A stretch of DNA of 64,000 nucleotides, from positions 25,207 through 89,206 of the IMG/VR virus record IMGVR_UViG_3300028832_002790. One strand, given 5' to 3'. Made by a program: the position numbers and the translations under genes. The stretch comes from a virus. Taxonomy: Duplodnaviria; Caudoviricetes. Position 1 is the first letter of the stretch, and every line of letters begins with the position of its first letter. This document shows positions 1-64,000 of this stretch, piece by piece. Under the pieces are notes generated by a model. The model had not been told where the DNA came from. It searched no databases and worked only from the letters and a program-made list of their open reading frames with translations.

Positions 1-2814
1 TCCGTTTCCTCTCTTCAGGCTTTCTGTTATGTCCCTGATGTTTATGTCATCCCAGTTCTCGCCGAATTCATCGGTGGCCTTGACGTCCAATATCTTGAGC
101 TTTATAGATGGATCGACATCGTTCGACGTCTTGTCTATGTATAGATACCAGACGCTTTTGGCTCCTTCCCCAAGCGTCATTTTTAGACTGTCGGCCACTT
201 GTTGGCCGACCATGCTAACGAGTTTGGTATATTCATCCCCCGTCAGCTTTCCATATAGCTCGCACTCATACGATATCTCGTCGGCTATCGTATATTCCGT
301 GCGCTCCTCTCCGTATTCCAGCTCTATTGTGGTCGAAATCGGCTTTGCGCTGCTGTAGTTTTTCGTGTTTATGTCGGCGAAGATTCCGGTTGTTCCGTAG
401 CTAAACATATAGCCGTTTATTGATAATCTAGGTGCCTGCCCCTCTGGTGCTATGACGTGGCTAAAGAAATCGTCCAGTTTTGCTTTATTACCGGCCGTTT
501 CATATGCCGTTTTTCCTACCATTGTTTCGAACAGCTGCTCGGCGTATATGCAGTTAAATGCCCCCTCTGTGGTGTTCGATCCCTCTATTATGATTTCGTC
601 TAGGTGCCCGCCGTCGGTATTCATGACCCACAGACACTTGAAACCCGTTCTTTCGTCGGTTGCTGGTACTATGTCATACCCGCCAGTAGAAGGATTAGAA
701 TATACGCCCGATACTTCTGACGTATTCAGCGTTTTTATGTCGATTCTTCCTATTTTGATATGTTCGTATATGTCTTGATTGTTTATGACGCTATGCCAAA
801 ACACCTGATACGACGTTTGGTTGTCGCTGGTTAAAACTTCCGACTCCCTGAATTCGGATATCTTTAATTCCTTGATTTCGTTCAGGTTCCTGACCCGATG
901 CTTTATCCGACCGTCCGGGGCGGTCCCGCCAGAATTCTTGATGCAATATTGAACATAACCTTCGTTTGTTATATTACCCGGTGTAAAGCTTTTCAGCACC
1001 GGTGTATTCCCTTCGTTGTCTATGACGGATAATATGTATTCCGGTGGCGTTTGCTCCGATTGCGTTGGCAACTGCAAACCATACAGTTCTCCGCTATTGA
1101 ACAATTTCGTGGTTACGGACGAATCGGAATCGGATATCAAGTCGATGTTGTCCATAAACGAAAGTATATTGCCGTTTATTTGAAAATTGTTTGATTTTTC
1201 TATGAGGGGCCACTCCGGCACCGACAGCGCCGATACCGAATTGACACGAACTTTATAATCCTGCTGGCTTTCCTCCCCCTCGTTTACGGTAACATAATCC
1301 CTGTTTTCAAAAATGTTGTAATTGGAAAACGACAAATCTCCTCCTATTTCGATCAATTCTGCCGGTGTAGCCGATTGCGGCGTGGCGTCGGCGGCAAACG
1401 ATATCTTTGCGTTTGGAGGTATCACGCATTTTCCTATATATGTTACTCTATCGGAATATCCTAGTTCCGCGTCATTGTTCCCGGAAGGATAATATTCGTA
1501 ATTGAATCGATTGCTGGGTATGAAGCTGTTCAGTTCTTGTGTTTGCGTTATGGCAAAATTTCCGCCTACGCTTTCCCTTGCGCTGAGTCCGGCTTTTTCC
1601 TTTATGTAATATGAACTGTCTTCATAATCATAAAACGTAGAAAGCCCGGCCGGTCGATCCTTGTATGTGGATGTCATTCCATTCATCATGAAAAGACATT
1701 TTTTAACAGATATCGCTCCAAAAGTTGCTGCTGGGATGCCGGTCGCCGGAACAACATAATCACTGGCGTTACACAACCCACCACTTAAAATTTTTATACA
1801 CTCTGTGGTATCGACGGTTTTTGTGGTTAGCATTTTAACCAGCGGCTTTAAAGCGTTCACGCTGTTCATTCCTGCTACCGTGAAATATCTATCGTTGTCG
1901 GCTGTATAATTTAGACGATATTCACACGACGATGGATCTTTTGAATAATTCCAATAAGAACATATCACTTGCCAACCGCGTTTTCCGTCTGCGTTATGAT
2001 ATTGATACGCCAATCTACAATGATCATTTCTAAACGTATCATACAGACAAAAAGATAGCTCACAGCCGGACAAGTCAAAATAACAATTTGTCGTAGCATC
2101 TCCGTTGCCCGTTTTTATTTTCCATATCGGCGGGGACATATCCGAACCTTGTATTGTGGTTTTATTTGCATAGATAAATGCATTATCCAACGCTCTGGCG
2201 CTTACAGCTGCCGACCAGTTTGTCATAGTCGGCGTATAATACGCGCTGGCTAGATAGTGCGGCTCGTCGGCAAACGAACCGCTGCGAATAAGACCAGATA
2301 CGGCAGAAAGATAACCGTTTGTCGACGGCGAAAGATCGCAATACAGAGAAGTATAAACAGACCTGTTTCTATATCCATACTGCCCAACACATGTATTTGG
2401 CATCGGAATAGTACCACTAAGATCGGCGCTTGTATAATAATATATCTCGCCGCTTAGCATCCGGGTGTCGGTCGAATCGCCGCCGCAAAAATTGTACCAG
2501 CACGGGTCCAGCCCCCAAGCATATGTCGTAAACGCCGTAGAAATGATCGTCCATTTACTGGAATCGAACGTTCCTGTGGTCGCCTCTATACATTTATAGT
2601 ATGTCGTTTCACCAGAAACAGTACGCTTGCAACAATCCCCGATGCTATATTGCCGGGAAGTGCTATAATTTGGAATGCTATCCCAATCCTGTACTTCCGT
2701 CGTTATCGGAAGCTTTGGATAAAACCCCAACAACTGCCTATGGTATTTCTCAAAATGTATACTTATGTTAGGTAGCCCCGTATCCGCGCTTACTGGTTTT
2801 ATTTTTTCGGCCAT
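1..2814 (-). CDS. Large virion/tail-associated protein, truncated at the left window edge (at least 938 codons)
   Basis: Manual translation from the ATG at 2814 (MAEKIKPVSADTGLPN...) is stop-free to position 1. It is absent from the ORF track only because no stop lies in the window. It follows the 2819 stop and sits in the structural block. Confidence 0.8.
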   Translation of the reverse strand, partial: MAEKIKPVSADTGLPNISIHFEKYHRQLLGFYPKLPITTEVQDWDSIPNYSTSRQYSIGDCCKRTVSGETTYYKCIEATTGTFDSSKWTIISTAFTTYAWGLDPCWYNFCGGDSTDTRMLSGEIYYYTSADLSGTIPMPNTCVGQYGYRNRSVYTSLYCDLSPSTNGYLSAVSGLIRSGSFADEPHYLASAYYTPTMTNWSAAVSARALDNAFIYANKTTIQGSDMSPPIWKIKTGNGDATTNCYFDLSGCELSFCLYDTFRNDHCRLAYQYHNADGKRGWQVICSYWNYSKDPSSCEYRLNYTADNDRYFTVAGMNSVNALKPLVKMLTTKTVDTTECIKILSGGLCNASDYVVPATGIPAATFGAISVKKCLFMMNGMTSTYKDRPAGLSTFYDYEDSSYYIKEKAGLSARESVGGNFAITQTQELNSFIPSNRFNYEYYPSGNNDAELGYSDRVTYIGKCVIPPNAKISFAADATPQSATPAELIEIGGDLSFSNYNIFENRDYVTVNEGEESQQDYKVRVNSVSALSVPEWPLIEKSNNFQINGNILSFMDNIDLISDSDSSVTTKLFNSGELYGLQLPTQSEQTPPEYILSVIDNEGNTPVLKSFTPGNITNEGYVQYCIKNSGGTAPDGRIKHRVRNLNEIKELKISEFRESEVLTSDNQTSYQVFWHSVINNQDIYEHIKIGRIDIKTLNTSEVSGVYSNPSTGGYDIVPATDERTGFKCLWVMNTDGGHLDEIIIEGSNTTEGAFNCIYAEQLFETMVGKTAYETAGNKAKLDDFFSHVIAPEGQAPRLSINGYMFSYGTTGIFADINTKNYSSAKPISTTIELEYGEERTEYTIADEISYECELYGKLTGDEYTKLVSMVGQQVADSLKMTLGEGAKSVWYLYIDKTSNDVDPSIKLKILDVKATDEFGENWDDINIRDITESLKRGNG

Positions 2815-2818
2815 ATCG

Positions 2819-5299
2819 TTAATCCCATTCTATTCTTATCAGCGAAGAATACGCCGGAGTCAGCTTCTTCAATGCCCTGTTTATCATCTTCTCCAACACG
2901 CTCTTCAGCTTCTCGTCTATCTGTCCGTTTGAATTCTTGTACCCGTTGATGTGCAGGACATACTGCGCCGACTTCGATCCGGGCATCTTGAACTTGTAGA
3001 ATCGTTCTATGTCCTCCACCAAATTCCTGACATCCGTCCTGTAATGCCAGCTTAGGTCGTCGCAGGCGAACTTGGACATATAGATGTAGTATAAATCCTC
3101 CTGCGTAATCGCCCTATCGTAAATCCTGAAATCGTCTATGCTGCCGGAGAACGACTTGTTGCACACGTTTATCTCCTGCATCAGAGAAAACAGCTTTCCG
3201 CATCTTCCGCCTATGATTATGGGGGAATCGTAATAATACTTCGTGGATTGCAGATTGGCACCACCGATATTGGAAATGAATCCGTCGATCTCCTTCTTTC
3301 CTGCCTCGATACAATCGAAATAGAACGAAATCTCGTACTTGTTTCCGCCTATTCTCTTGACAATCGCCGCCATTTGATGCCAATCGAAATTGGAAACCTC
3401 CGACAGCGGCTTCGTAATCACGTTGTGTCCGTCCTTTCCGAACAAATCGAAATACACGCAATTCGTGGAATCCTTGTTCATCCGGTAATAATCGTACATC
3501 GTCAACTTGCGCTTGTTCTTCGGGTGGACATAGAATCTGGAGGTGTCGTACTCGTCCACATACTCTCCGTTCGTACCATATACGTAGATGCACTGCTTGT
3601 CTTCGCTGAGGATCAAAAGATGATCGACATTCTTGTCCAATATGTTCCTGTTCACAATGTCTATCATCGTCGGGTTGATCCCGGCCTTGATCTTGAATTC
3701 GAATGTCTTTCTGTAATGGTGGGAGACGACCTTCCACACCTCCACCAAATCCTTCTTCAGCACATACGCAACGTTGTTGTAGTCGACGGCTATGGATATC
3801 GTATCGCTGGATTCGCTGTATCTATAATACTTCAGATTCTTGTCCGTTTCCTCGTCGCCGAAATTAAATCCGTCGTTCGTGTCGTCGCCGTTCTCGGCCA
3901 CCCAGACGCTTCTTCTGTCATAGACAAAGTGCTGCTTTTCTATCTTGACTATCGGAACGATCGTCTCCTCGGAAATACCGCATGTGACATATGTCATATC
4001 GTAGCGATTTATCTTATAGCACTTCCATGCTCCTGCGGTTCCATTCGTTCTTCCGTAAGCATACAGATAATAGCCGTTTTCGTCGTTTCCGAGATCAAGA
4101 TACTGCAAATTTGCCGATATCTCGATCTCTCCCAGCAAGTTTCCGTTGTAATCTACCTTGTAAATCTTGGCTTTGGTGCCATCACAATCCAAAATATAGC
4201 TATACAGATCTATGTCTACGAGCATATCCAACAGATGGGTATTGTCTCTAGCCTTCCAAAACGCCTTTGTCGATACCAATTGACCCATATTGTTGTACAG
4301 GCCCATCGTTCCATCCTGAAGGGGGTTGTTCTCGTCGTTGCCGAAAGTGAAAATAAAACTGTTCTTCGACCTATTGGTGATTCCGAACTTCCATCCGCCA
4401 ACATAAAGATTGTCCACTATGCTGTACGATGTGCAATTCTCCCAGTCGTTGCATTTGACCCAGAAGCATATAGAATACTCGTCTTGGGTCATTTTGCGCT
4501 TTTCGTTGTCGAACGGCACCACGATCAGCTGGTTCTTTCCGTTGAACGTCACGGCGTAATCGTCGTCGTCGAAATCGTTGCTGACACGATAATTGTAAAA
4601 CGAAGTTTCGGACGGATTGAGATAATTAATCTGCCCGTTGTCGTTGTCGTTCTTCCAATCGGTAAGATGCAGCTTTAGGCAGTCTCCCACGGATATGGAG
4701 CTGGCGATATCCTGTATGGTCTTTTCGCCGACTCTCCAATACTTGTAGTATGCGCCATAATCGAACGACATCTCGGACTCGACATCGTATACTCCGTATT
4801 CCTTGTTCTCCTCTCCCTCGGCGGCCGCTTCGTCGGCCTTCTTCGGGTCAAACCACCTATCCATCCACTTCGGCTCTATCTCCGGGTTTAAAACATCGCC
4901 GGACAGCCATGTACAAAGCCAAGTGCCGTTGGAAAGCCGCTCGTCCTGAGCCCTTCCGTATGGGGACGAATCTTCGTAATTATACCTTAATTTGTAAATT
5001 CTGTCCGCCTTGTACGGGCAAGAACCATAGGTAGCGCCGTCGCTGATGATCGTCGTGTTCTTTATGTCCAAATATTTGTTGGACGCGCTTCCGACATCCT
5101 TCATCGGGAAGTGAAAATAGGTAAAAGCGTCTTTTGTAAGGACAATATCCTCCAAATCCGAGGTATATCCCAGCTTGATGGAATCCCCAATCGGGTCTTC
5201 CACCTTGCTGTTTACGTACAAATTCGTGTAATCACGAAGATTTACGCTCTTTTTTCCTGTCCAGCTGGTATCATACGGGTTTGAATCATGAGAACTCAT
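2819..5299 (-). CDS. Virion structural/baseplate protein with a split LamG (ConA-like) domain and a probable beta-propeller insert, 826 aa
   Basis: LamG-type motifs (YSICFWVK, WHQMAA, FSGSIDDFRIYDRAIT); late-type TAAATA upstream at 5320-5325. Confidence 0.7.
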   Translation of the reverse strand: MSSHDSNPYDTSWTGKKSVNLRDYTNLYVNSKVEDPIGDSIKLGYTSDLEDIVLTKDAFTYFHFPMKDVGSASNKYLDIKNTTIISDGATYGSCPYKADRIYKLRYNYEDSSPYGRAQDERLSNGTWLCTWLSGDVLNPEIEPKWMDRWFDPKKADEAAAEGEENKEYGVYDVESEMSFDYGAYYKYWRVGEKTIQDIASSISVGDCLKLHLTDWKNDNDNGQINYLNPSETSFYNYRVSNDFDDDDYAVTFNGKNQLIVVPFDNEKRKMTQDEYSICFWVKCNDWENCTSYSIVDNLYVGGWKFGITNRSKNSFIFTFGNDENNPLQDGTMGLYNNMGQLVSTKAFWKARDNTHLLDMLVDIDLYSYILDCDGTKAKIYKVDYNGNLLGEIEISANLQYLDLGNDENGYYLYAYGRTNGTAGAWKCYKINRYDMTYVTCGISEETIVPIVKIEKQHFVYDRRSVWVAENGDDTNDGFNFGDEETDKNLKYYRYSESSDTISIAVDYNNVAYVLKKDLVEVWKVVSHHYRKTFEFKIKAGINPTMIDIVNRNILDKNVDHLLILSEDKQCIYVYGTNGEYVDEYDTSRFYVHPKNKRKLTMYDYYRMNKDSTNCVYFDLFGKDGHNVITKPLSEVSNFDWHQMAAIVKRIGGNKYEISFYFDCIEAGKKEIDGFISNIGGANLQSTKYYYDSPIIIGGRCGKLFSLMQEINVCNKSFSGSIDDFRIYDRAITQEDLYYIYMSKFACDDLSWHYRTDVRNLVEDIERFYKFKMPGSKSAQYVLHINGYKNSNGQIDEKLKSVLEKMINRALKKLTPAYSSLIRIEWD

Positions 5300-5367
5300 C
5301 TACATATCGACCTTTATGATATTTATTTCCACAAAACCATATATCCAGCCGAAATATAGAAGAGATT

Positions 5368-8300
5368 CTACGACTCTTCAGAGGTTTCTTCGTTGAAAAC
5401 GCGATTTACGTACAGTCTGGTGTCCTCGGGCTTCGTATTCTGGAAAACCATATTGACTTCATAGGTCTGATCGGTTCTGATATCGACCATTTCCATCATT
5501 CCCTCTTCCTTCTTGAACTCTGGGAGGCCGCCGCCGGACGGAAGAACGTGGTAGACCGCGCTTACACAGGTATTGGTATTTTCAGCGTATGCCGAACAAG
5601 ACACGAAATACCCGCCCGGATGATCGTCGAAGGATGTTCTCCTGTATGTGTGGTCGACTCTCCAGTCCTTGGCCAGTTTTCTCAGATAAGACTGCTTGTT
5701 TGCGCCAATCAAATAGCCATCGCACGGGGTGGAGGCGTCGGAAAACGGACGGAGATAGGCCGATGTTGTCGGTGTTCTGTATTGAACCAGCTTTCTCTTC
5801 GTCGTTATCTTGTTATCCTTGACATCCTTGTTGTTCTGATAGAACCCTTCCGTAGATATGGAAATCGTGTCTTTGCCTCGTCCGCTGTATTCTGTTGTCG
5901 GATCTCCATAGTCGAAGTCCCAGTCCATTCTGCTTATCGGATATGAACCGGCCTTTACATCGGCCTGCATACCGTAGACAACCGTCGGGAAGTCTTTGGT
6001 GATGTAATCGTATTTCATTTCGAATACATCGCTTCTTCCATTATATGGCTCTCCCGTTATCTGAGGCGGTAGTTCCACCACCAACACGCAGCAGGAAGAC
6101 GTACATCTACGAAGAGTCTCCTCGACACAATCCTCGTAGTCGCCGACGGTGGGCATAAATCTGCGAATCGTCTCGGTATCGAATTCCGGTGAAATTCCTA
6201 TGGAATACAACCCCGGCATCGTATAAACATGATCGCCAGACACGATTCCGGTGGGATTAAGTCTTCCTGCGTTGGCATCGGTTATCTCCCCTGCGCGTTC
6301 CCAAGTCGGCCACCCGCCAACCAGATCCTTGCCGAAGTAGGTATGATCTTTTGCCATATAGTCGGTAAACCAATCGCCCCAATCCATCATACCACCGGAG
6401 ACGGGAAGCGATCTGGAAGAAAGATGGCCGCTGGCCGCAACATGCATAAACGGAGCATAGCCAGAAACGGCAACCTGCTTGACCATCTTACCGGAATCGT
6501 CCATATGCACAACATAGCAGTTATATCCAACTTCTGCGGTGGATGAAGCGAGGTTTGAACTCTCGCACGAATAATCATCCGCAGTAATCGTAATAAACTT
6601 GTCGTGAGCCGCGTTTGCACCAAACACCCTGAACCCGCTAACGCACGGACATACCGGAAGAACATTGATATAACAACCTTCGATTCTCTCCTTTTGTGCA
6701 TCCGAGCTTACGGTGCGCTCCTTGAACGGAACGTCGTCGGCGTCCATTCCCTGTAAGGTTTTTTCGCTCGAACAGGTCATTGTGGCGTAATATACGCCCG
6801 GCCCCTTGTAAACATGCATTATGCTGTCTCTGAAATCAAGAGACTCGTATTCACAAAGATTTCTTCCGCACTGATCGGGCAGAATTGCCCCCTTTACGGT
6901 AGCGGATATATTGACCGGACTGCTGTATGTCGTGTTCGGTATGTATCTGACTCTCTTCTGCTTGCCTTCGCCGGGGACGACATCGCCGAACCCGTATCCG
7001 TTGAGGGTTCCAGCCACGGTAGACATAAAAATGCCGGTAAAATGGCTGTCGCCGGTCGTCATGCTCGGAGAATAATGATAGCTTTCCCCATTACCGCCGT
7101 CATAGAAGTCGAGCTTCATCGTACACGCATCCAGACGACCCCAGAATCCGGTGACAATGGTCTTGAATTCGTTGTCGTTGGTGCTCGTCATATCACACAA
7201 ATATTTGTCGCTGGGTAATCTAAAGGCAGATATATTGGCAACTACTCCATCATCGTATGATATCGTAGCGTTTTTTGCGTCCTCGTATGCCGTAATTCCT
7301 CTGGTATCACAGCCGAAAATCACAGAATCGCCAAAATCCCATCTCCAATACCCCGTGGGGAACGATCTCGTGACGCTCATATCACGAAATACCACCGGCA
7401 GCGGATCGTATCCGACTATGCACATTTCGGCGTCGCCGCTCGGTGCCGCTTCCTTTCTCCAGACGGCATATAGTTCGAACACCTTATTTCTCTTTACGAG
7501 ATATTCATACGGCAAAAATATGTCGCCGTCCTTATAAACGATATGCGAAGAATATGGATATCTGGCCCATCCAACAAAAAGATATCCGGGATGGACGAAC
7601 GGGCACGGATTTAATTTTCCCTCCTCCCCTATATTAAAATATTGTTCTTTGCAGTTCGGATCGTATTCGTCCCCCTGCTCGCCGTTTTCGTCGAACACGA
7701 AGTCGAAAAACTTTACCGTTACCTGTTCGCCCAACCAAGATGGTACAACGAACACGTCGCCGAATCTCGTGATTTTTACTGTGTTAGTTTCAAATTTTTG
7801 CGGATGGTTCCATTCTTTCAACCCGTCGTTCCAACTAACCTCCATATCCAAATCCGAACCGACCACATTCAAGGATGTCAAACTATACCCTGTTCTTTCG
7901 GCCAGAAACGCGGGAACCTTAAATGTGGCCAAACCGGTAACAGGGTTGCTTTCCATATCCCATTCGATCGGAATTGAATATTCGCCTCCGTCGAACCATT
8001 CCAAATATACTCTATACTCCTTCCACTTCGAACGCATCCAATAGAATATGTCGCTGACGAGTCCGCTGGGCGGCTCCTCCGCCGTAGTGGTGTATGTTAT
8101 CGTGGCCGACGCTTTTTCTATCGCTTCGCCGGAGACATAATTTACGTCGAACCCCGTTTCTATCCATTCGTCGTATTCCGGTTCGCCGGATTCGAAATAT
8201 CCGTGCTCGTAGCTGCTGCACATATTCCAGTTGGCGAAATCGCTGGCCGTTGGCGGCTTTGTTTCAAGAATCGCATCGTCGCATCCCTTAAGATACTCCG

Positions 8301-8568
8301 CGTTTCTATCAAGATTGAATTTCTGATCTATCGTATAGACGACCTCGTAGCTGGATGTCGGTTCCTCGTCTTCCTCTGTTTGTTCGTCCTCGGTAACGAG
8401 AACGATGGAATAACTACCGTCTATGGAACTTACAACAGGCGTAGCCGTTCCGATGTCAACATCGGGGGTATACAAAATATGAAATTGATTCAAATCGGCC
8501 GAAACCGTGATTTCGGTCGGCTCTTCCTCGGCTTCTCTTTTTATCTTCTTTCTAGCCATTTTTATCAA
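5368..8568 (-). CDS. Virion structural protein with PKD-like domains and one InlB B-repeat-like unit, 1066 aa
   Basis: WRWDFGD, HVYKGPGVY, WDFDYGD and HVYTMPGLY PKD-like motifs; HPGYLFVGW...LYAVW B-repeat-like motif. Confidence 0.65.
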   Translation of the reverse strand: MIKMARKKIKREAEEEPTEITVSADLNQFHILYTPDVDIGTATPVVSSIDGSYSIVLVTEDEQTEEDEEPTSSYEVVYTIDQKFNLDRNAEYLKGCDDAILETKPPTASDFANWNMCSSYEHGYFESGEPEYDEWIETGFDVNYVSGEAIEKASATITYTTTAEEPPSGLVSDIFYWMRSKWKEYRVYLEWFDGGEYSIPIEWDMESNPVTGLATFKVPAFLAERTGYSLTSLNVVGSDLDMEVSWNDGLKEWNHPQKFETNTVKITRFGDVFVVPSWLGEQVTVKFFDFVFDENGEQGDEYDPNCKEQYFNIGEEGKLNPCPFVHPGYLFVGWARYPYSSHIVYKDGDIFLPYEYLVKRNKVFELYAVWRKEAAPSGDAEMCIVGYDPLPVVFRDMSVTRSFPTGYWRWDFGDSVIFGCDTRGITAYEDAKNATISYDDGVVANISAFRLPSDKYLCDMTSTNDNEFKTIVTGFWGRLDACTMKLDFYDGGNGESYHYSPSMTTGDSHFTGIFMSTVAGTLNGYGFGDVVPGEGKQKRVRYIPNTTYSSPVNISATVKGAILPDQCGRNLCEYESLDFRDSIMHVYKGPGVYYATMTCSSEKTLQGMDADDVPFKERTVSSDAQKERIEGCYINVLPVCPCVSGFRVFGANAAHDKFITITADDYSCESSNLASSTAEVGYNCYVVHMDDSGKMVKQVAVSGYAPFMHVAASGHLSSRSLPVSGGMMDWGDWFTDYMAKDHTYFGKDLVGGWPTWERAGEITDANAGRLNPTGIVSGDHVYTMPGLYSIGISPEFDTETIRRFMPTVGDYEDCVEETLRRCTSSCCVLVVELPPQITGEPYNGRSDVFEMKYDYITKDFPTVVYGMQADVKAGSYPISRMDWDFDYGDPTTEYSGRGKDTISISTEGFYQNNKDVKDNKITTKRKLVQYRTPTTSAYLRPFSDASTPCDGYLIGANKQSYLRKLAKDWRVDHTYRRTSFDDHPGGYFVSCSAYAENTNTCVSAVYHVLPSGGGLPEFKKEEGMMEMVDIRTDQTYEVNMVFQNTKPEDTRLYVNRVFNEETSEES

Positions 8569-9811
8569 TCTCCTTGGTCGTGTATGTATAGCCGGGGGTC
8601 ATGACATTCTTCAATTCGGCAAAATTCAATTTCATGGATTCCCTGTTCATTACGGCCTTGTACGGGCATTCGTACACCACGGACGGCTTCACGTCCTCGA
8701 TGATCTTGTCCGGTGTGACGTCGCTGTTGAAGAACTTGTTAAAGAACTCGTTGTAGTACTTCACCCAGCGGATTTTTCCATCATATCCGATCATAAAATA
8801 TCTATCGTTGTCGTCGAAAAACGTAGCCTTGAACAAATAGTTGTTTCCGACGCGGGTCAGTGTGTCCACGCCGTTGTATTTGTCGTTGTGGGCGTTTCCG
8901 TTGACCTTTACCATATTGATGAACGGAACGCGGCTTTCGTATATTCCGATCGGATATCCTTCCTCCCAGTTCGGTAGCTTCAAATCCGACGAATCGGCGT
9001 CATATAACGACCAAAACCTCTTTACGCGATAGTCCTTGGCATTGATCTTTCTGCCAACGGTCCTTTGGATGTTTGTATTGAGCACCGTGCTGCCGCCGGA
9101 CCAACAGCTATAGCCAGTCTCGACTTCTTGTGCCTTGTGATTGGCCGTGGAAGACGCAACCGTTTCGTCAATGTTTTCAACGACATCGCACACAGACCAT
9201 GGATCCTTCAACATGCTGTGCATCGTAATTCGGTTTGTTCCGGGTATCTGGTACAAATCGAAGTGTTGCGTGCCTCCGCCGTCGCCCACGATCAAATCGC
9301 TCATAACCAAATCGTATCGATTCATATGGGTCTTGACCGTCGCATACTTCGTCCCCTGCGCTATGATGAACGATGTCGTGTCGTTTGAAGCCTGACTGCG
9401 ATAGATCTTGAACATGTTCTTCTCTGTAAGCTTTTCGGACGGTGCCGTAATCGCATACAGGCGGCCTTCCACGTTCCTGACAAAATTTCCGTTAGGCGCA
9501 AGAAGAGGGGTGAACAGAACCAAATCGGTCGTGTCTATGTCGTCCGTGACGACGATCTTGGAAAAATCCAAGTTGCTTATAAGACCCAAGAAAGTATGGT
9601 TCGCAAAAGCCTCGTCGTCGGCGTTCGAAAAAGACTCGTGCCTCGTGAAGCTGTATCCTTTTCCGTCCGGCCCTATGTAATCGTACTTCTCCGGTTTGTA
9701 CGAGAATTTGCTTCTGCGGGATTCCTCCGATGACGCCGGTGCCGGATTATCGAATTCATATTCGGCCGACACCGAACTCATAACTAGATTCTTTTCGTTA
9801 TCGTTGCTCAT
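8552..9811 (-). CDS. Hypothetical virion protein, 419 aa
   Basis: Long ORF overlapping both structural neighbours. Confidence 0.6.
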   Translation of the reverse strand: MSNDNEKNLVMSSVSAEYEFDNPAPASSEESRRSKFSYKPEKYDYIGPDGKGYSFTRHESFSNADDEAFANHTFLGLISNLDFSKIVVTDDIDTTDLVLFTPLLAPNGNFVRNVEGRLYAITAPSEKLTEKNMFKIYRSQASNDTTSFIIAQGTKYATVKTHMNRYDLVMSDLIVGDGGGTQHFDLYQIPGTNRITMHSMLKDPWSVCDVVENIDETVASSTANHKAQEVETGYSCWSGGSTVLNTNIQRTVGRKINAKDYRVKRFWSLYDADSSDLKLPNWEEGYPIGIYESRVPFINMVKVNGNAHNDKYNGVDTLTRVGNNYLFKATFFDDNDRYFMIGYDGKIRWVKYYNEFFNKFFNSDVTPDKIIEDVKPSVVYECPYKAVMNRESMKLNFAELKNVMTPGYTYTTKEIDKNG

Positions 9812-12800
9812 TTATTGACATCCGCCTTTGTTTTTCTTGCTCTCTTCGCTGTCTTCTTTTTCGCCTTCGCAGATCTTGACTGGTCGCCTAGATCGTTTTC
9901 GCATTCGCCCCAGAAAGATTTTCCTACCAAATCGTAGTCCGTCTTCGTGTCCGTGTATTCGCTGGTTCCGATTCCTCTTATGCAGAACTTGTTTGTCGGC
10001 CAGCGTTCGAACACGTGAGTGGTATGATGACCGACGTGTATCGTCTCGTATGTATCGGACCCAATATGTACGCCCAAGTTGTATACGCTCGGGTTGTAAT
10101 CTATGTACAAGTCCACATAATATTCATACGGATGATATTCATTCGATATCGGAATCTGGTTGAGAGGCGCATACGGGGGAACCATTCCGATATAGTTCGG
10201 TGTCAGCCAGACACCTTCCTTATAATTGTCTATTACCCTCTCTGGAAAGAGAATATCTCCCTCTTCATCGGTTATGTCATCGAAACTATGCTTTCTGGTA
10301 CTTACTCCCACAAGATTCGGGTCGTTATACTCATATCTGTGGAATATCAATCGACGATAATTTCTTTCGATATCGTAGATATAATGAGTCGTACTCAAAT
10401 CGTCATAGCCGGAAGCTGACCAGTCGTCGTTGAATATCGATGTGTGGGCGTCCCAATACCCGGAACCGTCGTTTACATCGCACACCAAGTCGTTCGACAT
10501 GCTGTATGCCTCGGAAATTCTAGACTTGGCCGTAGGTGTCATCGGGACGGGGTGTATAATATCAGGCCCAATCTCGACTTCGTTCTTCTGCAACAGGCAG
10601 CTCATGCCAAAATTGTCCGAATTGAACTCGTTGGCCATATTGCCGTCCACGACATAATTTTTATTGACGGTGCCGTTTGGATCGTGCCTCATCGCGTTCC
10701 AGCCAGATCTGCTATCGGTATAATAATGCGATCTGTTGTTCACGCCAAACAGCTTTTTCTGCTTCCAGACATTCTTTCCGTCTTCGTCGACATTGAACGG
10801 GGTCGCGCTATAAACATATGCGTTGTTCCCAAGATTGTTCTTCGTCAACGGAAAACTTCCGCTGTTCAGCAGTCTGGTCGCCTCGTTATAAACCGAATTT
10901 GTTATGCCACCCTCTCCGTTTTTGATCCCGTTCGGATACTTGTCCGGCTTTGCGTCATAATAGGCACCGTTCTGTGCATACTTGTTCAAATACACAAGAC
11001 TGGTTTCAAAGCTGAAATTGTTGTTCTCGTAAGGATACAATCCCTTGTTGCCCTTCTTCGGATCGTACAAATACTTTTCGTTCTTGTTTCTCGTATCGAG
11101 AAGCTGGAACTTGCCCAGATATCTGTTCGATGTATACCACAGATTGTTATCGCTGTCTACCGCGACATGGTAAGGATATCCGTTCAGATTCGAAGCCGTT
11201 CCTGTTACATACACCGCATTTCCAGAATCTTGGTCGTCCGGCATATTGTTTGTCGTTTTGTACGGGCTGTCGGCGGAGACATAATTCAACCTATGGCCGG
11301 TCGCTTTGTGCTGATTGGTGCTCGGTGTATAATCTGCCTCTCTATCATACGGAAGAATGCCGATCTTTCCTTCTCTTCTGTCGGCGAATACCATTTCGTA
11401 CTTTATTCGCTTCGATTCGTTCGGAGTTCCGTAATACTCTATGTCGTTCTGTGAAATGACCATTCTGCCATCAGATGGCATTCTGCAACAAATGCTTCCA
11501 ATGGACATCGGAAGGTTGTTCTTATATTGCCCCGGTTCGCATAACGTCTTTTCCACACCGGGTTCGGTAGGACAGGTGAACGTACCATCAAGAAATATGC
11601 TTCTTAAATCCGAATTGCCCGATGTGTGATCCACCACATTGAACGGTGCCGGTTTGGAAACATTATAGTCGGCGTTTGACTTTTCTCCTTCGTTTGGCGT
11701 GTTATTGACCGTATCCTTGTATTTTCCGACCAATGTATAAGGATATCCGGCGAAGCCGAACGAATGGCTATCTCGGTTTCTTGATGGACGCCATCTGGTA
11801 GTGGTGGTAAAATAATTCTTTCCGGTGGAAGGCGTATTCGATGCGCTTATTGCTCTTCTATAGTTCGTATTGTTGGTGGCGGTCGACGATATGTTCTGCA
11901 TATCTTCAAACTGCCCGTTCGTATCATATAGATTCTCGTTTTGCGTACAGCCGTAGAAATAATTCAAATCCTGAAGCATCGAATTTCTTGTAATTTCAAA
12001 CTCGGGAATATCGTCCTCGATTGCAATTATTTCGATGTGCGTATTGTGAATGATATCGGATGGTGCGTCAGCCGCTCCGCCCGGTGCTCCGTTAGCCATT
12101 CCGATATATTTCGCCCATGGGTATTTCTTCAACGACTCTTCCGTTATTTTGGTGCCGTACCCAAAGCCTTCCGCTCGAATGTCTCCGCCGCTCGCCGCAG
12201 CTGGCGGGCGATGGTTGGAATTCCATCTGTCAATCGTCCAGTTGATGTGATGGACGGCTCTCGCCTTTGTGGCCCACACAAATTTGCACCCCGGCATGTC
12301 CCACATGACATGATCCATAGTTCTGTGCTCGGGGGTCGCGCACCAGTCCCACATAGCCACCGCATCGACCAACGTCTTATTTCTTTCTCTTTGATCTCTA
12401 TTTAAATTGTACCCATAGTGCTGCGACGCATGATTCGGCTGATTCTCGCTCAATATAGCATTGGACGAATGTCCTACAACTGTCCCCGTTACTGCTCTTT
12501 GGTGCATAACAGAACTGGTTTCCCAATATCCGCCGGATACGGGTGCGACAAGATTCTCGTATACGGCTTTTCCCATAATTGCATATGCGTGACTATTGCT
12601 AGTGTCGCCGTTTACAAACTGTGTGCCGTTCGTTCTACAAAGTCTTCCCGGTCTGACTCTTATTTTAATAGGATTACCGGCGGACTTTCTTTTTACTGAG
12701 CTAACTGTTAGCGGGGTGTGTCCGTTTACCCATACCTGACCGTTGATTCCAAATCCGATTCCGTATATATTGTTTCTGTTTGCGGGCGTCTGAACGATCG

Positions 12801-13872
12801 AATACATCGGATCTTTGCCGATATTTTCCTCGTTGCACCCAAAATGTCCTCTTTTTATTCTTGTGGCAGCCGTTATGTTCGAAGATGTCACCTTCAACTT
12901 TAAAACGGCCTCTTTGTCGTAAATTACATAAAAATAGCTGGTAGGAACCCCGGTGACACGTTCATTGGTGCATACCGCTCCGACGACCCTTTCCGGTGTA
13001 GCCACATTAAAGTCCGGGAACGGCCCCTTTCGCATCTTTTCTGTTATTTTGCCTTGGCTGTCCTCGTATATGGCGGCAATCTTGTTCGTGCCGTCATATG
13101 ACAAAAGCATATTATGGACCGCATCGTATGCTATTGCGTAAATCGGCTTGGATCCAAGGCTGACAGATCCTATCACCCTACCTGTCCAATAATCGAAGCA
13201 GTATATCGATCCCTTGTCGGTAGACGCCCATACTCTTCTCTCCTTCTTGGCGTTTTCACCAAGATCTCGGTTCATATCGACGGCAACGCGGACGAAATTG
13301 CCGGATTGTATGGTAGCTTTCCATACTTGGCCGCACTCTCCGTACCACCTGTCGTTTATCATCTGGTTCTTTTGCGACAACGCAACTATGCTGCTGCCAT
13401 CGCAAAAGAACCCCATGGGCGTGGCACCACGGTTCATTCTTCTCGAATAACCGTAAATCTTATAGAGGACTCCCTGCTCGCCAGCGCAGATTCTTCTGAT
13501 TACACGACGAAACTTTCTCTCGTTCCATTCAGGATCACGATTATAATTTAAATTATGAAGATTGTTGTCTTCGTTATTGTTCCAATCAAACTTGTCGACC
13601 AACTCTGTAGCCGGTTTGTCCGAATCGCTCTCCCTTTCCCAAGAATAGATCGTCCTGAACTTCTTTCGGACAGCAGGATCGGAATAATCGGCCATCTCGT
13701 TTGGATCCAAAATGGCTCTTAAAACATATAATTTCGTGATGTCCGTGTCGGCATACAGCTCTATGTCCCAAGTCAACCGTATGCTATGGTTCTTATAGAT
13801 CTCGTCCATTGTCGAAATGGACGTGAAATTCACGCTTGAACGAATATAACTTATGTCCTCTGCCTGTGCCAT
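9808..13872 (-). CDS. Large tail fibre/baseplate-like protein, 1354 aa, probable N-terminal beta-propeller and basic C-terminal tail
   Basis: Long N/G/T/Y-rich ORF heading the structural operon; late-type CATAAATA at 13889-13896. Confidence 0.6.
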   Translation of the reverse strand: MAQAEDISYIRSSVNFTSISTMDEIYKNHSIRLTWDIELYADTDITKLYVLRAILDPNEMADYSDPAVRKKFRTIYSWERESDSDKPATELVDKFDWNNNEDNNLHNLNYNRDPEWNERKFRRVIRRICAGEQGVLYKIYGYSRRMNRGATPMGFFCDGSSIVALSQKNQMINDRWYGECGQVWKATIQSGNFVRVAVDMNRDLGENAKKERRVWASTDKGSIYCFDYWTGRVIGSVSLGSKPIYAIAYDAVHNMLLSYDGTNKIAAIYEDSQGKITEKMRKGPFPDFNVATPERVVGAVCTNERVTGVPTSYFYVIYDKEAVLKLKVTSSNITAATRIKRGHFGCNEENIGKDPMYSIVQTPANRNNIYGIGFGINGQVWVNGHTPLTVSSVKRKSAGNPIKIRVRPGRLCRTNGTQFVNGDTSNSHAYAIMGKAVYENLVAPVSGGYWETSSVMHQRAVTGTVVGHSSNAILSENQPNHASQHYGYNLNRDQRERNKTLVDAVAMWDWCATPEHRTMDHVMWDMPGCKFVWATKARAVHHINWTIDRWNSNHRPPAAASGGDIRAEGFGYGTKITEESLKKYPWAKYIGMANGAPGGAADAPSDIIHNTHIEIIAIEDDIPEFEITRNSMLQDLNYFYGCTQNENLYDTNGQFEDMQNISSTATNNTNYRRAISASNTPSTGKNYFTTTTRWRPSRNRDSHSFGFAGYPYTLVGKYKDTVNNTPNEGEKSNADYNVSKPAPFNVVDHTSGNSDLRSIFLDGTFTCPTEPGVEKTLCEPGQYKNNLPMSIGSICCRMPSDGRMVISQNDIEYYGTPNESKRIKYEMVFADRREGKIGILPYDREADYTPSTNQHKATGHRLNYVSADSPYKTTNNMPDDQDSGNAVYVTGTASNLNGYPYHVAVDSDNNLWYTSNRYLGKFQLLDTRNKNEKYLYDPKKGNKGLYPYENNNFSFETSLVYLNKYAQNGAYYDAKPDKYPNGIKNGEGGITNSVYNEATRLLNSGSFPLTKNNLGNNAYVYSATPFNVDEDGKNVWKQKKLFGVNNRSHYYTDSRSGWNAMRHDPNGTVNKNYVVDGNMANEFNSDNFGMSCLLQKNEVEIGPDIIHPVPMTPTAKSRISEAYSMSNDLVCDVNDGSGYWDAHTSIFNDDWSASGYDDLSTTHYIYDIERNYRRLIFHRYEYNDPNLVGVSTRKHSFDDITDEEGDILFPERVIDNYKEGVWLTPNYIGMVPPYAPLNQIPISNEYHPYEYYVDLYIDYNPSVYNLGVHIGSDTYETIHVGHHTTHVFERWPTNKFCIRGIGTSEYTDTKTDYDLVGKSFWGECENDLGDQSRSAKAKKKTAKRARKTKADVNK

Positions 13873-13908
13873 ATTTGTTACTTTCTAATATTTATGGCGG
13901 CATTTTAC

Positions 13909-13938
13909 AAAAAACCACCCTTTCGGGTGGTCCTTTTT
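13909..13938 (-). terminator. Intrinsic terminator, possibly bidirectional, after the sliding clamp gene
   Basis: ACCACCC-TTTC-GGGTGGT stem flanked by A and T tracts. Confidence 0.75.
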
Positions 13939-14702
13939 CATCGCAATCTTTTCGGCACGATGTACTCCATAAGTGAGTTTTTTGTCTTTATCTTGAATAT
14001 CACGATTCCCGGATCTACGATCTGGACGGCACATTTTTCGAATTTGTTGGCCGCCACGAACTTGAACACCTCGTCCGTCACGATGATGCTGTCGTCCACC
14101 CCGATCGGTTCGCCCTCGAAGTTTTCGGCCAAAACCATCTCAACCCTGTCCGATGCCCCCTGCTCCTTGTCGGTGTGCAGGCACCTTACCCCGGTCTTTC
14201 CCGCAGACAGGTACATCTTGTCGTATGTCGGCATGCAGCTGGTGATGGACAGCAGCTTACGAAGGATTTCGGACTCAAGCTCGAACTCCGTCTTCGGAAC
14301 GAAAGCCTTGATCCTGTTCTTGGCCACCGTCTTTTTGTCCATCGCCTCGTCGACGAGGAGGGCAAACCGGAAAGACAGCGCGGGAGATTCGTACAGTAAG
14401 GCCGAACCGTCGTATGTGAATGTGACGGTATCGTCCGTCAGCTGATTCAGCGCGCTCAGGATCTTCCTCGTGTCTCCGATGTTCAGGCGAATCTCCCCCT
14501 CTGGAGCGCCATCCGGGTAGGAGATCTTGGTTTCCGTGAACAATGTGATCTGCGACTTGTGTGTTCCGCTCTCCATCTTGGTGATGGAATAGACGGTTTC
14601 GTCCGTATCGAGGATCAACTCGACCTTCTCGTTCAACTTCGAAGCCGGAGAAATGACCCGACTGATGAAATCAATCCGGTTCACTGTGAATTTGATATCC
14701 AT
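13938..14702 (-). CDS. 45: DNA polymerase sliding clamp (T4 gp45-like), 254 aa
   Basis: Size and two-domain pattern (LNIGDTRKILSAL...FRFAL...TEFEL) typical of gp45; replication context. Confidence 0.7.
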   Translation of the reverse strand: MDIKFTVNRIDFISRVISPASKLNEKVELILDTDETVYSITKMESGTHKSQITLFTETKISYPDGAPEGEIRLNIGDTRKILSALNQLTDDTVTFTYDGSALLYESPALSFRFALLVDEAMDKKTVAKNRIKAFVPKTEFELESEILRKLLSITSCMPTYDKMYLSAGKTGVRCLHTDKEQGASDRVEMVLAENFEGEPIGVDDSIIVTDEVFKFVAANKFEKCAVQIVDPGIVIFKIKTKNSLMEYIVPKRLR

Positions 14703-14708
14703 TTCTTT

Positions 14709-15131
14709 CTATTGCTTGGGTTTTTGTGGATTTTGTGAGGTCAGCGCCAGAAGAACCTGTAGAATGCTCTGCAAAGTCGAATCAATCGATTGCAATACTA
14801 TCATCGTGTCGCCAGACGCCGTGGTTCCGCCGAGCGGGCCGCCAGCGTTCGCGGTAAATCCCGGTTCGATCTTCTCGCCGGGCTTCGGTGCCACGATCGG
14901 ATTTCCCGACAGAGATTCCCTGCCTAGGCCGCTCGTCTGGTATTTGTCGACGTTGTGCATAGCCATCAGGAACTCCCTCTTGCTGATTGGCTCCAGCGCG
15001 ACCTTCTCCTCGGCGAAAGTGCCGTTCGAGTCGTTCTGATTCACGCTGGTCACATCGCCGTTCACCATCGAGAACAGCTTTGCCAATGCCTCCTGTTTGC
15101 TCTTATTAGTTATCATAGAATCTCCAAACAC
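14709..15131 (-). CDS. Hypothetical protein, 140 aa
   Basis: ORF fills the gap with a GTG start; function not recognised. Confidence 0.6.
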   Translation of the reverse strand: MFGDSMITNKSKQEALAKLFSMVNGDVTSVNQNDSNGTFAEEKVALEPISKREFLMAMHNVDKYQTSGLGRESLSGNPIVAPKPGEKIEPGFTANAGGPLGGTTASGDTMIVLQSIDSTLQSILQVLLALTSQNPQKPKQ

Positions 15132-15152
15132 ACCTATAGGTGCCGATTCTAT

Positions 15153-15524
15153 TTACTTGTTGTCGGAAGCGATTTCAAGCTCGTCGAAGATCGTGCGCTC
15201 CTTGGTGCCGTATCCCGGTGCCTTGTTGTTCACTCCGCTATCGACAAGATGCTCGATAAGAACCTCGATGGAGGAGGTCATGAACTTCTTGTTCGAATTG
15301 AAGAACTGGCCGCCGTCCCAATACTCGAAATACTTCTCTCCCAGCTCGTGCTTGTTCTCGATGCATGTGCAGAAGACGGAAGCGCAGCCCGGATCGATGA
15401 CGACCGTCCAGCGACGCGCGTCCATTTCGCCGTAGTTGGTATAAAGCTCGTCTACGACATATCCGCTGTCACGGAGGCGCTTTACGAAATACGATAGTGT
15501 TGTTGGCTTAGAAACATTTCCCAT
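15153..15524 (-). CDS. Hypothetical protein, 123 aa
   Basis: ORF with AGGAG SD; YFVKRLRDSGY...WTVVIDPG...DGGQF looks like a conserved T4-like phage family (from memory, not searched). Confidence 0.65.
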   Translation of the reverse strand: MGNVSKPTTLSYFVKRLRDSGYVVDELYTNYGEMDARRWTVVIDPGCASVFCTCIENKHELGEKYFEYWDGGQFFNSNKKFMTSSIEVLIEHLVDSGVNNKAPGYGTKERTIFDELEIASDNK

Positions 15525-15544
15525 TTTTATTCTCCTATTGTTGT

Positions 15545-16582
15545 TTAAAAATCGTTTGCGGAAACTCTGACCGCCAGACCGACGGCCTTGCCCAGTAGGG
15601 GAGGTACAGCGTTTCCGATCTGTACCAGCTGCTTGTTCTTCTTTCCTTCGAAGATGAAATCGTCTGGAAACGACTGAAGGCGGGCCATCTCGCGCGCCGT
15701 AAGCACCCTAGGAAGCCTCGGGTGGATGTTCACCCCTCCGTGATTCTCCTTGATGGTGCAGGACGCATCGTCCCACGGACACTTCTTCCAAGCGTCGCCG
15801 TATCCTTCGTACAGGCTCTTTCCCTCCTGCACTGCGGCCAACCGCTTCGCCATATCGGGGCTGTGCTTGGTCGGAACGTGGTTGAACGCCGGATCGACCG
15901 GATGGTTCATCAGGTCGGAAATTGCATCACCGACGGTCTTGTAGCTCGACGGATCCAACATCGGCTTCGGGTGGAAGTTCGTGACCCCGATCCTGTTTCC
16001 GATGAAGATGACGCGCTTTCGCTTCTGCGGAACATAGTAGTCTGCGGCGCACAGGGTGACAACGGACATTTCATATCCGATGGCCTTGAAATCCTCCAGA
16101 ATCTTCGTCTCGACCTTTCCGTCGAGCATACTCCTGAGTCCGGGGACGTTTTCGCAGACTACGAATTTCGGTCGCAGATTCTTGACGATCTCGACGAGCT
16201 CCTTATAGAGAGAATTGCGAGGATCGTCAACTACTCGCTTACCGGACATACTGAACCCCTGACAAGGGAATCCCCCCGCAACGATGTCCAGTTCCCTTCC
16301 GGCCAGCTGGGCGCGAACCGTGTCGTAGAAGCGCTGCTTCGTGTCTTCCTTCTTGATGTCTCCGTCGACATACGGATGACTGAAGTTGCGGGAATATGTC
16401 ATACCCGCCTCCTTGAACCAGTCCAGCCCGCAGATCCCCTGTAGACCAGACATCTCAAGTCCTTTGCTCAAGCCACCTGCGCCGCAGAACAGGTCGACGA
16501 ATGTCATCTTGGACGCGCCGGGATTGTCCCAGTGCGAGGATACATCCGCCCAGTTCGCGGCGCTTGAGGCGACTTTCGACAT
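15545..16582 (-). CDS. DNA (cytosine-5)-methyltransferase, 345 aa
   Basis: Motif I DLFCGAGG, catalytic GGFPCQGFS, ENV, QKRKRV, and C-terminal QIGNAVPP. Confidence 0.95.
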   Translation of the reverse strand: MSKVASSAANWADVSSHWDNPGASKMTFVDLFCGAGGLSKGLEMSGLQGICGLDWFKEAGMTYSRNFSHPYVDGDIKKEDTKQRFYDTVRAQLAGRELDIVAGGFPCQGFSMSGKRVVDDPRNSLYKELVEIVKNLRPKFVVCENVPGLRSMLDGKVETKILEDFKAIGYEMSVVTLCAADYYVPQKRKRVIFIGNRIGVTNFHPKPMLDPSSYKTVGDAISDLMNHPVDPAFNHVPTKHSPDMAKRLAAVQEGKSLYEGYGDAWKKCPWDDASCTIKENHGGVNIHPRLPRVLTAREMARLQSFPDDFIFEGKKNKQLVQIGNAVPPLLGKAVGLAVRVSANDF

Positions 16583-16598
16583 CTTCGATCTCCTTATG

Positions 16599-17645
16599 TT
16601 AGAGGTCGCCGATTCCGTATTCCTTCATCAGCTCGTCCACCTGCGTGTCGCTCGTCGGCTTGTCCTTCGTCGGCTTCGGAGTCTCCTTCTGTGGAGCCGG
16701 AGTCTCGACGATATCTGGATCGGGCTCGGCGAACGGAAGATCATCGTCCTCCAGATCGTCCTTGATCGGCTTCGTCGGCATCGGCGGGGCCTTTCTGGCG
16801 GGAGCCGGAGCTGGCGCTGGTGCGGGAGCCGGAGCTGGTGCCGCGACGGGAGCGGCGGACTCGCCGAGAATGTCGGCGAAGGCGGGGCGGATGTGCTCGT
16901 CGAAGACGCGCTGCGCCTCCTCGTTCGTGGACTTCTTGAAGTATGTCGCCAAATTGAACGTACCGGCGTAGATCCTGTCGACGTCGGCGTCGGTGATGTT
17001 CTTCACGTCGTCGGCGCATTCCTCCGCATCGGCGAAGTAGGAATCGGTGAACTGCGGATAGCGCTGTCCGCCGACCCCACGGATGTCCTTGATGGTCATC
17101 ACAAACGTGTTGCCCTCCGCGTCGAGGCGGAAGATGTTGTTTCCGAAGCGCTTCGCGTCACGACCGGAAGTCGCGCGCTTGAAGATCTCCATGATCGGCT
17201 TGTTCATCTTGATGATCTTCACCGTTCCGTTCTGGGACGGCTCGACCGGATTGCTGACGACATAGCAGTTCATATACCACGTCTGATTCCGCATGAACCG
17301 ATCCTTCTTCAGACGATCCTGCGCGATGGCGTCGCCGGACTGCCATACCTTGTAGGTGCCGTTGCAGATCGGACAGCGGGACTCGGGACAGTCGATGGCC
17401 ATGAAGTTGCCGTCCTTCGCGGACTTGAAGTTGTGCCAGTTGCGGCACGCGGGATTCGGATCGCCGCGCTCCATGTCGAACAGGAAGCGGACGCGGATCT
17501 CGTACTCGGGATTCTTGTCAGCGAACTGCGCTCGATAGGTCACGAGCATATTGGGATCGGCCGCGCTGCTCTTCTGGCGCTCGCCGACGGTGGAATTGAA
17601 CTTGAGCTTGTTGAGAACGTCTAGGTAGTTGCTGCTGTTGCTCAT
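16599..17645 (-). CDS. 32: Single-stranded DNA-binding protein (T4 gp32-like), 348 aa
   Basis: IRVRFL, Zn ligands (WHNF...CPESRCPIC), YMNCYVVSNP..QNGTVKI, and an acidic C-terminal tail after a Pro/Ala linker. Confidence 0.9.
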   Translation of the reverse strand: MSNSSNYLDVLNKLKFNSTVGERQKSSAADPNMLVTYRAQFADKNPEYEIRVRFLFDMERGDPNPACRNWHNFKSAKDGNFMAIDCPESRCPICNGTYKVWQSGDAIAQDRLKKDRFMRNQTWYMNCYVVSNPVEPSQNGTVKIIKMNKPIMEIFKRATSGRDAKRFGNNIFRLDAEGNTFVMTIKDIRGVGGQRYPQFTDSYFADAEECADDVKNITDADVDRIYAGTFNLATYFKKSTNEEAQRVFDEHIRPAFADILGESAAPVAAPAPAPAPAPAPAPARKAPPMPTKPIKDDLEDDDLPFAEPDPDIVETPAPQKETPKPTKDKPTSDTQVDELMKEYGIGDL

Positions 17646-17687
17646 TTTGTTTATTTGTTTGTGTTTTGTGTGTTGTTTATGGTGCGT

Positions 17688-17716
17688 ACTATATCACACG
17701 CCCAAGAAGCTGTCAA
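17688..17716 (-). promoter_or_regulatory. sigma70-type promoter of gene 32
   Basis: TTGACA-N17-TATAGT. Confidence 0.85.
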
Positions 17717-18377
17717 CTGATTTTTTTGTCCTTTTGAGAAGCTGGACAAGAATGTCCTTCTGTTCCTTCGTCATCTTGTCCATTCCGCCCATTACGCTTT
17801 CCCTGAATCCTCTTCCGAACAACTCCGTGTCTTCCGATTCAGTTATGCACTTCCTGACGGCGCTTTCCGTGTCGAATCCGATCAACGAAAAGGAAATAAT
17901 ATTGTACTTCGTTATCTTGTTGCCGAGATAATCTGTTATCCAAGGATACATCACGAATCCGGCGGCGCTATCGTCGGCTATGTACTGCGCGAGCTTGATG
18001 TGCTTCTCCTTACAGCTGTTTGCGATGTACCTGAATCCCTCAAGCGTCCTTCTCATCGTCTCCCTGTCGTCCAGTCCGGGATCCGAGGTCACCGAATCGT
18101 TGTAGATCCGAATCGCCTTCGGTTTACAGAAGTCCGACAAGGATATGAACGCCTTTCCTCCGACGAAATCGTTCTCCTTTGCGTTGTAAGACGCCATGAA
18201 ATAATCCAGCTTGTTGATTCCGGGGAACGCCGAGAAAATCCGTTCGAGCTTCTCCAGCGCCGCAGCGTCGACATCCGACAGCCCGTCGAAGTCCTTCCTT
18301 GTGCGATACGGTCGCTTGTTGGCGATAGCCATAGCCTTCAGCCAAGTGTTGTATATGTTCTCACGAACGGCTTCCAT
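17694..18377 (-). CDS. Hypothetical protein in the gp59 (helicase loader) syntenic position, 227 aa
   Basis: Directly upstream of gp32 as in the T4 33-59-32 order; start moved to ATG 18377 because the track start lies inside a promoter. Confidence 0.45.
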   Translation of the reverse strand: MEAVRENIYNTWLKAMAIANKRPYRTRKDFDGLSDVDAAALEKLERIFSAFPGINKLDYFMASYNAKENDFVGGKAFISLSDFCKPKAIRIYNDSVTSDPGLDDRETMRRTLEGFRYIANSCKEKHIKLAQYIADDSAAGFVMYPWITDYLGNKITKYNIISFSLIGFDTESAVRKCITESEDTELFGRGFRESVMGGMDKMTKEQKDILVQLLKRTKKSVDSFLGV

Positions 18378-18384
18378 GTTTCGT

Positions 18385-18413
18385 ATAATACCAGATTGCC
18401 GACTGGAATTCAA
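18385..18413 (-). promoter_or_regulatory. sigma70-type promoter, 7 nt before the ATG (leaderless candidate)
   Basis: TTGAAT-N17(ending TGG)-TATTAT-N7-ATG. Confidence 0.7.
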
Positions 18414-18731
18414 CTACATTTTTGACATGATTCTATTTTTTATTCGATTGAGGTTCTGGCAAAACGTGGTCTTGACCTTTTTGGACTTCGTTGCCGCAGG
18501 AAACGCCAAGAAAAGATATCGCACCGCGTCGAACACTAAATCGAGCTCCGTGTACTGCATATACAGCCTGAACAGGTTGATGTCGCTGGACAGAAGCACA
18601 AGAAACTGAACGTCGTTGACATTCTTCGTCGAATTCAGCAACGACACAAGTATCCTGAACTTTCCAAGGGCCTCCATATACCCGCTAGGGAGCTGGTCTT
18701 CCTCCATTATGCCATATGTATCTTCTGCCAT
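18414..18731 (-). CDS. Hypothetical protein, 105 aa
   Basis: ORF; TAAATA at 18740-18745, 8 nt before the ATG. Confidence 0.6.
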   Translation of the reverse strand: MAEDTYGIMEEDQLPSGYMEALGKFRILVSLLNSTKNVNDVQFLVLLSSDINLFRLYMQYTELDLVFDAVRYLFLAFPAATKSKKVKTTFCQNLNRIKNRIMSKM

Positions 18732-18771
18732 ATTGAATATATTTATTTTCTGGTTTTATGGATGCAACAAC

Positions 18772-18800
18772 AAAAAAAGACCCGGACGAATCCGGGTCTT
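18772..18800 (-). terminator. Intrinsic terminator
   Basis: AAGACCCGGA-CGAA-TCCGGGTCTT followed on the minus strand by a U tract. Confidence 0.8.
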
Positions 18801-18822
18801 TGGACGAATGCCTTCGCCTGTG

Positions 18823-19173
18823 TTACTTGTTTTCCTGAACGATCTTGTCGAGATCGCCGGTAACGGCGACGAGCTTGTCGACAGGGGTCTGGGGGGCTGC
18901 TGCCGCCTCGACCTCCGCGCGAGCCGCTGCCGCGACGACTTCGGTGTTGCCGCCGAGCCACTTGAGAACAAGAGCGACTGCCTCGGCTGCCTTGTTGAGA
19001 TAGTCGATAACCTTGTCGAGAGCGGGAAGATAATGGAAATCAGGCTTGATCTCCGCGATCTCCTTCTTGACGAGGGTCACGACGTCAACAGCAACGAGGA
19101 TGCCCTTGTAGACATACTCGACGATGCTCACAATCTTGGAAAACTTTGAAAAGAATGCAATCAGTTTCTTCAT
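18823..19173 (-). CDS. Amphipathic/membrane-associated protein, holin-like candidate, 116 aa
   Basis: Hydrophobic helices (KIVSIVEYVYKGILVAVDVV, AAEAVALVLKWLGG); adjacent to a lipoprotein gene. Confidence 0.35.
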   Translation of the reverse strand: MKKLIAFFSKFSKIVSIVEYVYKGILVAVDVVTLVKKEIAEIKPDFHYLPALDKVIDYLNKAAEAVALVLKWLGGNTEVVAAAARAEVEAAAAPQTPVDKLVAVTGDLDKIVQENK

Positions 19174-19197
19174 AGTTCTTGTTTTTTTCCTCATAAA

Positions 19198-19623
19198 TTA
19201 TTTATCACCGGACTTACGAAAGTTCAAATATTCGATGAACTCGGGCATATTCTCCACATCGGAGTCCTGAACAACCCATCGGCATCCGTCCTCCTTGTGG
19301 TACTGGCCGTCCACGTCCTTGTACAGACCGGACGACACCATATACGGGCTTCTGTCCTCGCCGACGGCCTTCGCCGTGACCTCGCCCTTTTTACCGAGCT
19401 TCAGGTACTGTATGAAATCATACAAATCATTGTCGGAAATAACCCATTTTTCAATGATTTCCTCGTGCCTCTGTCCATCGACGTCCATATAGATCCCCGG
19501 AGGAATCTTGTATGGTATACCGTCCTGCACCAGCGGAACGTCGTCCCACTTGTGCCTATCACTCTGACAGCCCGATAATATCGATAAGCTGACGATAAGT
19601 GGCATCCATAGCTTCTTCTTCAA
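19198..19623 (-). CDS. Lipoprotein with an internally duplicated ~40-aa unit, o-spanin candidate, 141 aa
   Basis: TTG start with GGAG SD gives MKKKLWMPLIVSLSILSG-C, a classic signal peptide II lipobox. Confidence 0.6.
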   Translation of the reverse strand: MKKKLWMPLIVSLSILSGCQSDRHKWDDVPLVQDGIPYKIPPGIYMDVDGQRHEEIIEKWVISDNDLYDFIQYLKLGKKGEVTAKAVGEDRSPYMVSSGLYKDVDGQYHKEDGCRWVVQDSDVENMPEFIEYLNFRKSGDK

Positions 19624-19861
19624 TCTTTTCTCCCTTCTGCAATTTGTCAAAAAAATACTTTATGTCTTCCCAGACATCATTAACATATCTATTTAACGCC
19701 GTCGAATAGCTGGAAATACATTCCTCGTCGTCCCCGCATTTCTTTGCGACGAACGATTCGCCTACCAACAGAGCGTACCAACGCGCCATAGACTCGTCCG
19801 ACATGTTCCTGACATATTCAGACAATTCCCTTGGATCCGTCTCTTTTGTTGTAGTCGCCAT
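19559..19861 (-). CDS. Hypothetical protein, 100 aa
   Basis: ORF overlapping both neighbours in other frames. Confidence 0.55.
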   Translation of the reverse strand: MATTTKETDPRELSEYVRNMSDESMARWYALLVGESFVAKKCGDDEECISSYSTALNRYVNDVWEDIKYFFDKLQKGEKIEEEAMDATYRQLIDIIGLSE

Positions 19862-20036
19862 AGTACTTTATAATCCTATAAACTTCCTTGGCGTCTCCGT
19901 TTTGTATAGCCTCCTTGATGGCCTTGTCCTCGCGGATTTCGTCCATCTTGTCCTTCAGCTTCTTGGATTCCTTGTACGTCAGGTACTTGAAATAGACCCA
20001 GACCAAAAAGGAAACGACCACCTTCAAACCACTCAT
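19818..20036 (-). CDS. Small N-terminal TM plus helical protein, i-spanin candidate, 72 aa
   Basis: LKVVVSFLVWVYF hydrophobic segment followed by a charged helix. Confidence 0.45.
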   Translation of the reverse strand: MSGLKVVVSFLVWVYFKYLTYKESKKLKDKMDEIREDKAIKEAIQNGDAKEVYRIIKYYGDYNKRDGSKGIV

Positions 20037-20040
20037 CGAA

Positions 20041-20397
20041 TCAAATAACCATCTTCTTTTCGGCGTCTGTCAACTTCATATCGTCGCCCGGAACGATCTT
20101 GCGATACTCTCCGAGAAGCGAATTGAACTTTGCCGTCTTCTCCAAGAAAAACTTGCGCTTGAACGAAAGATTCGGCGTCTGCATCTCCGTCATAGCGAAG
20201 AATTCGCCAAACACCATCGAAAGATTCGCATAAACACCGGCCAGATTCGCAATAAAAACCCCGTCTGTCGACTTCGTGAGAGCCTCCACGACGAACGGCT
20301 TGATGTGAATCATGTACCTAAACATACCGAGAAGCTTCTCGTGATAGTTACGATCTGCCTCGTCGTATTCGCTAACATCTACGTCTGCAATATTCAT
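20041..20397 (-). CDS. Hypothetical protein, 118 aa
   Basis: ORF preceded by TTGACA-N17-TAAATT (20425-20453). Confidence 0.65.
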   Translation of the reverse strand: MNIADVDVSEYDEADRNYHEKLLGMFRYMIHIKPFVVEALTKSTDGVFIANLAGVYANLSMVFGEFFAMTEMQTPNLSFKRKFFLEKTAKFNSLLGEYRKIVPGDDMKLTDAEKKMVI

Positions 20398-20479
20398 AGT
20401 TCTGTGGTTTTACCTTCTAATATAAATTTACCAAAATCCCCCCTCCTTGTCAAGCCAAATCTTAAAAATAAATACCATT

Positions 20480-21079
20480 ATGACAAACAGCGGAGAATCT
20501 GACGAAAACGACTTCTTGGAAGACCTTTCCGGCCTTTCCGATGACCTGAAGCATCCCAACAAGACACAAACCATCGACAACATAGACATCGACAACCTCA
20601 TAGAAGACGACGAGTCGTCCGACCAGAAGCAGCTTGTCCCGGTCGAGCAGCAGACAAAGGAAGTTGCGCCTGTTGCGCCGCCGCCTCCTCCCATCAAGCC
20701 GGAATCCTCGAAGGAGGATATCCAGAACTACGTCCTTTCCCAATGCCAAGACATCATACAGCAGGGAAAGGCGACTCTTGAACAGTTGCAGGATACCGTT
20801 GTAAATACGTGCGACGGAAAGGCGATAAACGGATACGCCACCCTTCTGGCCTCTCTGGGAAAGGTTCTCGACACGGCAAACGCCATCGGAATGGAGAAAT
20901 CCAGAATCGAAAGCGCCATCAACATGGAGAATCTCAAGCATCAGCACAAGACCCAGATAAAATCATCCGAGGCCCCCGTGACAAAGAACACGGTCAACAT
21001 CGTGGCCGGGCGCGAAGAGGTTATGAAGATGCTCGAAAATATGAAGGACGAAGCCGAGGAAATCGAAGCATCAGATTGA
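20480..21079 (+). CDS. 16: Terminase small subunit (T4 gp16-like), 199 aa
   Basis: Helical core followed by the gp16-like tail NTVNIVAGREEVMKML; TAAATA-N5-ATG late promoter. Confidence 0.55.
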   Translation: MTNSGESDENDFLEDLSGLSDDLKHPNKTQTIDNIDIDNLIEDDESSDQKQLVPVEQQTKEVAPVAPPPPPIKPESSKEDIQNYVLSQCQDIIQQGKATLEQLQDTVVNTCDGKAINGYATLLASLGKVLDTANAIGMEKSRIESAINMENLKHQHKTQIKSSEAPVTKNTVNIVAGREEVMKMLENMKDEAEEIEASD

Positions 21080-22003
21080 TACGTTCGCCCAGCTCGTGCA
21101 TATCTTCTTATATGCGTGACAAACGCACATCTTTGCTTCGGTGGCGTTGTCGAGCGCACCTTGTGTCCATCCGTTGTATCCGCACTTGACATTCTTCAGG
21201 CCCTTGCTTGTCTGGCCGACCTTCAACCAGTCGATCTTTCCGCTGTACCAGTTTCCATTGGCCTTGAGCCCGAGACAGACCAGCGTATACTTTGATCCTC
21301 CCCACCCGTTTATCGTGCTTTCGCCGCTGGCGTATTTCCACTTCAGCAAAGATTTTCCAGATATGCTTGCTCCGGTTATCTTCGCGTCGACCGCGCCTAT
21401 TTTTCCTCCTCCCCATCCTCCGCACGACCATTCGCCGGACTTTGCTGGCATTCCGGTCGCCGGTACGCAATCTCCCTGATCCCCTCCAAGTACGCCCTCT
21501 GGCCATTCGGCGTCCTGATAGACGGTATCGATGGTAAAGTCGGCCAAAAACGACGTATCTCCGTTTACGGCAACGAGCTTGGTGTCCTTATCGCACCACA
21601 TGTATCCCGGCGTGTTTGGCTCCAACCCAATCTCGCAGCACTTGTCCCAAGGATACTCGTCATTGTCGCCGTCGTTGCCCTTTCCCTTTACGTTGCTAAG
21701 AAGCGGATTCGACGACTCTTCCTGCCCGACATCATCCTCGAAGTACGGCCAAGTCGGGTTGATATGTCCGCAGAACCACTCTGGAATCTCGGGTCGCTTC
21801 ATATTTCCTTTCGATCCAAGATTGAGCTCGGCGACAGCCTTAAAATATGTTACGCTGAACGGAATAAGACGAGCTCTCGGATTGTGCTCCTTCATCCATG
21901 CTATCTTCTCAAGGGTCGTCATGGTACCGGAAAGCTTAGTCTCGGTCGGTGTAGCCGATCTAACTACGAAATTTCCTCTTCTGGTGTCGAGCGAATATCT
22001 CAT
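21071..22003 (-). CDS. Hypothetical virion/baseplate protein, 310 aa
   Basis: Starts 2 nt after the gp5-like stop; W/G/C-rich C-terminal domain. Confidence 0.6.
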   Translation of the reverse strand: MRYSLDTRRGNFVVRSATPTETKLSGTMTTLEKIAWMKEHNPRARLIPFSVTYFKAVAELNLGSKGNMKRPEIPEWFCGHINPTWPYFEDDVGQEESSNPLLSNVKGKGNDGDNDEYPWDKCCEIGLEPNTPGYMWCDKDTKLVAVNGDTSFLADFTIDTVYQDAEWPEGVLGGDQGDCVPATGMPAKSGEWSCGGWGGGKIGAVDAKITGASISGKSLLKWKYASGESTINGWGGSKYTLVCLGLKANGNWYSGKIDWLKVGQTSKGLKNVKCGYNGWTQGALDNATEAKMCVCHAYKKICTSWANVSI

Positions 22004-22005
22004 TT

Positions 22006-25000
22006 TCAGTCGTCGCCCTCCTTACATCCCATTCCCTGAGAATACTTGCCGCACCAGCCGAGCAATACCGCCTGACATTCCTTGTCTCCGGCACGCAAAT
22101 ATTCGTTGTCACCAACCATATCGCCTTCTATCGTATCTTCGTAGAATCCCATAGCGGTAGCAGTCGGCGATGTTCCGGCGGCAGGTTTGAACCCTCCGCT
22201 AAAATCGTCGTCGTCTCCGTCGCCGGTAAGCTTGAATGTAAGAACGCACATAATATACCCGAACTTGTTCTTGTTTGACATAGCTATGGCGTGATCTGTT
22301 GTATTGAGGGTTTTATTGAAATAATCGCGGATGCTATAACCGACGAGCATGCCTGTATCCCCGTCAGAATATCCATAAACTGGGCCAACAAACATCTTGT
22401 CGCCAGTATTATTGTGTCCATCCAACCCCTTTCCTCTCAAATTTCCTTCAAGGCTCGGCAAATTCTGACATACCGTTTCAAACATAAACGGCCAGAAGAT
22501 AGCTCCGTATTTTTCATACATGGCATCCACTTTCGGATCGCGCTTGAACGCTCCGACATGGTGTCTACGACGGGCCGCCACAATTATCGTTCTGCTGTTG
22601 ATATTGTTATTTTCCGTCAATAGAGCAGCTCTTACTCCGTTAGGACAATCTTTGAAGGACGCCGGAATCTGCAAAAATGCATGATTATGGGAAGGCATTC
22701 TCAATGTCGCGTCCATCGGTGCTTGAAGCGCGGCTATAAGTCCGTTTATCGCTCCGCCGATCGCACTAAACGCCTGCGAGTACTGATTCGATGTCTTTCT
22801 CTTGTCTCTTCCGATTAAATATCCTGCTATCGCCCCCCCTATAGTACCAGTGCCGCCCGCGAATGATCCAAGTACGCCACCTACCACAGTATGCTTCCAT
22901 CGACTCCATTTGCTCTTCTTCTTTTTCGTCGCCGCCTCGGTTCCTGCGGTTACATCAGGCCCCAGTTCGCCAATACCTTCGGCGGCCAAATCAAGCTGAA
23001 TGACTACCTTTACTTCGCACGCTTCGTTTTCGCCGCCAGTATACATTTCCGTCTGCGTTACTGCGATTTCTCCCGGAGCCGTAACGTGTTGAACGGCCAA
23101 TTCTCCCTCCACAAGAAGTCCGCCACGGATGATTTGGTTTCTCATCACATGCAACTGGCCGTCAACGGTAAGAGCGTTGTGCTCAACCGGGTTTATCGTC
23201 ATCTTTCTGGCGCGAAGCATCAATCTCTCGCCGCCGTCGATGACCATATCGTGCTTTGCGGACATTATGAGCTCCTGCGTAGCTATGTTCGTGATTCCAC
23301 CGGCGAGCTCCATTCTTCCGGTTGTATGTATTATTATTCCGTTGGAACCTACGCTGACGGTCCATTTATTTCCGATGGTTAAATTATAATCCCCTCCGGG
23401 AATCTGCGGTACATCCACAGGCTCGACGTGCGGCGTAGGAAGATAATACGGAACTGTCGATTGTTGCGTTACGAACAATCCATCTACACGAAGCTTTCCT
23501 ATTGGGTCTACCCTGTACGAAGGAAGGTCGTTGAACATCGCGCCGATTACCTCGACCTTGGACATCGATACCTTTTTGACTTCCTCCCCCTGTTCTCCCA
23601 AATTTGTAAAAACGTCCCTAGCCTTATCTATAATATCGGTATACGCACTCTGTATCTGCGACCCGCTCCTTTTGTCCTCCTCCTGCCATGTTCCGTTTTC
23701 CGTAGACGGACTGAATGTTATTTGTGCGTTCGGTTTTTCCGTCCACATTGAAGTGCTGGTGTTTTCGCGCCAAAACACATTGTTGCACGTCGGGCACATT
23801 ATTCCGCCGAAAAATCCCAATTTTCCGCAAGATGCGTGATCTTTATGATTGCTCTTAAAATACGCCTCGACGTCCTCAAACAACGAAACGCAGTGCGACG
23901 TGGCCTTCGGTATTCTCGACCACCCATACTCCACTCTCGACACGCTGTCGTCGTCGGTATCAAGCTGTTCGTGGTACTCGGCGTCGTCGTCATCAGCTTT
24001 TGCCGTAAACTCCGCCTTCTTGTCGGTCGCCGGATTTGCCAATTCATTCACCTGCTTGTCCGCGTCTTCGTTAAACGTTCCGGGAATATTAAGACCGTTG
24101 ATGTGATATGGATCATACGCCACGCCACCGCAGGTTGGACAAATGATGAATCCGTTTCCGATCGGAACCATCTTCTGCTTGGTCGAACAGTCCTTCGGTG
24201 TCATATCGTACAGGGTTCTCTTCACCGGAAACAGCTGCAAAGTCTGCCCCAAGTCCTTCAACGGTTTCCTAAGATTCTCAAGCTCCTTGTGCAAATCGTA
24301 GAACCGCCCTATCTGCTCCGAAGAATTGCCGTCCACTCGTATGTTGCTGTCCGCTCCGATGTACAGCCCCTTGCTCCCGCCGACCGTCTCGAATTCGTCG
24401 CCCTTCACCAGCTTCTGGTCGTTCTTCGGTGCGAACTCGATGTTCGTCGCGTTGTTGAACTCCTTGAAACCTCCGGCGTAATGCTGTAGCTTCAAAGACT
24501 CGCGGTTGTCCGTGTCGATGAACTCTATCGTATGCTTATTGCTGTTGATGACGGTCTTGCTGGTGAACACCTTGCTGTTGTCATCATCCACATTGTCGTT
24601 CTCGAACTTCCCCGGATAATCGTATGTCTTGACGATTTCGCCGATCTTGTTCACCTCGTTCAACCCGGTGTACAGCTGCTTGATCGAATCGGAATTGTAG
24701 CTCGCCGCAAAATAAACGGGGAACATGGGGTCATTGTTCTGATAGAAAACATACACCTTGGCTCCGACGTTCGGTATAGAAAAGATTCCGCGAACCATTC
24801 CGCTGTAATTGCACGGCTCGTAATCGGATGCGTTCGGGTTGGTAAGCTTCGAGCCGGGATCCGTCTGTATGAACTTGTCGTTGACCCTATCCTCGACATA
24901 GGCGTTCAATGGCCTGTATGCGTTCTGCGCTTCGGCCTCTCCGAATGTGGCGGTATCGTTTCTCGCCGTTTTCTCAAGAACCCTGCGGAACCGGCCGTCG

Positions 25001-25278
25001 GCATTTCCGCCGAATATGGGCCCGGCGAAGTTCGCCCACGGAAGAAGTTCCTTGAGATCGTCGAATATCTCCATCAGCTGCGGACTGATTTCCTTGTCGA
25101 CAGCGTTGAAGAGAAATTCCCACTTGTCCTTTCCTTCCGGGTTCCCATCGTCGATCCACTTATTGAGCTTGTCTATGTTCGGAGAATGCTCCGGTACGAA
25201 CACCTTCACTCTTCCCCAGAAATTGGGATCGTTGTTCTGTACAACGATTCCAAGGTGAAATCCACTATAATCCATCAT
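22006..25278 (-). CDS. 5: Baseplate central spike/hub (gp5/VgrG-like), 1090 aa
   Basis: N-terminal OB-fold GIVVQNNDPNFWGRVKVFVP, GIFSIPNVGAKVYVF, V/I-x-G beta-helix repeats, and an HxH motif (SHNH). Confidence 0.8.
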   Translation of the reverse strand: MMDYSGFHLGIVVQNNDPNFWGRVKVFVPEHSPNIDKLNKWIDDGNPEGKDKWEFLFNAVDKEISPQLMEIFDDLKELLPWANFAGPIFGGNADGRFRRVLEKTARNDTATFGEAEAQNAYRPLNAYVEDRVNDKFIQTDPGSKLTNPNASDYEPCNYSGMVRGIFSIPNVGAKVYVFYQNNDPMFPVYFAASYNSDSIKQLYTGLNEVNKIGEIVKTYDYPGKFENDNVDDDNSKVFTSKTVINSNKHTIEFIDTDNRESLKLQHYAGGFKEFNNATNIEFAPKNDQKLVKGDEFETVGGSKGLYIGADSNIRVDGNSSEQIGRFYDLHKELENLRKPLKDLGQTLQLFPVKRTLYDMTPKDCSTKQKMVPIGNGFIICPTCGGVAYDPYHINGLNIPGTFNEDADKQVNELANPATDKKAEFTAKADDDDAEYHEQLDTDDDSVSRVEYGWSRIPKATSHCVSLFEDVEAYFKSNHKDHASCGKLGFFGGIMCPTCNNVFWRENTSTSMWTEKPNAQITFSPSTENGTWQEEDKRSGSQIQSAYTDIIDKARDVFTNLGEQGEEVKKVSMSKVEVIGAMFNDLPSYRVDPIGKLRVDGLFVTQQSTVPYYLPTPHVEPVDVPQIPGGDYNLTIGNKWTVSVGSNGIIIHTTGRMELAGGITNIATQELIMSAKHDMVIDGGERLMLRARKMTINPVEHNALTVDGQLHVMRNQIIRGGLLVEGELAVQHVTAPGEIAVTQTEMYTGGENEACEVKVVIQLDLAAEGIGELGPDVTAGTEAATKKKKSKWSRWKHTVVGGVLGSFAGGTGTIGGAIAGYLIGRDKRKTSNQYSQAFSAIGGAINGLIAALQAPMDATLRMPSHNHAFLQIPASFKDCPNGVRAALLTENNNINSRTIIVAARRRHHVGAFKRDPKVDAMYEKYGAIFWPFMFETVCQNLPSLEGNLRGKGLDGHNNTGDKMFVGPVYGYSDGDTGMLVGYSIRDYFNKTLNTTDHAIAMSNKNKFGYIMCVLTFKLTGDGDDDDFSGGFKPAAGTSPTATAMGFYEDTIEGDMVGDNEYLRAGDKECQAVLLGWCGKYSQGMGCKEGDD

Positions 25279-25841
25279 GTCCAATCCTCCTCGCACTTGA
25301 GCGGCTCTACGCACACGAACCCGTCAAATTTCTTGCCAGAATACTTCTTATCCGGGTAGGCGTTCGGATAGAACATCCCCAATGTCTCGACGGCTGGCGA
25401 ACTATTCGTCTGTTCGTCGTGTATCTCGTCGACGTCTGCCCCGTGATATGCGTCTCCATAGGTGCTCAACAGCTTCCTTTCGATAGCCTGCCCTATCGGA
25501 TTTGTTATTCCGCGAATTTCCTTCCGAATGAGGGCGTCCGCCGCTAAATGCCTTCCCGGCGATACTCCATGGGCTTCGCTGGTGTTGTCGTACTGGTAGG
25601 TGTCCGACCCCTTCGCGGGTTTCGTGGTTCTTACCATTCTGGCTATCGAATCGAGAAATATCTCCCTGCATTTCGAAAACCCAAACTCCGTGATGTCCTT
25701 CACGGCTGGATCTATGACGTTCTTCGACACGGCGGCACGAAGCGCCCTGAGCTGCCCGTCCTTCTGTGCGTCGATGGTCATGTTGTTCGCCGTGCCATCG
25801 TTGTCCATGAACAATGAATTGCAATAATTGGAAATCGGCAT
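25275..25841 (-). CDS. Hypothetical baseplate-region protein, 188 aa
   Basis: Coupled to both neighbours (TAATG, ATGA overlaps). Confidence 0.6.
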   Translation of the reverse strand: MPISNYCNSLFMDNDGTANNMTIDAQKDGQLRALRAAVSKNVIDPAVKDITEFGFSKCREIFLDSIARMVRTTKPAKGSDTYQYDNTSEAHGVSPGRHLAADALIRKEIRGITNPIGQAIERKLLSTYGDAYHGADVDEIHDEQTNSSPAVETLGMFYPNAYPDKKYSGKKFDGFVCVEPLKCEEDWT

Positions 25842-26815
25842 TACTTTATCAACCCCTTCTTCTTCAGTGCATCATCGGTGTCGCTTATCCTAGACAGGGT
25901 ATAAAACCACAGCTCCTCCGGCATGGCCGATTTGCAGTGATCCATCATAGCCTTGTGCTGCTCCGATGAATATCCCTCTTTGTTGCCGTTCGTCCTAAGA
26001 TTGATAGACGACAGCCAATAGTCCACAAGAATATCCACATACGACTTCCATATGGTAAGAGCGTTCGTGAACCACGCCTTCGGGCAGTCGTCCACCGCGC
26101 CATACGGCCACTTGTTGTACATGTCGACGGTTGCGTTCACGTGCCTTACGAAGCTGTCGCTGAATGTGTCTGGATATGGCTTCACCACAAGATAATAGGT
26201 TCCGTCCTCCTTCACCTTCGGCAACGAAAGAACCGCTCTGTACTTGGAATATCCGGGATGCTCGTTCTTGGCTACCTCCAGCTCCTCCTTGTAATCCTTC
26301 TGCATCTCGTCCTCTATCCTGTCGCAATCGCACTTATAGAATAACTTCTCCATTATTCCCATGAACTTCATCCATATCTCAATCGCCTTCTGAAACACGG
26401 ACGCTATAAGGTCGGATATGGACTGGATGAACTCTATGATCGCATTTATTATAACGCTTTTCTTACAACACGTCTTTCCCGCACTAGACCAGCTCAAAAT
26501 GTAACAACCGACGATTACTATCTCGTCCGCTATCCGGGCCACCGTCCCGACCGTGGCATAGAACAGGTCCATAAGGGCGCTGATGGACGCATATATGACA
26601 TCCATAGCCAATTTTAATAAAGCGTCGAAAAGCTTTACGAATATGGCCCAGAACCCATATGGGCAGGAATACTTCGTACACCATTCCTTCGTCTCCCGAA
26701 ACAGCGCCTCGTCGTCCTTACAGTACTTCTTTCGCATCTCGTCTGCATATTCTGACAGACGCCATGCGTCCAAATCCACCTTCGGTGTTCCGTTGGCATA
26801 AGTTTCTCTGGCCAT
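25841..26815 (-). CDS. Cys-rich helical hypothetical late protein, 324 aa
   Basis: Long ORF; CATAAATA-N5-ATG. Confidence 0.65.
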   Translation of the reverse strand: MARETYANGTPKVDLDAWRLSEYADEMRKKYCKDDEALFRETKEWCTKYSCPYGFWAIFVKLFDALLKLAMDVIYASISALMDLFYATVGTVARIADEIVIVGCYILSWSSAGKTCCKKSVIINAIIEFIQSISDLIASVFQKAIEIWMKFMGIMEKLFYKCDCDRIEDEMQKDYKEELEVAKNEHPGYSKYRAVLSLPKVKEDGTYYLVVKPYPDTFSDSFVRHVNATVDMYNKWPYGAVDDCPKAWFTNALTIWKSYVDILVDYWLSSINLRTNGNKEGYSSEQHKAMMDHCKSAMPEELWFYTLSRISDTDDALKKKGLIK

Positions 26816-26842
26816 ATCAATATTTATGGCCCGATAAACAAG

Positions 26843-26871
26843 AAAAAACCCCGCCGATTTGGCGAGGTTTT
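26843..26871 (-). terminator. Intrinsic terminator
   Basis: AAAACC-CCGCC-loop-GGCG-AGGTTTT imperfect stem with a U tract on the minus strand. Confidence 0.6.
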
Positions 26872-26878
26872 ATGGATT

Positions 26879-27373
26879 TTACCACTCTAAGGCTTTATCC
26901 ATCGTTTCTCCCATGCTTTCCTTGGTGGGATTTTCGATAGGGACGAATGTTCCCTCCTTCGGGCCGCAATCGTCACAATATGGGCAAATCCAGCCCCTTG
27001 ACATCCTCGTGGCGGGCTTTCCGCACTCGCAACAGGTAACTTCTGACTGCCACTCGTGCTTCTGGATGATTTCGGAGATTCCGTCTTCGTCCGGCCAATA
27101 GTAGCACCGAATGGACCCGAACTTCTCCTTCAGCTGCTCGATCCTGAACTTATCGAGGGCTTCCTGCCCGCCGTGCTCCAAAAGATATTTCTTGATCTCC
27201 CGGAACATATCGATGGCGATGTTCCGCCACCCCGGAGGAAGATTATCGATCTCCGTATACTCAAACTTGTCGTCTGGTACGGTCTTGCCATCCACCCACC
27301 GATCGAGCCGAATGAACGGCAGCTCCTCAACCAGCTTTCTGTTTTCCTCTATTCTTTCTTGGCTTACTTCCAT
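26879..27373 (-). CDS. Phage protein with a C-terminal Zn ribbon, 164 aa
   Basis: QLKEKFGSIRCY and TCCECGKP...CPYCDDC motifs. Confidence 0.65.
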   Translation of the reverse strand: MEVSQERIEENRKLVEELPFIRLDRWVDGKTVPDDKFEYTEIDNLPPGWRNIAIDMFREIKKYLLEHGGQEALDKFRIEQLKEKFGSIRCYYWPDEDGISEIIQKHEWQSEVTCCECGKPATRMSRGWICPYCDDCGPKEGTFVPIENPTKESMGETMDKALEW

Positions 27374-28010
27374 TCTTGGCCTTCTTTCCGCTTGATTTTT
27401 CCTTCTTGGCGTCCTTCTTCTCGTCGGGCTTGTTCTCGGCCCCTTTCGCCGCCTGTTCTTCGGCCTTGTCCTTGGCCGTCTCTTTTTGAATGTGATCCGC
27501 GATCATCTTGGACATTTCGTGGCCGATCTGTTCGCCTATGATCTCCGAGCGCGGCTTCACATTATGCTTCTTGAGCATTCCGTTGTATATCTCGTCGTCG
27601 TCCTTATCAAGAAGCTCGTGGTATCCGGCCGACTTCGCCTCATTGTAGACATTGGCAAAAATCCGCTCGAAAATGATGTCTTTCTCCTTGTCAGAAAGCT
27701 TCTTCTGTGAATCGGCAAACTCGCGCTGAACCTTGTCGATCCTCTTCTTGGCCTCCACGGCCTCTCCGTCGATTATCGGCTGGATCACTTCTCTGATGTA
27801 TTTCAACTTGCGATCCAACATATCAATGGAATCCTCGATATTGTCCAGCCTCTTGCGTGTGGAAAGAATCTCGACAAGCGTATCGTTCTGCGCCTTCAAA
27901 AGATTCGGGTCAAGGTGCATGGACAATGCGTCCGCGAGGAGACAGCCGAGTTCCTCTTTCTGTGTATCGGTAAAACCGACATCTTTCTTTTTTCTGCTGA
28001 ATATGCTCAT
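27327..28010 (-). CDS. Coiled-coil hypothetical protein, 227 aa
   Basis: ORF with GGAG SD and TTGACA-N17-TAGAAT promoter (28035-28063). Confidence 0.65.
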   Translation of the reverse strand: MSIFSRKKKDVGFTDTQKEELGCLLADALSMHLDPNLLKAQNDTLVEILSTRKRLDNIEDSIDMLDRKLKYIREVIQPIIDGEAVEAKKRIDKVQREFADSQKKLSDKEKDIIFERIFANVYNEAKSAGYHELLDKDDDEIYNGMLKKHNVKPRSEIIGEQIGHEMSKMIADHIQKETAKDKAEEQAAKGAENKPDEKKDAKKEKSSGKKAKNGSKPRKNRGKQKAG

Positions 28011-28068
28011 ATTTTTTTTACTCCAATGACCGACATTCTACTGAATTTCGTCGCAAATGTCAACACAT

Positions 28069-29424
28069 TTATGACGGAATCTTGCCCATGAAATCGTCCA
28101 GCTCCACAACAACGCTCTTCTGCACCGTTGTGTCCGGCAGCATCTCCTCGGTGATCTCGTCGTCGTCCGTCTCGCAGATCGTCATAGTCGGATAGTCTAT
28201 CTTCATGTTGCACACGCCCCAGTTCTTCTCGAAACGGCTCTTCTGGATTCCGATGTGCATAATGCCATTCTTCTTGTCCTCCTCGGTGGCCCACATCGAA
28301 GCGACGAAATCCGCCGTGTAGGCGCTTCCGATGGATTCGCTGACGTCGGTAAGGGTGGCGTTCTCCTTCTTCATGCCCTCTCGGTTCAGCTGCGTGGCGG
28401 TAATGCACGGGCACTTCGTCTGATAAGTCAGAGCCCTGAGCTGTTCGGACAGGATCTTTCCGTCCTCGTATGTGTTGTTCACGTCGCGCCCCGGATGAAG
28501 CAGATTCAAGTAGTCGACGACTAGGATATCCGGCTTGATGCCCGCTCTCTCCACCTGTTCGATCCACGAACTGATTCTGGACACCGTGGTGGCCTTGGTC
28601 GGAAACTCCTTCACGATCAGCGTGCCCGCGCCCTGCCCCTTCAGTATCTTCGCGTTGTTCTCGATTTCCACCACATGCTGCTTCAGCGTATTTACATCAA
28701 GCCCGTTGATCTTCGCCGCAATTCTGGAAATATACATAACCTCGGACATTTCCATCGTTGGAAGCAGGACGTTCTTCCCGGCCAAGAACGCATTGGCCGC
28801 GATGTTTCCAAGCATAATGGACTTTCCGACGTTCGTTCCGGCTTGGAAGATATATAGGGCCTTTCCTTCCGCCTGCCATCCGCCGTTCAGCATTCTGTCC
28901 AGCCACTTGTACCCGGTCGGAATGGTGATCTGCGGCTTCGTGATCTCCTTTGTGAACTCGTGCATCATATCGATGTAGTTCCACCCGATATCGTCGATGA
29001 TGGAAAGATTGCATGCCTTTGTGAAGATATCCAGAATCTGAGATTCCGTCAACTTCTTGACCTTCGGATTGGTGGACGAAAGATTTTCCGTAACCCGAAC
29101 GAGCCCGTTGTAAACCCCTCTCTCGCGGAAGAACTTCTCCGTGTTGGCCATCAGTTCGTCAGGATTGTATCCGCCGTCCATATTCTCGACAACGGAGAAC
29201 ACGGAATCGACTGACTTCAGCTCGTTCTCGTCGCACATTACCTCCACCTCCGTCTTGTTCGGGATGGAAAGGTGCTTCTTGAAGAACTCAAGAATCTTGG
29301 TCATAAAAATTTTGATGTCCTTGTTATGGAAAAATTCTGGATCACAGCTGTCTACGATCTTTCCAAGATATGCGCGGTCGCCCGACATCTGAGCGACCAC
29401 CCATTCAAACTTATCTGTGTTCAT
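28069..29424 (-). CDS. 41: Replicative DnaB-family helicase (T4 gp41), 451 aa
   Basis: Walker A AGTNVGKS, VKEFPT, VVDYLNL, TATQLNR, SESIG, KSRF. Confidence 0.95.
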   Translation of the reverse strand: MNTDKFEWVVAQMSGDRAYLGKIVDSCDPEFFHNKDIKIFMTKILEFFKKHLSIPNKTEVEVMCDENELKSVDSVFSVVENMDGGYNPDELMANTEKFFRERGVYNGLVRVTENLSSTNPKVKKLTESQILDIFTKACNLSIIDDIGWNYIDMMHEFTKEITKPQITIPTGYKWLDRMLNGGWQAEGKALYIFQAGTNVGKSIMLGNIAANAFLAGKNVLLPTMEMSEVMYISRIAAKINGLDVNTLKQHVVEIENNAKILKGQGAGTLIVKEFPTKATTVSRISSWIEQVERAGIKPDILVVDYLNLLHPGRDVNNTYEDGKILSEQLRALTYQTKCPCITATQLNREGMKKENATLTDVSESIGSAYTADFVASMWATEEDKKNGIMHIGIQKSRFEKNWGVCNMKIDYPTMTICETDDDEITEEMLPDTTVQKSVVVELDDFMGKIPS

Positions 29425-29615
29425 CACTTCGAATCTTTGACTTCGGAGTCCTTATTCTTACCACAAATCTCCGTGTGGGTCAAGCCCGTGGTAACATAAT
29501 CCTTTTCTTTCCGCAGAGCTTTATCTACAACAGAAGCACATTTCTGCGTATATCCGCGCCACATCTTCGCAAATTCCGCGTTCTTCGGATCGTTCAAATC
29601 GATTATCTCCGCCAT
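29424..29615 (-). CDS. Hypothetical protein, 63 aa
   Basis: AAGGAG SD; promoter TTGACA-N17-TATACT (29637-29665). Confidence 0.6.
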   Translation of the reverse strand: MAEIIDLNDPKNAEFAKMWRGYTQKCASVVDKALRKEKDYVTTGLTHTEICGKNKDSEVKDSK

Positions 29616-29709
29616 TGTCGTTCTCCTTATGATCGGAGTATACAAAAATCCCCGCCTGTTGTCAAGCGGGGATTCAACATATAAAATTAACCAATATCAA
29701 TTCAATAGA

Positions 29710-30066
29710 TTATATGCCGCCCCAATTATCAGCGAACATTTTTTCTATGTGCTCGTCGTTGGCCTTTATTTCATCCTCTGACCAATTATATTCTATCATA
29801 TTACACTTTCTGATTATCTGACTAATCATCCTATAGCACTCTTTAATGTCTTTACAAATTTCAATGACGGCCGAATTGTTGTTTTTTACCTCTTCGGCTA
29901 AAAGTTGCTTATAGATATACATCATACGCATTTGACATTCACCAAGACGATTTGCTGTCCCTTCTAGCCCTTCATCATTATATTCTTTCAAAACCTGCAT
30001 CGCCGCGTCTTCAAGCGACTCTGCAACAACCTGTTTATCTTCTGTATTCTGTTCTGTTTTGTCCAT
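29710..30066 (-). CDS. Putative internal head protein, 118 aa
   Basis: N-terminal LEDAAMQVLKE motif; TAAATA at 30088-30093. Confidence 0.5.
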   Translation of the reverse strand: MDKTEQNTEDKQVVAESLEDAAMQVLKEYNDEGLEGTANRLGECQMRMMYIYKQLLAEEVKNNNSAVIEICKDIKECYRMISQIIRKCNMIEYNWSEDEIKANDEHIEKMFADNWGGI

Positions 30067-30099
30067 AGTGAAATTCCTATTCAAATATATTTAGTGTAG

Positions 30100-30126
30100 A
30101 AAAAAACGACCTATTTCTAGGTCGTT
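30100..30126 (-). terminator. Intrinsic terminator
   Basis: AACGACCTA-TTTC-TAGGTCGTT plus a U tract on the minus strand. Confidence 0.75.
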
Positions 30127-30356
30127 ATCAACTTGAATATAGCAGCTACCGTACATCCAACCAATGCACCTACTATCAAACATGCCAAAATATGGAAAAT
30201 TGCATAGAAAAACCTAGGCTTTTGCTCATACTTGGCCATCCTGTCGATGTTCGCCATAACCTCTCGGTCGATCCGCTCGTAATTTTCCTCTGATATACGG
30301 TCAAATTCCTCCTCCATGTGGGATTTTTGACCGATCTTTCTATTATTGTTACACAT
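30117..30356 (-). CDS. Small protein with a C-terminal TM helix, 79 aa
   Basis: True start at ATG 30356 (AGGAG SD); the track ORF wrongly extends across tRNA genes. Confidence 0.6.
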   Translation of the reverse strand: MCNNNRKIGQKSHMEEEFDRISEENYERIDREVMANIDRMAKYEQKPRFFYAIFHILACLIVGALVGCTVAAIFKLITT

Positions 30357-30373
30357 AATTTCTCTCCTTAAAT

Positions 30374-30457
30374 TGGTGCCAACAGGGGGACTTGAACCCT
30401 CACGAGTTTCCTCGGCGGATTTTGAGTCCGCTGCGTCTGCCATTCCGCCATGCTGGC
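30374..30457 (-). tRNA. trnL: tRNA-Leu(CAA)
   Basis: Cloverleaf GCCAGCA/TGTTGGC, loop CT-CAA-AA, long V arm, A73, encoded CCA. Confidence 0.95.
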
Positions 30458-30460
30458 TTT

Positions 30461-30536
30461 TGGTGCGCCCGGCGGGAATCGGACCCGCGACCCACGGATT
30501 AAAAGTCCGTTGCTCTACCAGCTGAGCTACGGGCGC
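30461..30536 (-). tRNA. trnK: tRNA-Lys(UUU), T-loop U55->C
   Basis: GCGCCCG/CGGGCGC, loop CT-TTT-AA, T-loop TCCGATT, CCA. Confidence 0.93.
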
Positions 30537-30542
30537 AAAAAA

Positions 30543-30618
30543 TGGAGCGCGATATCGGCCACGATCCGACAACATCTACCTTGGAGGGGTAGCGCTCTGC
30601 CAATTGAGCTAATCGCGC
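30543..30618 (-). tRNA. trnG: tRNA-Gly(UCC), atypical (C33, T-loop ATCGTGG)
   Basis: GCGCGAT/ATCGCGC, U73, loop CC-TCC-AA, CCA. Confidence 0.85.
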
Positions 30619-30630
30619 ATAACAAGATAG

Positions 30631-30659
30631 ACTATACCCTATTTGCCACAAAATGTCAA
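30631..30659 (-). promoter_or_regulatory. sigma70-type promoter of the Gly-Lys-Leu tRNA operon
   Basis: TTGACA-N17-TATAGT. Confidence 0.85.
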
Positions 30660-30665
30660 CAGGAA

Positions 30666-31223
30666 TCAGAAGGCGCTTCTGAGAAGTTCTCTTTCCTTAT
30701 TCGGAGTGAGGCCCTGTCTGGCTGCGTTCAATTCGTCTTTTCCAAACGGAGATGATGCACCGAAAAGGGGTCTGCTCCCCTCCTTCATTCTCTGTGACTT
30801 TCTAAACCGAGTCGAATCGCCGGTATTCTGTTCGAGCTTGCTTATCTCCTCTTCGATGGCGTAAACGGCGTTTCTGGCCTGTTCCAGTGCATAGTAGCAG
30901 GCTTCTACGGTAGCCGCATCGTTCTTCGGATTCGACAGACATCTAGCGAGGTTCTCTACCTCCTGCCTCTCCTTCTTCTTCGCATCCTGAAGCTCGGCTT
31001 CCTTCTTTTCTATGTCGGTAGAAGCCGGAATCTTCAACTGATCGTTGGCGGAAGCGATCCGTCTCTTGTCGGCCGCGCTTGGCTCGTTCTTGTACCTCAG
31101 GTTCGGCCATGGAAATGTCGATGGCTCGTGTCCTGCGTTTGGCTTGAACCCCTCCTGTCCGGGGCGTCCTTTGCGCCCTTCCTCAAGTACGGAGATCACC
31201 GCCTCTTCCAGCGTCTGTATCAT
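30666..31223 (-). CDS. Putative internal head protein, 185 aa
   Basis: N-terminal LEEAVISVLEE motif; charged helical body. Confidence 0.55.
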   Translation of the reverse strand: MIQTLEEAVISVLEEGRKGRPGQEGFKPNAGHEPSTFPWPNLRYKNEPSAADKRRIASANDQLKIPASTDIEKKEAELQDAKKKERQEVENLARCLSNPKNDAATVEACYYALEQARNAVYAIEEEISKLEQNTGDSTRFRKSQRMKEGSRPLFGASSPFGKDELNAARQGLTPNKERELLRSAF

Positions 31224-31574
31224 CTATTGGCCCCCACCATTCGGCAAGGAATCCGCCGGATTCTTCATAATGATGGCGTTATCGACAAGCGACGCCAACG
31301 CCTTGATTGCAGCATCAACCTTTGCGGAATATTCCGAGCCGTTGATGTTGAAGATGTATTCCTTGATGCTGTCGAGCGCGGCTCTGGCCTGATCCCACTT
31401 TACGACAAGGGCGTCCATTTCCTTCTGCTTCGCCTTCTCGTCGTCGAGCGGCTTTCTTGTCACGCCGTCGTCTGTCGCCTGAGCAGGGTTCTTTACAACC
31501 TGACCGAATATCGCCTCGTTCAGCACCTTCATGCCGATTTCGCCAAGTTCTTCTCCGTTTTCGTTGAATTGCAT
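31224..31574 (-). CDS. Putative internal head protein, 116 aa
   Basis: N-terminal LGEIGMKVLNE-A motif. Confidence 0.55.
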   Translation of the reverse strand: MQFNENGEELGEIGMKVLNEAIFGQVVKNPAQATDDGVTRKPLDDEKAKQKEMDALVVKWDQARAALDSIKEYIFNINGSEYSAKVDAAIKALASLVDNAIIMKNPADSLPNGGGQ

Positions 31575-31584
31575 CTTATATCTC

Positions 31585-31779
31585 CTAAAGGACTACGTTT
31601 CCGTTGCCGTCGTCTCCACCCTTGCCGCCGGACTCCTCGCCGCTCTTCTTTTTGGTCTTTCCGCAGGATTTGCAGTGCCACTTTCCGTCGCTCTCTTCTT
31701 GCATCTTTGTTCCGCAGCATTCAGGAGCGTCATGTTGCTCCATAAGAATCTGCATAGCTATTTCGCCGAGTTCTTCCAT
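31585..31779 (-). CDS. Small Zn-ribbon protein, putative internal head protein, 64 aa
   Basis: LGEIAMQILME motif, then ECCG...WHCKSCG; exact TATAAATA at 31800-31807. Confidence 0.6.
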   Translation of the reverse strand: MEELGEIAMQILMEQHDAPECCGTKMQEESDGKWHCKSCGKTKKKSGEESGGKGGDDGNGNVVL

Positions 31780-31851
31780 TTTTATTGTTCCTATAACAAT
31801 ATTTATAGACAACGGCCTCCCGGACAGAATACCTTAAATACCTATGAGAGC

Positions 31852-32199
31852 ATGAACCGACACAAAGCGAAGCGACTGACCCTCAAAGAAATGAACGAAA
31901 CCCTGCCACAATGGTTCGTGAAAAGCTTCGATTTGACCTTCAAACTGCTCGAAACCAACAACTTCGTAGATTTCAAGAGGATAGAAACCTTCGTAAAGTC
32001 CTCGATATCCCACATAACCGCCCCGGAAGACGAGGAGAATCCAGTCAAGCATATACTGGTTGAGCCGGAAAACAAAGGCGTAAAAGGCGAGTATCAGTAC
32101 ATTTCGACGAATGTATACGTCGTTACAGCAGAATCAACGTGGAAGATCGTCAAATCCTGTAAGGTAAAGTTACGCTTTTCCTTACAAAAGTGGGACTAG
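31852..32199 (+). CDS. Hypothetical protein, 115 aa
   Basis: Lone + strand ORF; TAAATA at 31835-31840; the track ORF 31531-32199 is over-extended. Confidence 0.55.
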   Translation: MNRHKAKRLTLKEMNETLPQWFVKSFDLTFKLLETNNFVDFKRIETFVKSSISHITAPEDEENPVKHILVEPENKGVKGEYQYISTNVYVVTAESTWKIVKSCKVKLRFSLQKWD

Positions 32200-32203
32200 A
32201 TTA

Positions 32204-33007
32204 TTACCACCAAACAGGAAAATTCTCCACGGTAAATGGAATTTTTCCATCAAGAAAACTTTGATACTTTTTATAATCGATGAAATATATCTGTAACTCT
32301 GGATTTTGTTCCATCACATGACGCATCTTGATTCTGTCTCTTTCAAAATAGAATCCTTTTACTTCAACATATCTATCCTCGTTAGGTATATAAAAATCTG
32401 GATTGTATCGATGTGTTACCCCATCCATTTTATATAAAATAGGTTTACCTCTAACCCATTTCACTCCCATCGAATTCAACTTTTCAGCTACCGCCTTCTC
32501 CCACTTTCCTTGACATTTGTATTCAACACCATCAATGTTTTTTACCAAAAATCTTTTAATTCTTTTAAAATGTGTATCATACGAATCTGATTCTAACCAT
32601 TTACTCACCGCCTCTGATATCTTTTCTCTTCTTTCGGCAGAAAAAACAAATTTTTTGATCTCGCCGGTTTTGTATCTACGCATAAATGTTTCTCTGCTTT
32701 TCGCAACGGCTTTACTTGTTTCTTTAGTTAGACCAAAATTCCATGCTCGATGTTTGTGATTCTCTTTACTGTGCTTTTGTTTTTCTCGTCTAGTTCTAAA
32801 AATTTGACCACACTGTTGACAAAGCCACCCACCTTCCTTGCTAGAATATACTCGGTTTATTTTTATTCCAATTTTTCTTTGATTCTTTCGTTTCTTGCTA
32901 GAATGTCTGCCTATATAAACCCTTCTACAATGTTCACAACAAAATCTAGTTGATATTATATCACTAGATTTCTCAAAAGATTTATTACACGTTTCACAAA
33001 TATTCAT
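32204..33007 (-). CDS. Putative free-standing homing endonuclease: Zn fingers, NUMOD3-like helix and PD-(D/E)XK nuclease, 267 aa
   Basis: CETC..CEHC and CQQC..H..H fingers; SAERREKIS; YNPDFY...YVEVKG; visibly AT-rich versus flanks. Confidence 0.75.
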   Translation of the reverse strand: MNICETCNKSFEKSSDIISTRFCCEHCRRVYIGRHSSKKRKNQRKIGIKINRVYSSKEGGWLCQQCGQIFRTRREKQKHSKENHKHRAWNFGLTKETSKAVAKSRETFMRRYKTGEIKKFVFSAERREKISEAVSKWLESDSYDTHFKRIKRFLVKNIDGVEYKCQGKWEKAVAEKLNSMGVKWVRGKPILYKMDGVTHRYNPDFYIPNEDRYVEVKGFYFERDRIKMRHVMEQNPELQIYFIDYKKYQSFLDGKIPFTVENFPVWW

Positions 33008-33050
33008 AATAGTATTTATAGCTCATTGGTTAATGTAGCATATATGTTGA

Positions 33051-33084
33051 AAATAAAAACGCGAGATCCGATCTCGCGTTAAAA
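33051..33084 (-). terminator. Intrinsic terminator after the tRNA-like gene
   Basis: Perfect 10-bp stem AACGCGAGAT/ATCTCGCGTT, then TTTATTTT on the minus strand. Confidence 0.85.
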
Positions 33085-33164
33085 TGGTCCGGGTGGAGGG
33101 ATTTGAACCCCCATGTGACCAGTTAGCCTTTCTAGACCTTATAAGAGTCAGGGCATACACCCGG
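33085..33164 (-). tRNA. Permuted ('rewired') tRNA-like RNA with UAU anticodon (Ile/AUA candidate)
   Basis: Perfect 7-bp acceptor CCGGGTG/CACCCGG, A73-CCA, T-arm with TTCAAAT, anticodon loop CT-TAT-AA; the D-loop-like AACTGGTCA lies 3' of the anticodon arm. Confidence 0.7.
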
Positions 33165-33373
33165 AATTTAGCTGACTCTGATGAACTTCCGAACGATTTC
33201 TCGTGATCTTACGGTTAGGGAAGCCGATCTTAAATGGTGGATTATCGGGCTTTTACCGCAGTCTGTGATTTATTTGGTTGGCCGTTCCTAGGTTGGCTTA
33301 ACCACTTCAATCACACTCGCACCGATCCTTGTGTACTGCTTTCTCTCATTACCGTCGTAACAAGATTAAAATC
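33165..33373 (-). ncRNA. Unassigned ~200-nt structured RNA between tRNA-Ala and the permuted tRNA
   Basis: No ORF; several nested helices and a GAAA-capped hairpin found by eye. Confidence 0.5.
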
Positions 33374-33449
33374 TGGTGGACACGTGCGGACTCGAACCGC
33401 GATCCCCTGAGTGCAAATCAGGAATTCTAACCAATTGAACTACCGGCCC
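33374..33449 (-). tRNA. trnA: tRNA-Ala(UGC) with an irregular acceptor stem
   Basis: G3.U70, A73-CCA, loop TT-TGC-AC; mismatches at 5:68, 6:67 and 49:65. Confidence 0.75.
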
Positions 33450-33457
33450 ACACCAAA

Positions 33458-33706
33458 CTACTTCTTTTTATTCAACGCATCGATGAGATTCTGATAGGCA
33501 CCGATGCGGCAGGCGTCGCCATCCACAATCTCCATGGATAGAGTGAATTCCTCAGATCCGATTTCAATGCTTCCGTTGCCAACTCTGGCACAAATATCCC
33601 GGATCTCCTTACGATATGCGGCAATCTGCTCTTCCCAGTCTGCGAGCTTGTTGGCCTTCACCGCCTTCTCGTATTCTTTTTCTGCGAATGTTTTCTTTGT
33701 TGCCAT
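33458..33706 (-). CDS. Hypothetical protein, 82 aa
   Basis: ORF with GGAGG SD. Confidence 0.65.
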   Translation of the reverse strand: MATKKTFAEKEYEKAVKANKLADWEEQIAAYRKEIRDICARVGNGSIEIGSEEFTLSMEIVDGDACRIGAYQNLIDALNKKK

Positions 33707-33724
33707 TTTATTTTCCTCCTTAGT

Positions 33725-34006
33725 TTACAATGCACAAGATCCATTGTCCGGCACAACTTGATCGTCGCGGATCTCATCGGTTGGTCCAGTACAGCCGGAC
33801 GATGGCGACGGCACATCTTCGCCGTCCGGCTCGATACGAAAACTCTCACCAAGGGTGTCCTTGATGATCAACCACAACCCACCAATAACCCTATCGAGAT
33901 CCTGTCTGTCAACCTTGTTCAAACATTTGTTGGCGGCAGCCTTCGACACGCCATATGCGAAATCGTAAACCAACCTAACCTGATTGATGATTTCTTGCTT
34001 TTGCAT
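33725..34006 (-). CDS. Hypothetical protein, 93 aa
   Basis: ORF with AAGGAG SD before ATG 34006. Confidence 0.65.
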   Translation of the reverse strand: MQKQEIINQVRLVYDFAYGVSKAAANKCLNKVDRQDLDRVIGGLWLIIKDTLGESFRIEPDGEDVPSPSSGCTGPTDEIRDDQVVPDNGSCAL

Positions 34007-34019
34007 TTCTATTTCTCCT

Positions 34020-34232
34020 TTATTCAACATTGTTTGTCACTACCGGAATATAGGCATCGGTCGAAACATCTCCAATCCGCTGCACGACATACGTCTGCTG
34101 AGCGGAAGCGTTCTCCAATGCATCCAAGCGATGATTCGTCTTGATTCCCCACCTGAGAATGACCAAGAATGTCGCCGCGATCACCAGCGTCTCCGCGAGA
34201 CGAAAAAGTTCTGTTTTTAATTCTTTGTTCAT
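34020..34232 (-). CDS. Small single-TM protein, 70 aa
   Basis: LVIAATFLVILRW hydrophobic segment; AAGGAG SD. Confidence 0.6.
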   Translation of the reverse strand: MNKELKTELFRLAETLVIAATFLVILRWGIKTNHRLDALENASAQQTYVVQRIGDVSTDAYIPVVTNNVE

Positions 34233-34253
34233 TTTTTGTTTCTCCTTAGTTTT

Positions 34254-34341
34254 TGGAGCCAGCGGTGAGATTCGAACTCACGAAAGGGTTCCCCCTGCTT
34301 GATTACAAATCAAGTCCATTTGACCACTATGGTACACTGGC
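34254..34341 (-). tRNA. trnT: tRNA-Thr(UGU) with a long class II variable arm
   Basis: GCCAGTG/CGCTGGC, U73-CCA, perfect stem CTTGA/TCAAG, loop TT-TGT-AA, V-arm AGGG-GGAA-CCCT. Confidence 0.85.
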
Positions 34342-34361
34342 GTAAGTTTCGTACATCACAA

Positions 34362-34445
34362 GACCCTTTTCAGTTTGCGGGATCGAACCGCTTCGTTGAT
34401 TTTTGCAGAATCAATTTTAACCATTAACGTATTGCTGTGAGGGCC
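34362..34445 (-). pseudogene. tRNA-Cys(GCA)-like element without CCA (pseudo-tRNA or mimic)
   Basis: 6-bp stem TTGATT/AATCAA with loop CT-GCA-AA, T-arm GCGG-TTCGATC-CCGC, D-loop AATGGTTA; broken acceptor stem. Confidence 0.6.
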
Positions 34446-34494
34446 TTAACTTCCACTCAGATCGCTCCGAGCGCCGCCTTGCCAAGACATTTAC

Positions 34495-34523
34495 TATTTA
34501 CCATATTTCAATCCTTTTGTCAA
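34495..34523 (-). promoter_or_regulatory. Promoter for the Cys-like/Thr RNA unit (early/late hybrid)
   Basis: TTGACA-N17(ending TGG)-TAAATA; the -10 equals the late motif. Confidence 0.65.
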
Positions 34524-34529
34524 TCAAAT

Positions 34530-34606
34530 TGGTTCTGGTGGTCCGACTTGAACGGACGACTTTCACATTATCAGTGTGACTATCTAACCAGCTGATATAC
34601 ACCAGA
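34530..34606 (-). tRNA. trnI: tRNA-Ile(GAU)
   Basis: TCTGGTG/CACCAGA, loop CT-GAT-AA, A73-CCA. Confidence 0.93.
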
Positions 34607-34611
34607 ATGAA

Positions 34612-34697
34612 TGGTGGTGGGTGAAGGAGTCGCGCCTACGCAGCCCGAAAGCAAGAGATTTACAGTCTCCCCCTCGCCTCTAGAGGAATAACCCACC
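34612..34697 (-). tRNA. trnY: tRNA-Tyr(GUA), atypical T-loop CGCGACT
   Basis: GGTGGGT/ACCCACC, loop CT-GTA-AA, V-arm with UUCG loop, A73-CCA. Confidence 0.88.
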
Positions 34698-34698
34698 T

Positions 34699-34775
34699 TG
34701 GTGGTCGGAACAGGACTCGGACCTGCGACATTCTGGGTGTAAACCAGACTCTCTAACCAACTGAGATATCCGACC
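34699..34775 (-). tRNA. trnV: tRNA-Val(UAC), T-loop U55->C
   Basis: GGTCGGA/TCCGACC, loop TT-TAC-AC, T-loop TCCGAGT, CCA. Confidence 0.92.
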
Positions 34776-34782
34776 GCTCATA

Positions 34783-34811
34783 AATCTACCAGAAATACCA
34801 TCCTATGTCAA
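34783..34811 (-). promoter_or_regulatory. sigma70-type promoter of the Val-Tyr-Ile tRNA operon
   Basis: TTGACA-N17(ending TGG)-TAGATT. Confidence 0.8.
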
Positions 34812-36005
34812 CTAAAATCCGACCTTCGTCTTCTCCTGCTTCTTTCCGCCGTTGTCGTCGGCGTAGTTGTAGACATCGCAGAGAGGCATGTCCTCGGCAG
34901 GAACATCGACGCCAAGCTTCTTTCCGAGAGCCACGGCCTTGTCGGCCTTCAGCTTCTTGAACTCGTACTTCAGCCGCATACGCCCCTTACGAAGAATCGC
35001 CGGATCGATGTCCACGATGTCTGCGTTGAACGTACAGATGAACTTGAACCGGAGGGAATCGCCCAGAATACCGTCCGTAAGGTTTAGGATGGTCGTCATG
35101 CACGAACCGAACCCGGTTCGGTCTGTCAGCAGATCCTCGCAGTCCTCAAGGACGATAATGGAGTTCCTGTGACGCAAGAGCATCTCGATCAGCGAAGAAT
35201 CCGTCATGTGGTGGAAGATCGACTTGTCGAAGAACATAAATCGGTTCTTCGTCCTGTACACCAGATTGCGGATGTAGGATGTCTTTCCGGTTCCGGGCTC
35301 TCCGTGCAGAACCATCAGCCCGCTTTCGTCGGAGTTGATCCACTTGAAGATCCTGTCGTCGGGAATATCGTCGTTGTAGTTCTTCTTTACATCGCAATCC
35401 TGATGCTTGACCTTAAGAGATGTCGTATGGAACGTGCGGTCGAACACAACATAGTCGACCATCTTGATCCTGCTGTCCTCCTTCCACTTCACGGCCTTTA
35501 CAACCTTCTTGAATACGCTCTCCTTGGCGCTGTCATAAAGGACATTCAACCCAAGCTGCATGATATTGGCCATGAACCCGTCCGCAATAATAAAAATGCA
35601 TCCGCGATTCATAGCATTCATATAGAGGCCATCCTTTCCGAACGATTCCACCAGAGATTCGGCGGTGGCATCCATATCACAAACATCCTTCAGACCGATC
35701 TTCTCATCCGAGAACTCGGCGAAGCTGTCATTCTTGAACTCGACGTTGACGACTGTTCCCTGAACACCGAACATCTCATAGAACAAGACCTTGAGATCTG
35801 GAAGGGACGTGTTGAACTGAATGACATCCCCCCTCGTCTTGGCCAAAGCAGCGGTTACTCGGCTGTGCATCTCTCCACAGCGAGTCTTCCGAACTGCATC
35901 GGCGAACTTGTCCGTGACGGATACGCGAAAATCCTCGGCTTCCGCGCAATCGTCGTCATCTGGCTCGTAGTAGTTGAAATCGTCGTCTATTGGTGCATCG
36001 CTCAT
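34812..36005 (-). CDS. AAA+ ATPase (classic AAA clade), 397 aa
   Basis: GEPGTGKT, IIVLEDCE, TTILNLTDG, FICTFN, IDPAILRKGR; true start at ATG 36005 because the track start lies in tRNA-Pro. Confidence 0.85.
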   Translation of the reverse strand: MSDAPIDDDFNYYEPDDDDCAEAEDFRVSVTDKFADAVRKTRCGEMHSRVTAALAKTRGDVIQFNTSLPDLKVLFYEMFGVQGTVVNVEFKNDSFAEFSDEKIGLKDVCDMDATAESLVESFGKDGLYMNAMNRGCIFIIADGFMANIMQLGLNVLYDSAKESVFKKVVKAVKWKEDSRIKMVDYVVFDRTFHTTSLKVKHQDCDVKKNYNDDIPDDRIFKWINSDESGLMVLHGEPGTGKTSYIRNLVYRTKNRFMFFDKSIFHHMTDSSLIEMLLRHRNSIIVLEDCEDLLTDRTGFGSCMTTILNLTDGILGDSLRFKFICTFNADIVDIDPAILRKGRMRLKYEFKKLKADKAVALGKKLGVDVPAEDMPLCDVYNYADDNGGKKQEKTKVGF

Positions 36006-36036
36006 TTTTAGGTTTATTTGGATTTGTGGTTTAAAT

Positions 36037-36111
36037 TGGTCGGGGTGGTTGGACTCGAACCAACTTATTCTGGCTCCCAAAGCCAGCGACCGACCTATGG
36101 CCCACACCCCG
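36037..36111 (-). tRNA. trnP: tRNA-Pro(UGG)
   Basis: CGGGGTG/CACCCCG, loop TT-TGG-GA, A73-CCA. Confidence 0.93.
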
Positions 36112-36115
36112 TTAT

Positions 36116-36191
36116 TGGTGCCCCATGTAGGATTCGAACCTACAGGCAGGGATTAGAAATCCCTTCGTTTATCCAATTAACGGAATGGGGC
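36116..36191 (-). tRNA. trnR: tRNA-Arg(UCU)
   Basis: GCCCCAT/ATGGGGC, loop TT-TCT-AA, CCA. Confidence 0.93.
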
Positions 36192-36200
36192 GATGGGACT

Positions 36201-36229
36201 AATCTACCATATTTACCTAGATCTGTCAA
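36201..36229 (-). promoter_or_regulatory. sigma70-type promoter of the Arg-Pro tRNA / AAA ATPase unit
   Basis: TTGACA-N17(ending TGG)-TAGATT. Confidence 0.8.
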
Positions 36230-36449
36230 TCTCTTTCAGCACCATGTTGCTATGCGGATAGCTGAAATCTACGAAGATGTCGCCAAACGATCCTTCCATG
36301 AACGACCAAGCCCACTCAAGAAAGAACTTCTTCTTCTCTTCATCATACATCAAATATAATTCCGCGTTGTCAGGGATGTCAGAATTCTGAAGCCATTCCA
36401 TCATCTCCTGCTTGGTTATTCCATTGTTTGTCTTGAGCGGTTCTTGCAT
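36213..36449 (-). CDS. Hypothetical protein, 78 aa
   Basis: ATG follows the polymerase stop by 1 nt. Confidence 0.55.
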   Translation of the reverse strand: MQEPLKTNNGITKQEMMEWLQNSDIPDNAELYLMYDEEKKKFFLEWAWSFMEGSFGDIFVDFSYPHSNMVLKEIDRSR

Positions 36450-36450
36450 T

Positions 36451-39060
36451 CTACAGTCCCAAAATGTCATTCAAATCGACAGCCTCTTCTAGCGTTGGGT
36501 CGATCTCCGGCCAACCAACGACCTCGAAACACTTCTGGACGCACGACCACACGGTCTTCAGGAACATAGTCCTGTCGTCGATGACGAGATCCTTCTCCCA
36601 CTCCGTTGGGATCTTCTTCTTGAACGCGAACGACTTCAGCCCAAAACGGTTCGGCTCCTTCACGTAGATAATGCGGATCTTGTCGCCCTCGGTGATCTTC
36701 TCGTACTTTCTGTCGAGCCCCTCGTCGCGGAGCATCTCGTTGAATGTGATTCCGGCGACAACCTGACGCGGAGTGCCCTTCGCTGGCACGAACTTCCCGT
36801 CCCTGTCTCTCGTCCCCTTGTCATAGTACTCCTGCATCTTGTTGCACCCGATGGCCACCGACTTCTCAAGAGTCGTAAGCTTCTGGTACTCCATCCAGCA
36901 TTTTTTGGCGAGATCTACGATCTTCGAACGATCCTGCGTCTTGATGGCGGTTTCGATGATTCCACGGATCATCGGCTTGACCTTCTCCGGCGTGGAGGAA
37001 CGCACGACCGACATTCCGTGATAAGTGATCTTGTCGCAAAGAACCCCCTCATCGTCCATAACATGGAGAGCGTACATCTTCTTGGCGAGCCAGATTCCGC
37101 CGTTGGGGGCGATGGCCTCGCGCTTGAATACGATGCACGGGCTCTTGCAATTGCGGTGCTCCCGCAGGAACTTGTCGATCTCCGAATTGACATAATCGGA
37201 AATCTCGTCGACGATCGGATAGACGTCCGGGTTGATCGCGCCGTCCGTTATCATGCTCATACCGCGCTTCTTCAGGATCGGATCGATCGTAAGATAGGCG
37301 GAATCCGTGTCCTGATAGATGGTGGCGTTGAACGATTCCTCGCCGATCATCGACCCGACCTTCCGGTTCACGATGTCGGCCGTCTTCTTGATGACCTCTC
37401 GTCCAAGCGAAGTGATGGACTTCGACAGGTCGAGGTCGAACATGGCACCGTGCTTCTCGCCCATGGCACCGTAGATCGAATTCAGCTGGATCTTGGCGAG
37501 CCACTGTCTGATGTTAAGGAAGCTCGCCTCGTCCTCGATCGCTTTGATCTCGGCTTCGGTTCCTGTTCCGTTCATACGCATCTCCGACGCCTTCTTTTCC
37601 AGTTCGAGCATCTTCTTCTTCGTGCTCTTTCTTACGCCATACAGCCTTTCGACCAGAGCGGGGATGATGCCCTGTCTGCTCTGCGTGTACATAACGCCGT
37701 TCGGCGCGATGGCCACGCCGCTTCTATTCACGAAGTCGTCAAACTGATCCTTCGTGAACCTGCGGCCCTTGCCGGACACCGTTCTGACGTCTACGGACTG
37801 GCCGTCCTCCGTATAGCAATACCAGCCAACCTTCGTTTCGTTCGAAATGTTCAGCGTCCTGATGGCGGACGGATACAGGGAATTCACGTCGAGCGAAACG
37901 ATCGACCGGGAGAACCCGATCTGAGGCTCGGCCACGTATCCTCCCTCGAACTCGACCTTGGCGTCCGAATTATCGAACGATGAAATGATGCGGTTCCTCT
38001 TAAGCGCCTCAAGCGCCTCCAACCCCGTGATGATCGGAAGGGTGGACAGCGAATCTCCGATCGGGGCGAGCGCGGAATACGACATGTGTCGGCACAGCTG
38101 CATATACTTCAGCTTGTCCTCCAGCTTCACGAGCAAACGGACGTCCTGAATGTTATAGTCGATGAACTCTCTCGGATTGTTGATCCACCATTCGGCGAGG
38201 GATCCGTCGTATTCCAGCTTCTGTCCGAGCCCCTCTGCGGAGCACACCGAGTTGAGGGAATACGATTCCAGCTTCTTCGGCGAGAATTTATAATACGCCG
38301 CCTGCATATCGATGTGCGTAACGCCCTCGATCGTCCAAAGCTGGTCGTAGATCCTCTCCACAGCACCAAACCGCTTCTTGCAGTCCTCCTTGTGGTATGC
38401 CCGTCCCACTGGAGACAGCTTCGCTGCCGCAAACTCGTCCCCGTAGATTCTGGCCAGACGGTTGCAGATGTACGGCATATCGAACCCATATGAGTACCAG
38501 CCGGACACGATGTCGGGAAAATGCTTCCTCCACCACCTGACGAACCCACGAAGCATCTCGTTCTCGTTCTTGTAGTAACGGTAGATAACGTCGTCGTCCT
38601 TTTCGAAGTATGTGCATCCGTTTCCGAACACGGTGTAGTGCTTGGTAATGGAATCGTACACGGTTATGACGGTAATCTCGTCCAGCGCCTCAAGAGGATT
38701 CGGGAATCCGTTCGGTGAATAAGTCTCGATATCGATGAAGAACACGCGAAGCGGATTCTTCGAGAAATCCGGGTCTTCCTCGTGTCCGTGGAACTGGTCG
38801 ATAAGAAACTGTTGGCAGACCGGAAGATTGAAATAGGTCTTCTTCGTGCCTTCGCAGAACCTCCTTCTGGCACCGGCGTCCTTGAACTCCATCTTCTGTA
38901 GATGTTCCTCGTAGATGGAGATTGCGTCGTGGGCGGAGTTGTCCCTCAGGTATAGATAAGGCTTGAACGGCACGGTCTTTTCAATGTGGTTGCCGTACTC
39001 GTCCCAAGTCGAATACCAGATCGACGAATCCTTGTAGTTGTAGACAATGTTCCCGTACAT
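36451..39060 (-). CDS. 43: Family B DNA polymerase (T4 gp43), 869 aa
   Basis: Exo I DIET, SLDVNSLYPS, KIQLNSIYG, YQDTDS, KKMYA; start moved to ATG 39060. Confidence 0.97.
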   Translation of the reverse strand: MYGNIVYNYKDSSIWYSTWDEYGNHIEKTVPFKPYLYLRDNSAHDAISIYEEHLQKMEFKDAGARRRFCEGTKKTYFNLPVCQQFLIDQFHGHEEDPDFSKNPLRVFFIDIETYSPNGFPNPLEALDEITVITVYDSITKHYTVFGNGCTYFEKDDDVIYRYYKNENEMLRGFVRWWRKHFPDIVSGWYSYGFDMPYICNRLARIYGDEFAAAKLSPVGRAYHKEDCKKRFGAVERIYDQLWTIEGVTHIDMQAAYYKFSPKKLESYSLNSVCSAEGLGQKLEYDGSLAEWWINNPREFIDYNIQDVRLLVKLEDKLKYMQLCRHMSYSALAPIGDSLSTLPIITGLEALEALKRNRIISSFDNSDAKVEFEGGYVAEPQIGFSRSIVSLDVNSLYPSAIRTLNISNETKVGWYCYTEDGQSVDVRTVSGKGRRFTKDQFDDFVNRSGVAIAPNGVMYTQSRQGIIPALVERLYGVRKSTKKKMLELEKKASEMRMNGTGTEAEIKAIEDEASFLNIRQWLAKIQLNSIYGAMGEKHGAMFDLDLSKSITSLGREVIKKTADIVNRKVGSMIGEESFNATIYQDTDSAYLTIDPILKKRGMSMITDGAINPDVYPIVDEISDYVNSEIDKFLREHRNCKSPCIVFKREAIAPNGGIWLAKKMYALHVMDDEGVLCDKITYHGMSVVRSSTPEKVKPMIRGIIETAIKTQDRSKIVDLAKKCWMEYQKLTTLEKSVAIGCNKMQEYYDKGTRDRDGKFVPAKGTPRQVVAGITFNEMLRDEGLDRKYEKITEGDKIRIIYVKEPNRFGLKSFAFKKKIPTEWEKDLVIDDRTMFLKTVWSCVQKCFEVVGWPEIDPTLEEAVDLNDILGL

Positions 39061-39068
39061 GTCCGAAT

Positions 39069-39097
39069 ATGCTACCATCTCCGGCGTAAAACGTCAA
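39069..39097 (-). promoter_or_regulatory. sigma70-type promoter, 8 nt before the polymerase ATG
   Basis: TTGACG-N17(ending TGG)-TAGCAT-N8-ATG. Confidence 0.75.
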
Positions 39098-39103
39098 GCG
39101 GTT

Positions 39104-39514
39104 TCATACCCGCCTCGTAATGGACGCGCCGGATATGTAGTAGTCGCCGTCGTCGTTCAGCCACATCGTGGCCGTGGCCGTTCCGTCCGTATAGGACAAC
39201 GCAAACTTAACAATTAACCGCTGATCCAACTCTGTTTCGTTTATTATGGCGGGTTGGTTGAACGAATTGGATGTCTCCATATTCACGCTCCTGATAAAAA
39301 GAGGCTCTTTCACCAGAACAGATTCGATCAGGCGCATAACGGCCATTACAGCAGCGTTGTCCTCGAAAACATGAAGCTCCGCCAACAGCCTCATTGAGCT
39401 CGCAACGCGCAGACCGTCATACAGGTACATATTATTATTGATAATAGCCTGCATCACCTTCATCACACGATACGAAAAATCCTTCTTCTTATTTGATTTC
39501 GACGATCGAATCAT
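39104..39514 (-). CDS. Hypothetical protein, up to 136 aa
   Basis: ORF fills the gap; start uncertain. Confidence 0.55.
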   Translation of the reverse strand: MIRSSKSNKKKDFSYRVMKVMQAIINNNMYLYDGLRVASSMRLLAELHVFEDNAAVMAVMRLIESVLVKEPLFIRSVNMETSNSFNQPAIINETELDQRLIVKFALSYTDGTATATMWLNDDGDYYISGASITRRV

Positions 39515-40283
39515 ACCAATGATCCTCCTTCAGCTGCGGCCAAGGCCCGTACCAAGTCCCGTGATATCCTATCGGATTCCTGTAATACCTTACTCCGTCT
39601 ACAACCTCGTCGAATCTGGAGTGCTTGTGGCCGCATATCCACAGATCCGGCTTTATGTCGGAACAGCTGTTGTCGTCGCAGAAATACGCGGCGTCCGTGT
39701 ACAACTTTTCCTCGTTCCTGTGCCACTTATCCGCCATGAACACCCCCGGATTATGATGTGTTACGACTACGACCTTCTTTCCCTCGGCCCTGTACTTGTC
39801 GACGCGCTGCTTGATCCAAGCATTCTCCTCGTTGAAACGCTCGTGCCAGATTTCCGAGTTCCATCCGGGAATCCACCGATAGTCGTTCATATCGCGCTCG
39901 ACGCAGAACTGGTTCTGTATGCGGGAAAGAGAAGTCCACATCGTAGTACCGAAAATCGCAACATCGCCGTCGACCACCTCGAATGTCCTGTTCTTCGGCG
40001 GCTTGTTTCGTTTACCGAATCGCTCGCAATAATAATCATGGTTGCCCTTTATCCACAGGACATCCTTGAACTTGCCCTTGTTCTCTTCCTTTATAGTCTC
40101 AAGAACCTTCTTGTAGGTGCTGTTGGTTCCAAGATCGCCAGCTATGATCAAATAATCGGCCTCCTTCAGCTTCGTCGGATCGAAAATGTTCCAATCGAGA
40201 ACCTTTTCGTTCAAATGGCCGGGTTCGTCGCTCCAAGTATAATTGATATGAAGGTCTGAAATAACATTAAACGTCATCGTCAA
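39489..40283 (-). CDS. Calcineurin-like metallophosphoesterase, 264 aa
   Basis: SDLH, AGDL, GNHD, THH, GHKH. Confidence 0.9.
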   Translation of the reverse strand: MTMTFNVISDLHINYTWSDEPGHLNEKVLDWNIFDPTKLKEADYLIIAGDLGTNSTYKKVLETIKEENKGKFKDVLWIKGNHDYYCERFGKRNKPPKNRTFEVVDGDVAIFGTTMWTSLSRIQNQFCVERDMNDYRWIPGWNSEIWHERFNEENAWIKQRVDKYRAEGKKVVVVTHHNPGVFMADKWHRNEEKLYTDAAYFCDDNSCSDIKPDLWICGHKHSRFDEVVDGVRYYRNPIGYHGTWYGPWPQLKEDHWYDSIVEIK

Positions 40284-40713
40284 AAATTCTCATATATTCG
40301 TTCACCAGCTGCTTTACGCCAGCAGGCGTGCGCGCAACATTCTCCCTGCACTTGACGCCCTCGGTCGCAATCACTTTAGTCCACTCCACGCCGGAACGAA
40401 TGACAATGTGCTTCATGTCGCACGGGTGCAAATACACCTGAAGCCCAAGCGCAAGACTTTTCTTCGAGCTCCTCGGAAAATACGATTCTCCTCCGTCATC
40501 TACATTGAATTCCAGCTTGTACGTCTCGTTCTCAAACACGACACACTCGACTTCGAACTTGTGTCCGGTCTTTTCCTCGTTGTCCCTTACCGTCTCCACG
40601 GCAGCCAGAAAGCAATCGATCATATTGGCGTTCTCGTCCTTCGACTTTCCGTTGATCCGGTCGACGAACGAGACGAACTCTATGATTTTTTCGATTCCCT
40701 TTATCTCGAACAT
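40267..40713 (-). CDS. Hypothetical protein, 148 aa
   Basis: TAATG-coupled start at 40713. Confidence 0.6.
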   Translation of the reverse strand: MFEIKGIEKIIEFVSFVDRINGKSKDENANMIDCFLAAVETVRDNEEKTGHKFEVECVVFENETYKLEFNVDDGGESYFPRSSKKSLALGLQVYLHPCDMKHIVIRSGVEWTKVIATEGVKCRENVARTPAGVKQLVNEYMRIFDDDV

Positions 40714-40961
40714 TATCTGCTCAGTGTTGTCGTTCCCATCACGACTCCGCGCTTCGGAAGAACCGTGATCCAATGATGCATCGTGATGTCTCTGCGATTC
40801 GCCTCGCGGATGGCTTCCTCCAAGCTCTCCGTCGTAAGGATTGGAACCCCGGTCTTATCCATAAGCACATAGTACTTGTTCGGAGACTCCTCCGTACACC
40901 CCATGTACTCGATGTGATCGCGGATGTTCCAATCGTCGGACACTATGTCGTAATCAGCCAT
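40713..40961 (-). CDS. Hypothetical protein, 82 aa
   Basis: Overlaps the uvsX stop. Confidence 0.55.
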   Translation of the reverse strand: MADYDIVSDDWNIRDHIEYMGCTEESPNKYYVLMDKTGVPILTTESLEEAIREANRRDITMHHWITVLPKRGVVMGTTTLSR

Positions 40962-42096
40962 CGATTTCCTCCAGTTCGTCGACGCAGGACAGCGCAGTCT
41001 CCCGTTTCAGGATCTCGTCGAGCTCGTCCAGATGCTTGTCCCAAAACTCCTTGTTGTCGAATGTCTTGGCGTATCCGAGCTTCTCTTCGCCGAGATAGTA
41101 GGTCGGGCCGGTCTGCTTGATGTATCCGCTCTGGACGGCAAGATCGAGAAGACCGCTATACGGATCTATTCCTGTTCTGTAATTCAGCTTGACGTCGCAC
41201 TCTAGCTCTCCGACGATGAACCGATTCTTCGTCGTCATAAAGTGCAGATTTCTTCCGACGGTGCGATTTGCCAGCGACGACCGGTCGTCCCCTTCGTTGT
41301 CCTTCGTCTTCTCAAGCGTCATGCTCATCTGAAGAAGGACGGACGCGAGGTAGAGAACCTTGGATCCTCCGCTCTGTTTCTTGACAAGACTGGGGTACAT
41401 CTCCATGCTCTCGTAAGTGTGGTTGGAGAACACCACCGGTGCTCTGGCAACCGCAGACAGATTCGTGACAACACGAAGAAGCGTGCCCATCACCTTTGCG
41501 CGCTGCCCCATGTCTCCGGCAACAGCGTTGTCCAACGAATTGGCGAGCTCCTTCTTCGAAATAAGATTTCCTAAGGAGTCGATGATGATCATAACCTTCT
41601 GTCTCGGCTTCCTGTCGGCTTCGTCGGCCGTCTTGTTGAACTCGTCGATCTTCTTGTTTGCGTCGATCACCTTCTGTAGCACATTGGCGATCTGGCTCTG
41701 TGTGTCCTCGATGGTGACAGCCGTGACGTGCATAATTTTATTGACATCGCATCCGAGCCGTCTGGCGCTTTCCGTGTCTAGGGCATTTTCGGAATCGAAA
41801 TACACGGGAAGATATCCCATTTTCTGCGCCGTTCTGATGCACTTGAGCATCATCATCGTCTTACCGACGCCAGAAGGCCCGGCGAATCCGGTTACCCTGC
41901 CAGAAGGAATTCCGCCGTGTACCGATCCGCTTATGATCGCATTCAATGCATAATTGCCGGTATTGATGTACTCGCTGACATTTGAAATCGCCTCATCCGA
42001 CAGAAACGAAGCCTGAAGACCGCCTGAACTGAGATCCTTCAGCAACTTGTTTGCGTCGAAGTCGGAACCTTCGCTCGATGTAGACTTTTTTGCCAT
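40954..42096 (-). CDS. uvsX: RecA-like recombinase UvsX, 380 aa
   Basis: YINTGNYALNAIISG, GPSGVGKT, IIDSLG, NHTY, KNRF; SD AAGGAG; promoter TTGATT-N17-TAAATT (42119-42147). Confidence 0.95.
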   Translation of the reverse strand: MAKKSTSSEGSDFDANKLLKDLSSGGLQASFLSDEAISNVSEYINTGNYALNAIISGSVHGGIPSGRVTGFAGPSGVGKTMMMLKCIRTAQKMGYLPVYFDSENALDTESARRLGCDVNKIMHVTAVTIEDTQSQIANVLQKVIDANKKIDEFNKTADEADRKPRQKVMIIIDSLGNLISKKELANSLDNAVAGDMGQRAKVMGTLLRVVTNLSAVARAPVVFSNHTYESMEMYPSLVKKQSGGSKVLYLASVLLQMSMTLEKTKDNEGDDRSSLANRTVGRNLHFMTTKNRFIVGELECDVKLNYRTGIDPYSGLLDLAVQSGYIKQTGPTYYLGEEKLGYAKTFDNKEFWDKHLDELDEILKRETALSCVDELEEIDG

Positions 42097-42147
42097 ATTC
42101 TCTCTCCTTAACAATGTTAATTTATCATAAACGAACCAAAAAATCAA

Positions 42148-42182
42148 CAAAAAAGAATCGGCTCATTCGTGAGCCGATTCTT
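42148..42182 (-). terminator. Intrinsic terminator
   Basis: 12-bp stem AAGAATCGGCTC/GAGCCGATTCTT plus a U tract on the minus strand. Confidence 0.85.
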
Positions 42183-42362
42183 GTATACGGTGGTTCAGCC
42201 CTATTTCTTCTTGCCGTGCAGCAATTCCACGTCTTTTCTGCGCTGCTCCTTCATTCGTAGAAGCAAATCCTGTATGTCCTGCTTCTGGAACGATGAATTT
42301 AGTGCTTTTTTAACTACGCTGGCTTTTCCGCATACCGGACATCCCATATTTTCACCTCAAGA

Positions 42363-42821
42363 CTATTTATCAGTCTGAGGCTCTAATTCAGGGGTGGTTT
42401 GCGGGGCCTGCGGCGGCGGCGGAGTAGCTGTCTGCGGGGCTGCCGTTGTCTCCGGGATCGGGTTGCCGTTCTGGTCCACCTTCGTCCGAACTCCGTTCTC
42501 GATTCTTGAGAACGAATTGTAGTAATGCAACTTCAGAATGTCGGCGAAAGCCTTGCCCTCGAAGAAGTTGTACTTATCAATGGCGATGTCCCACAGCTGG
42601 TCCTCGTTGTGGTCGGCCATAAGGTCGCGGAAGGCCCAAGCCGGGCATTCTAGCGAGATTCTCACGCCGCCCTTTTCGTCCTGACGCGGGACGATCGACA
42701 CCCACAAAGGGTTCTTGATTCGAATTCTCCCCTCCGAAATCGGTTCGATGTAGGTCGCCAAGGCAACGTGCCCAACGGCGTCTACGAACATAATGAGGTC
42801 ATTCTTCTTATATTCTATCAT
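42363..42821 (-). CDS. Hypothetical protein (Sm/SH3-like beta-barrel candidate) with a Pro-rich tail, 152 aa
   Basis: Beta-rich pattern with IRIKNP; fold guess only. Confidence 0.5.
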   Translation of the reverse strand: MIEYKKNDLIMFVDAVGHVALATYIEPISEGRIRIKNPLWVSIVPRQDEKGGVRISLECPAWAFRDLMADHNEDQLWDIAIDKYNFFEGKAFADILKLHYYNSFSRIENGVRTKVDQNGNPIPETTAAPQTATPPPPQAPQTTPELEPQTDK

Positions 42822-42836
42822 TTTATTTCTCCAAAA

Positions 42837-43178
42837 TCATTCTCTTTCCTTGAAAAGCCCGGACACGGCGCACACCATAGTGACGACCTGATCGAACTCT
42901 CCGAGATCGATGTTCTTTCCCATCACTCGCTTCCTCAGGAAACGAACGACATCGGCAAGTTCCCTGTCCAGCGAAAAAAGGTGCTTTTCGGCGCACGCTA
43001 AGTCGCCGATGCACCACATCAGATCGCGGATGGACTCGTTGTCCTGCAAATACTCGAAGTATTCGATCCGCGCGCTCGTAAGATGCTTGACCGAACATTC
43101 CCAGCAAGCCGAGATGTCGGTAAAAGAATCCTTCTCCACTATATCGGGAGAAGGATTGTCCCCACTGCCCTTAGTCAT
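42837..43178 (-). CDS. Hypothetical protein with a CWEC..KH motif, 113 aa
   Basis: Start overlaps the upstream stop. Confidence 0.6.
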   Translation of the reverse strand: MTKGSGDNPSPDIVEKDSFTDISACWECSVKHLTSARIEYFEYLQDNESIRDLMWCIGDLACAEKHLFSLDRELADVVRFLRKRVMGKNIDLGEFDQVVTMVCAVSGLFKERE

Positions 43179-43554
43179 CCCAGACACCAACCTCATACCC
43201 AGTGGGAACAATGTCAAAATCGCTCTTCACCACGAGGCCGTTCTTGAACTCGAAACCATACTTGGACCGCATCGTGTCGACGGCGTACTGGGTGGATTCC
43301 GTCGGTTCGAACATCTCGTGGCTGACCTGTGCGACGTCGGCGGCGACGGCACGCTGGTACGCGAGTCCCCGCGCGGTCATCTTGTTGAAGAACTTCTCCT
43401 TGGTGGAGCAGAACGAAAGCCCGCGAGAGATCTTCATCGTGCTCTTGTTCCGAACCATGCAGACGCAGGCGAGCGAATGCTGTCCGGGGCAGTTGCGCTT
43501 CTCGTTCTTGATGTAATAGTACCGAACGTCGTAATTATCCTTGTCAATCTTCAT
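43171..43554 (-). CDS. Phage protein, 127 aa
   Basis: SRGLSFCSTKEKFFNK..ARGLAYQRA motif; AGGAG SD; promoter TTGACA-N17-TAATAT (43587-43615). Confidence 0.65.
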   Translation of the reverse strand: MKIDKDNYDVRYYYIKNEKRNCPGQHSLACVCMVRNKSTMKISRGLSFCSTKEKFFNKMTARGLAYQRAVAADVAQVSHEMFEPTESTQYAVDTMRSKYGFEFKNGLVVKSDFDIVPTGYEVGVWDD

Positions 43555-43618
43555 TTGATTCTCCTGTTGGTGTTGCTGATGGGGCCATATTAGCAAATGT
43601 CAAAGAATATGTCAAGCG

Positions 43619-44164
43619 CTAAATTTGCGGAAGCATCTCGGGCTTAATGTCCTCCAAACGAGGCCACTTCAAGTCCTTACTGGACAAATTCTGATTCCGC
43701 CACTCGTCCGTGTTTTCCGTTTTCCAATCCGCATCGATCGAATCGAACCGACATCCGTACTCGTCCTTCGGATCGTAGGCGTCCCTAATGAGATAAGTGA
43801 CGACATTATGATCCGCGTTCGCCTGAAACCCGTGTGCGAATCCCTTCGGTATGAACAGCTGGTTGTTGTCCCCGCCATCGAGCATAAACTCGTACACCAC
43901 CCCGAAATTTGGAGATCTCGGACGAAGATCCACGCATACATCGTATATTTCTCCGAAAAGGCACGAAAGAACCTTGTCCTGTGGATTCCGTATCTGCCAA
44001 TGCATTCCGCGTATCACTCCCTTTGAGGAAACCGACACATTGATTTGCTTCATATCCTTCATAACACAAAGCTGTCTGAAGCTTCCTCGGTTGTCGAAGT
44101 AGATTTTCCCGTTCATTACGAACGGAATCGAGAACGACGGATCGAAAATGTGTGATTTTTTCAT
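43619..44164 (-). CDS. rmlC: dTDP-4-dehydrorhamnose 3,5-epimerase (RmlC family), ~181 aa
   Basis: FDNRGSF, QINVSVSSKGVIRGMHWQ, DVCVDLRPRSPNFG, IPKGFAHGF. Confidence 0.92.
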   Translation of the reverse strand: MKKSHIFDPSFSIPFVMNGKIYFDNRGSFRQLCVMKDMKQINVSVSSKGVIRGMHWQIRNPQDKVLSCLFGEIYDVCVDLRPRSPNFGVVYEFMLDGGDNNQLFIPKGFAHGFQANADHNVVTYLIRDAYDPKDEYGCRFDSIDADWKTENTDEWRNQNLSSKDLKWPRLEDIKPEMLPQI

Positions 44165-45558
44165 TTCTTCTGTACTCCAAACTGAGCCGGGTTCAAATCT
44201 ACGAACCACTTTATCTCTTTTCTTGCTGGATCTGCGTATGGTGTCTTATATAAGGTTATTATATCGTCGATCTTGTCGTCGATCCAGTACTTTTCCGCCT
44301 GACTACGATTGTACTTTACCTCTTCCTCGAACGTTTGCTCGTCCTTGGTGATGCTCTTGAGCAAATCTATCAGCTCAGGGCCAGCATCGAACAGATGCCT
44401 TGCCTCGGTATACGGCTCAAGGCGCTGCCCGGCAAATCCAAATCCCATATAGCACGACTCCTGCCACTTGATGCTCGACTTCGAGCGGTTGAACTCGTTG
44501 TCTGCGAGCGGAGCTATGACGCACTGTACGCCAAGATTGTTCAAAACCTGTGGATAAAGATACTGCGGTGCCCAGCGAATGTATGTCATCTCCCCATTCT
44601 CGATGAACGACCTGAACACATTCGGCTGTACGCCCATTATTACGAACTCGAAATCGTGGCGGGCCGAAATTATCGCGTCCACCACCCTCGTGTAGTCGCT
44701 TTCGGAGTAGATGTTTCTGTCATACTGGTTGACATGGGTAGCTCCTCCCGGAAGAAGAATTCTCGGACGATACTTGTGCTTGTCGAAATCCTTCATTCTC
44801 TTCTCCAAGTCGTAATATCCGTCGAACCAAGCCCTAGAGGCGAAGTTCGGAATCACGGAAATGTCGCAGGACTGGTGATACTTGCGATACACCTGACGCA
44901 TATAAGGCGAAACGACGAACATCTCGTCACAGATGTCGAGCATCTGGTGAAGGCTCTCCTGAACCTTGTCGTCGTTGAACGAATCCTTCGCCTCGTTGAA
45001 CTCCGGCAGCTTGTCCTTGCAGATAACATCGTCCACCTCGAAGATCATTCTGGTGTTTGTGTTCGTCTCGCGGAACATTTCCTTGATGTTTTTCCAATAC
45101 TCGGCCCTTCCCGGCCCGACCTGTCTCTGCAAACGGATCGCGTCGAACTTGACGGAAAGGAGATACTCCCTAGGAAGCCGAAGCCCGGTATTCAGAATAT
45201 ACCCCTTCTTGGAATAGTTCACGACATCCTCGATTTCGTGAAATCTCCACCATCCGCACCCGGCGTGGTCGGCCGCTATGTGCAAAGCCCTAAACTCGCT
45301 CTTGTCGGACTGGTCCGGCAGCGACGCCGTTCCGTGCGTGATCATAAACTCGATGCCGAACGGCTCCATCAGGGACGGACACGCGGCGTTGACCATCGGA
45401 GGAAGAACGATCGGGGAAATCAGCATTCGAACGCGGTCGCCAACGGGCTCCGGCGGAACCGGCGACTTTCCGTCCTTGGTGACGAAATTCTTCCTTGTCG
45501 TGTCGCCGGTCGACTTCTTCTGCTCTATAAAACGTCTATTCTTGTTTTTCTTGCTCAT
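44161..45558 (-). CDS. Glycosyltransferase (GT-B-like phage family), 465 aa
   Basis: ADHAGCGWWR, LQRQ, FEVDD, IAPLADNEFNRSKSSIKWQE. Confidence 0.75.
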   Translation of the reverse strand: MSKKNKNRRFIEQKKSTGDTTRKNFVTKDGKSPVPPEPVGDRVRMLISPIVLPPMVNAACPSLMEPFGIEFMITHGTASLPDQSDKSEFRALHIAADHAGCGWWRFHEIEDVVNYSKKGYILNTGLRLPREYLLSVKFDAIRLQRQVGPGRAEYWKNIKEMFRETNTNTRMIFEVDDVICKDKLPEFNEAKDSFNDDKVQESLHQMLDICDEMFVVSPYMRQVYRKYHQSCDISVIPNFASRAWFDGYYDLEKRMKDFDKHKYRPRILLPGGATHVNQYDRNIYSESDYTRVVDAIISARHDFEFVIMGVQPNVFRSFIENGEMTYIRWAPQYLYPQVLNNLGVQCVIAPLADNEFNRSKSSIKWQESCYMGFGFAGQRLEPYTEARHLFDAGPELIDLLKSITKDEQTFEEEVKYNRSQAEKYWIDDKIDDIITLYKTPYADPARKEIKWFVDLNPAQFGVQKK

Positions 45559-45563
45559 ATCTC

Positions 45564-46283
45564 TTACCTAAACAATTTACTAATATACTCTTTCTTGAAA
45601 TACTCGTTGCCGTCATCGAAATCCTTCGTCCGGTTCGTCAATCCCGGAGAAGTATGCACGACGTGGATGGAATCGACATAGACCTCAAGCCCGGCCCAAT
45701 AGCACCTTAGAGAAAAAATCAAATCATAAAAATTGAACTTGCTGGGAGAATCCTCGTCGAATGTCACGCCAGCCGCCCTGATCCTATCCACGTCGACCGC
45801 CATAAAGCACCCATCGACGATTATGGCACGCTTCGCCTGCAACCCGAATCTTGTCGTTACGATCGGGGTAAGCAGATCGCCATTGACATTCTGCGAAACC
45901 TCGCCGGACAGTTCGTTGGGAACGGTCATCAGATGCCACAGACACGGTTTGTCCGGTCTGTTCATGATGCGCCTTCCTCCGGCTACCCCTACTAGCGCGG
46001 CCTTCGGAAAGTCCGTGAATCTCTTCTCCAGCTTGTCTTTGACGAACATATCATCTATGCACAGGTCGGAGTGCATGAGAATCAGTATCTTTCCAGTAAC
46101 TCTATCGCTATTCAGAATAGTATTGTATCCGGCGGCCAGCGAATCCTTGTTGTTTGTCTTACACATCCAGTTCTCCGGCTTCAAAATACCGAGCTCGATC
46201 ATCTTGAGGACGGAACGATGGGCAAGCGTGCCCTTGTAGTCGCTGTCAGGTGTGCTGAAGTATACAAAAAGCTCTTTACTCAT
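45564..46283 (-). CDS. Glycosyltransferase (GT-A, Glyco_tranf_2_5-like), 239 aa
   Basis: SLAAGYN, LMHSDL, VGVAG, VDGCFMAV, FNFYDLIFS. Confidence 0.8.
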   Translation of the reverse strand: MSKELFVYFSTPDSDYKGTLAHRSVLKMIELGILKPENWMCKTNNKDSLAAGYNTILNSDRVTGKILILMHSDLCIDDMFVKDKLEKRFTDFPKAALVGVAGGRRIMNRPDKPCLWHLMTVPNELSGEVSQNVNGDLLTPIVTTRFGLQAKRAIIVDGCFMAVDVDRIRAAGVTFDEDSPSKFNFYDLIFSLRCYWAGLEVYVDSIHVVHTSPGLTNRTKDFDDGNEYFKKEYISKLFR

Positions 46284-48462
46284 AACTTAATTTAGAAACT
46301 CCTCCGATCTTTTCAACCAGAATCTTGTGGCTGATGTTGGGATCGTCCTGCATCTCCTGCTTATGCGTAATAATAATGGAATTCTCCTTTTCTTCCGTAT
46401 ATCGCTTGCTCAGAATGCCCATCAGCTTGGAGCACGCTCCGGGGCTGAGAGCCGAATCGAGAATCTCGTCGTAGAACGAATGCGAGAACAGAACGTCTCC
46501 CCGCATCCTACGCAAATCGGAAAATGCGAGCAGGCAGGCTATGTCGACCCTGCGCTTCTCTCCGCCAGAAAGCGAATCATACGAGCACACGGCACCGGTC
46601 AACTGGTCAATGATCTTGTCTTCGAGATACTCGTCGAACTCAAGATGGACAGGCGCATCCAAACCGGCCAGATACTCGTTGATCTGGTTGTTGAGGGCGG
46701 AAATGTACTGCTTCACGATGTAGGAGCGGAAGCCGTCGTCGGATAGAACCTCCCTGACGCTGCGATAAACAGAGCACATATGCTCCGTGTCGTCCTTTTT
46801 CTTCCCCCACTCCTCGATCGTGGCCTTCGCCTCGTCAAGACGGGGCTTGAACGGGTTTCCGGCGTCTTTCATCGCCTTGACCTCCTTTGTAAAAGTCTCG
46901 ATGATGTCGGTCAACGAATCGATCTCCGCCTCAACGGACATGATGGCGGCCTTCGCTTCGCGCAACTTGGAAACCCTTTCGGTGGCGATCTCCATATCGG
47001 CCTTCTTGAAGGACTGGGCCGTGTCGTTGTCTTTCATCTTTTCTGCGTTGTCGACCACCTTTTCCCTGAGTGCAACGATTTTCTTCTCGTCCTCCGTCGT
47101 ATCGATGTCCTTGTACGACGAATACTGGTCATACATCATCTCGATCTTTCCGAGATGGGACAGCTTCTCCCTCGTTACGTCGATCAGTGCCTTGATCTCG
47201 ACCTTCTTGCTTTCAAGCAGACGGATCCTTTTGAGCTTCTCGTCGTTTTCGTTGCGGAGCTTCTGGATTTTCGCGTTCCTTTCGTTGATATCGGAATCCG
47301 AGAACGGTCTTCCGCACTCTAGGCAGATATCACCGAACTTCATCATCGAGTTGATGTTGCGGTTGTTCTGTGCTATGACCGCCTTCTCCGAACTGACGGC
47401 CTCGTCAATCGCGGAAACCTTCTTCTCCGAAGAGGAGATCTTGTCGGAAAGATTGTCTGCGTCGTTGTCCTCGATGAACTTGAGGAAATCGTCGATTCCA
47501 TACTCCTTCGCCTGCGCCACGATCTTGTCATAGAACTTCCTGTTCTCCTCGTTCCTCGACTTGGCCGAAGCGATGCGCGCCTTCAATTCGGTTCCCTCCT
47601 TGATGATGTTTGACTTGTCGAGCAGCAGGGACTCCCTCTCTGCCGAAAGCCTGTCGAGATCCTTCTGGATTCCCTTGAATTCTTCGGTGGCTTCGGTAAG
47701 CTCGCTTTCGTCGAACTGCATCAGCTTCTTCTCGGCTGCCGCCTTACGCTCTTGGAGCTCCTTGATCTTCTCAAGCTTCTCGACAATATTATTCTTCGTG
47801 TTCTCGTCGAACTCGGCCATTCCCTTCTCGAATGACTCGATCTGCTTCTTGATCTCGTCGATTCTCGTGGTAGCCTCCGTATTCTCGGCCACGTACTTGT
47901 CCGATTCGGCCTTCGCCATCTTGGCCATCTCCTTGATGAACCCTAGATCGAACACGCCCTCGATGAACTCGCGCTTCTCTGCCGCCTTCTGCCTTGCGAA
48001 CGGAACATTGTCCTCAAGCGTCATAAGACAGGTGTTCTTGAACATCACCGCGCTGGTTCCGATCACATCGCAAATGAACTTCGTAGTCTCCGGCATACCG
48101 GAAAGGGAGATGTCCTTTCCATCCTTGTAGAGATGGCAGAACGACGGCTTGACGCCGCGCTCCACCTTGTATTCCGTCACGGTTCCGTTCTCGTCGACGT
48201 CAAAGTCTAGGACGACGACGCACTTTCCGTTGGCGATGCGGTTGACAACCTCGTCGCGTTTCACGTTCTTGATCGGATCGCCGAACAGGGCGAACGAAAT
48301 CGCGGACAGCACGGTGCTCTTGCCGACGCCGTTGGAATCGTTCGCCTTATCGTGGTTCACGCCGAAGATTGCGGTTATCCCATCGGCGAAATCGACGCGC
48401 TGCGTCTTGCCGATGGAAAGGAAATTCGTGATTTCGATTGACTTGAACTGAACGTGCTTCAT
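46276..48462 (-). CDS. 46: Rad50/SbcC-like recombination ATPase (T4 gp46), 728 aa
   Basis: NFLSIG, NGVGKST, Zn-hook CLECG, LSGGEKRR, YDEILD, ITHK. Confidence 0.95.
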   Translation of the reverse strand: MKHVQFKSIEITNFLSIGKTQRVDFADGITAIFGVNHDKANDSNGVGKSTVLSAISFALFGDPIKNVKRDEVVNRIANGKCVVVLDFDVDENGTVTEYKVERGVKPSFCHLYKDGKDISLSGMPETTKFICDVIGTSAVMFKNTCLMTLEDNVPFARQKAAEKREFIEGVFDLGFIKEMAKMAKAESDKYVAENTEATTRIDEIKKQIESFEKGMAEFDENTKNNIVEKLEKIKELQERKAAAEKKLMQFDESELTEATEEFKGIQKDLDRLSAERESLLLDKSNIIKEGTELKARIASAKSRNEENRKFYDKIVAQAKEYGIDDFLKFIEDNDADNLSDKISSSEKKVSAIDEAVSSEKAVIAQNNRNINSMMKFGDICLECGRPFSDSDINERNAKIQKLRNENDEKLKRIRLLESKKVEIKALIDVTREKLSHLGKIEMMYDQYSSYKDIDTTEDEKKIVALREKVVDNAEKMKDNDTAQSFKKADMEIATERVSKLREAKAAIMSVEAEIDSLTDIIETFTKEVKAMKDAGNPFKPRLDEAKATIEEWGKKKDDTEHMCSVYRSVREVLSDDGFRSYIVKQYISALNNQINEYLAGLDAPVHLEFDEYLEDKIIDQLTGAVCSYDSLSGGEKRRVDIACLLAFSDLRRMRGDVLFSHSFYDEILDSALSPGACSKLMGILSKRYTEEKENSIIITHKQEMQDDPNISHKILVEKIGGVSKLSYE

Positions 48463-48464
48463 TC

Positions 48465-49535
48465 CTAGACCCTGTTGGTTTGGCTGTAAAGACCGAGAAC
48501 TATCTTTTTGATTTCTTCCGTGTCGTTCGGATACTTGGCGTCGATATAGGCCACGAGGGCGTCCTTCGGATCGAGCGTCGACGAAATGTCAACGTCGTCG
48601 AGCAGATCCTCTTCCTCGGGTGATGATGTCAGATCGCATGTGAACTCTCCGGGTGACAACTTGTTGACCATCTCGATGATCTTCTGCAAATCCTTCTGCT
48701 TCAACCCTGCGGAATCGTTCGATACAAGCTTCACGATATTGCCGTTCACTCTTTGCAGCTGTTCCTTGAACCTCTGCGCCTTCGCCTTGTCCGTTGCTAT
48801 GTCTGGATCGTACTCAAGGCGAACATGCTTCGGTGACGATTTGTTCTCGGCGAACAGAATCTCCTTTGTCGCCGTGTCGTAGAAGTAGATGCCCTTGGTT
48901 GACGCATAATCGCCCCAATCCAGCTCGTATGGGCTGCCGACATAGATGATGCGGTTTCCGCTGTCGTATCCACGGTCGCAACGAAGATGGAAGTGGCCGG
49001 AAAACACCAGCGGCGCAATTTCAAAAAGAGAATCGCTGGAGATTCCGTCCTCGCATACCTGAGTCGTCGTCATGTTGAACGACGTGATCTCGAAATGTCC
49101 GGCGATGAAATCGAATTTCTTTCCCTTGAACGGGGACAGGTCCGCGCCCCACGGAACCATCAGTCCGTTGGCACCGTCGATATTCATATCGAACGGCTCG
49201 TAGTGGACGGAAACATTGTCCCAGCCGGAAAGAAGGGCGAGCGAAGTGGCGTTCGTGTTGGCCTCGTAGTAGCAATCGTGGTTTCCGGGAATGACGTCAA
49301 CCTTCATCCCGTTGTCCCGAAGAACGGAGAAGAACTTTCTAGCCGTCTCGATGGCTATCGTTGAAACTTCCTTGCGGTTATGGAAGACGTCTCCAAGGAT
49401 GAGAAGAAGATCCGTGCCGTTGTCCTTCATCGACCTGACCAGAAACTCCACATAGTCCAGAGCCCACTGTAGATACTTGGGGTCTGACCTGTGGACGCCG
49501 ATGTGCAGATCGGATATGATTGCGTACTTTGCCAT
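48465..49535 (-). CDS. 47: Mre11/SbcD-like nuclease (T4 gp47), 356 aa
   Basis: SDLHIG, LGDVF, GNHD, GHFE, SGHFH, YVGSPY; start moved to ATG 49535. Confidence 0.95.
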   Translation of the reverse strand: MAKYAIISDLHIGVHRSDPKYLQWALDYVEFLVRSMKDNGTDLLLILGDVFHNRKEVSTIAIETARKFFSVLRDNGMKVDVIPGNHDCYYEANTNATSLALLSGWDNVSVHYEPFDMNIDGANGLMVPWGADLSPFKGKKFDFIAGHFEITSFNMTTTQVCEDGISSDSLFEIAPLVFSGHFHLRCDRGYDSGNRIIYVGSPYELDWGDYASTKGIYFYDTATKEILFAENKSSPKHVRLEYDPDIATDKAKAQRFKEQLQRVNGNIVKLVSNDSAGLKQKDLQKIIEMVNKLSPGEFTCDLTSSPEEEDLLDDVDISSTLDPKDALVAYIDAKYPNDTEEIKKIVLGLYSQTNRV

Positions 49536-49542
49536 GCCTGAT

Positions 49543-49571
49543 AACATACCAGAAAAACTATCCTATGTCAA
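49543..49571 (-). promoter_or_regulatory. sigma70-type promoter, 7 nt before the gp47 ATG
   Basis: TTGACA-N17(ending TGG)-TATGTT-N7-ATG; nearly the same sequence as the tRNA-Val promoter. Confidence 0.75.
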
Positions 49572-50293
49572 CTGTAATCTCCATAGGAATCGAAACTTTC
49601 GTTCGCCGCGTTTGCGTCTGCGGCAGTCTCCTTCAGGAGATCGTCGAAATGGGCCTCTCTGTACGAGTCCGTCTTCTCCCGCTCCTTGTGCTCTATTTTT
49701 ATTCTCTGCACCATGCTGTGGAAGGCGACCTGAGTAACATAAGAAAACGGATTATACCCCTTCGTGATGTCGAACTTCTTGTTGTATATGGCCTTGTACG
49801 CGCTGAAGAACGCATCGCCCGCCATCTCCTCCCTGTAGGTGTAGTTCACGAACCTAGATGACATCGACAGGCGGTCGCATATCCTGCGTATGTCCATGGC
49901 CAGCTCCTCCGACATAACATCCGTCTTGTAGTACTCGATGATCCGTTCGAGCATCTTCTGCGGTTCGACATAGTTTATCGTCTTGTTTTCCCGCCTTATG
50001 CGCTTTCGCTCCTCGGCCACCTTCTTCTTTCTCTCGGCCTCGGCCTCCTCCGCCTCCTGCTCGATGTCGAACTCGCTCGGTTCGTACTTTTCGTCTTCGT
50101 CGACCGGTTCCGCCAGCTTCTCGGCCAACATCATATCGACCGGCCCGACCTCCTTCTCAAGATCCACGTCGCCGTATTCGTCGATCGGGTCTTCTTCCTC
50201 CTCCGTGACGGTCTTCGCCGCCTCGTCCGCTATTTCCTTCTTGCTACGTCTCTTCCTTGATTTCTTTTTCTCGCATGTCGAATCCTTCTGCAT
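49568..50293 (-). CDS. 55: Late-transcription sigma factor (T4 gp55), 241 aa
   Basis: NYV, RFVNYTYREEMAGDA, FDITKGYNPFSYVTQVAFHSMVQRI. Confidence 0.92.
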   Translation of the reverse strand: MQKDSTCEKKKSRKRRSKKEIADEAAKTVTEEEEDPIDEYGDVDLEKEVGPVDMMLAEKLAEPVDEDEKYEPSEFDIEQEAEEAEAERKKKVAEERKRIRRENKTINYVEPQKMLERIIEYYKTDVMSEELAMDIRRICDRLSMSSRFVNYTYREEMAGDAFFSAYKAIYNKKFDITKGYNPFSYVTQVAFHSMVQRIKIEHKEREKTDSYREAHFDDLLKETAADANAANESFDSYGDYS

Positions 50294-51899
50294 TGTATAT
50301 TTTTTCCCTTAAGGCATGATGCTTCTCCGAATACTTCAAGCAATCATGCAAATCGAATATGAACGCCGTGGTCTTGTCGTCCTTCATTCTGACGCACCGG
50401 CCCACGGTCTGGACGAGCGAAACCTTCGCCTTGCATACGAAGGCGAATATCGCGCCGTATATGTTCTTGACGTTCACGCCGGTGCTGAACACCTTCGCTA
50501 TGGCGATGCACACAACATTGTCGTTGGCCTCCATTTCGGCCTTGATCCTGTCGCGCTCCTCCTCCGGCATCTCGCCCGATATGAACACGACATGTTTCGA
50601 TCCTGCGGAGCGTCGGTCTATCATGTCCCGCAGCATCTCGCCATGCTCAAGCCTGTCGACGATGATAAGTATGTTCTTCTTGAAGTTCACCGCTATCTTC
50701 GCTATGAGGTTGTTTCTCGTTTCGCTGTGATAGAGGAACTCCGCCTCCTGCTGGAAATCCTTCAGCTGATCCTGCACCCCGAACATCTGCGACGGATCGA
50801 GATAGTTCGGAGAATCCTTGTATCTGATCTTCAGAAACTGCACGCATACGCTGGCAATCGACTTGTTCTCCACCAGCTTGGCCCTTTCGACGACCTGACG
50901 GACGGGCCCCATCTTGCCGATGACGGTCCATTCGTCCATCTTCTCCTCCGGCAGAGTGCCGGTGTAGCCGAAAGTGTGGTTTGTCGTAATGAAGTCGGTG
51001 ATGTCGGTGATGACATTCCCGCGCTTCATCTGATGAACCTCGTCCACCATCAGGACGTCGACCTTCTTGAAATAGCGCATCACCTTCTTGTTGACATCGA
51101 GCTTGCTCTCGCATCTCCTCAGATCCCCGGCGGCTCCATCGAAAACCTCCTCCAGCTTCTTTTTGGTCTTATAGTCGAGTCCGGGTGCCCCGAGGGCAGT
51201 CTCGGCCCGCTTGACGGCGGTCTTCAGCTTCGGAATCTCCTTGGCGCAGTCGACGCAGTGGCTCGCCGCTATGACGTTTCCGGCCACGACGATTTTATTT
51301 TCCTCGAATCCAGTCTCGCCGGTCCACGGCGAAATGATGGACGGGTCGATCCCGTATGAAATGAAATCCTGAACAAACTGGCCGACGAGATGCGTGAGGG
51401 TGACGACGAAAATCCTGCTATTCGGCTGGTGTTTCAGGATGTTCGCAATCGTCGTCGCTATGAGAAGCGTCTTGCCGGACGAAGTTGGGAACACGAATGT
51501 GCCGGAACCGTACCGAAGGGCGTTTCGGACGCCATCCATCTGATAGTCGCGCAGCTTGAGGTTCAGCTCCTCGACCTTGTAGTTGTCGCCGAGATAGAAC
51601 GGAAACTTCGTGTCGATTCTGGAACGGAACTCCTGAGATCCCTCCATCGTGAACTGGATGCCTCTCCGCTTGAGAAGCGATATGATGCTTCCGACCAGCC
51701 CGATGTCGAACCTCCCCATCGGCGTGATTGCGTACTTCCTCGTCGGAAAATTTCTGCCGGAGAAGCGGCGCTTCGCCTTCATCGCCTTGTCCTCGACGGA
51801 GAACGTCTCGCGGATAAGGCCGAAAAGACGATTCCCACAGGAAATCGTCGCCTTGTTACGACCGACGTCGTAACCAAACCTTATCAGTTCTGCTGGCAT
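50244..51899 (-). CDS. uvsW: SF2 helicase UvsW, 551 aa
   Basis: LRDYQ, PTSSGKT, DEVH, GYTGT, STGVN, QTVGR; promoter TTGACT-N17-TATACT-N8-ATG (51908-51936). Confidence 0.93.
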   Translation of the reverse strand: MPAELIRFGYDVGRNKATISCGNRLFGLIRETFSVEDKAMKAKRRFSGRNFPTRKYAITPMGRFDIGLVGSIISLLKRRGIQFTMEGSQEFRSRIDTKFPFYLGDNYKVEELNLKLRDYQMDGVRNALRYGSGTFVFPTSSGKTLLIATTIANILKHQPNSRIFVVTLTHLVGQFVQDFISYGIDPSIISPWTGETGFEENKIVVAGNVIAASHCVDCAKEIPKLKTAVKRAETALGAPGLDYKTKKKLEEVFDGAAGDLRRCESKLDVNKKVMRYFKKVDVLMVDEVHQMKRGNVITDITDFITTNHTFGYTGTLPEEKMDEWTVIGKMGPVRQVVERAKLVENKSIASVCVQFLKIRYKDSPNYLDPSQMFGVQDQLKDFQQEAEFLYHSETRNNLIAKIAVNFKKNILIIVDRLEHGEMLRDMIDRRSAGSKHVVFISGEMPEEERDRIKAEMEANDNVVCIAIAKVFSTGVNVKNIYGAIFAFVCKAKVSLVQTVGRCVRMKDDKTTAFIFDLHDCLKYSEKHHALREKIYNAEGFDMREKEIKEET

Positions 51900-51945
51900 C
51901 GTCGAATAGTATACCACACAAGGTGTCGAAAGTCAATAGGCAAAA

Positions 51946-52473
51946 TCAAGAATTTTCCATTTTCATGTAGTCGACGATTGCGGAAACCTCGGTGTTCAAG
52001 AAATGAACGTGCTTGAGAATCTCCGAAAGATCGTCGTTGATTCGGTTCAGCAGAGCCAGTCTCTCCGTGAGGAGGACGATCTTCTTGCTTTCCGACTTTG
52101 AAGCGGCCTTCGCGGCGGCGATCTGTGTCATGGCGACGGGCGACGAATCGATTATCTTCTTCGTCTCCTTTTCCAATTCCATCTTCAGCTGCTTTTCCAC
52201 ATCTGCCGCCGTGTTTCTGTATTTGCAGTATCTCGAAACCCACTTCTGCTTGATGGCAGGAACTCGCATGACGACATCCCCGATGTTGGCGTATGTTATC
52301 GTGCAGTCCTTCCTGTACTCCTCGTGAAGAGACTCAAGGACGTCGCATAGAGGATAATTCTCCTGATGATAGAGCGACCGACGAAGGCTCTTGTCCTTCT
52401 TCGGCGCGTCCGGCTGGGCGTTCTCTATCGCCTTTTCGAGCTCGGATACTTCCTCCTCCAGTTCGTCCGACAT
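51946..52473 (-). CDS. uvsY: Recombination mediator UvsY-like protein, 175 aa
   Basis: Helical protein ending ...VSAIVDYMKME, adjacent to uvsW. Confidence 0.7.
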   Translation of the reverse strand: MSDELEEEVSELEKAIENAQPDAPKKDKSLRRSLYHQENYPLCDVLESLHEEYRKDCTITYANIGDVVMRVPAIKQKWVSRYCKYRNTAADVEKQLKMELEKETKKIIDSSPVAMTQIAAAKAASKSESKKIVLLTERLALLNRINDDLSEILKHVHFLNTEVSAIVDYMKMENS

Positions 52474-53121
52474 CTATTTCTCCTCCACTGCGACTATTTC
52501 GAAATCGTCGGGAAGATCCGCGAAAAACGCCTCCGCCTGATCGATGAAGATGTCCTTCGTGTCGTCCCTTGTGGCGAGCCAGTGCAGGACGGACAGGGCG
52601 AACTTTCGAATCTCCCACTGTGCGTGCCGATCTGCACGGAGCTGGAAGAAATGCCTCCATTCCCTGAAATTGGCCGTTGCAACGATCTTCGTCTCCGCCG
52701 CGTTCGGAAGAAGCATTCTGGCATCCTCCTTCTTGATTCCAAGATCGCACAACTTGTGGTAATTGTCCACGATTGTCGCCAGAGTTTCGCCGTAGATCTG
52801 CTTTGCCGTGTCGTTGGAAAGAATGGATTCCGGTACGATAAAGTGATCGATGTCGTCCCCGAACTTCACATATCTCTGGGATTCCTGAGTAAAGCTGAAA
52901 AGACGATGCCTGACGAACTGATGCGTGAACGCACGGCTGACATCGCTAACCGAAACCGTGAGCTTTGCGTGCTCTATCGGCGATTCGTGGCCAGACGCAA
53001 TCAATCCACGAAGAAACTTTCCTCTCGTCTCGGGATTCGACTTTGAATTGTAGCACGATCTTGCCGCATTATCGATCAAATCGCATGGATTCTTCGTAAT
53101 ATCCAAAACTTCTATCTTCAT
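52474..53121 (-). CDS. thyX: Flavin-dependent thymidylate synthase, 215 aa
   Basis: GHESPIEH, RHRLFSFTQESQRYV, EDARMLLP, AQWEIR. Confidence 0.97.
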   Translation of the reverse strand: MKIEVLDITKNPCDLIDNAARSCYNSKSNPETRGKFLRGLIASGHESPIEHAKLTVSVSDVSRAFTHQFVRHRLFSFTQESQRYVKFGDDIDHFIVPESILSNDTAKQIYGETLATIVDNYHKLCDLGIKKEDARMLLPNAAETKIVATANFREWRHFFQLRADRHAQWEIRKFALSVLHWLATRDDTKDIFIDQAEAFFADLPDDFEIVAVEEK

Positions 53122-53281
53122 AATCGGTTATTTTCCTGTCCTCGTCTGTAATTTCCGTACACGGGATCAATCTTATCAAAAAATACATCAAAATGCAAGT
53201 CAAAACTATGGTGATGAACGAAAGGATGCATCCAACCGCACACAAGATCCTGTCAAACATCGCTTTCTTCCTTGAATTCAT
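53069..53281 (-). CDS. Small single-TM protein, 70 aa
   Basis: Hydrophobic ILCAVG...YFLI segment. Confidence 0.5.
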   Translation of the reverse strand: MNSRKKAMFDRILCAVGCILSFITIVLTCILMYFLIRLIPCTEITDEDRKITDYEDRSFGYYEESMRFDR

Positions 53282-53561
53282 CCCAAAAAACGCACTTGTC
53301 GTCTTTTGTACTTATGAAAACGATCGCCCTTGTCAAGCCTGAAACACAAAAATGTAAGCAGGTCGAAAGATCGGCCGCCCTGTCTTTGCAGTGTTTGCAG
53401 TTTTTGCAGGATTTTCCGTTTTCTGCACTTTCAAGCTCGAAAACATCCATTACGTCGTTCATGAAATGAATCCTACCACGAATCCTCGAAATTTTCAAGC
53501 GAAATCTCGCGCGCTCGCGCATGAATTTTTTAGAATTTCTATCTCGAAGAAATTGATTCAC
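53253..53561 (-). CDS. Small Cys-motif protein, 102 aa
   Basis: CKNCKHC...C...C motif. Confidence 0.55.
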   Translation of the reverse strand: MNQFLRDRNSKKFMRERARFRLKISRIRGRIHFMNDVMDVFELESAENGKSCKNCKHCKDRAADLSTCLHFCVSGLTRAIVFISTKDDKCVFWDEFKEESDV

Positions 53562-53668
53562 CTCACGGTAACTAAATTTATAATATTCCTAGCTAAGCGA
53601 AGCTTAGCTTAAAAAGGGGGTTATAGGGGGGAATGACGAAAAATCGAAATCCAAGGGCGGCGGAAATT

Positions 53669-53893
53669 TTATTTCGACTTTTTCTTTTTCTTCTTTTTCG
53701 TAGATGCGCCGAGCGGGTGTCCGAATCTCGTTACCGGCATCCATCCGCCGAGCCCGAAGGCTATTCTGCTGTCCCCGCTGTTGTAGGTGTCGCCGGAGAA
53801 TTGAGTGGCTCCTCCGTCTCCGCCTTCCGCACCGCCGCAGACATCACCAGCGACGCATTCCATGTACATATCCAAAAATGTCTTTTCCTTCAT
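53669..53893 (-). CDS. Small Gly-rich protein with a poly-Lys tail, putative internal head protein, 74 aa
   Basis: MKEKTFLDMYME leader; TAAATA-N5-ATG. Confidence 0.6.
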   Translation of the reverse strand: MKEKTFLDMYMECVAGDVCGGAEGGDGGATQFSGDTYNSGDSRIAFGLGGWMPVTRFGHPLGASTKKKKKKKSK

Positions 53894-53982
53894 AGAAATA
53901 TTTACTTGACTTTGAGTGGTGTTGTTTGATATGATATCTCCAAAGGGCTTGATTTGATTTTTTTCGTCGATAATTAATTCAA

Positions 53983-54447
53983 ATGGCGACGAAGAAGAAA
54001 AAGATCAAGAAGCCAAAGAAGCCAAATCTCAGGAAATTGACGAAAAAGGCGTTTGCCCTGTGGTCAGAATGCGCGAGATTGGCTCGTGGAGAAAAGTGTG
54101 AGCTATGTGGCATAAAAAACAAGGAGATAAACGAAAAAGGAAAGCCGACAGTGCTGAATGTGCATCATCTGGTGCCTAGGGAAAACAAGGCGCTCAGATT
54201 CGATCTGCACAATGCGTGCGTCCTATGTCGGAATCACCACAAGTATGCGAGAAACAGCGCTCACAAGGGATCGCTTCTGTTCTACGAGTGGTTCAGGGGA
54301 TACAGGCCGGATGATTATGCGTATGTTTTGTCGCACTGCAACGACGATCCGGTCGAAACGGTAGAACAAGTACAGGCCGTGATAGCAGAGCTTGAAGCGA
54401 CCAGAGAAAAGATACTCAACACAAAGAACGATGAACAAGGATTTTAA
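53983..54447 (+). CDS. HNH/NinG-like endonuclease, 154 aa
   Basis: CELCG...VHH...LRFDLHN..VLC..HH. Confidence 0.8.
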   Translation: MATKKKKIKKPKKPNLRKLTKKAFALWSECARLARGEKCELCGIKNKEINEKGKPTVLNVHHLVPRENKALRFDLHNACVLCRNHHKYARNSAHKGSLLFYEWFRGYRPDDYAYVLSHCNDDPVETVEQVQAVIAELEATREKILNTKNDEQGF

Positions 54448-54943
54448 CGAATTTTTCAAGATATTTTTCAAGACGGCGACCGATTGCATGGACAAGTTCG
54501 GCTGCTTCGAAGCGAAGAACGGAGAGGGCGCGGTGGTTTGCGCCAGCTCGAAGTTCATAAAGGGGATTATGACGTATTGTCTCATCAAGGCGGCAGGGGA
54601 AATCTCTCCGAACGATTATGTCTATGCGTCACAGAAGATGATATCCGACATTTTCGACGGAATCGACGAGAAATTTTTCGTTCGGGTCGGAAAATCGAAG
54701 AAGCAGAAGTGCATAAACGCCTTGCTGGCAAAGCACTTTTCTGTGATCTTCCGGGAAATTTCAAAATGTTTTCCGTCGAGGTTGATTTTTATCGGAAATC
54801 AGGTAGGAACGAAAGATTTTGCCGTGTACGCCAAGCAGCAATTCCTCGAAGGCAAGCCGGTCGATGTCAGAAGATTGAAAAAAATTAAAGAAAAGGAGCA
54901 AATCACCGAAAAAGAAGGTGGACAGGAAGACGAAACGAGATAA
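54431..54943 (+). CDS. Hypothetical protein, 170 aa
   Basis: ORF coupled to the HNH gene. Confidence 0.6.
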   Translation: MNKDFNEFFKIFFKTATDCMDKFGCFEAKNGEGAVVCASSKFIKGIMTYCLIKAAGEISPNDYVYASQKMISDIFDGIDEKFFVRVGKSKKQKCINALLAKHFSVIFREISKCFPSRLIFIGNQVGTKDFAVYAKQQFLEGKPVDVRRLKKIKEKEQITEKEGGQEDETR

Positions 54944-54967
54944 ATACAAGAAAGGATTTCAATAAAA

Positions 54968-55351
54968 ATGGGAAAGTTTGAAAGCATAATCGAAGCAAGG
55001 CAGAGACTTTACGAAACCACGGCTGCGCCAGTTGTCCAGAACCAGCAGAACCAGCAGAACCAGCAAAATCAGGAAATAGTTCCCGGACAGCCGCCCGCCC
55101 AGCCAGCAGCCAATGGCGCACCCCCTGCCGCACCGGTCGCAAACGGAGCCCCTCCTGCCGCCCCGGCCGCCCCAGCAGCCCCTGCGGCTCCTGCGGCTCC
55201 TCCGCCAGCCCCCGCACCAAAATACAACAGGGATCAGATTGCGGCAACAAACGACAGAGGTCTGATTGACGCTTACAACACGGCGATCAAGTCACCAAAT
55301 ATGCTGACTCCAGACCAAACAAAGGCGCTCGAACCATACATTGTTAGATAA
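54968..55351 (+). CDS. Low-complexity (QN, PAA repeats) putative internal head protein, 127 aa
   Basis: RLYE leader; TAAATA at 54941-54946. Confidence 0.55.
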   Translation: MGKFESIIEARQRLYETTAAPVVQNQQNQQNQQNQEIVPGQPPAQPAANGAPPAAPVANGAPPAAPAAPAAPAAPAAPPPAPAPKYNRDQIAATNDRGLIDAYNTAIKSPNMLTPDQTKALEPYIVR

Positions 55352-55353
55352 AC

Positions 55354-56103
55354 ATGATTAAAAACACCTTCGGGAAGACAATCAACAGATATTTGACGGA
55401 AGCCGATGTACCTCCGCCTCCTGACGCCGGTGGCGCACCGCCTCCTGACGCCGGTGGCGCTCCGGCTCCCGGCGGAGACGCACCGCCTCCTCCCGATGCT
55501 GGTGGGATGCCAGATATTGGTGGAGGGCTTGGAGGTGGACTCGGCGGCCCCGGAGATCCGATGGGCGGTCCCGGAGGAGATCCGAATGCCGCACAGGGAT
55601 CGACCACGGAAAACGACATCTGTTCCGAAAGATACGTTAGAATCGTTTCATATCTTTGCGAGCTTTATAACGCAAATGTCTCCAGCAGGCCGAAGATGGT
55701 GCTTAACCTCAAGGTCAAGGTCGGCGAGACTTACAATTTGAATGACAAAGAAAACGCAAAGAATGTCTTTTCGTTTATGGTCGACAATCTTTTGAATTCC
55801 GATGTGAAGAAAGAGGTTGAAAAGTCAGTCAAGGCGGCAAGAAAGGCCATCAAGAAGATGAAGGAGGAGGGCAAGCTGGCCGGTAAGACGGCCCACAACT
55901 CGACTTCTCCGTTCATCATCGACGCAACAACCGCCGCATACACCGCCGTTTGCAGCAACGCGCTCGGGGAATCCATACCGGAGATCAACTACGGCATTAC
56001 GAAGGAGTACAGAGTCGATCCAAAGAACGCAAAGGCGGTATTCGACGAAATCAAGTCGAACACCGACCAGATCCAGAAGCTGTCGGAGGTCGAGAACAAA
56101 TGA
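55354..56103 (+). CDS. Protein with PPPDAGG repeats, putative head-associated, 249 aa
   Basis: YLTE-A leader; Pro/Gly repeats. Confidence 0.55.
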   Translation: MIKNTFGKTINRYLTEADVPPPPDAGGAPPPDAGGAPAPGGDAPPPPDAGGMPDIGGGLGGGLGGPGDPMGGPGGDPNAAQGSTTENDICSERYVRIVSYLCELYNANVSSRPKMVLNLKVKVGETYNLNDKENAKNVFSFMVDNLLNSDVKKEVEKSVKAARKAIKKMKEEGKLAGKTAHNSTSPFIIDATTAAYTAVCSNALGESIPEINYGITKEYRVDPKNAKAVFDEIKSNTDQIQKLSEVENK

Positions 56104-56777
56104 AGATAGCATTCTGCGGAGTACCGACCGTCGGAAAAACGGAGCTTGTTCAGGAGATAGTCAAGACTTGGCCGTCTTTCGTCAAGTCCGTCGACAAGGA
56201 TCCGAAACTTTATTGCGAGGAATCGAGATACGATATCGGAAAGCTCGATAAGATAATGGACGAGTTCGTGAACGAGGCCATGTTCGTCGAGGGAAAGAAG
56301 AACGTCGTCCACGACGGGTGCATTTTAGACGCGCTGGCGCACATCTATATGTTTTTTGGTATGCACCCGGAGGGAAATACCGACATCTTGGCCAAGTACC
56401 ACGGTCTGATGTATGCGGCCATCCAGTACTATGATATCATTTTCTATGTTCCATATAGGACAAAGTACAAAAGAGACATCGAGAAGATCACGAAGGAAGA
56501 GTTTCTATATCTGACGAAGCTGGACGAATTCTATTCGGCCATCTTCGACGAATGGAAAAAGACCAACAAGAGCATGTTCCCGTTCACGGCGAAGCTCGGA
56601 TGCCCTCCGATAATCGAAGTGTTCGGAACGACGCTCGAAGACCAGATGTCAATCGTCAAATTGTACATAGATGAAAACGGAGACGCCGTTCCTCCGCAGC
56701 AAAAGACGGCACCCGGCGTTGAAAGAGCCGAGACAATAGACGAGTTGTCTGAAAAAGAACAAGAGAAAAAGGATTAA
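56100..56777 (+). CDS. P-loop nucleotide kinase-like protein (AAA_28/NadR-like), 225 aa
   Basis: MKIAFCGVPTVGKT, HDGCILDA, YDIIFYVP; ATGA-coupled start at 56100. Confidence 0.75.
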   Translation: MKIAFCGVPTVGKTELVQEIVKTWPSFVKSVDKDPKLYCEESRYDIGKLDKIMDEFVNEAMFVEGKKNVVHDGCILDALAHIYMFFGMHPEGNTDILAKYHGLMYAAIQYYDIIFYVPYRTKYKRDIEKITKEEFLYLTKLDEFYSAIFDEWKKTNKSMFPFTAKLGCPPIIEVFGTTLEDQMSIVKLYIDENGDAVPPQQKTAPGVERAETIDELSEKEQEKKD

Positions 56778-56782
56778 CTACC

Positions 56783-57271
56783 ATGAAAGAACAAACAATA
56801 TACGAAAAAGTGTATCTTCGCAAGCTCGACGAGGCTATCGAAGATCAGGGAAGCTCGTTTGACGAGCCCGAGGCTGCCGGACTTCCTCCCGAAACAGGGG
56901 AGGCCGGAATCGAACCCGGAGCCGAACCCGCCCCGGAGGGGATTGTCGGCGCGGACGACGGTGGACGCGCGTTCAACGACCTCAAGTCGTACATGGACAC
57001 GCTTCCTCAGGACGGACAGGTTTCGAACCAGCAGATCATCGACCTAGGAAAGAAGTACGCGGATTACTTCCGCGAGGTCAAGGACACCATCAAGGAGCTT
57101 CAGGAGAAGCAGCTGGCGAACGCATTCGAAGACTGCCTCAGCGTGAAGTTCCTTCCGCTGTCCAAGGCTCTCTCCAACATGATCGACGAGCTTGACGCGG
57201 GCGTCTCGGACAAGGTTCACGAGAAGAACGAGAAGGCCGCAAAGGAAAACGGAGCAGCATTGGAGGTCTAA
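56783..57271 (+). CDS. Acidic putative head-associated protein, 162 aa
   Basis: KLDE-A leader. Confidence 0.55.
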   Translation: MKEQTIYEKVYLRKLDEAIEDQGSSFDEPEAAGLPPETGEAGIEPGAEPAPEGIVGADDGGRAFNDLKSYMDTLPQDGQVSNQQIIDLGKKYADYFREVKDTIKELQEKQLANAFEDCLSVKFLPLSKALSNMIDELDAGVSDKVHEKNEKAAKENGAALEV

Positions 57272-57272
57272 T

Positions 57273-57710
57273 ATGACAAAGGAGGAGCTCAATGATCCGA
57301 CCATAGTTGACATGCTCAACAAGATGGCCGAAGACAGAACCGGAGGCAAACCCCAGATCGACCTTTCGGAGATGGACGCTCAATATACCGACCCCATCGA
57401 CAACAAGTTCGAGATCGACCAGATGATGAACGACCTGATAATGGCCGAATATGTCGACGAGAGCGAGGGAGATCTGATGCGCGGAGGAATCTACATCAAG
57501 CCGGAGATGACCCACGCGCGGGCTTGGAGGACGGCGATCGTAAGAAAGGCCGGGCCGAAAGTCCCGGACAGCATCAAGCCGGGAGTCTACATCAGATTCC
57601 CGTCGGACAAGGGGATACCCAGCATACAGGGCAAGAAGAAGTATATCTTCCTGAACGCCGAAAGGGTGTTCTGCACGATGAAGCTCAAGGCGGAGGAGCC
57701 TGCCAAGTAG
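57273..57710 (+). CDS. GroES-like co-chaperonin (T4 gp31 analogue), 145 aa
   Basis: DLIMAEY...RGGIYI...AIVRKAGP...IKPG..I.F...KYIFLNAERVF; GGAGG SD. Confidence 0.75.
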   Translation: MTKEELNDPTIVDMLNKMAEDRTGGKPQIDLSEMDAQYTDPIDNKFEIDQMMNDLIMAEYVDESEGDLMRGGIYIKPEMTHARAWRTAIVRKAGPKVPDSIKPGVYIRFPSDKGIPSIQGKKKYIFLNAERVFCTMKLKAEEPAK

Positions 57711-57727
57711 TTCCTCGGACTAGCGAC

Positions 57728-57757
57728 AGCACGGGGAATTAGCCCCGTGCTTTTTTT
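57728..57757 (+). terminator. Intrinsic terminator
   Basis: AGCACGGGG/CCCCGTGCT stem plus T7. Confidence 0.88.
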
Positions 57758-57760
57758 GTT

Positions 57761-58576
57761 ATGGCATCATTCATAAATCAGATATCGATGAACAATTCGA
57801 TCCGGTATTGGACGGACAATACCCAGACGCTGGCCAATTTCACCGGAGAATACGGATTTGAAAGGCTTTTGGATTGCGCCATCATCGATTTCGATTATTT
57901 CGAATGGGAGGAGGAGAACAGGGGCGACAAAAGATGGATTCTTGGAACGAGAGACTGGACTTTCATACGAAAGCACCAGAGCGCGCTAAGGTTCCAGCGT
58001 CCGAAGTCGTACAACCCGCCACCTCCCGGAATGATACGGGTCTGGGACATCAACGCCACCAAATGGACGACAATAAAAGCCGATGATTATGGTCGTGTTT
58101 TCGTAAAATCGATCTTTCCGATAACAATGACGCATACTCGTCTGGTAGACGATGAACGCGCCCTACAAAAACATTTCTCCGAAGCGGAACTTTTCAATTT
58201 CAAAGAGGATGTCTTTAATAAGGCTTATGACTTCTTCAGGAAAAAGTCCCCGATAGAGCGAGAAAAGATGAAAGAGGCGATAATCCGCGTATCCTATCTT
58301 CAGGAATACGAGGAAGTGCAGAGAAAACGCAAGAAAATCGAAATCGACAAGCTCATCGACGAGAAGCTTGAGAAGAAGAAAAAGCCGGAAGCATTCAAGC
58401 AGAATCCGGCGAACGACCTGAAGCTCGTAAACGTGAACGAACAGGATCAGCAGCAGGCCCAGTCGATCCAGAACCTTAACATAAGAAACGCGGCGCAGAC
58501 CGACGCGAACGCTACGACTAGGAATTTTCAACAACCACAACAAAAACAGGAAAATGTAATGGAGAATTTCAGATAA
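57761..58576 (+). CDS. Hypothetical protein with an SH3/WYL-like N-terminal region, 271 aa
   Basis: IRVWDI...WTTI pattern; fold guess only. Confidence 0.5.
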   Translation: MASFINQISMNNSIRYWTDNTQTLANFTGEYGFERLLDCAIIDFDYFEWEEENRGDKRWILGTRDWTFIRKHQSALRFQRPKSYNPPPPGMIRVWDINATKWTTIKADDYGRVFVKSIFPITMTHTRLVDDERALQKHFSEAELFNFKEDVFNKAYDFFRKKSPIEREKMKEAIIRVSYLQEYEEVQRKRKKIEIDKLIDEKLEKKKKPEAFKQNPANDLKLVNVNEQDQQQAQSIQNLNIRNAAQTDANATTRNFQQPQQKQENVMENFR

Positions 58577-58926
58577 TGGACAAAATAGAGGCATACGACG
58601 GACGGCAATTATGGCAGATTCTGCCGAGATTCTTTCTGATGAAGCTTGATTTCATAATGGACGACAAGCCATATCGGACGGGAATATTCCAGAACTATAA
58701 AACGGTGTCGGACCAATACAGAATAAAATTCAAAGGCGACACGAGGGTCATGGTTCTTCCGACTCCGTTCGAAATACTGGTAAAAGACGATCTTATGGTG
58801 CTTGACTACAGGGCTTCCACGCTGTTCCACGGCGATGAAAAGCTGATAAATACATTAAAGAGAGTCAAAAAGCAGGATGCTTTCGTGTTTTTTGACAAAC
58901 TGATCAAAGTCAAGGCACATAGATGA
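58576..58926 (+). CDS. Hypothetical protein, 116 aa
   Basis: Coupled ORF. Confidence 0.6.
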   Translation: MDKIEAYDGRQLWQILPRFFLMKLDFIMDDKPYRTGIFQNYKTVSDQYRIKFKGDTRVMVLPTPFEILVKDDLMVLDYRASTLFHGDEKLINTLKRVKKQDAFVFFDKLIKVKAHR

Positions 58927-60074
58927 ACATTTACACGTATCACAAGGACATTCGAACCATTCTGGCGGCGGTCGGAAATGTATTCGGCGGAATGAAGCTC
59001 CAAAGAATGGTCGGCAACGCGGAAAACCCGACGTTCGATGAAATTGTGGTACCCGTTTACTTCTCGCCGAAGACAAGAACGCTCAACGAGCTGGTCAACA
59101 CGGCGAAGCACATCAAGCTTCCCATCATGTCCTACGAGCTGAAGAGCGTCCAGTACGACCCACAGAGGGCATTCAACAAGCAGGACGGATATATCGTCGC
59201 AAACCGCATCGACTGGACGAATACGTCGCACCCGATGCCCACGCCGATAAAGATGTCCATCTCGTCTGCCTTCATATGCAGGTTTCAAGAGGACTATCAT
59301 CAGTATATAACCTGCCTTTTCACCTATTTCGCCCCGTATGTCGAGATCTCGTACAAGCATCCAGACATCGACACCGAGGTCAGATGCCGAATCATATGGG
59401 ACGGCAACGCCAGCATCACGTACCCCGAACAGCTCGGCGGCACGGACGCATACAGATTCGAGGTTGACGCATCGTTCACGGTCGAAAGCTGGCTCTACAA
59501 GAACGACAATGTAAACGCAAATATCATTTACAACATACCGACGACCTTCACCGCTCTGTCCGAATTCAGCAACAGCTTCGAATGGATGCAGAAACAGCAG
59601 GAGATAGATGTCGTGACGGACGCCAGAGTGAAGGAAGGAAGACCGAACGTGTTCTTCACCTCCACGGAAAAGGTGGATGTCGGCAACCCGGACTCCGAGA
59701 TTCTCATAAAGGGGGATATGTTCACCACCGTCACGGACGTGGCGATCGTGGATATGGATCCCACCACCAAGATGTACGATCCGTCGGAGTACAAGCACTA
59801 CGACGTGAACTACTTCGCATACGACGAATATGGCCACCACGACGACAAGACGCACTATGTCCCGTTCGACGGAGTTCCGGCGGCGTTCGAAATCATAGAC
59901 GAGCATCGCCTCATAGTAAAGATCCCGGTGGCCAAGAAGTCCGGCAGATTCGATGTCTATGTCGTCGGCAAATACGGATACGGAAAGCTCTCCGAAGACC
60001 ACGAAAGAGCATATAGAATACACCCGATGAGCAACACCAAGGGAATCGACGGGCAGAAAATTAGCGGAGATTGA
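58923..60074 (+). CDS. 15: Tail terminator/sheath stabiliser (T4 gp15-like) with a C-terminal Ig-like extension, 383 aa
   Basis: EIVVPVYFSPK...LPIMSYE..SVQYDPQR..NK. Confidence 0.75.
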   Translation: MNIYTYHKDIRTILAAVGNVFGGMKLQRMVGNAENPTFDEIVVPVYFSPKTRTLNELVNTAKHIKLPIMSYELKSVQYDPQRAFNKQDGYIVANRIDWTNTSHPMPTPIKMSISSAFICRFQEDYHQYITCLFTYFAPYVEISYKHPDIDTEVRCRIIWDGNASITYPEQLGGTDAYRFEVDASFTVESWLYKNDNVNANIIYNIPTTFTALSEFSNSFEWMQKQQEIDVVTDARVKEGRPNVFFTSTEKVDVGNPDSEILIKGDMFTTVTDVAIVDMDPTTKMYDPSEYKHYDVNYFAYDEYGHHDDKTHYVPFDGVPAAFEIIDEHRLIVKIPVAKKSGRFDVYVVGKYGYGKLSEDHERAYRIHPMSNTKGIDGQKISGD

Positions 60075-60076
60075 CA

Positions 60077-61903
60077 ATGGCAAACACTTCAGGATACAAG
60101 AGAAGCACACAATTCAACAGACAGTCGATGGGATACGCCAACCGCATCCTCAACCGGCTGCCGTGGGGCATCAACATAATGGACAACATAGCGGAGCTCA
60201 ATCCGAAGTTCGAAAGATTCTCCGAATTGATTCCGAGCAGGCAGGACAGACTGTCGAAGATGTCCGTGTTCGACGGGCAGAACTCATACACGGACGTCAT
60301 GTCCACCGGTGCGCTTCTCGGCGATCCGCGCTTTCAGGCTTTCATGTACGCCAGCATCGATCTCGACAAGGGGAGAAGGCTGGCCGAATACCACAACATG
60401 GCTTCGTTCTCGACGGTGAGCGACTGTCTTGACGAAATAGCCGACGAGCTTCTTTTCGAGGCCGAGGACAACCAGTTCGTTAAACTGAAGATATCCGGCA
60501 TCAAGGACAAGCTCGTAAAGCAGGAGATAGAGAAGGAATGGCAGCATTTCGTCGACATCTTCGAGTTCAAGGAGAAAGGTTGGGAGAGATTCCGTAGATT
60601 TTTGATAGAAGGAGAACTATACTTTGAAAACGTTGTTTCAGAAAATAGAAAGGATCTGGGTATCGTTGGGCTTGTGGAGATTCCTACTGAGCTGATCGCC
60701 CCTGTATACGACAATGTTCAGAACAATAAGATAGCCAGCTACATACTTCGCAGGCCGGTGCTGAATCAGAAGACTCAGGAAATCGATCACGAAGATATGA
60801 TAGCGATGGAGAAGAGGCAGATCACATATATCGATTCCGGCCTTCGCAACAACGACGGGACGATCGTTCTGCCGTACATCGAGAACGCCCGCCGCGCATA
60901 TCGCCAGCTGACGATGATGGAGGATTCCCTCGTCATTTATCGTATGACGCGCTCGCCGGAGAAGCTCCTCTTCAAGATCAACACCGGAAACATGTCTCCA
61001 CCGAACGCCGAGGCGTACATCAAACGCCTTATGCAGCAGTTCTGGTCAAGAAAGACCTACGACCCGCACAACGGCAGGCCGACCAGCGTATTCGATCCGC
61101 AGAGCGCCACCGACTCGTTCTGGTTCCCCCTCAGAGACGGCGCTTCCCAGCAGACCGACGTCACGAATCTGACCACGAACGCGAAGTTCGGCGAAATGGA
61201 CGATCTTCTATATTTCCAGCGCCAGCTCTACAACGCCATGCACGTTCCGACACAGAGGCTCAACCCGGAATATGTCGCAAAGGACGGCGCTGAAGCTTCG
61301 GCGGAGGAGGTCCGCTTCGGAAAGTACATCAAGCGCATCCAGCGCAGATTCGCGCTCGGAATGAAGGATACTTTTATGACGCACCTGAAGATGCGCGGAT
61401 TCTGGAAATCCTTCAACCTCCACAGCTACGACTTTGACATCGAGTTCAACGTTTCTTCCATATTCGAGGAGACTCGCAGACAGCAGTATCTCGACCTCTG
61501 CTACAACAACTTCAACCAGATGGCCCAGAACGACGGAATATCCAACACTTGGGCGCAGAAGAAGTACCTTCATTTGACGGACGCCGAGATCAAGGCCAAC
61601 ATCGAATGGAAGAAGATGGACGCCCAGCTCGCTTGGGAGCTACAGAACATCACCCAGAACGGCCCCGGATGGAAGAAGAAGTTCCAGCAGGAGCAAAACA
61701 TGGAGGCCGATCTTATGAACCAGATCTCCGGCGCTGGCGAAGGAACCGGCGTAGAAGGCGCTCCGCCGCCCGATTTGGGCGGTGCCGGGGCTCCTCCGAT
61801 AGAAGGCGGCGGAGCACCCGCCCCTGCCGCCCCAGAGGCCGCTCCGGCCCCTGCCGCCGGGGGAGAGGGCGGTCTTCCGCAACCTCTCGGGCCGCTACAA
61901 TGA
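60077..61903 (+). CDS. 20: Portal protein (T4 gp20), 608 aa
   Basis: DCLDEIADE, MMEDSLVIYRMTRSPEKLLFKINTGNM, FWFP, EEVRF.K.I.RIQ.RF. Confidence 0.95.
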   Translation: MANTSGYKRSTQFNRQSMGYANRILNRLPWGINIMDNIAELNPKFERFSELIPSRQDRLSKMSVFDGQNSYTDVMSTGALLGDPRFQAFMYASIDLDKGRRLAEYHNMASFSTVSDCLDEIADELLFEAEDNQFVKLKISGIKDKLVKQEIEKEWQHFVDIFEFKEKGWERFRRFLIEGELYFENVVSENRKDLGIVGLVEIPTELIAPVYDNVQNNKIASYILRRPVLNQKTQEIDHEDMIAMEKRQITYIDSGLRNNDGTIVLPYIENARRAYRQLTMMEDSLVIYRMTRSPEKLLFKINTGNMSPPNAEAYIKRLMQQFWSRKTYDPHNGRPTSVFDPQSATDSFWFPLRDGASQQTDVTNLTTNAKFGEMDDLLYFQRQLYNAMHVPTQRLNPEYVAKDGAEASAEEVRFGKYIKRIQRRFALGMKDTFMTHLKMRGFWKSFNLHSYDFDIEFNVSSIFEETRRQQYLDLCYNNFNQMAQNDGISNTWAQKKYLHLTDAEIKANIEWKKMDAQLAWELQNITQNGPGWKKKFQQEQNMEADLMNQISGAGEGTGVEGAPPPDLGGAGAPPIEGGGAPAPAAPEAAPAPAAGGEGGLPQPLGPLQ

Positions 61904-62379
61904 CGACAGTCAGGGAAATAAAGGAACGGCAGTATACCCAAGGTAGGTATATCGCAAAAAACCCCAAGAAGTATACGGGGACACAACCGATCTTGTACCG
62001 CTCCCGGCCGGAGTATCTCATTATGCGGTGGATGGACAACAACGACAACATCGTGTCGTGGGGATCGGAAACCGATGTCGTATGGTATCAAAAAAGCGCC
62101 GATCACGGTCGTTCTCACAGGTACTTTCTCGACTTTACCTGTGAGTACAAGAACAAGGACGGAACAATCTCGAAATTATATTTGGAATACAAGCCGAAGA
62201 AGTTCCTGAAGAAGCCGGAACGGACGAAAAGGATGAGTTCAAAAACATATAACTACTTGTGTGAAACTTGGATCACTAATCAGGAAAAGTGGGCTGCTGC
62301 TAGGCAGTACGCTGAAGCGCATAAAGGAAAGTTTATGGTTATTTGCGAAGATTCCATTGGGATTGCAGAGGCTCATTGA
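61900..62379 (+). CDS. 4: Head-completion nuclease (T4 gp4 / TnsA-like), 159 aa
   Basis: QGRY...NPKKY..YRS...WGSE...HRYFLDF...EYKP...NQEKW.AA. Confidence 0.9.
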   Translation: MTTVREIKERQYTQGRYIAKNPKKYTGTQPILYRSRPEYLIMRWMDNNDNIVSWGSETDVVWYQKSADHGRSHRYFLDFTCEYKNKDGTISKLYLEYKPKKFLKKPERTKRMSSKTYNYLCETWITNQEKWAAARQYAEAHKGKFMVICEDSIGIAEAH

Positions 62380-62410
62380 CTTTTTGGCGAAGAAGGATAG
62401 ATGCGTGAAG

Positions 62411-62563
62411 ATGAAGAGATGCAGCGGATGCTCGTCGTTCTTCCTGATTTTCTATTCCGAGGAGTTTGAATCCGGCTTTCGGAAGGTATTTTGCCCCGTG
62501 TGCGGAAAATGGACATATACCTATCTCCCGAAGGCGCATCAGGGCGGCATAAAAGTCCCTTGA
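62411..62563 (+). CDS. Small Zn-ribbon protein, ~50 aa
   Basis: CSGC...CPVCG; start uncertain (TTG 62384 possible). Confidence 0.45.
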   Translation: MKRCSGCSSFFLIFYSEEFESGFRKVFCPVCGKWTYTYLPKAHQGGIKVP

Positions 62564-62597
62564 CTAACGGGGCAAGATGTTGTATCATATGCGCCAT

Positions 62598-62909
62598 ATG
62601 AGCAACACAGAAAAGAAAGAGACGGTAAACCACCCATCTTGGTATAATGCCGGAGGAATTGAGGTTTTGGATATCATCCACGCATTTAAGCTTGGCTTTT
62701 CCGGCGGGAATGTGATAAAATACGTTCTAAGAGCAGGCCATAAGTCGGAAAATACCACCGTAGAAGATTTGCTAAAAGGTGTCATTTATTTAAATGACAT
62801 GATTTTGAACGAAATCGGAGTGAATTTTTCGGATGAAGCGAAAGAAAAGGCGGAAAAAATCATATCGATCTATACAGAACACATGAAAGGAGCACAAAAT
62901 GAGCACTAG
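62598..62909 (+). CDS. DUF3310 (SaV-like) protein, 103 aa
   Basis: VNHPSWY...IE..D...F..GNVIKY..RAG.K...EDL.K; promoter TTGACT-N17-TATCAT (62560-62588). Confidence 0.85.
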   Translation: MSNTEKKETVNHPSWYNAGGIEVLDIIHAFKLGFSGGNVIKYVLRAGHKSENTTVEDLLKGVIYLNDMILNEIGVNFSDEAKEKAEKIISIYTEHMKGAQNEH

Positions 62910-63294
62910 AGGAGAAATCGTAATCGACAACGGGGATACGCACCCGAAATACACCGGAATCTACTGCGGCCACGACAGCTACCTGTCCGGTCTTGGTGAG
63001 GTTCTTGAGAATCACTACACAACGGAGGAAAAGGTACGCGAGCTGATTTCGATGGGGGGAGCGTCCAGCGTTTATTCTACGATCGACGAATGCGATTTCT
63101 ACGCACGAGACGCGGGAGAGGAAATCGAGATCGACAATTTCGAGTCAGACGAGGATCTGAAGAAGGAAGGTCACAACATCTTCTGTGAATACCTGTACCT
63201 TTTCAGGGATGGAAAGTGGCTGGTGTTCGATACGGACGACGACACTTTCATCACATTGGACGAAGCTCGAAAGCGATGGGAATCCGACGACTGA
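62899..63294 (+). CDS. Conserved phage protein, 131 aa
   Basis: MSTRG.I...IYC..DSY...LG..L..HY...EYLYLF..GKW pattern. Confidence 0.7.
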   Translation: MSTRGEIVIDNGDTHPKYTGIYCGHDSYLSGLGEVLENHYTTEEKVRELISMGGASSVYSTIDECDFYARDAGEEIEIDNFESDEDLKKEGHNIFCEYLYLFRDGKWLVFDTDDDTFITLDEARKRWESDD

Positions 63295-63382
63295 CACAAG
63301 TGACAGAAACGCAACATTAGGCCGCCGAAAGGTGGTCTAATGTGCCTTAAAAGTAACATTAGACCCCAAATCATACCACAAC

Positions 63383-64000
63383 ATGACCTATAAGGAACTT
63401 TATGTAGAGAAGTATCGTCCCCAGACTCTTGACGAAATGGTTATCGATCCAACGATCAAGAAATATTTTGAGGATATCTTCAATTCGGAAGATCCGACCA
63501 TTCCAAACCTTCTGCTTCGCGGAAGACCCGGCGGAGGAAAGACCACGCTGGCCAAGATCATCCAGAAGAAACTGGGATGGGAGACGCTTGTCCTAAATGC
63601 ATCGGAGGAAAATGGCGTGGATACGATGCGGGACAAGGTTGTCTCGTTCTGCCAAACGATGTCCATCGACGGCGGGATGAAGCTCGTCATTCTGGAAGAG
63701 GCGGACGGGCTTTCGTCCGCTGGAGGAAACGGATCTTCGGCGCAGGAGCTTCTGAAGAATCTCATCGAAACGTCGTCGAAGTACGTCAGGTTCATCCTCC
63801 TTGTCAACAACATCTCGAAAATCGACGCACCGATCAAGTCGAGAATGCAGGAATTCGAAATCATCCCGCCAGATCTGTCGAAGTCGAAGGATATCTTGAA
63901 GTACGTTCTCAATATCGTCGTCAAGGAGGGAATCAAGATCCGCGACAAGAACGACATCATCCGGCTCATCAAGTCCAATTACCCGGATATTCGCAAGATT
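63383..64000 (+). CDS. 44: Clamp loader ATPase subunit (T4 gp44/RFC-like), truncated at the right edge
   Basis: Manual translation: YVEKYRPQTLDE, GRPGGGKTT, LNASEENG, ILEEADG, SRM. Confidence 0.92.
   Translation, partial: MTYKELYVEKYRPQTLDEMVIDPTIKKYFEDIFNSEDPTIPNLLLRGRPGGGKTTLAKIIQKKLGWETLVLNASEENGVDTMRDKVVSFCQTMSIDGGMKLVILEEADGLSSAGGNGSSAQELLKNLIETSSKYVRFILLVNNISKIDAPIKSRMQEFEIIPPDLSKSKDILKYVLNIVVKEGIKIRDKNDIIRLIKSNYPDIRKI

Follow-up and report, generated by a model that had tools for sequence, protein, structure and literature searches.

A conserved structured RNA element directly upstream of a D-arm-permuted tRNA-Ile(UAU) in a small group of phages

A 77-nt element (CE) directly 5' of a D-arm-permuted tRNA-Ile(UAU) gene is conserved as a structured RNA in a small group of phage contigs: the element is conserved and covaries between homologues, it is linked to the permuted tRNA, and a complement to that tRNA is kept. 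Judged from its distribution among sequenced loci, the CE appears to be a rare accessory of one small clade of permuted tRNAs, and dispensable. It belongs to no curated family. The spacer that contains it consists of two unrelated pieces, this conserved element and a 136-nt orphan part. We tentatively read the CE as an accessory pre-tRNA leader, the tail of which would pair with the 5' strand of the anticodon stem and thereby gate, not enable, the maturation or availability of the tRNA; a separate small RNA within the tRNA operon is nearly as likely.

The window, by which we mean the whole stretch of 64,000 nt that was analysed, is part of an IMG/VR record of 89 kb with an estimated completeness of 41%, and its replication module is T4-like in appearance, encoding a DNA polymerase of family B and a helicase of the DnaB type. 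Around the spacer, the minus strand carries in order:
33706-33458, minus strand: 82-aa ORF, the first in order on this strand
33374..33449, minus strand: tRNA-Ala(UGC), upstream neighbour placed in the same transcript (ARAGORN; Rfam tRNA, 47.8 bits)
33373-33165, minus strand: the 209-nt spacer under study, the exact gap from tRNA-Ala(UGC) to the tRNA-like gene
33085..33164, minus strand: D-arm-permuted tRNA-Ile(UAU) with an encoded CCA (the Rfam tRNA match spans 33088-33164)
33058..33080, minus strand: intrinsic terminator closing the transcription unit, a 10-bp stem followed by a T-run
33007-32204, minus strand: AT-rich gene that encodes an endonuclease-I-like protein and may have a promoter of its own

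The terminator, described as strong, is found only after the permuted tRNA, directly 3' of it. Against the Rfam tRNA model the permuted tRNA scores 29 bits, which is exactly the gathering score, in an alignment where the D-arm is deleted, an 18-nt insertion lies 3' of the anticodon arm and the anticodon is UAU. A candidate internal promoter just 5' of the CE (ATCACA-17-GATAAT) matches at 9 of 12 positions and was rejected; promoter-like sites in this region do not exceed those in shuffled sequence.

A sequence-only reading of the locus had described the spacer as a non-coding structured RNA of about 200 nt, and no minus-strand ORF of 30 aa or more is indeed present inside 33165-33373. The motifs on which that reading was built all lie on the minus strand where it had placed them:
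33339-33335 / 33262-33258, minus strand: GCAGT / ACTGC (positions verified)
33252-33244 / 33228-33221, minus strand: AAGCCCGAT / ATCGGCTT, the strands of a bulged helix (positions verified)
33179-33172 / 33151-33144, minus strand: guide AGAGTCAG / tRNA complement CTGACTCT (positions verified)

Its long irregular hairpin and its ACGA-GAAA-TCGT hairpin both occur in the MFE fold, the latter being backed by homologues as well. On the single sequence, neither the fold of the spacer nor the 8-nt complement is above chance. The whole spacer folds with z = -1.31 (18 of 200 shuffles fold equally well), the 77 nt of the CE alone have an MFE z of +0.40, and among 2000 shuffles each, 305 of the whole spacer (15%) and 100 of its 3' 73 nt, 33165-33237 (5%), contain a perfect 8-nt complement to the tRNA.

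Collecting homologues, as the sequence-only reading had proposed, gave a different picture. The eight contigs retrieved with a 25-nt core of the tRNA anticodon arm as the search pattern were two from jumbo phages (L002, L003) and six from metagenomes (L005-L010). CE homologues, about 77 nt long, stand directly 5' of the permuted tRNA-Ile(UAU) in L005, L006, L008 and L009, and L021, reached via a neighbouring protein, has a CE identical to that of L006, so that the element is found beside the permuted tRNA in five contigs other than the window. The sample thus comprises six copies, from the window and five metagenomic phage contigs (four distinct sequences), or five distinct sequences overall in two lineages. 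A covariance model (R1) built from these five sequences gives 95-103 bits in the five contigs, with one match per CE locus, every time on the tRNA strand, and none elsewhere in the 89-kb record. Identity between the window and the L005 group is 66-68% over the CE and 92-95% over the tRNA; the CE and the tRNA alone are common to both, as flanking genes, terminators and the upstream neighbour differ.

Patterns for the CE returned 0 matches in viral contigs and prokaryote genomes, blastn against GenBank phages returned matches to the tRNA part only, and the tRNA core had 0 matches in prokaryote genomes. The DNA polymerase used as an anchor led to one distant locus, with no CE by R1, and the neighbouring 129-aa protein led to 15 more contigs, with a CE in L021 alone. 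In the viral contigs, prokaryote genomes and GenBank phages searched, the CE was never found apart from the permuted tRNA.

From 5' to 3', the consensus of the CE consists of a short stem S0, a stem S1, a 14-nt internal loop, a GNRA-capped 4-bp helix, a tail and a linker, followed by tRNA +1. In the window these are located as follows:
33161..33237, minus strand: CE, conserved structured leader element, 77 nt (R1: 81 bits, E 1.6e-21)
33219..33225, minus strand: S1 5' strand GGCUUCC, paired with 33184-33190
33205..33218, minus strand: 14-nt asymmetric internal loop CUAACCGUAAGAUC (consensus CUAACCNUNAGANC), 11 of 14 positions invariant in five distinct sequences
33193..33204, minus strand: ACGA-GAAA-UCGU hairpin, stem invariant among homologues
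33184..33190, minus strand: S1 3' strand GGAAGUU, paired with 33219-33225
33172..33183, minus strand: conserved single-stranded tail CAUCAGAGUCAG (homologue comparison), the last 8 nt of which (33179-33172) form the guide

S1 was missing from the helices listed in the sequence-only reading and is supported by the homologues: four of its seven base pairs are changed on both sides across them, in a compensatory manner. The bulged helix AAG(C)CCGAU/AUCGGCUU overlaps S1, which makes the two mutually exclusive, and the 5' strand of that helix has no counterpart in any homologue. Across the alignment 98.6% of cells are paired. Neither this percentage nor the covariation score was matched in any of 500 shuffles, and the count of pairs changed on both sides was matched in one of 500, with slid controls reaching 29-50% paired. 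G-U pairs make the structure fit the tRNA strand only. The tetraloop is GAAA, GCAA or GUAA depending on the homologue, and thus GNRA in all. The conservation of both structure and loops therefore argues for selection on the RNA itself.

This conservation is confined to the 3' 77 nt, and the proposal of a structured RNA of about 200 nt does not hold for the remainder:
33238..33373, minus strand: orphan 5' part of 136 nt, a hairpin and an irregular rod of ~90 nt (MFE z = -2.15, 5 of 200 shuffles)
33344..33365, minus strand: 9-bp hairpin of the orphan part, closed by a GACG loop and seen in MFE and centroid folds, without comparative support

Directly 3' of the orphan part stands a CCA (33237-33235), with CCACCA at 33240-33235. 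No relative of the orphan part was obtained in GenBank phages or viral contigs (pattern, 0 matches), in the rest of the genome or in 1.15 Mb of phage tRNA-array loci, and it gave no Rfam or tRNA match at E<=10. Its position in the other CE loci is taken by tRNA-Gly(UCC), or in L006 by a CCA-less tRNA and 27 nt, and the 136 nt would be a lineage-specific insert.

The Rfam search suggested along with the sequence-only reading (Rfam 15, 4227 models) gave no match over 33165-33373, even at E<=10, and none over the CE in L006, L008 and L009. Neither ARAGORN nor Rfam RF00005 detects a tRNA or a decayed tRNA in the spacer. An origin of the CE from a decayed tRNA was rejected: aligned locally with the canonical tRNA-Ile(UAU), the permuted tRNA and tRNA-Gly, it did no better than shuffles, which scored equally high in 108-500 of 500 trials. 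On inspection by eye, we take the CE to be free of a hammerhead core (CUGANGA/GAAA), twister G-rich loops, an HDV-like P1 at +1, hairpin-ribozyme loops A and B, a K-turn and C/D boxes. All six copies lie on the tRNA strand immediately 5' of +1, the position of a pre-tRNA leader; a genomic position inside the tRNA operon also fits a T4-type stable RNA.

The tail is the part of the CE with a potential partner in the tRNA:
33144..33151, minus strand: target CUGACUCU in the permuted tRNA, running from C26 through the 5' strand of the anticodon stem to C32 and U33, a perfect complement of the guide

Between the two CE lineages the tail is the most strictly conserved block, identical at 12 of 12 positions in the window and L005, L006 and L008. 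Since the CE as a whole is only 66-68% identical and the adjacent linker cannot be aligned between the window and the L005 group, we regard the tail as constrained. Low divergence alone does not account for its invariance, because the adjoining linker ranges from 7 to 15 nt and varies freely in sequence. The segment considered for pairing with the tRNA is AGAGUCAG.

The 8-nt complement to tRNA positions 26-33 that was noticed from the single sequence is intact in five of the six copies (window, L005, L006/L021, L008) and broken in L009. There the tail reads CAUCAGUUUCAG and the guide AGUUUCAG, two substitutions that leave 4+2 pairs and have no compensating change in the tRNA; the L009 tRNA is itself intact and even shows a compensated change in the acceptor stem. 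In the CE-linked set the target is invariant by search design, since all tRNAs were found by an exact match to it, and it gives no variation from which the guide:target pairing could be scored for covariation. Among 98 distinct permuted tRNAs with enough flank, an upstream perfect complement to nt 26-33 occurs in the CE loci only, and downstream controls gave 0. Wherever the guide is intact (four loci), the guide:target helix dominates the nearest-neighbour ensembles, at a predicted probability of 0.63-0.94. Shuffling the leader upsets the predicted tRNA fold with a frequency similar to that of the native sequence (7-58 of 100 shuffles), and for this reason thermodynamic modelling does not set the native leader apart. 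Elsewhere in the window, the tail has six matches with two or fewer mismatches, against 5.2 expected, and none of these is beyond chance.

The sequence-only reading had further proposed that the RNA switches, chaperones or catalyses maturation of the permuted tRNA. The link to this tRNA of a structured, non-coding, co-oriented element is borne out by the homologues; a general need for it in tRNA maturation is not. The identical 25-nt anticodon-arm core is present without a CE in L002, L003, L007 and L010, where only 1-3 nt separate it from a preceding tRNA or where it stands behind an apparent promoter of its own. A pattern from the part 3' of the anticodon arm retrieved more than 116 further viral contigs with the permuted tRNA, and the CE is absent from 115 further permuted tRNA-Ile loci (~100 other distinct genes), as it is throughout five whole phage records with a permuted tRNA, three of them estimated to be 100% complete. 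Because identical tRNA cores work without the CE in other phages, we consider it an accessory and not a requirement, and its rarity and dispensability limit its general importance. In a second, paralogous array of L005, a canonical tRNA-Ile(UAU) directly follows tRNA-Gly, in the place where the other array has the CE and the permuted tRNA.

If the CE is a pre-tRNA leader, as we tentatively prefer, tRNA-Ala, the CE and the permuted tRNA would be co-transcribed up to the terminator at 33080-33058, and the CE would fold as a hairpin with its tail single-stranded 7-15 nt before tRNA +1. The tail would be transcribed ahead of the 3' strand of the anticodon stem, and its 8 nt could pair with C26-U33 in the nascent precursor. 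The anticodon stem is weak, with three Watson-Crick pairs, one G-U and the conserved U27-U43 mismatch, and has a lower predicted stability than the 8-bp guide:target helix. The guide:target helix would block formation of the anticodon arm; RNase P cleavage at +1 would presumably release the leader, after which the arm would close. The CE would in this way gate or delay maturation, modification or availability of the tRNA. We know of no structured, conserved 5' leaders complementary to their own tRNA in bacteria or phages, and a real pairing would mean that regulation of a tRNA by phages can operate through the folding of its precursor.

An unlikely variant makes the CE a removable pro-sequence, with the tail timing the formation of the anticodon arm and the internal loop acting as a sensor or protein site that sets the switch. 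The timing of the arm would then set the moment from which the tRNA is open to modification, charging or attack by anticodon nucleases, and the CE would, if this were true, be a riboswitch-like cis-regulatory leader acting on a tRNA, not an mRNA.

For pairing of this kind there are partial parallels. The intron of yeast pre-tRNA-Ile(UAU) is required for pseudouridines 34 and 36, and that of archaeal pre-tRNA-Trp guides 2'-O-methylation. By analogy with the proposal for the CE, in both a removable part of the precursor pairs at or near the anticodon loop and alters events before maturation, and the yeast case also concerns a tRNA-Ile(UAU), as does the CE. These introns lie inside the anticodon loop and depend on eukaryotic or archaeal enzymes, whereas the CE is a phage 5' leader with a putative pairing and no implicated modification enzyme. 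T-box leaders resemble the CE as structured leaders with a segment complementary to part of a tRNA. They are found ahead of protein-coding genes, with a specifier codon that reads the anticodon and a further pairing to the NCCA end; the CE in contrast precedes a tRNA gene, its putative pairing is with the 5' strand of the anticodon stem, and it has no conserved AUA in its internal loop, where AUA occurs in L009 only. A T-box leader was also rejected on the lack of an RF00230 match and on the nature of the downstream gene, a tRNA.

Next to the leader reading in plausibility is the possibility that the CE is an independent small stable RNA which is encoded in the tRNA operon and acts elsewhere. 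RNase P cleavage at the downstream tRNA would generate its 3' end and 3' processing of the upstream RNA its 5' end; the internal loop and GNRA hairpin would act on a protein or RNA, the 8-nt match being incidental or functioning in trans. The conserved structure and loops, which show selection on the RNA itself, suit this account, as do a tRNA that does without the CE, an 8-nt match that alone is not beyond chance, and L009, in which the guide is broken and the remaining CE intact. It is also in line with two precedents, the stable RNAs C and D of T4 and the 3'ETS-leuZ spacer RNA of E. coli. An RNA acting elsewhere is harder to reconcile with the 0 matches to the CE away from the tRNA (viral contigs, prokaryote genomes, GenBank phages), with the tail being the strictest conserved block between lineages, and with the lack of another good target for the tail in the window.

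RNAs C and D of T4, also called species 1 and 2, are small structured non-coding RNAs of the T4 tRNA gene cluster that are co-transcribed with tRNAs and freed by tRNA-processing enzymes. As RNAs embedded in a phage tRNA cluster they are alike in kind to the CE; a tail complementary to the adjacent tRNA is a feature of the CE that, to our knowledge, is undescribed for the T4 RNAs. The 3'ETS-leuZ of E. coli is a conserved by-product of pre-tRNA processing that acts via base pairing. The E. coli tRNA spacers pair in trans with Hfq-dependent sRNAs, whereas the sole complement identified for the CE is the adjacent tRNA.

We consider it improbable that the CE and its 8-nt match are functionless, hitch-hiking DNA in a mobile tRNA cassette, with the covariation stemming from a small sample of related sequences. 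Just five distinct sequences in two lineages are available, the MFE z of the CE is +0.40, the 8-mer occurs in 5-15% of shuffles, and the element is rare and dispensable, all of which speak for this account. Four compensatory pairs in one 7-bp stem, with 98.6% of cells paired at 66-68% identity, argue against it, as does tetraloop variation that stays within GNRA and a linker that varies in length and sequence beside an invariant tail.

It is very unlikely that the leader stays attached to the tRNA, the CE or all 209 nt then forming a single long molecule that ends in a tRNA-like 3' domain, as in tmRNA or viral tRNA-like structures; a single RNA of ~290 nt had been among the earlier proposals. 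The CE and the tRNA are contiguous in every case, and a short helix closing the 5' end of the CE onto the linker is possible in each of the copies, without reaching significance (Fisher p = 0.066). Elsewhere among phages, this tRNA is separated from other tRNAs by 1-3-nt spacers or has its own promoter, and this abutment points to ordinary tRNA processing by RNase P. Moreover, U is found at -1 in 9 of the 10 loci first examined (window and L002-L010), and no tmRNA, permuted forms included, was detected in the window by ARAGORN or by Rfam.

Also very unlikely, finally, is a catalytic role, likewise among the earlier proposals, in which a self-cleaving or otherwise catalytic CE would generate the 5' terminus of the tRNA or the 3' terminus of the RNA upstream: the CE does sit between two processed RNAs, but no ribozyme family matches any of four CE copies even at E<=10, and a fixed cleavage geometry at +1 is unlikely because the linker may be anything from 7 to 15 nt long. 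Inspection by eye revealed neither a hammerhead nor a twister core, and no complement to the first 7 nt after the upstream CCA that could form an HDV-like P1. An HDV-like or theta ribozyme was rejected since no Rfam ribozyme model matches and the stems supported by covariation are nested, not knotted. Theta ribozymes lie 3' of their tRNA and form an HDV double-pseudoknot, unlike the CE, which is 5' of its tRNA, a simple nested hairpin and without a ribozyme model match. As small structured RNAs that adjoin phage tRNAs and are tied to their processing, theta (minimal HDV-like) ribozymes (PMC10879173) to this extent lend the catalytic proposal a precedent.

The partner tRNA represents a widespread class that is largely unannotated in the GenBank records examined, comprising at least 103 distinct 80-nt sequences of one layout. 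This begins with the acceptor 5' strand, U8, A9, U22-N23-C24-C25, C26 and the anticodon arm with its conserved U27-U43 mismatch, and continues with A44 (86 of 103), GAAA, G10-G11-N12-U13, a D-loop with G18 and G19, the T-arm, the acceptor 3' strand and A73. The pair 12:23 is Watson-Crick throughout the class, with four pair types, and the acceptor, anticodon and T stems all covary. Non-circular permutations in natural RNAs were unknown before the ribozyme examples of the authors of PMC10085705, according to that report, and our literature search found no description of such permuted tRNAs. With this class the CE has a well-defined partner, which opens the leader hypothesis to direct tests in vitro. 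Its anticodons are UAU (81), GAU (22) and CAU (1), and it is present in 80 GenBank phage records, 77 of them from Streptomyces phages. In the 30 GenBank records listed, the permuted tRNA is unannotated except for the two of EGole, which are labelled tRNA-Leu.

The rewired tRNA of the window (33085-33164, minus strand) is a member of a class of tRNA-Ile that is permuted non-circularly and is widespread. In these tRNAs the anticodon arm precedes the D-loop and the 5' D-stem strand, and an invariant GAAA forms the joint between that arm and the displaced parts. A pattern scan for the permuted tRNA matched at least 116 viral contigs and yielded at least 103 distinct sequences. Among the matches listed, the pair 12:23 is Watson-Crick in all 103 distinct tRNAs (four pair types), and the anticodon is UAU in 81, GAU in 22 and CAU in 1. 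In GenBank phages the class occurs in 80 records, 77 of them from Streptomyces phages. The 30 GenBank records listed carry the tRNA without annotation, except for the two of EGole, where it is annotated as tRNA-Leu. The Streptomyces phage Jay2Jay has the following member, preceded by a nucleotidyltransferase gene:

NC_029098, 75243-75306: permuted tRNA-Ile

The metagenomic phage contig L005 carries two paralogous tRNA arrays (208-498 and 3182-3541), one of which includes CE, the conserved structured element found directly 5' of the permuted tRNA:

One array: tRNA-Leu(CAA), tRNA-Gly(UCC), canonical tRNA-Ile(UAU), terminator
Other array: tRNA-Leu(CAA), tRNA-Gly(UCC), CE, permuted tRNA-Ile(UAU), terminator

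The terminators of the two arrays are near-identical, and the displaced D-loop of the permuted tRNA is similar to the D-loop of the canonical tRNA-Ile(UAU) (UAAGCUGGUCGCAU).

Among the matches listed (L028-L142), most members have no encoded CCA. Of the CE-bearing loci, the window, L005, L008 and L009 encode CCA, unlike the L006/L021 lineage, in which the permuted tRNA lacks it; the tRNA upstream of CE in L006 (1983-2053, minus strand) is likewise without encoded CCA. A TATAAT hexamer is located about 12 nt upstream of CE in L006.

Within the viral contigs that have the permuted tRNA without CE (L028-L142), the largest clade has the acceptor CCGCGAG or CCGCAAG. Many of its tRNAs begin a few bases past the stop codon of an upstream gene (e.g. 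L047, L063, L066, L073, L082, L106), and others are located after a different ORF. The C-terminus encoded by the gene with that stop codon looks like an HNH-type zinc motif, its ORF apparently ending in ...RCANCHR.KTHE....

In two jumbo-phage contigs, also without CE, a segment of about 60 nt with tRNA-like ends (UAGUG...CACUA) and an internal CACCA lies 3' of the permuted tRNA; ARAGORN made no call on it in either contig:

L002, 4215-4290: tRNA-like-ended segment
L003, about 1880-1945, minus strand: tRNA-like-ended segment

In the window, the terminator of the permuted tRNA is directly adjoined on its downstream side by an AT-rich gene:

32204-33007, minus strand: protein of 267 aa that carries a phage endonuclease I domain

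Its GC content is about 31-36%, versus about 46-50% in the nearby flanks, and the protein has possible zinc-finger motifs at its N-terminus. This protein may be a free-standing homing endonuclease.
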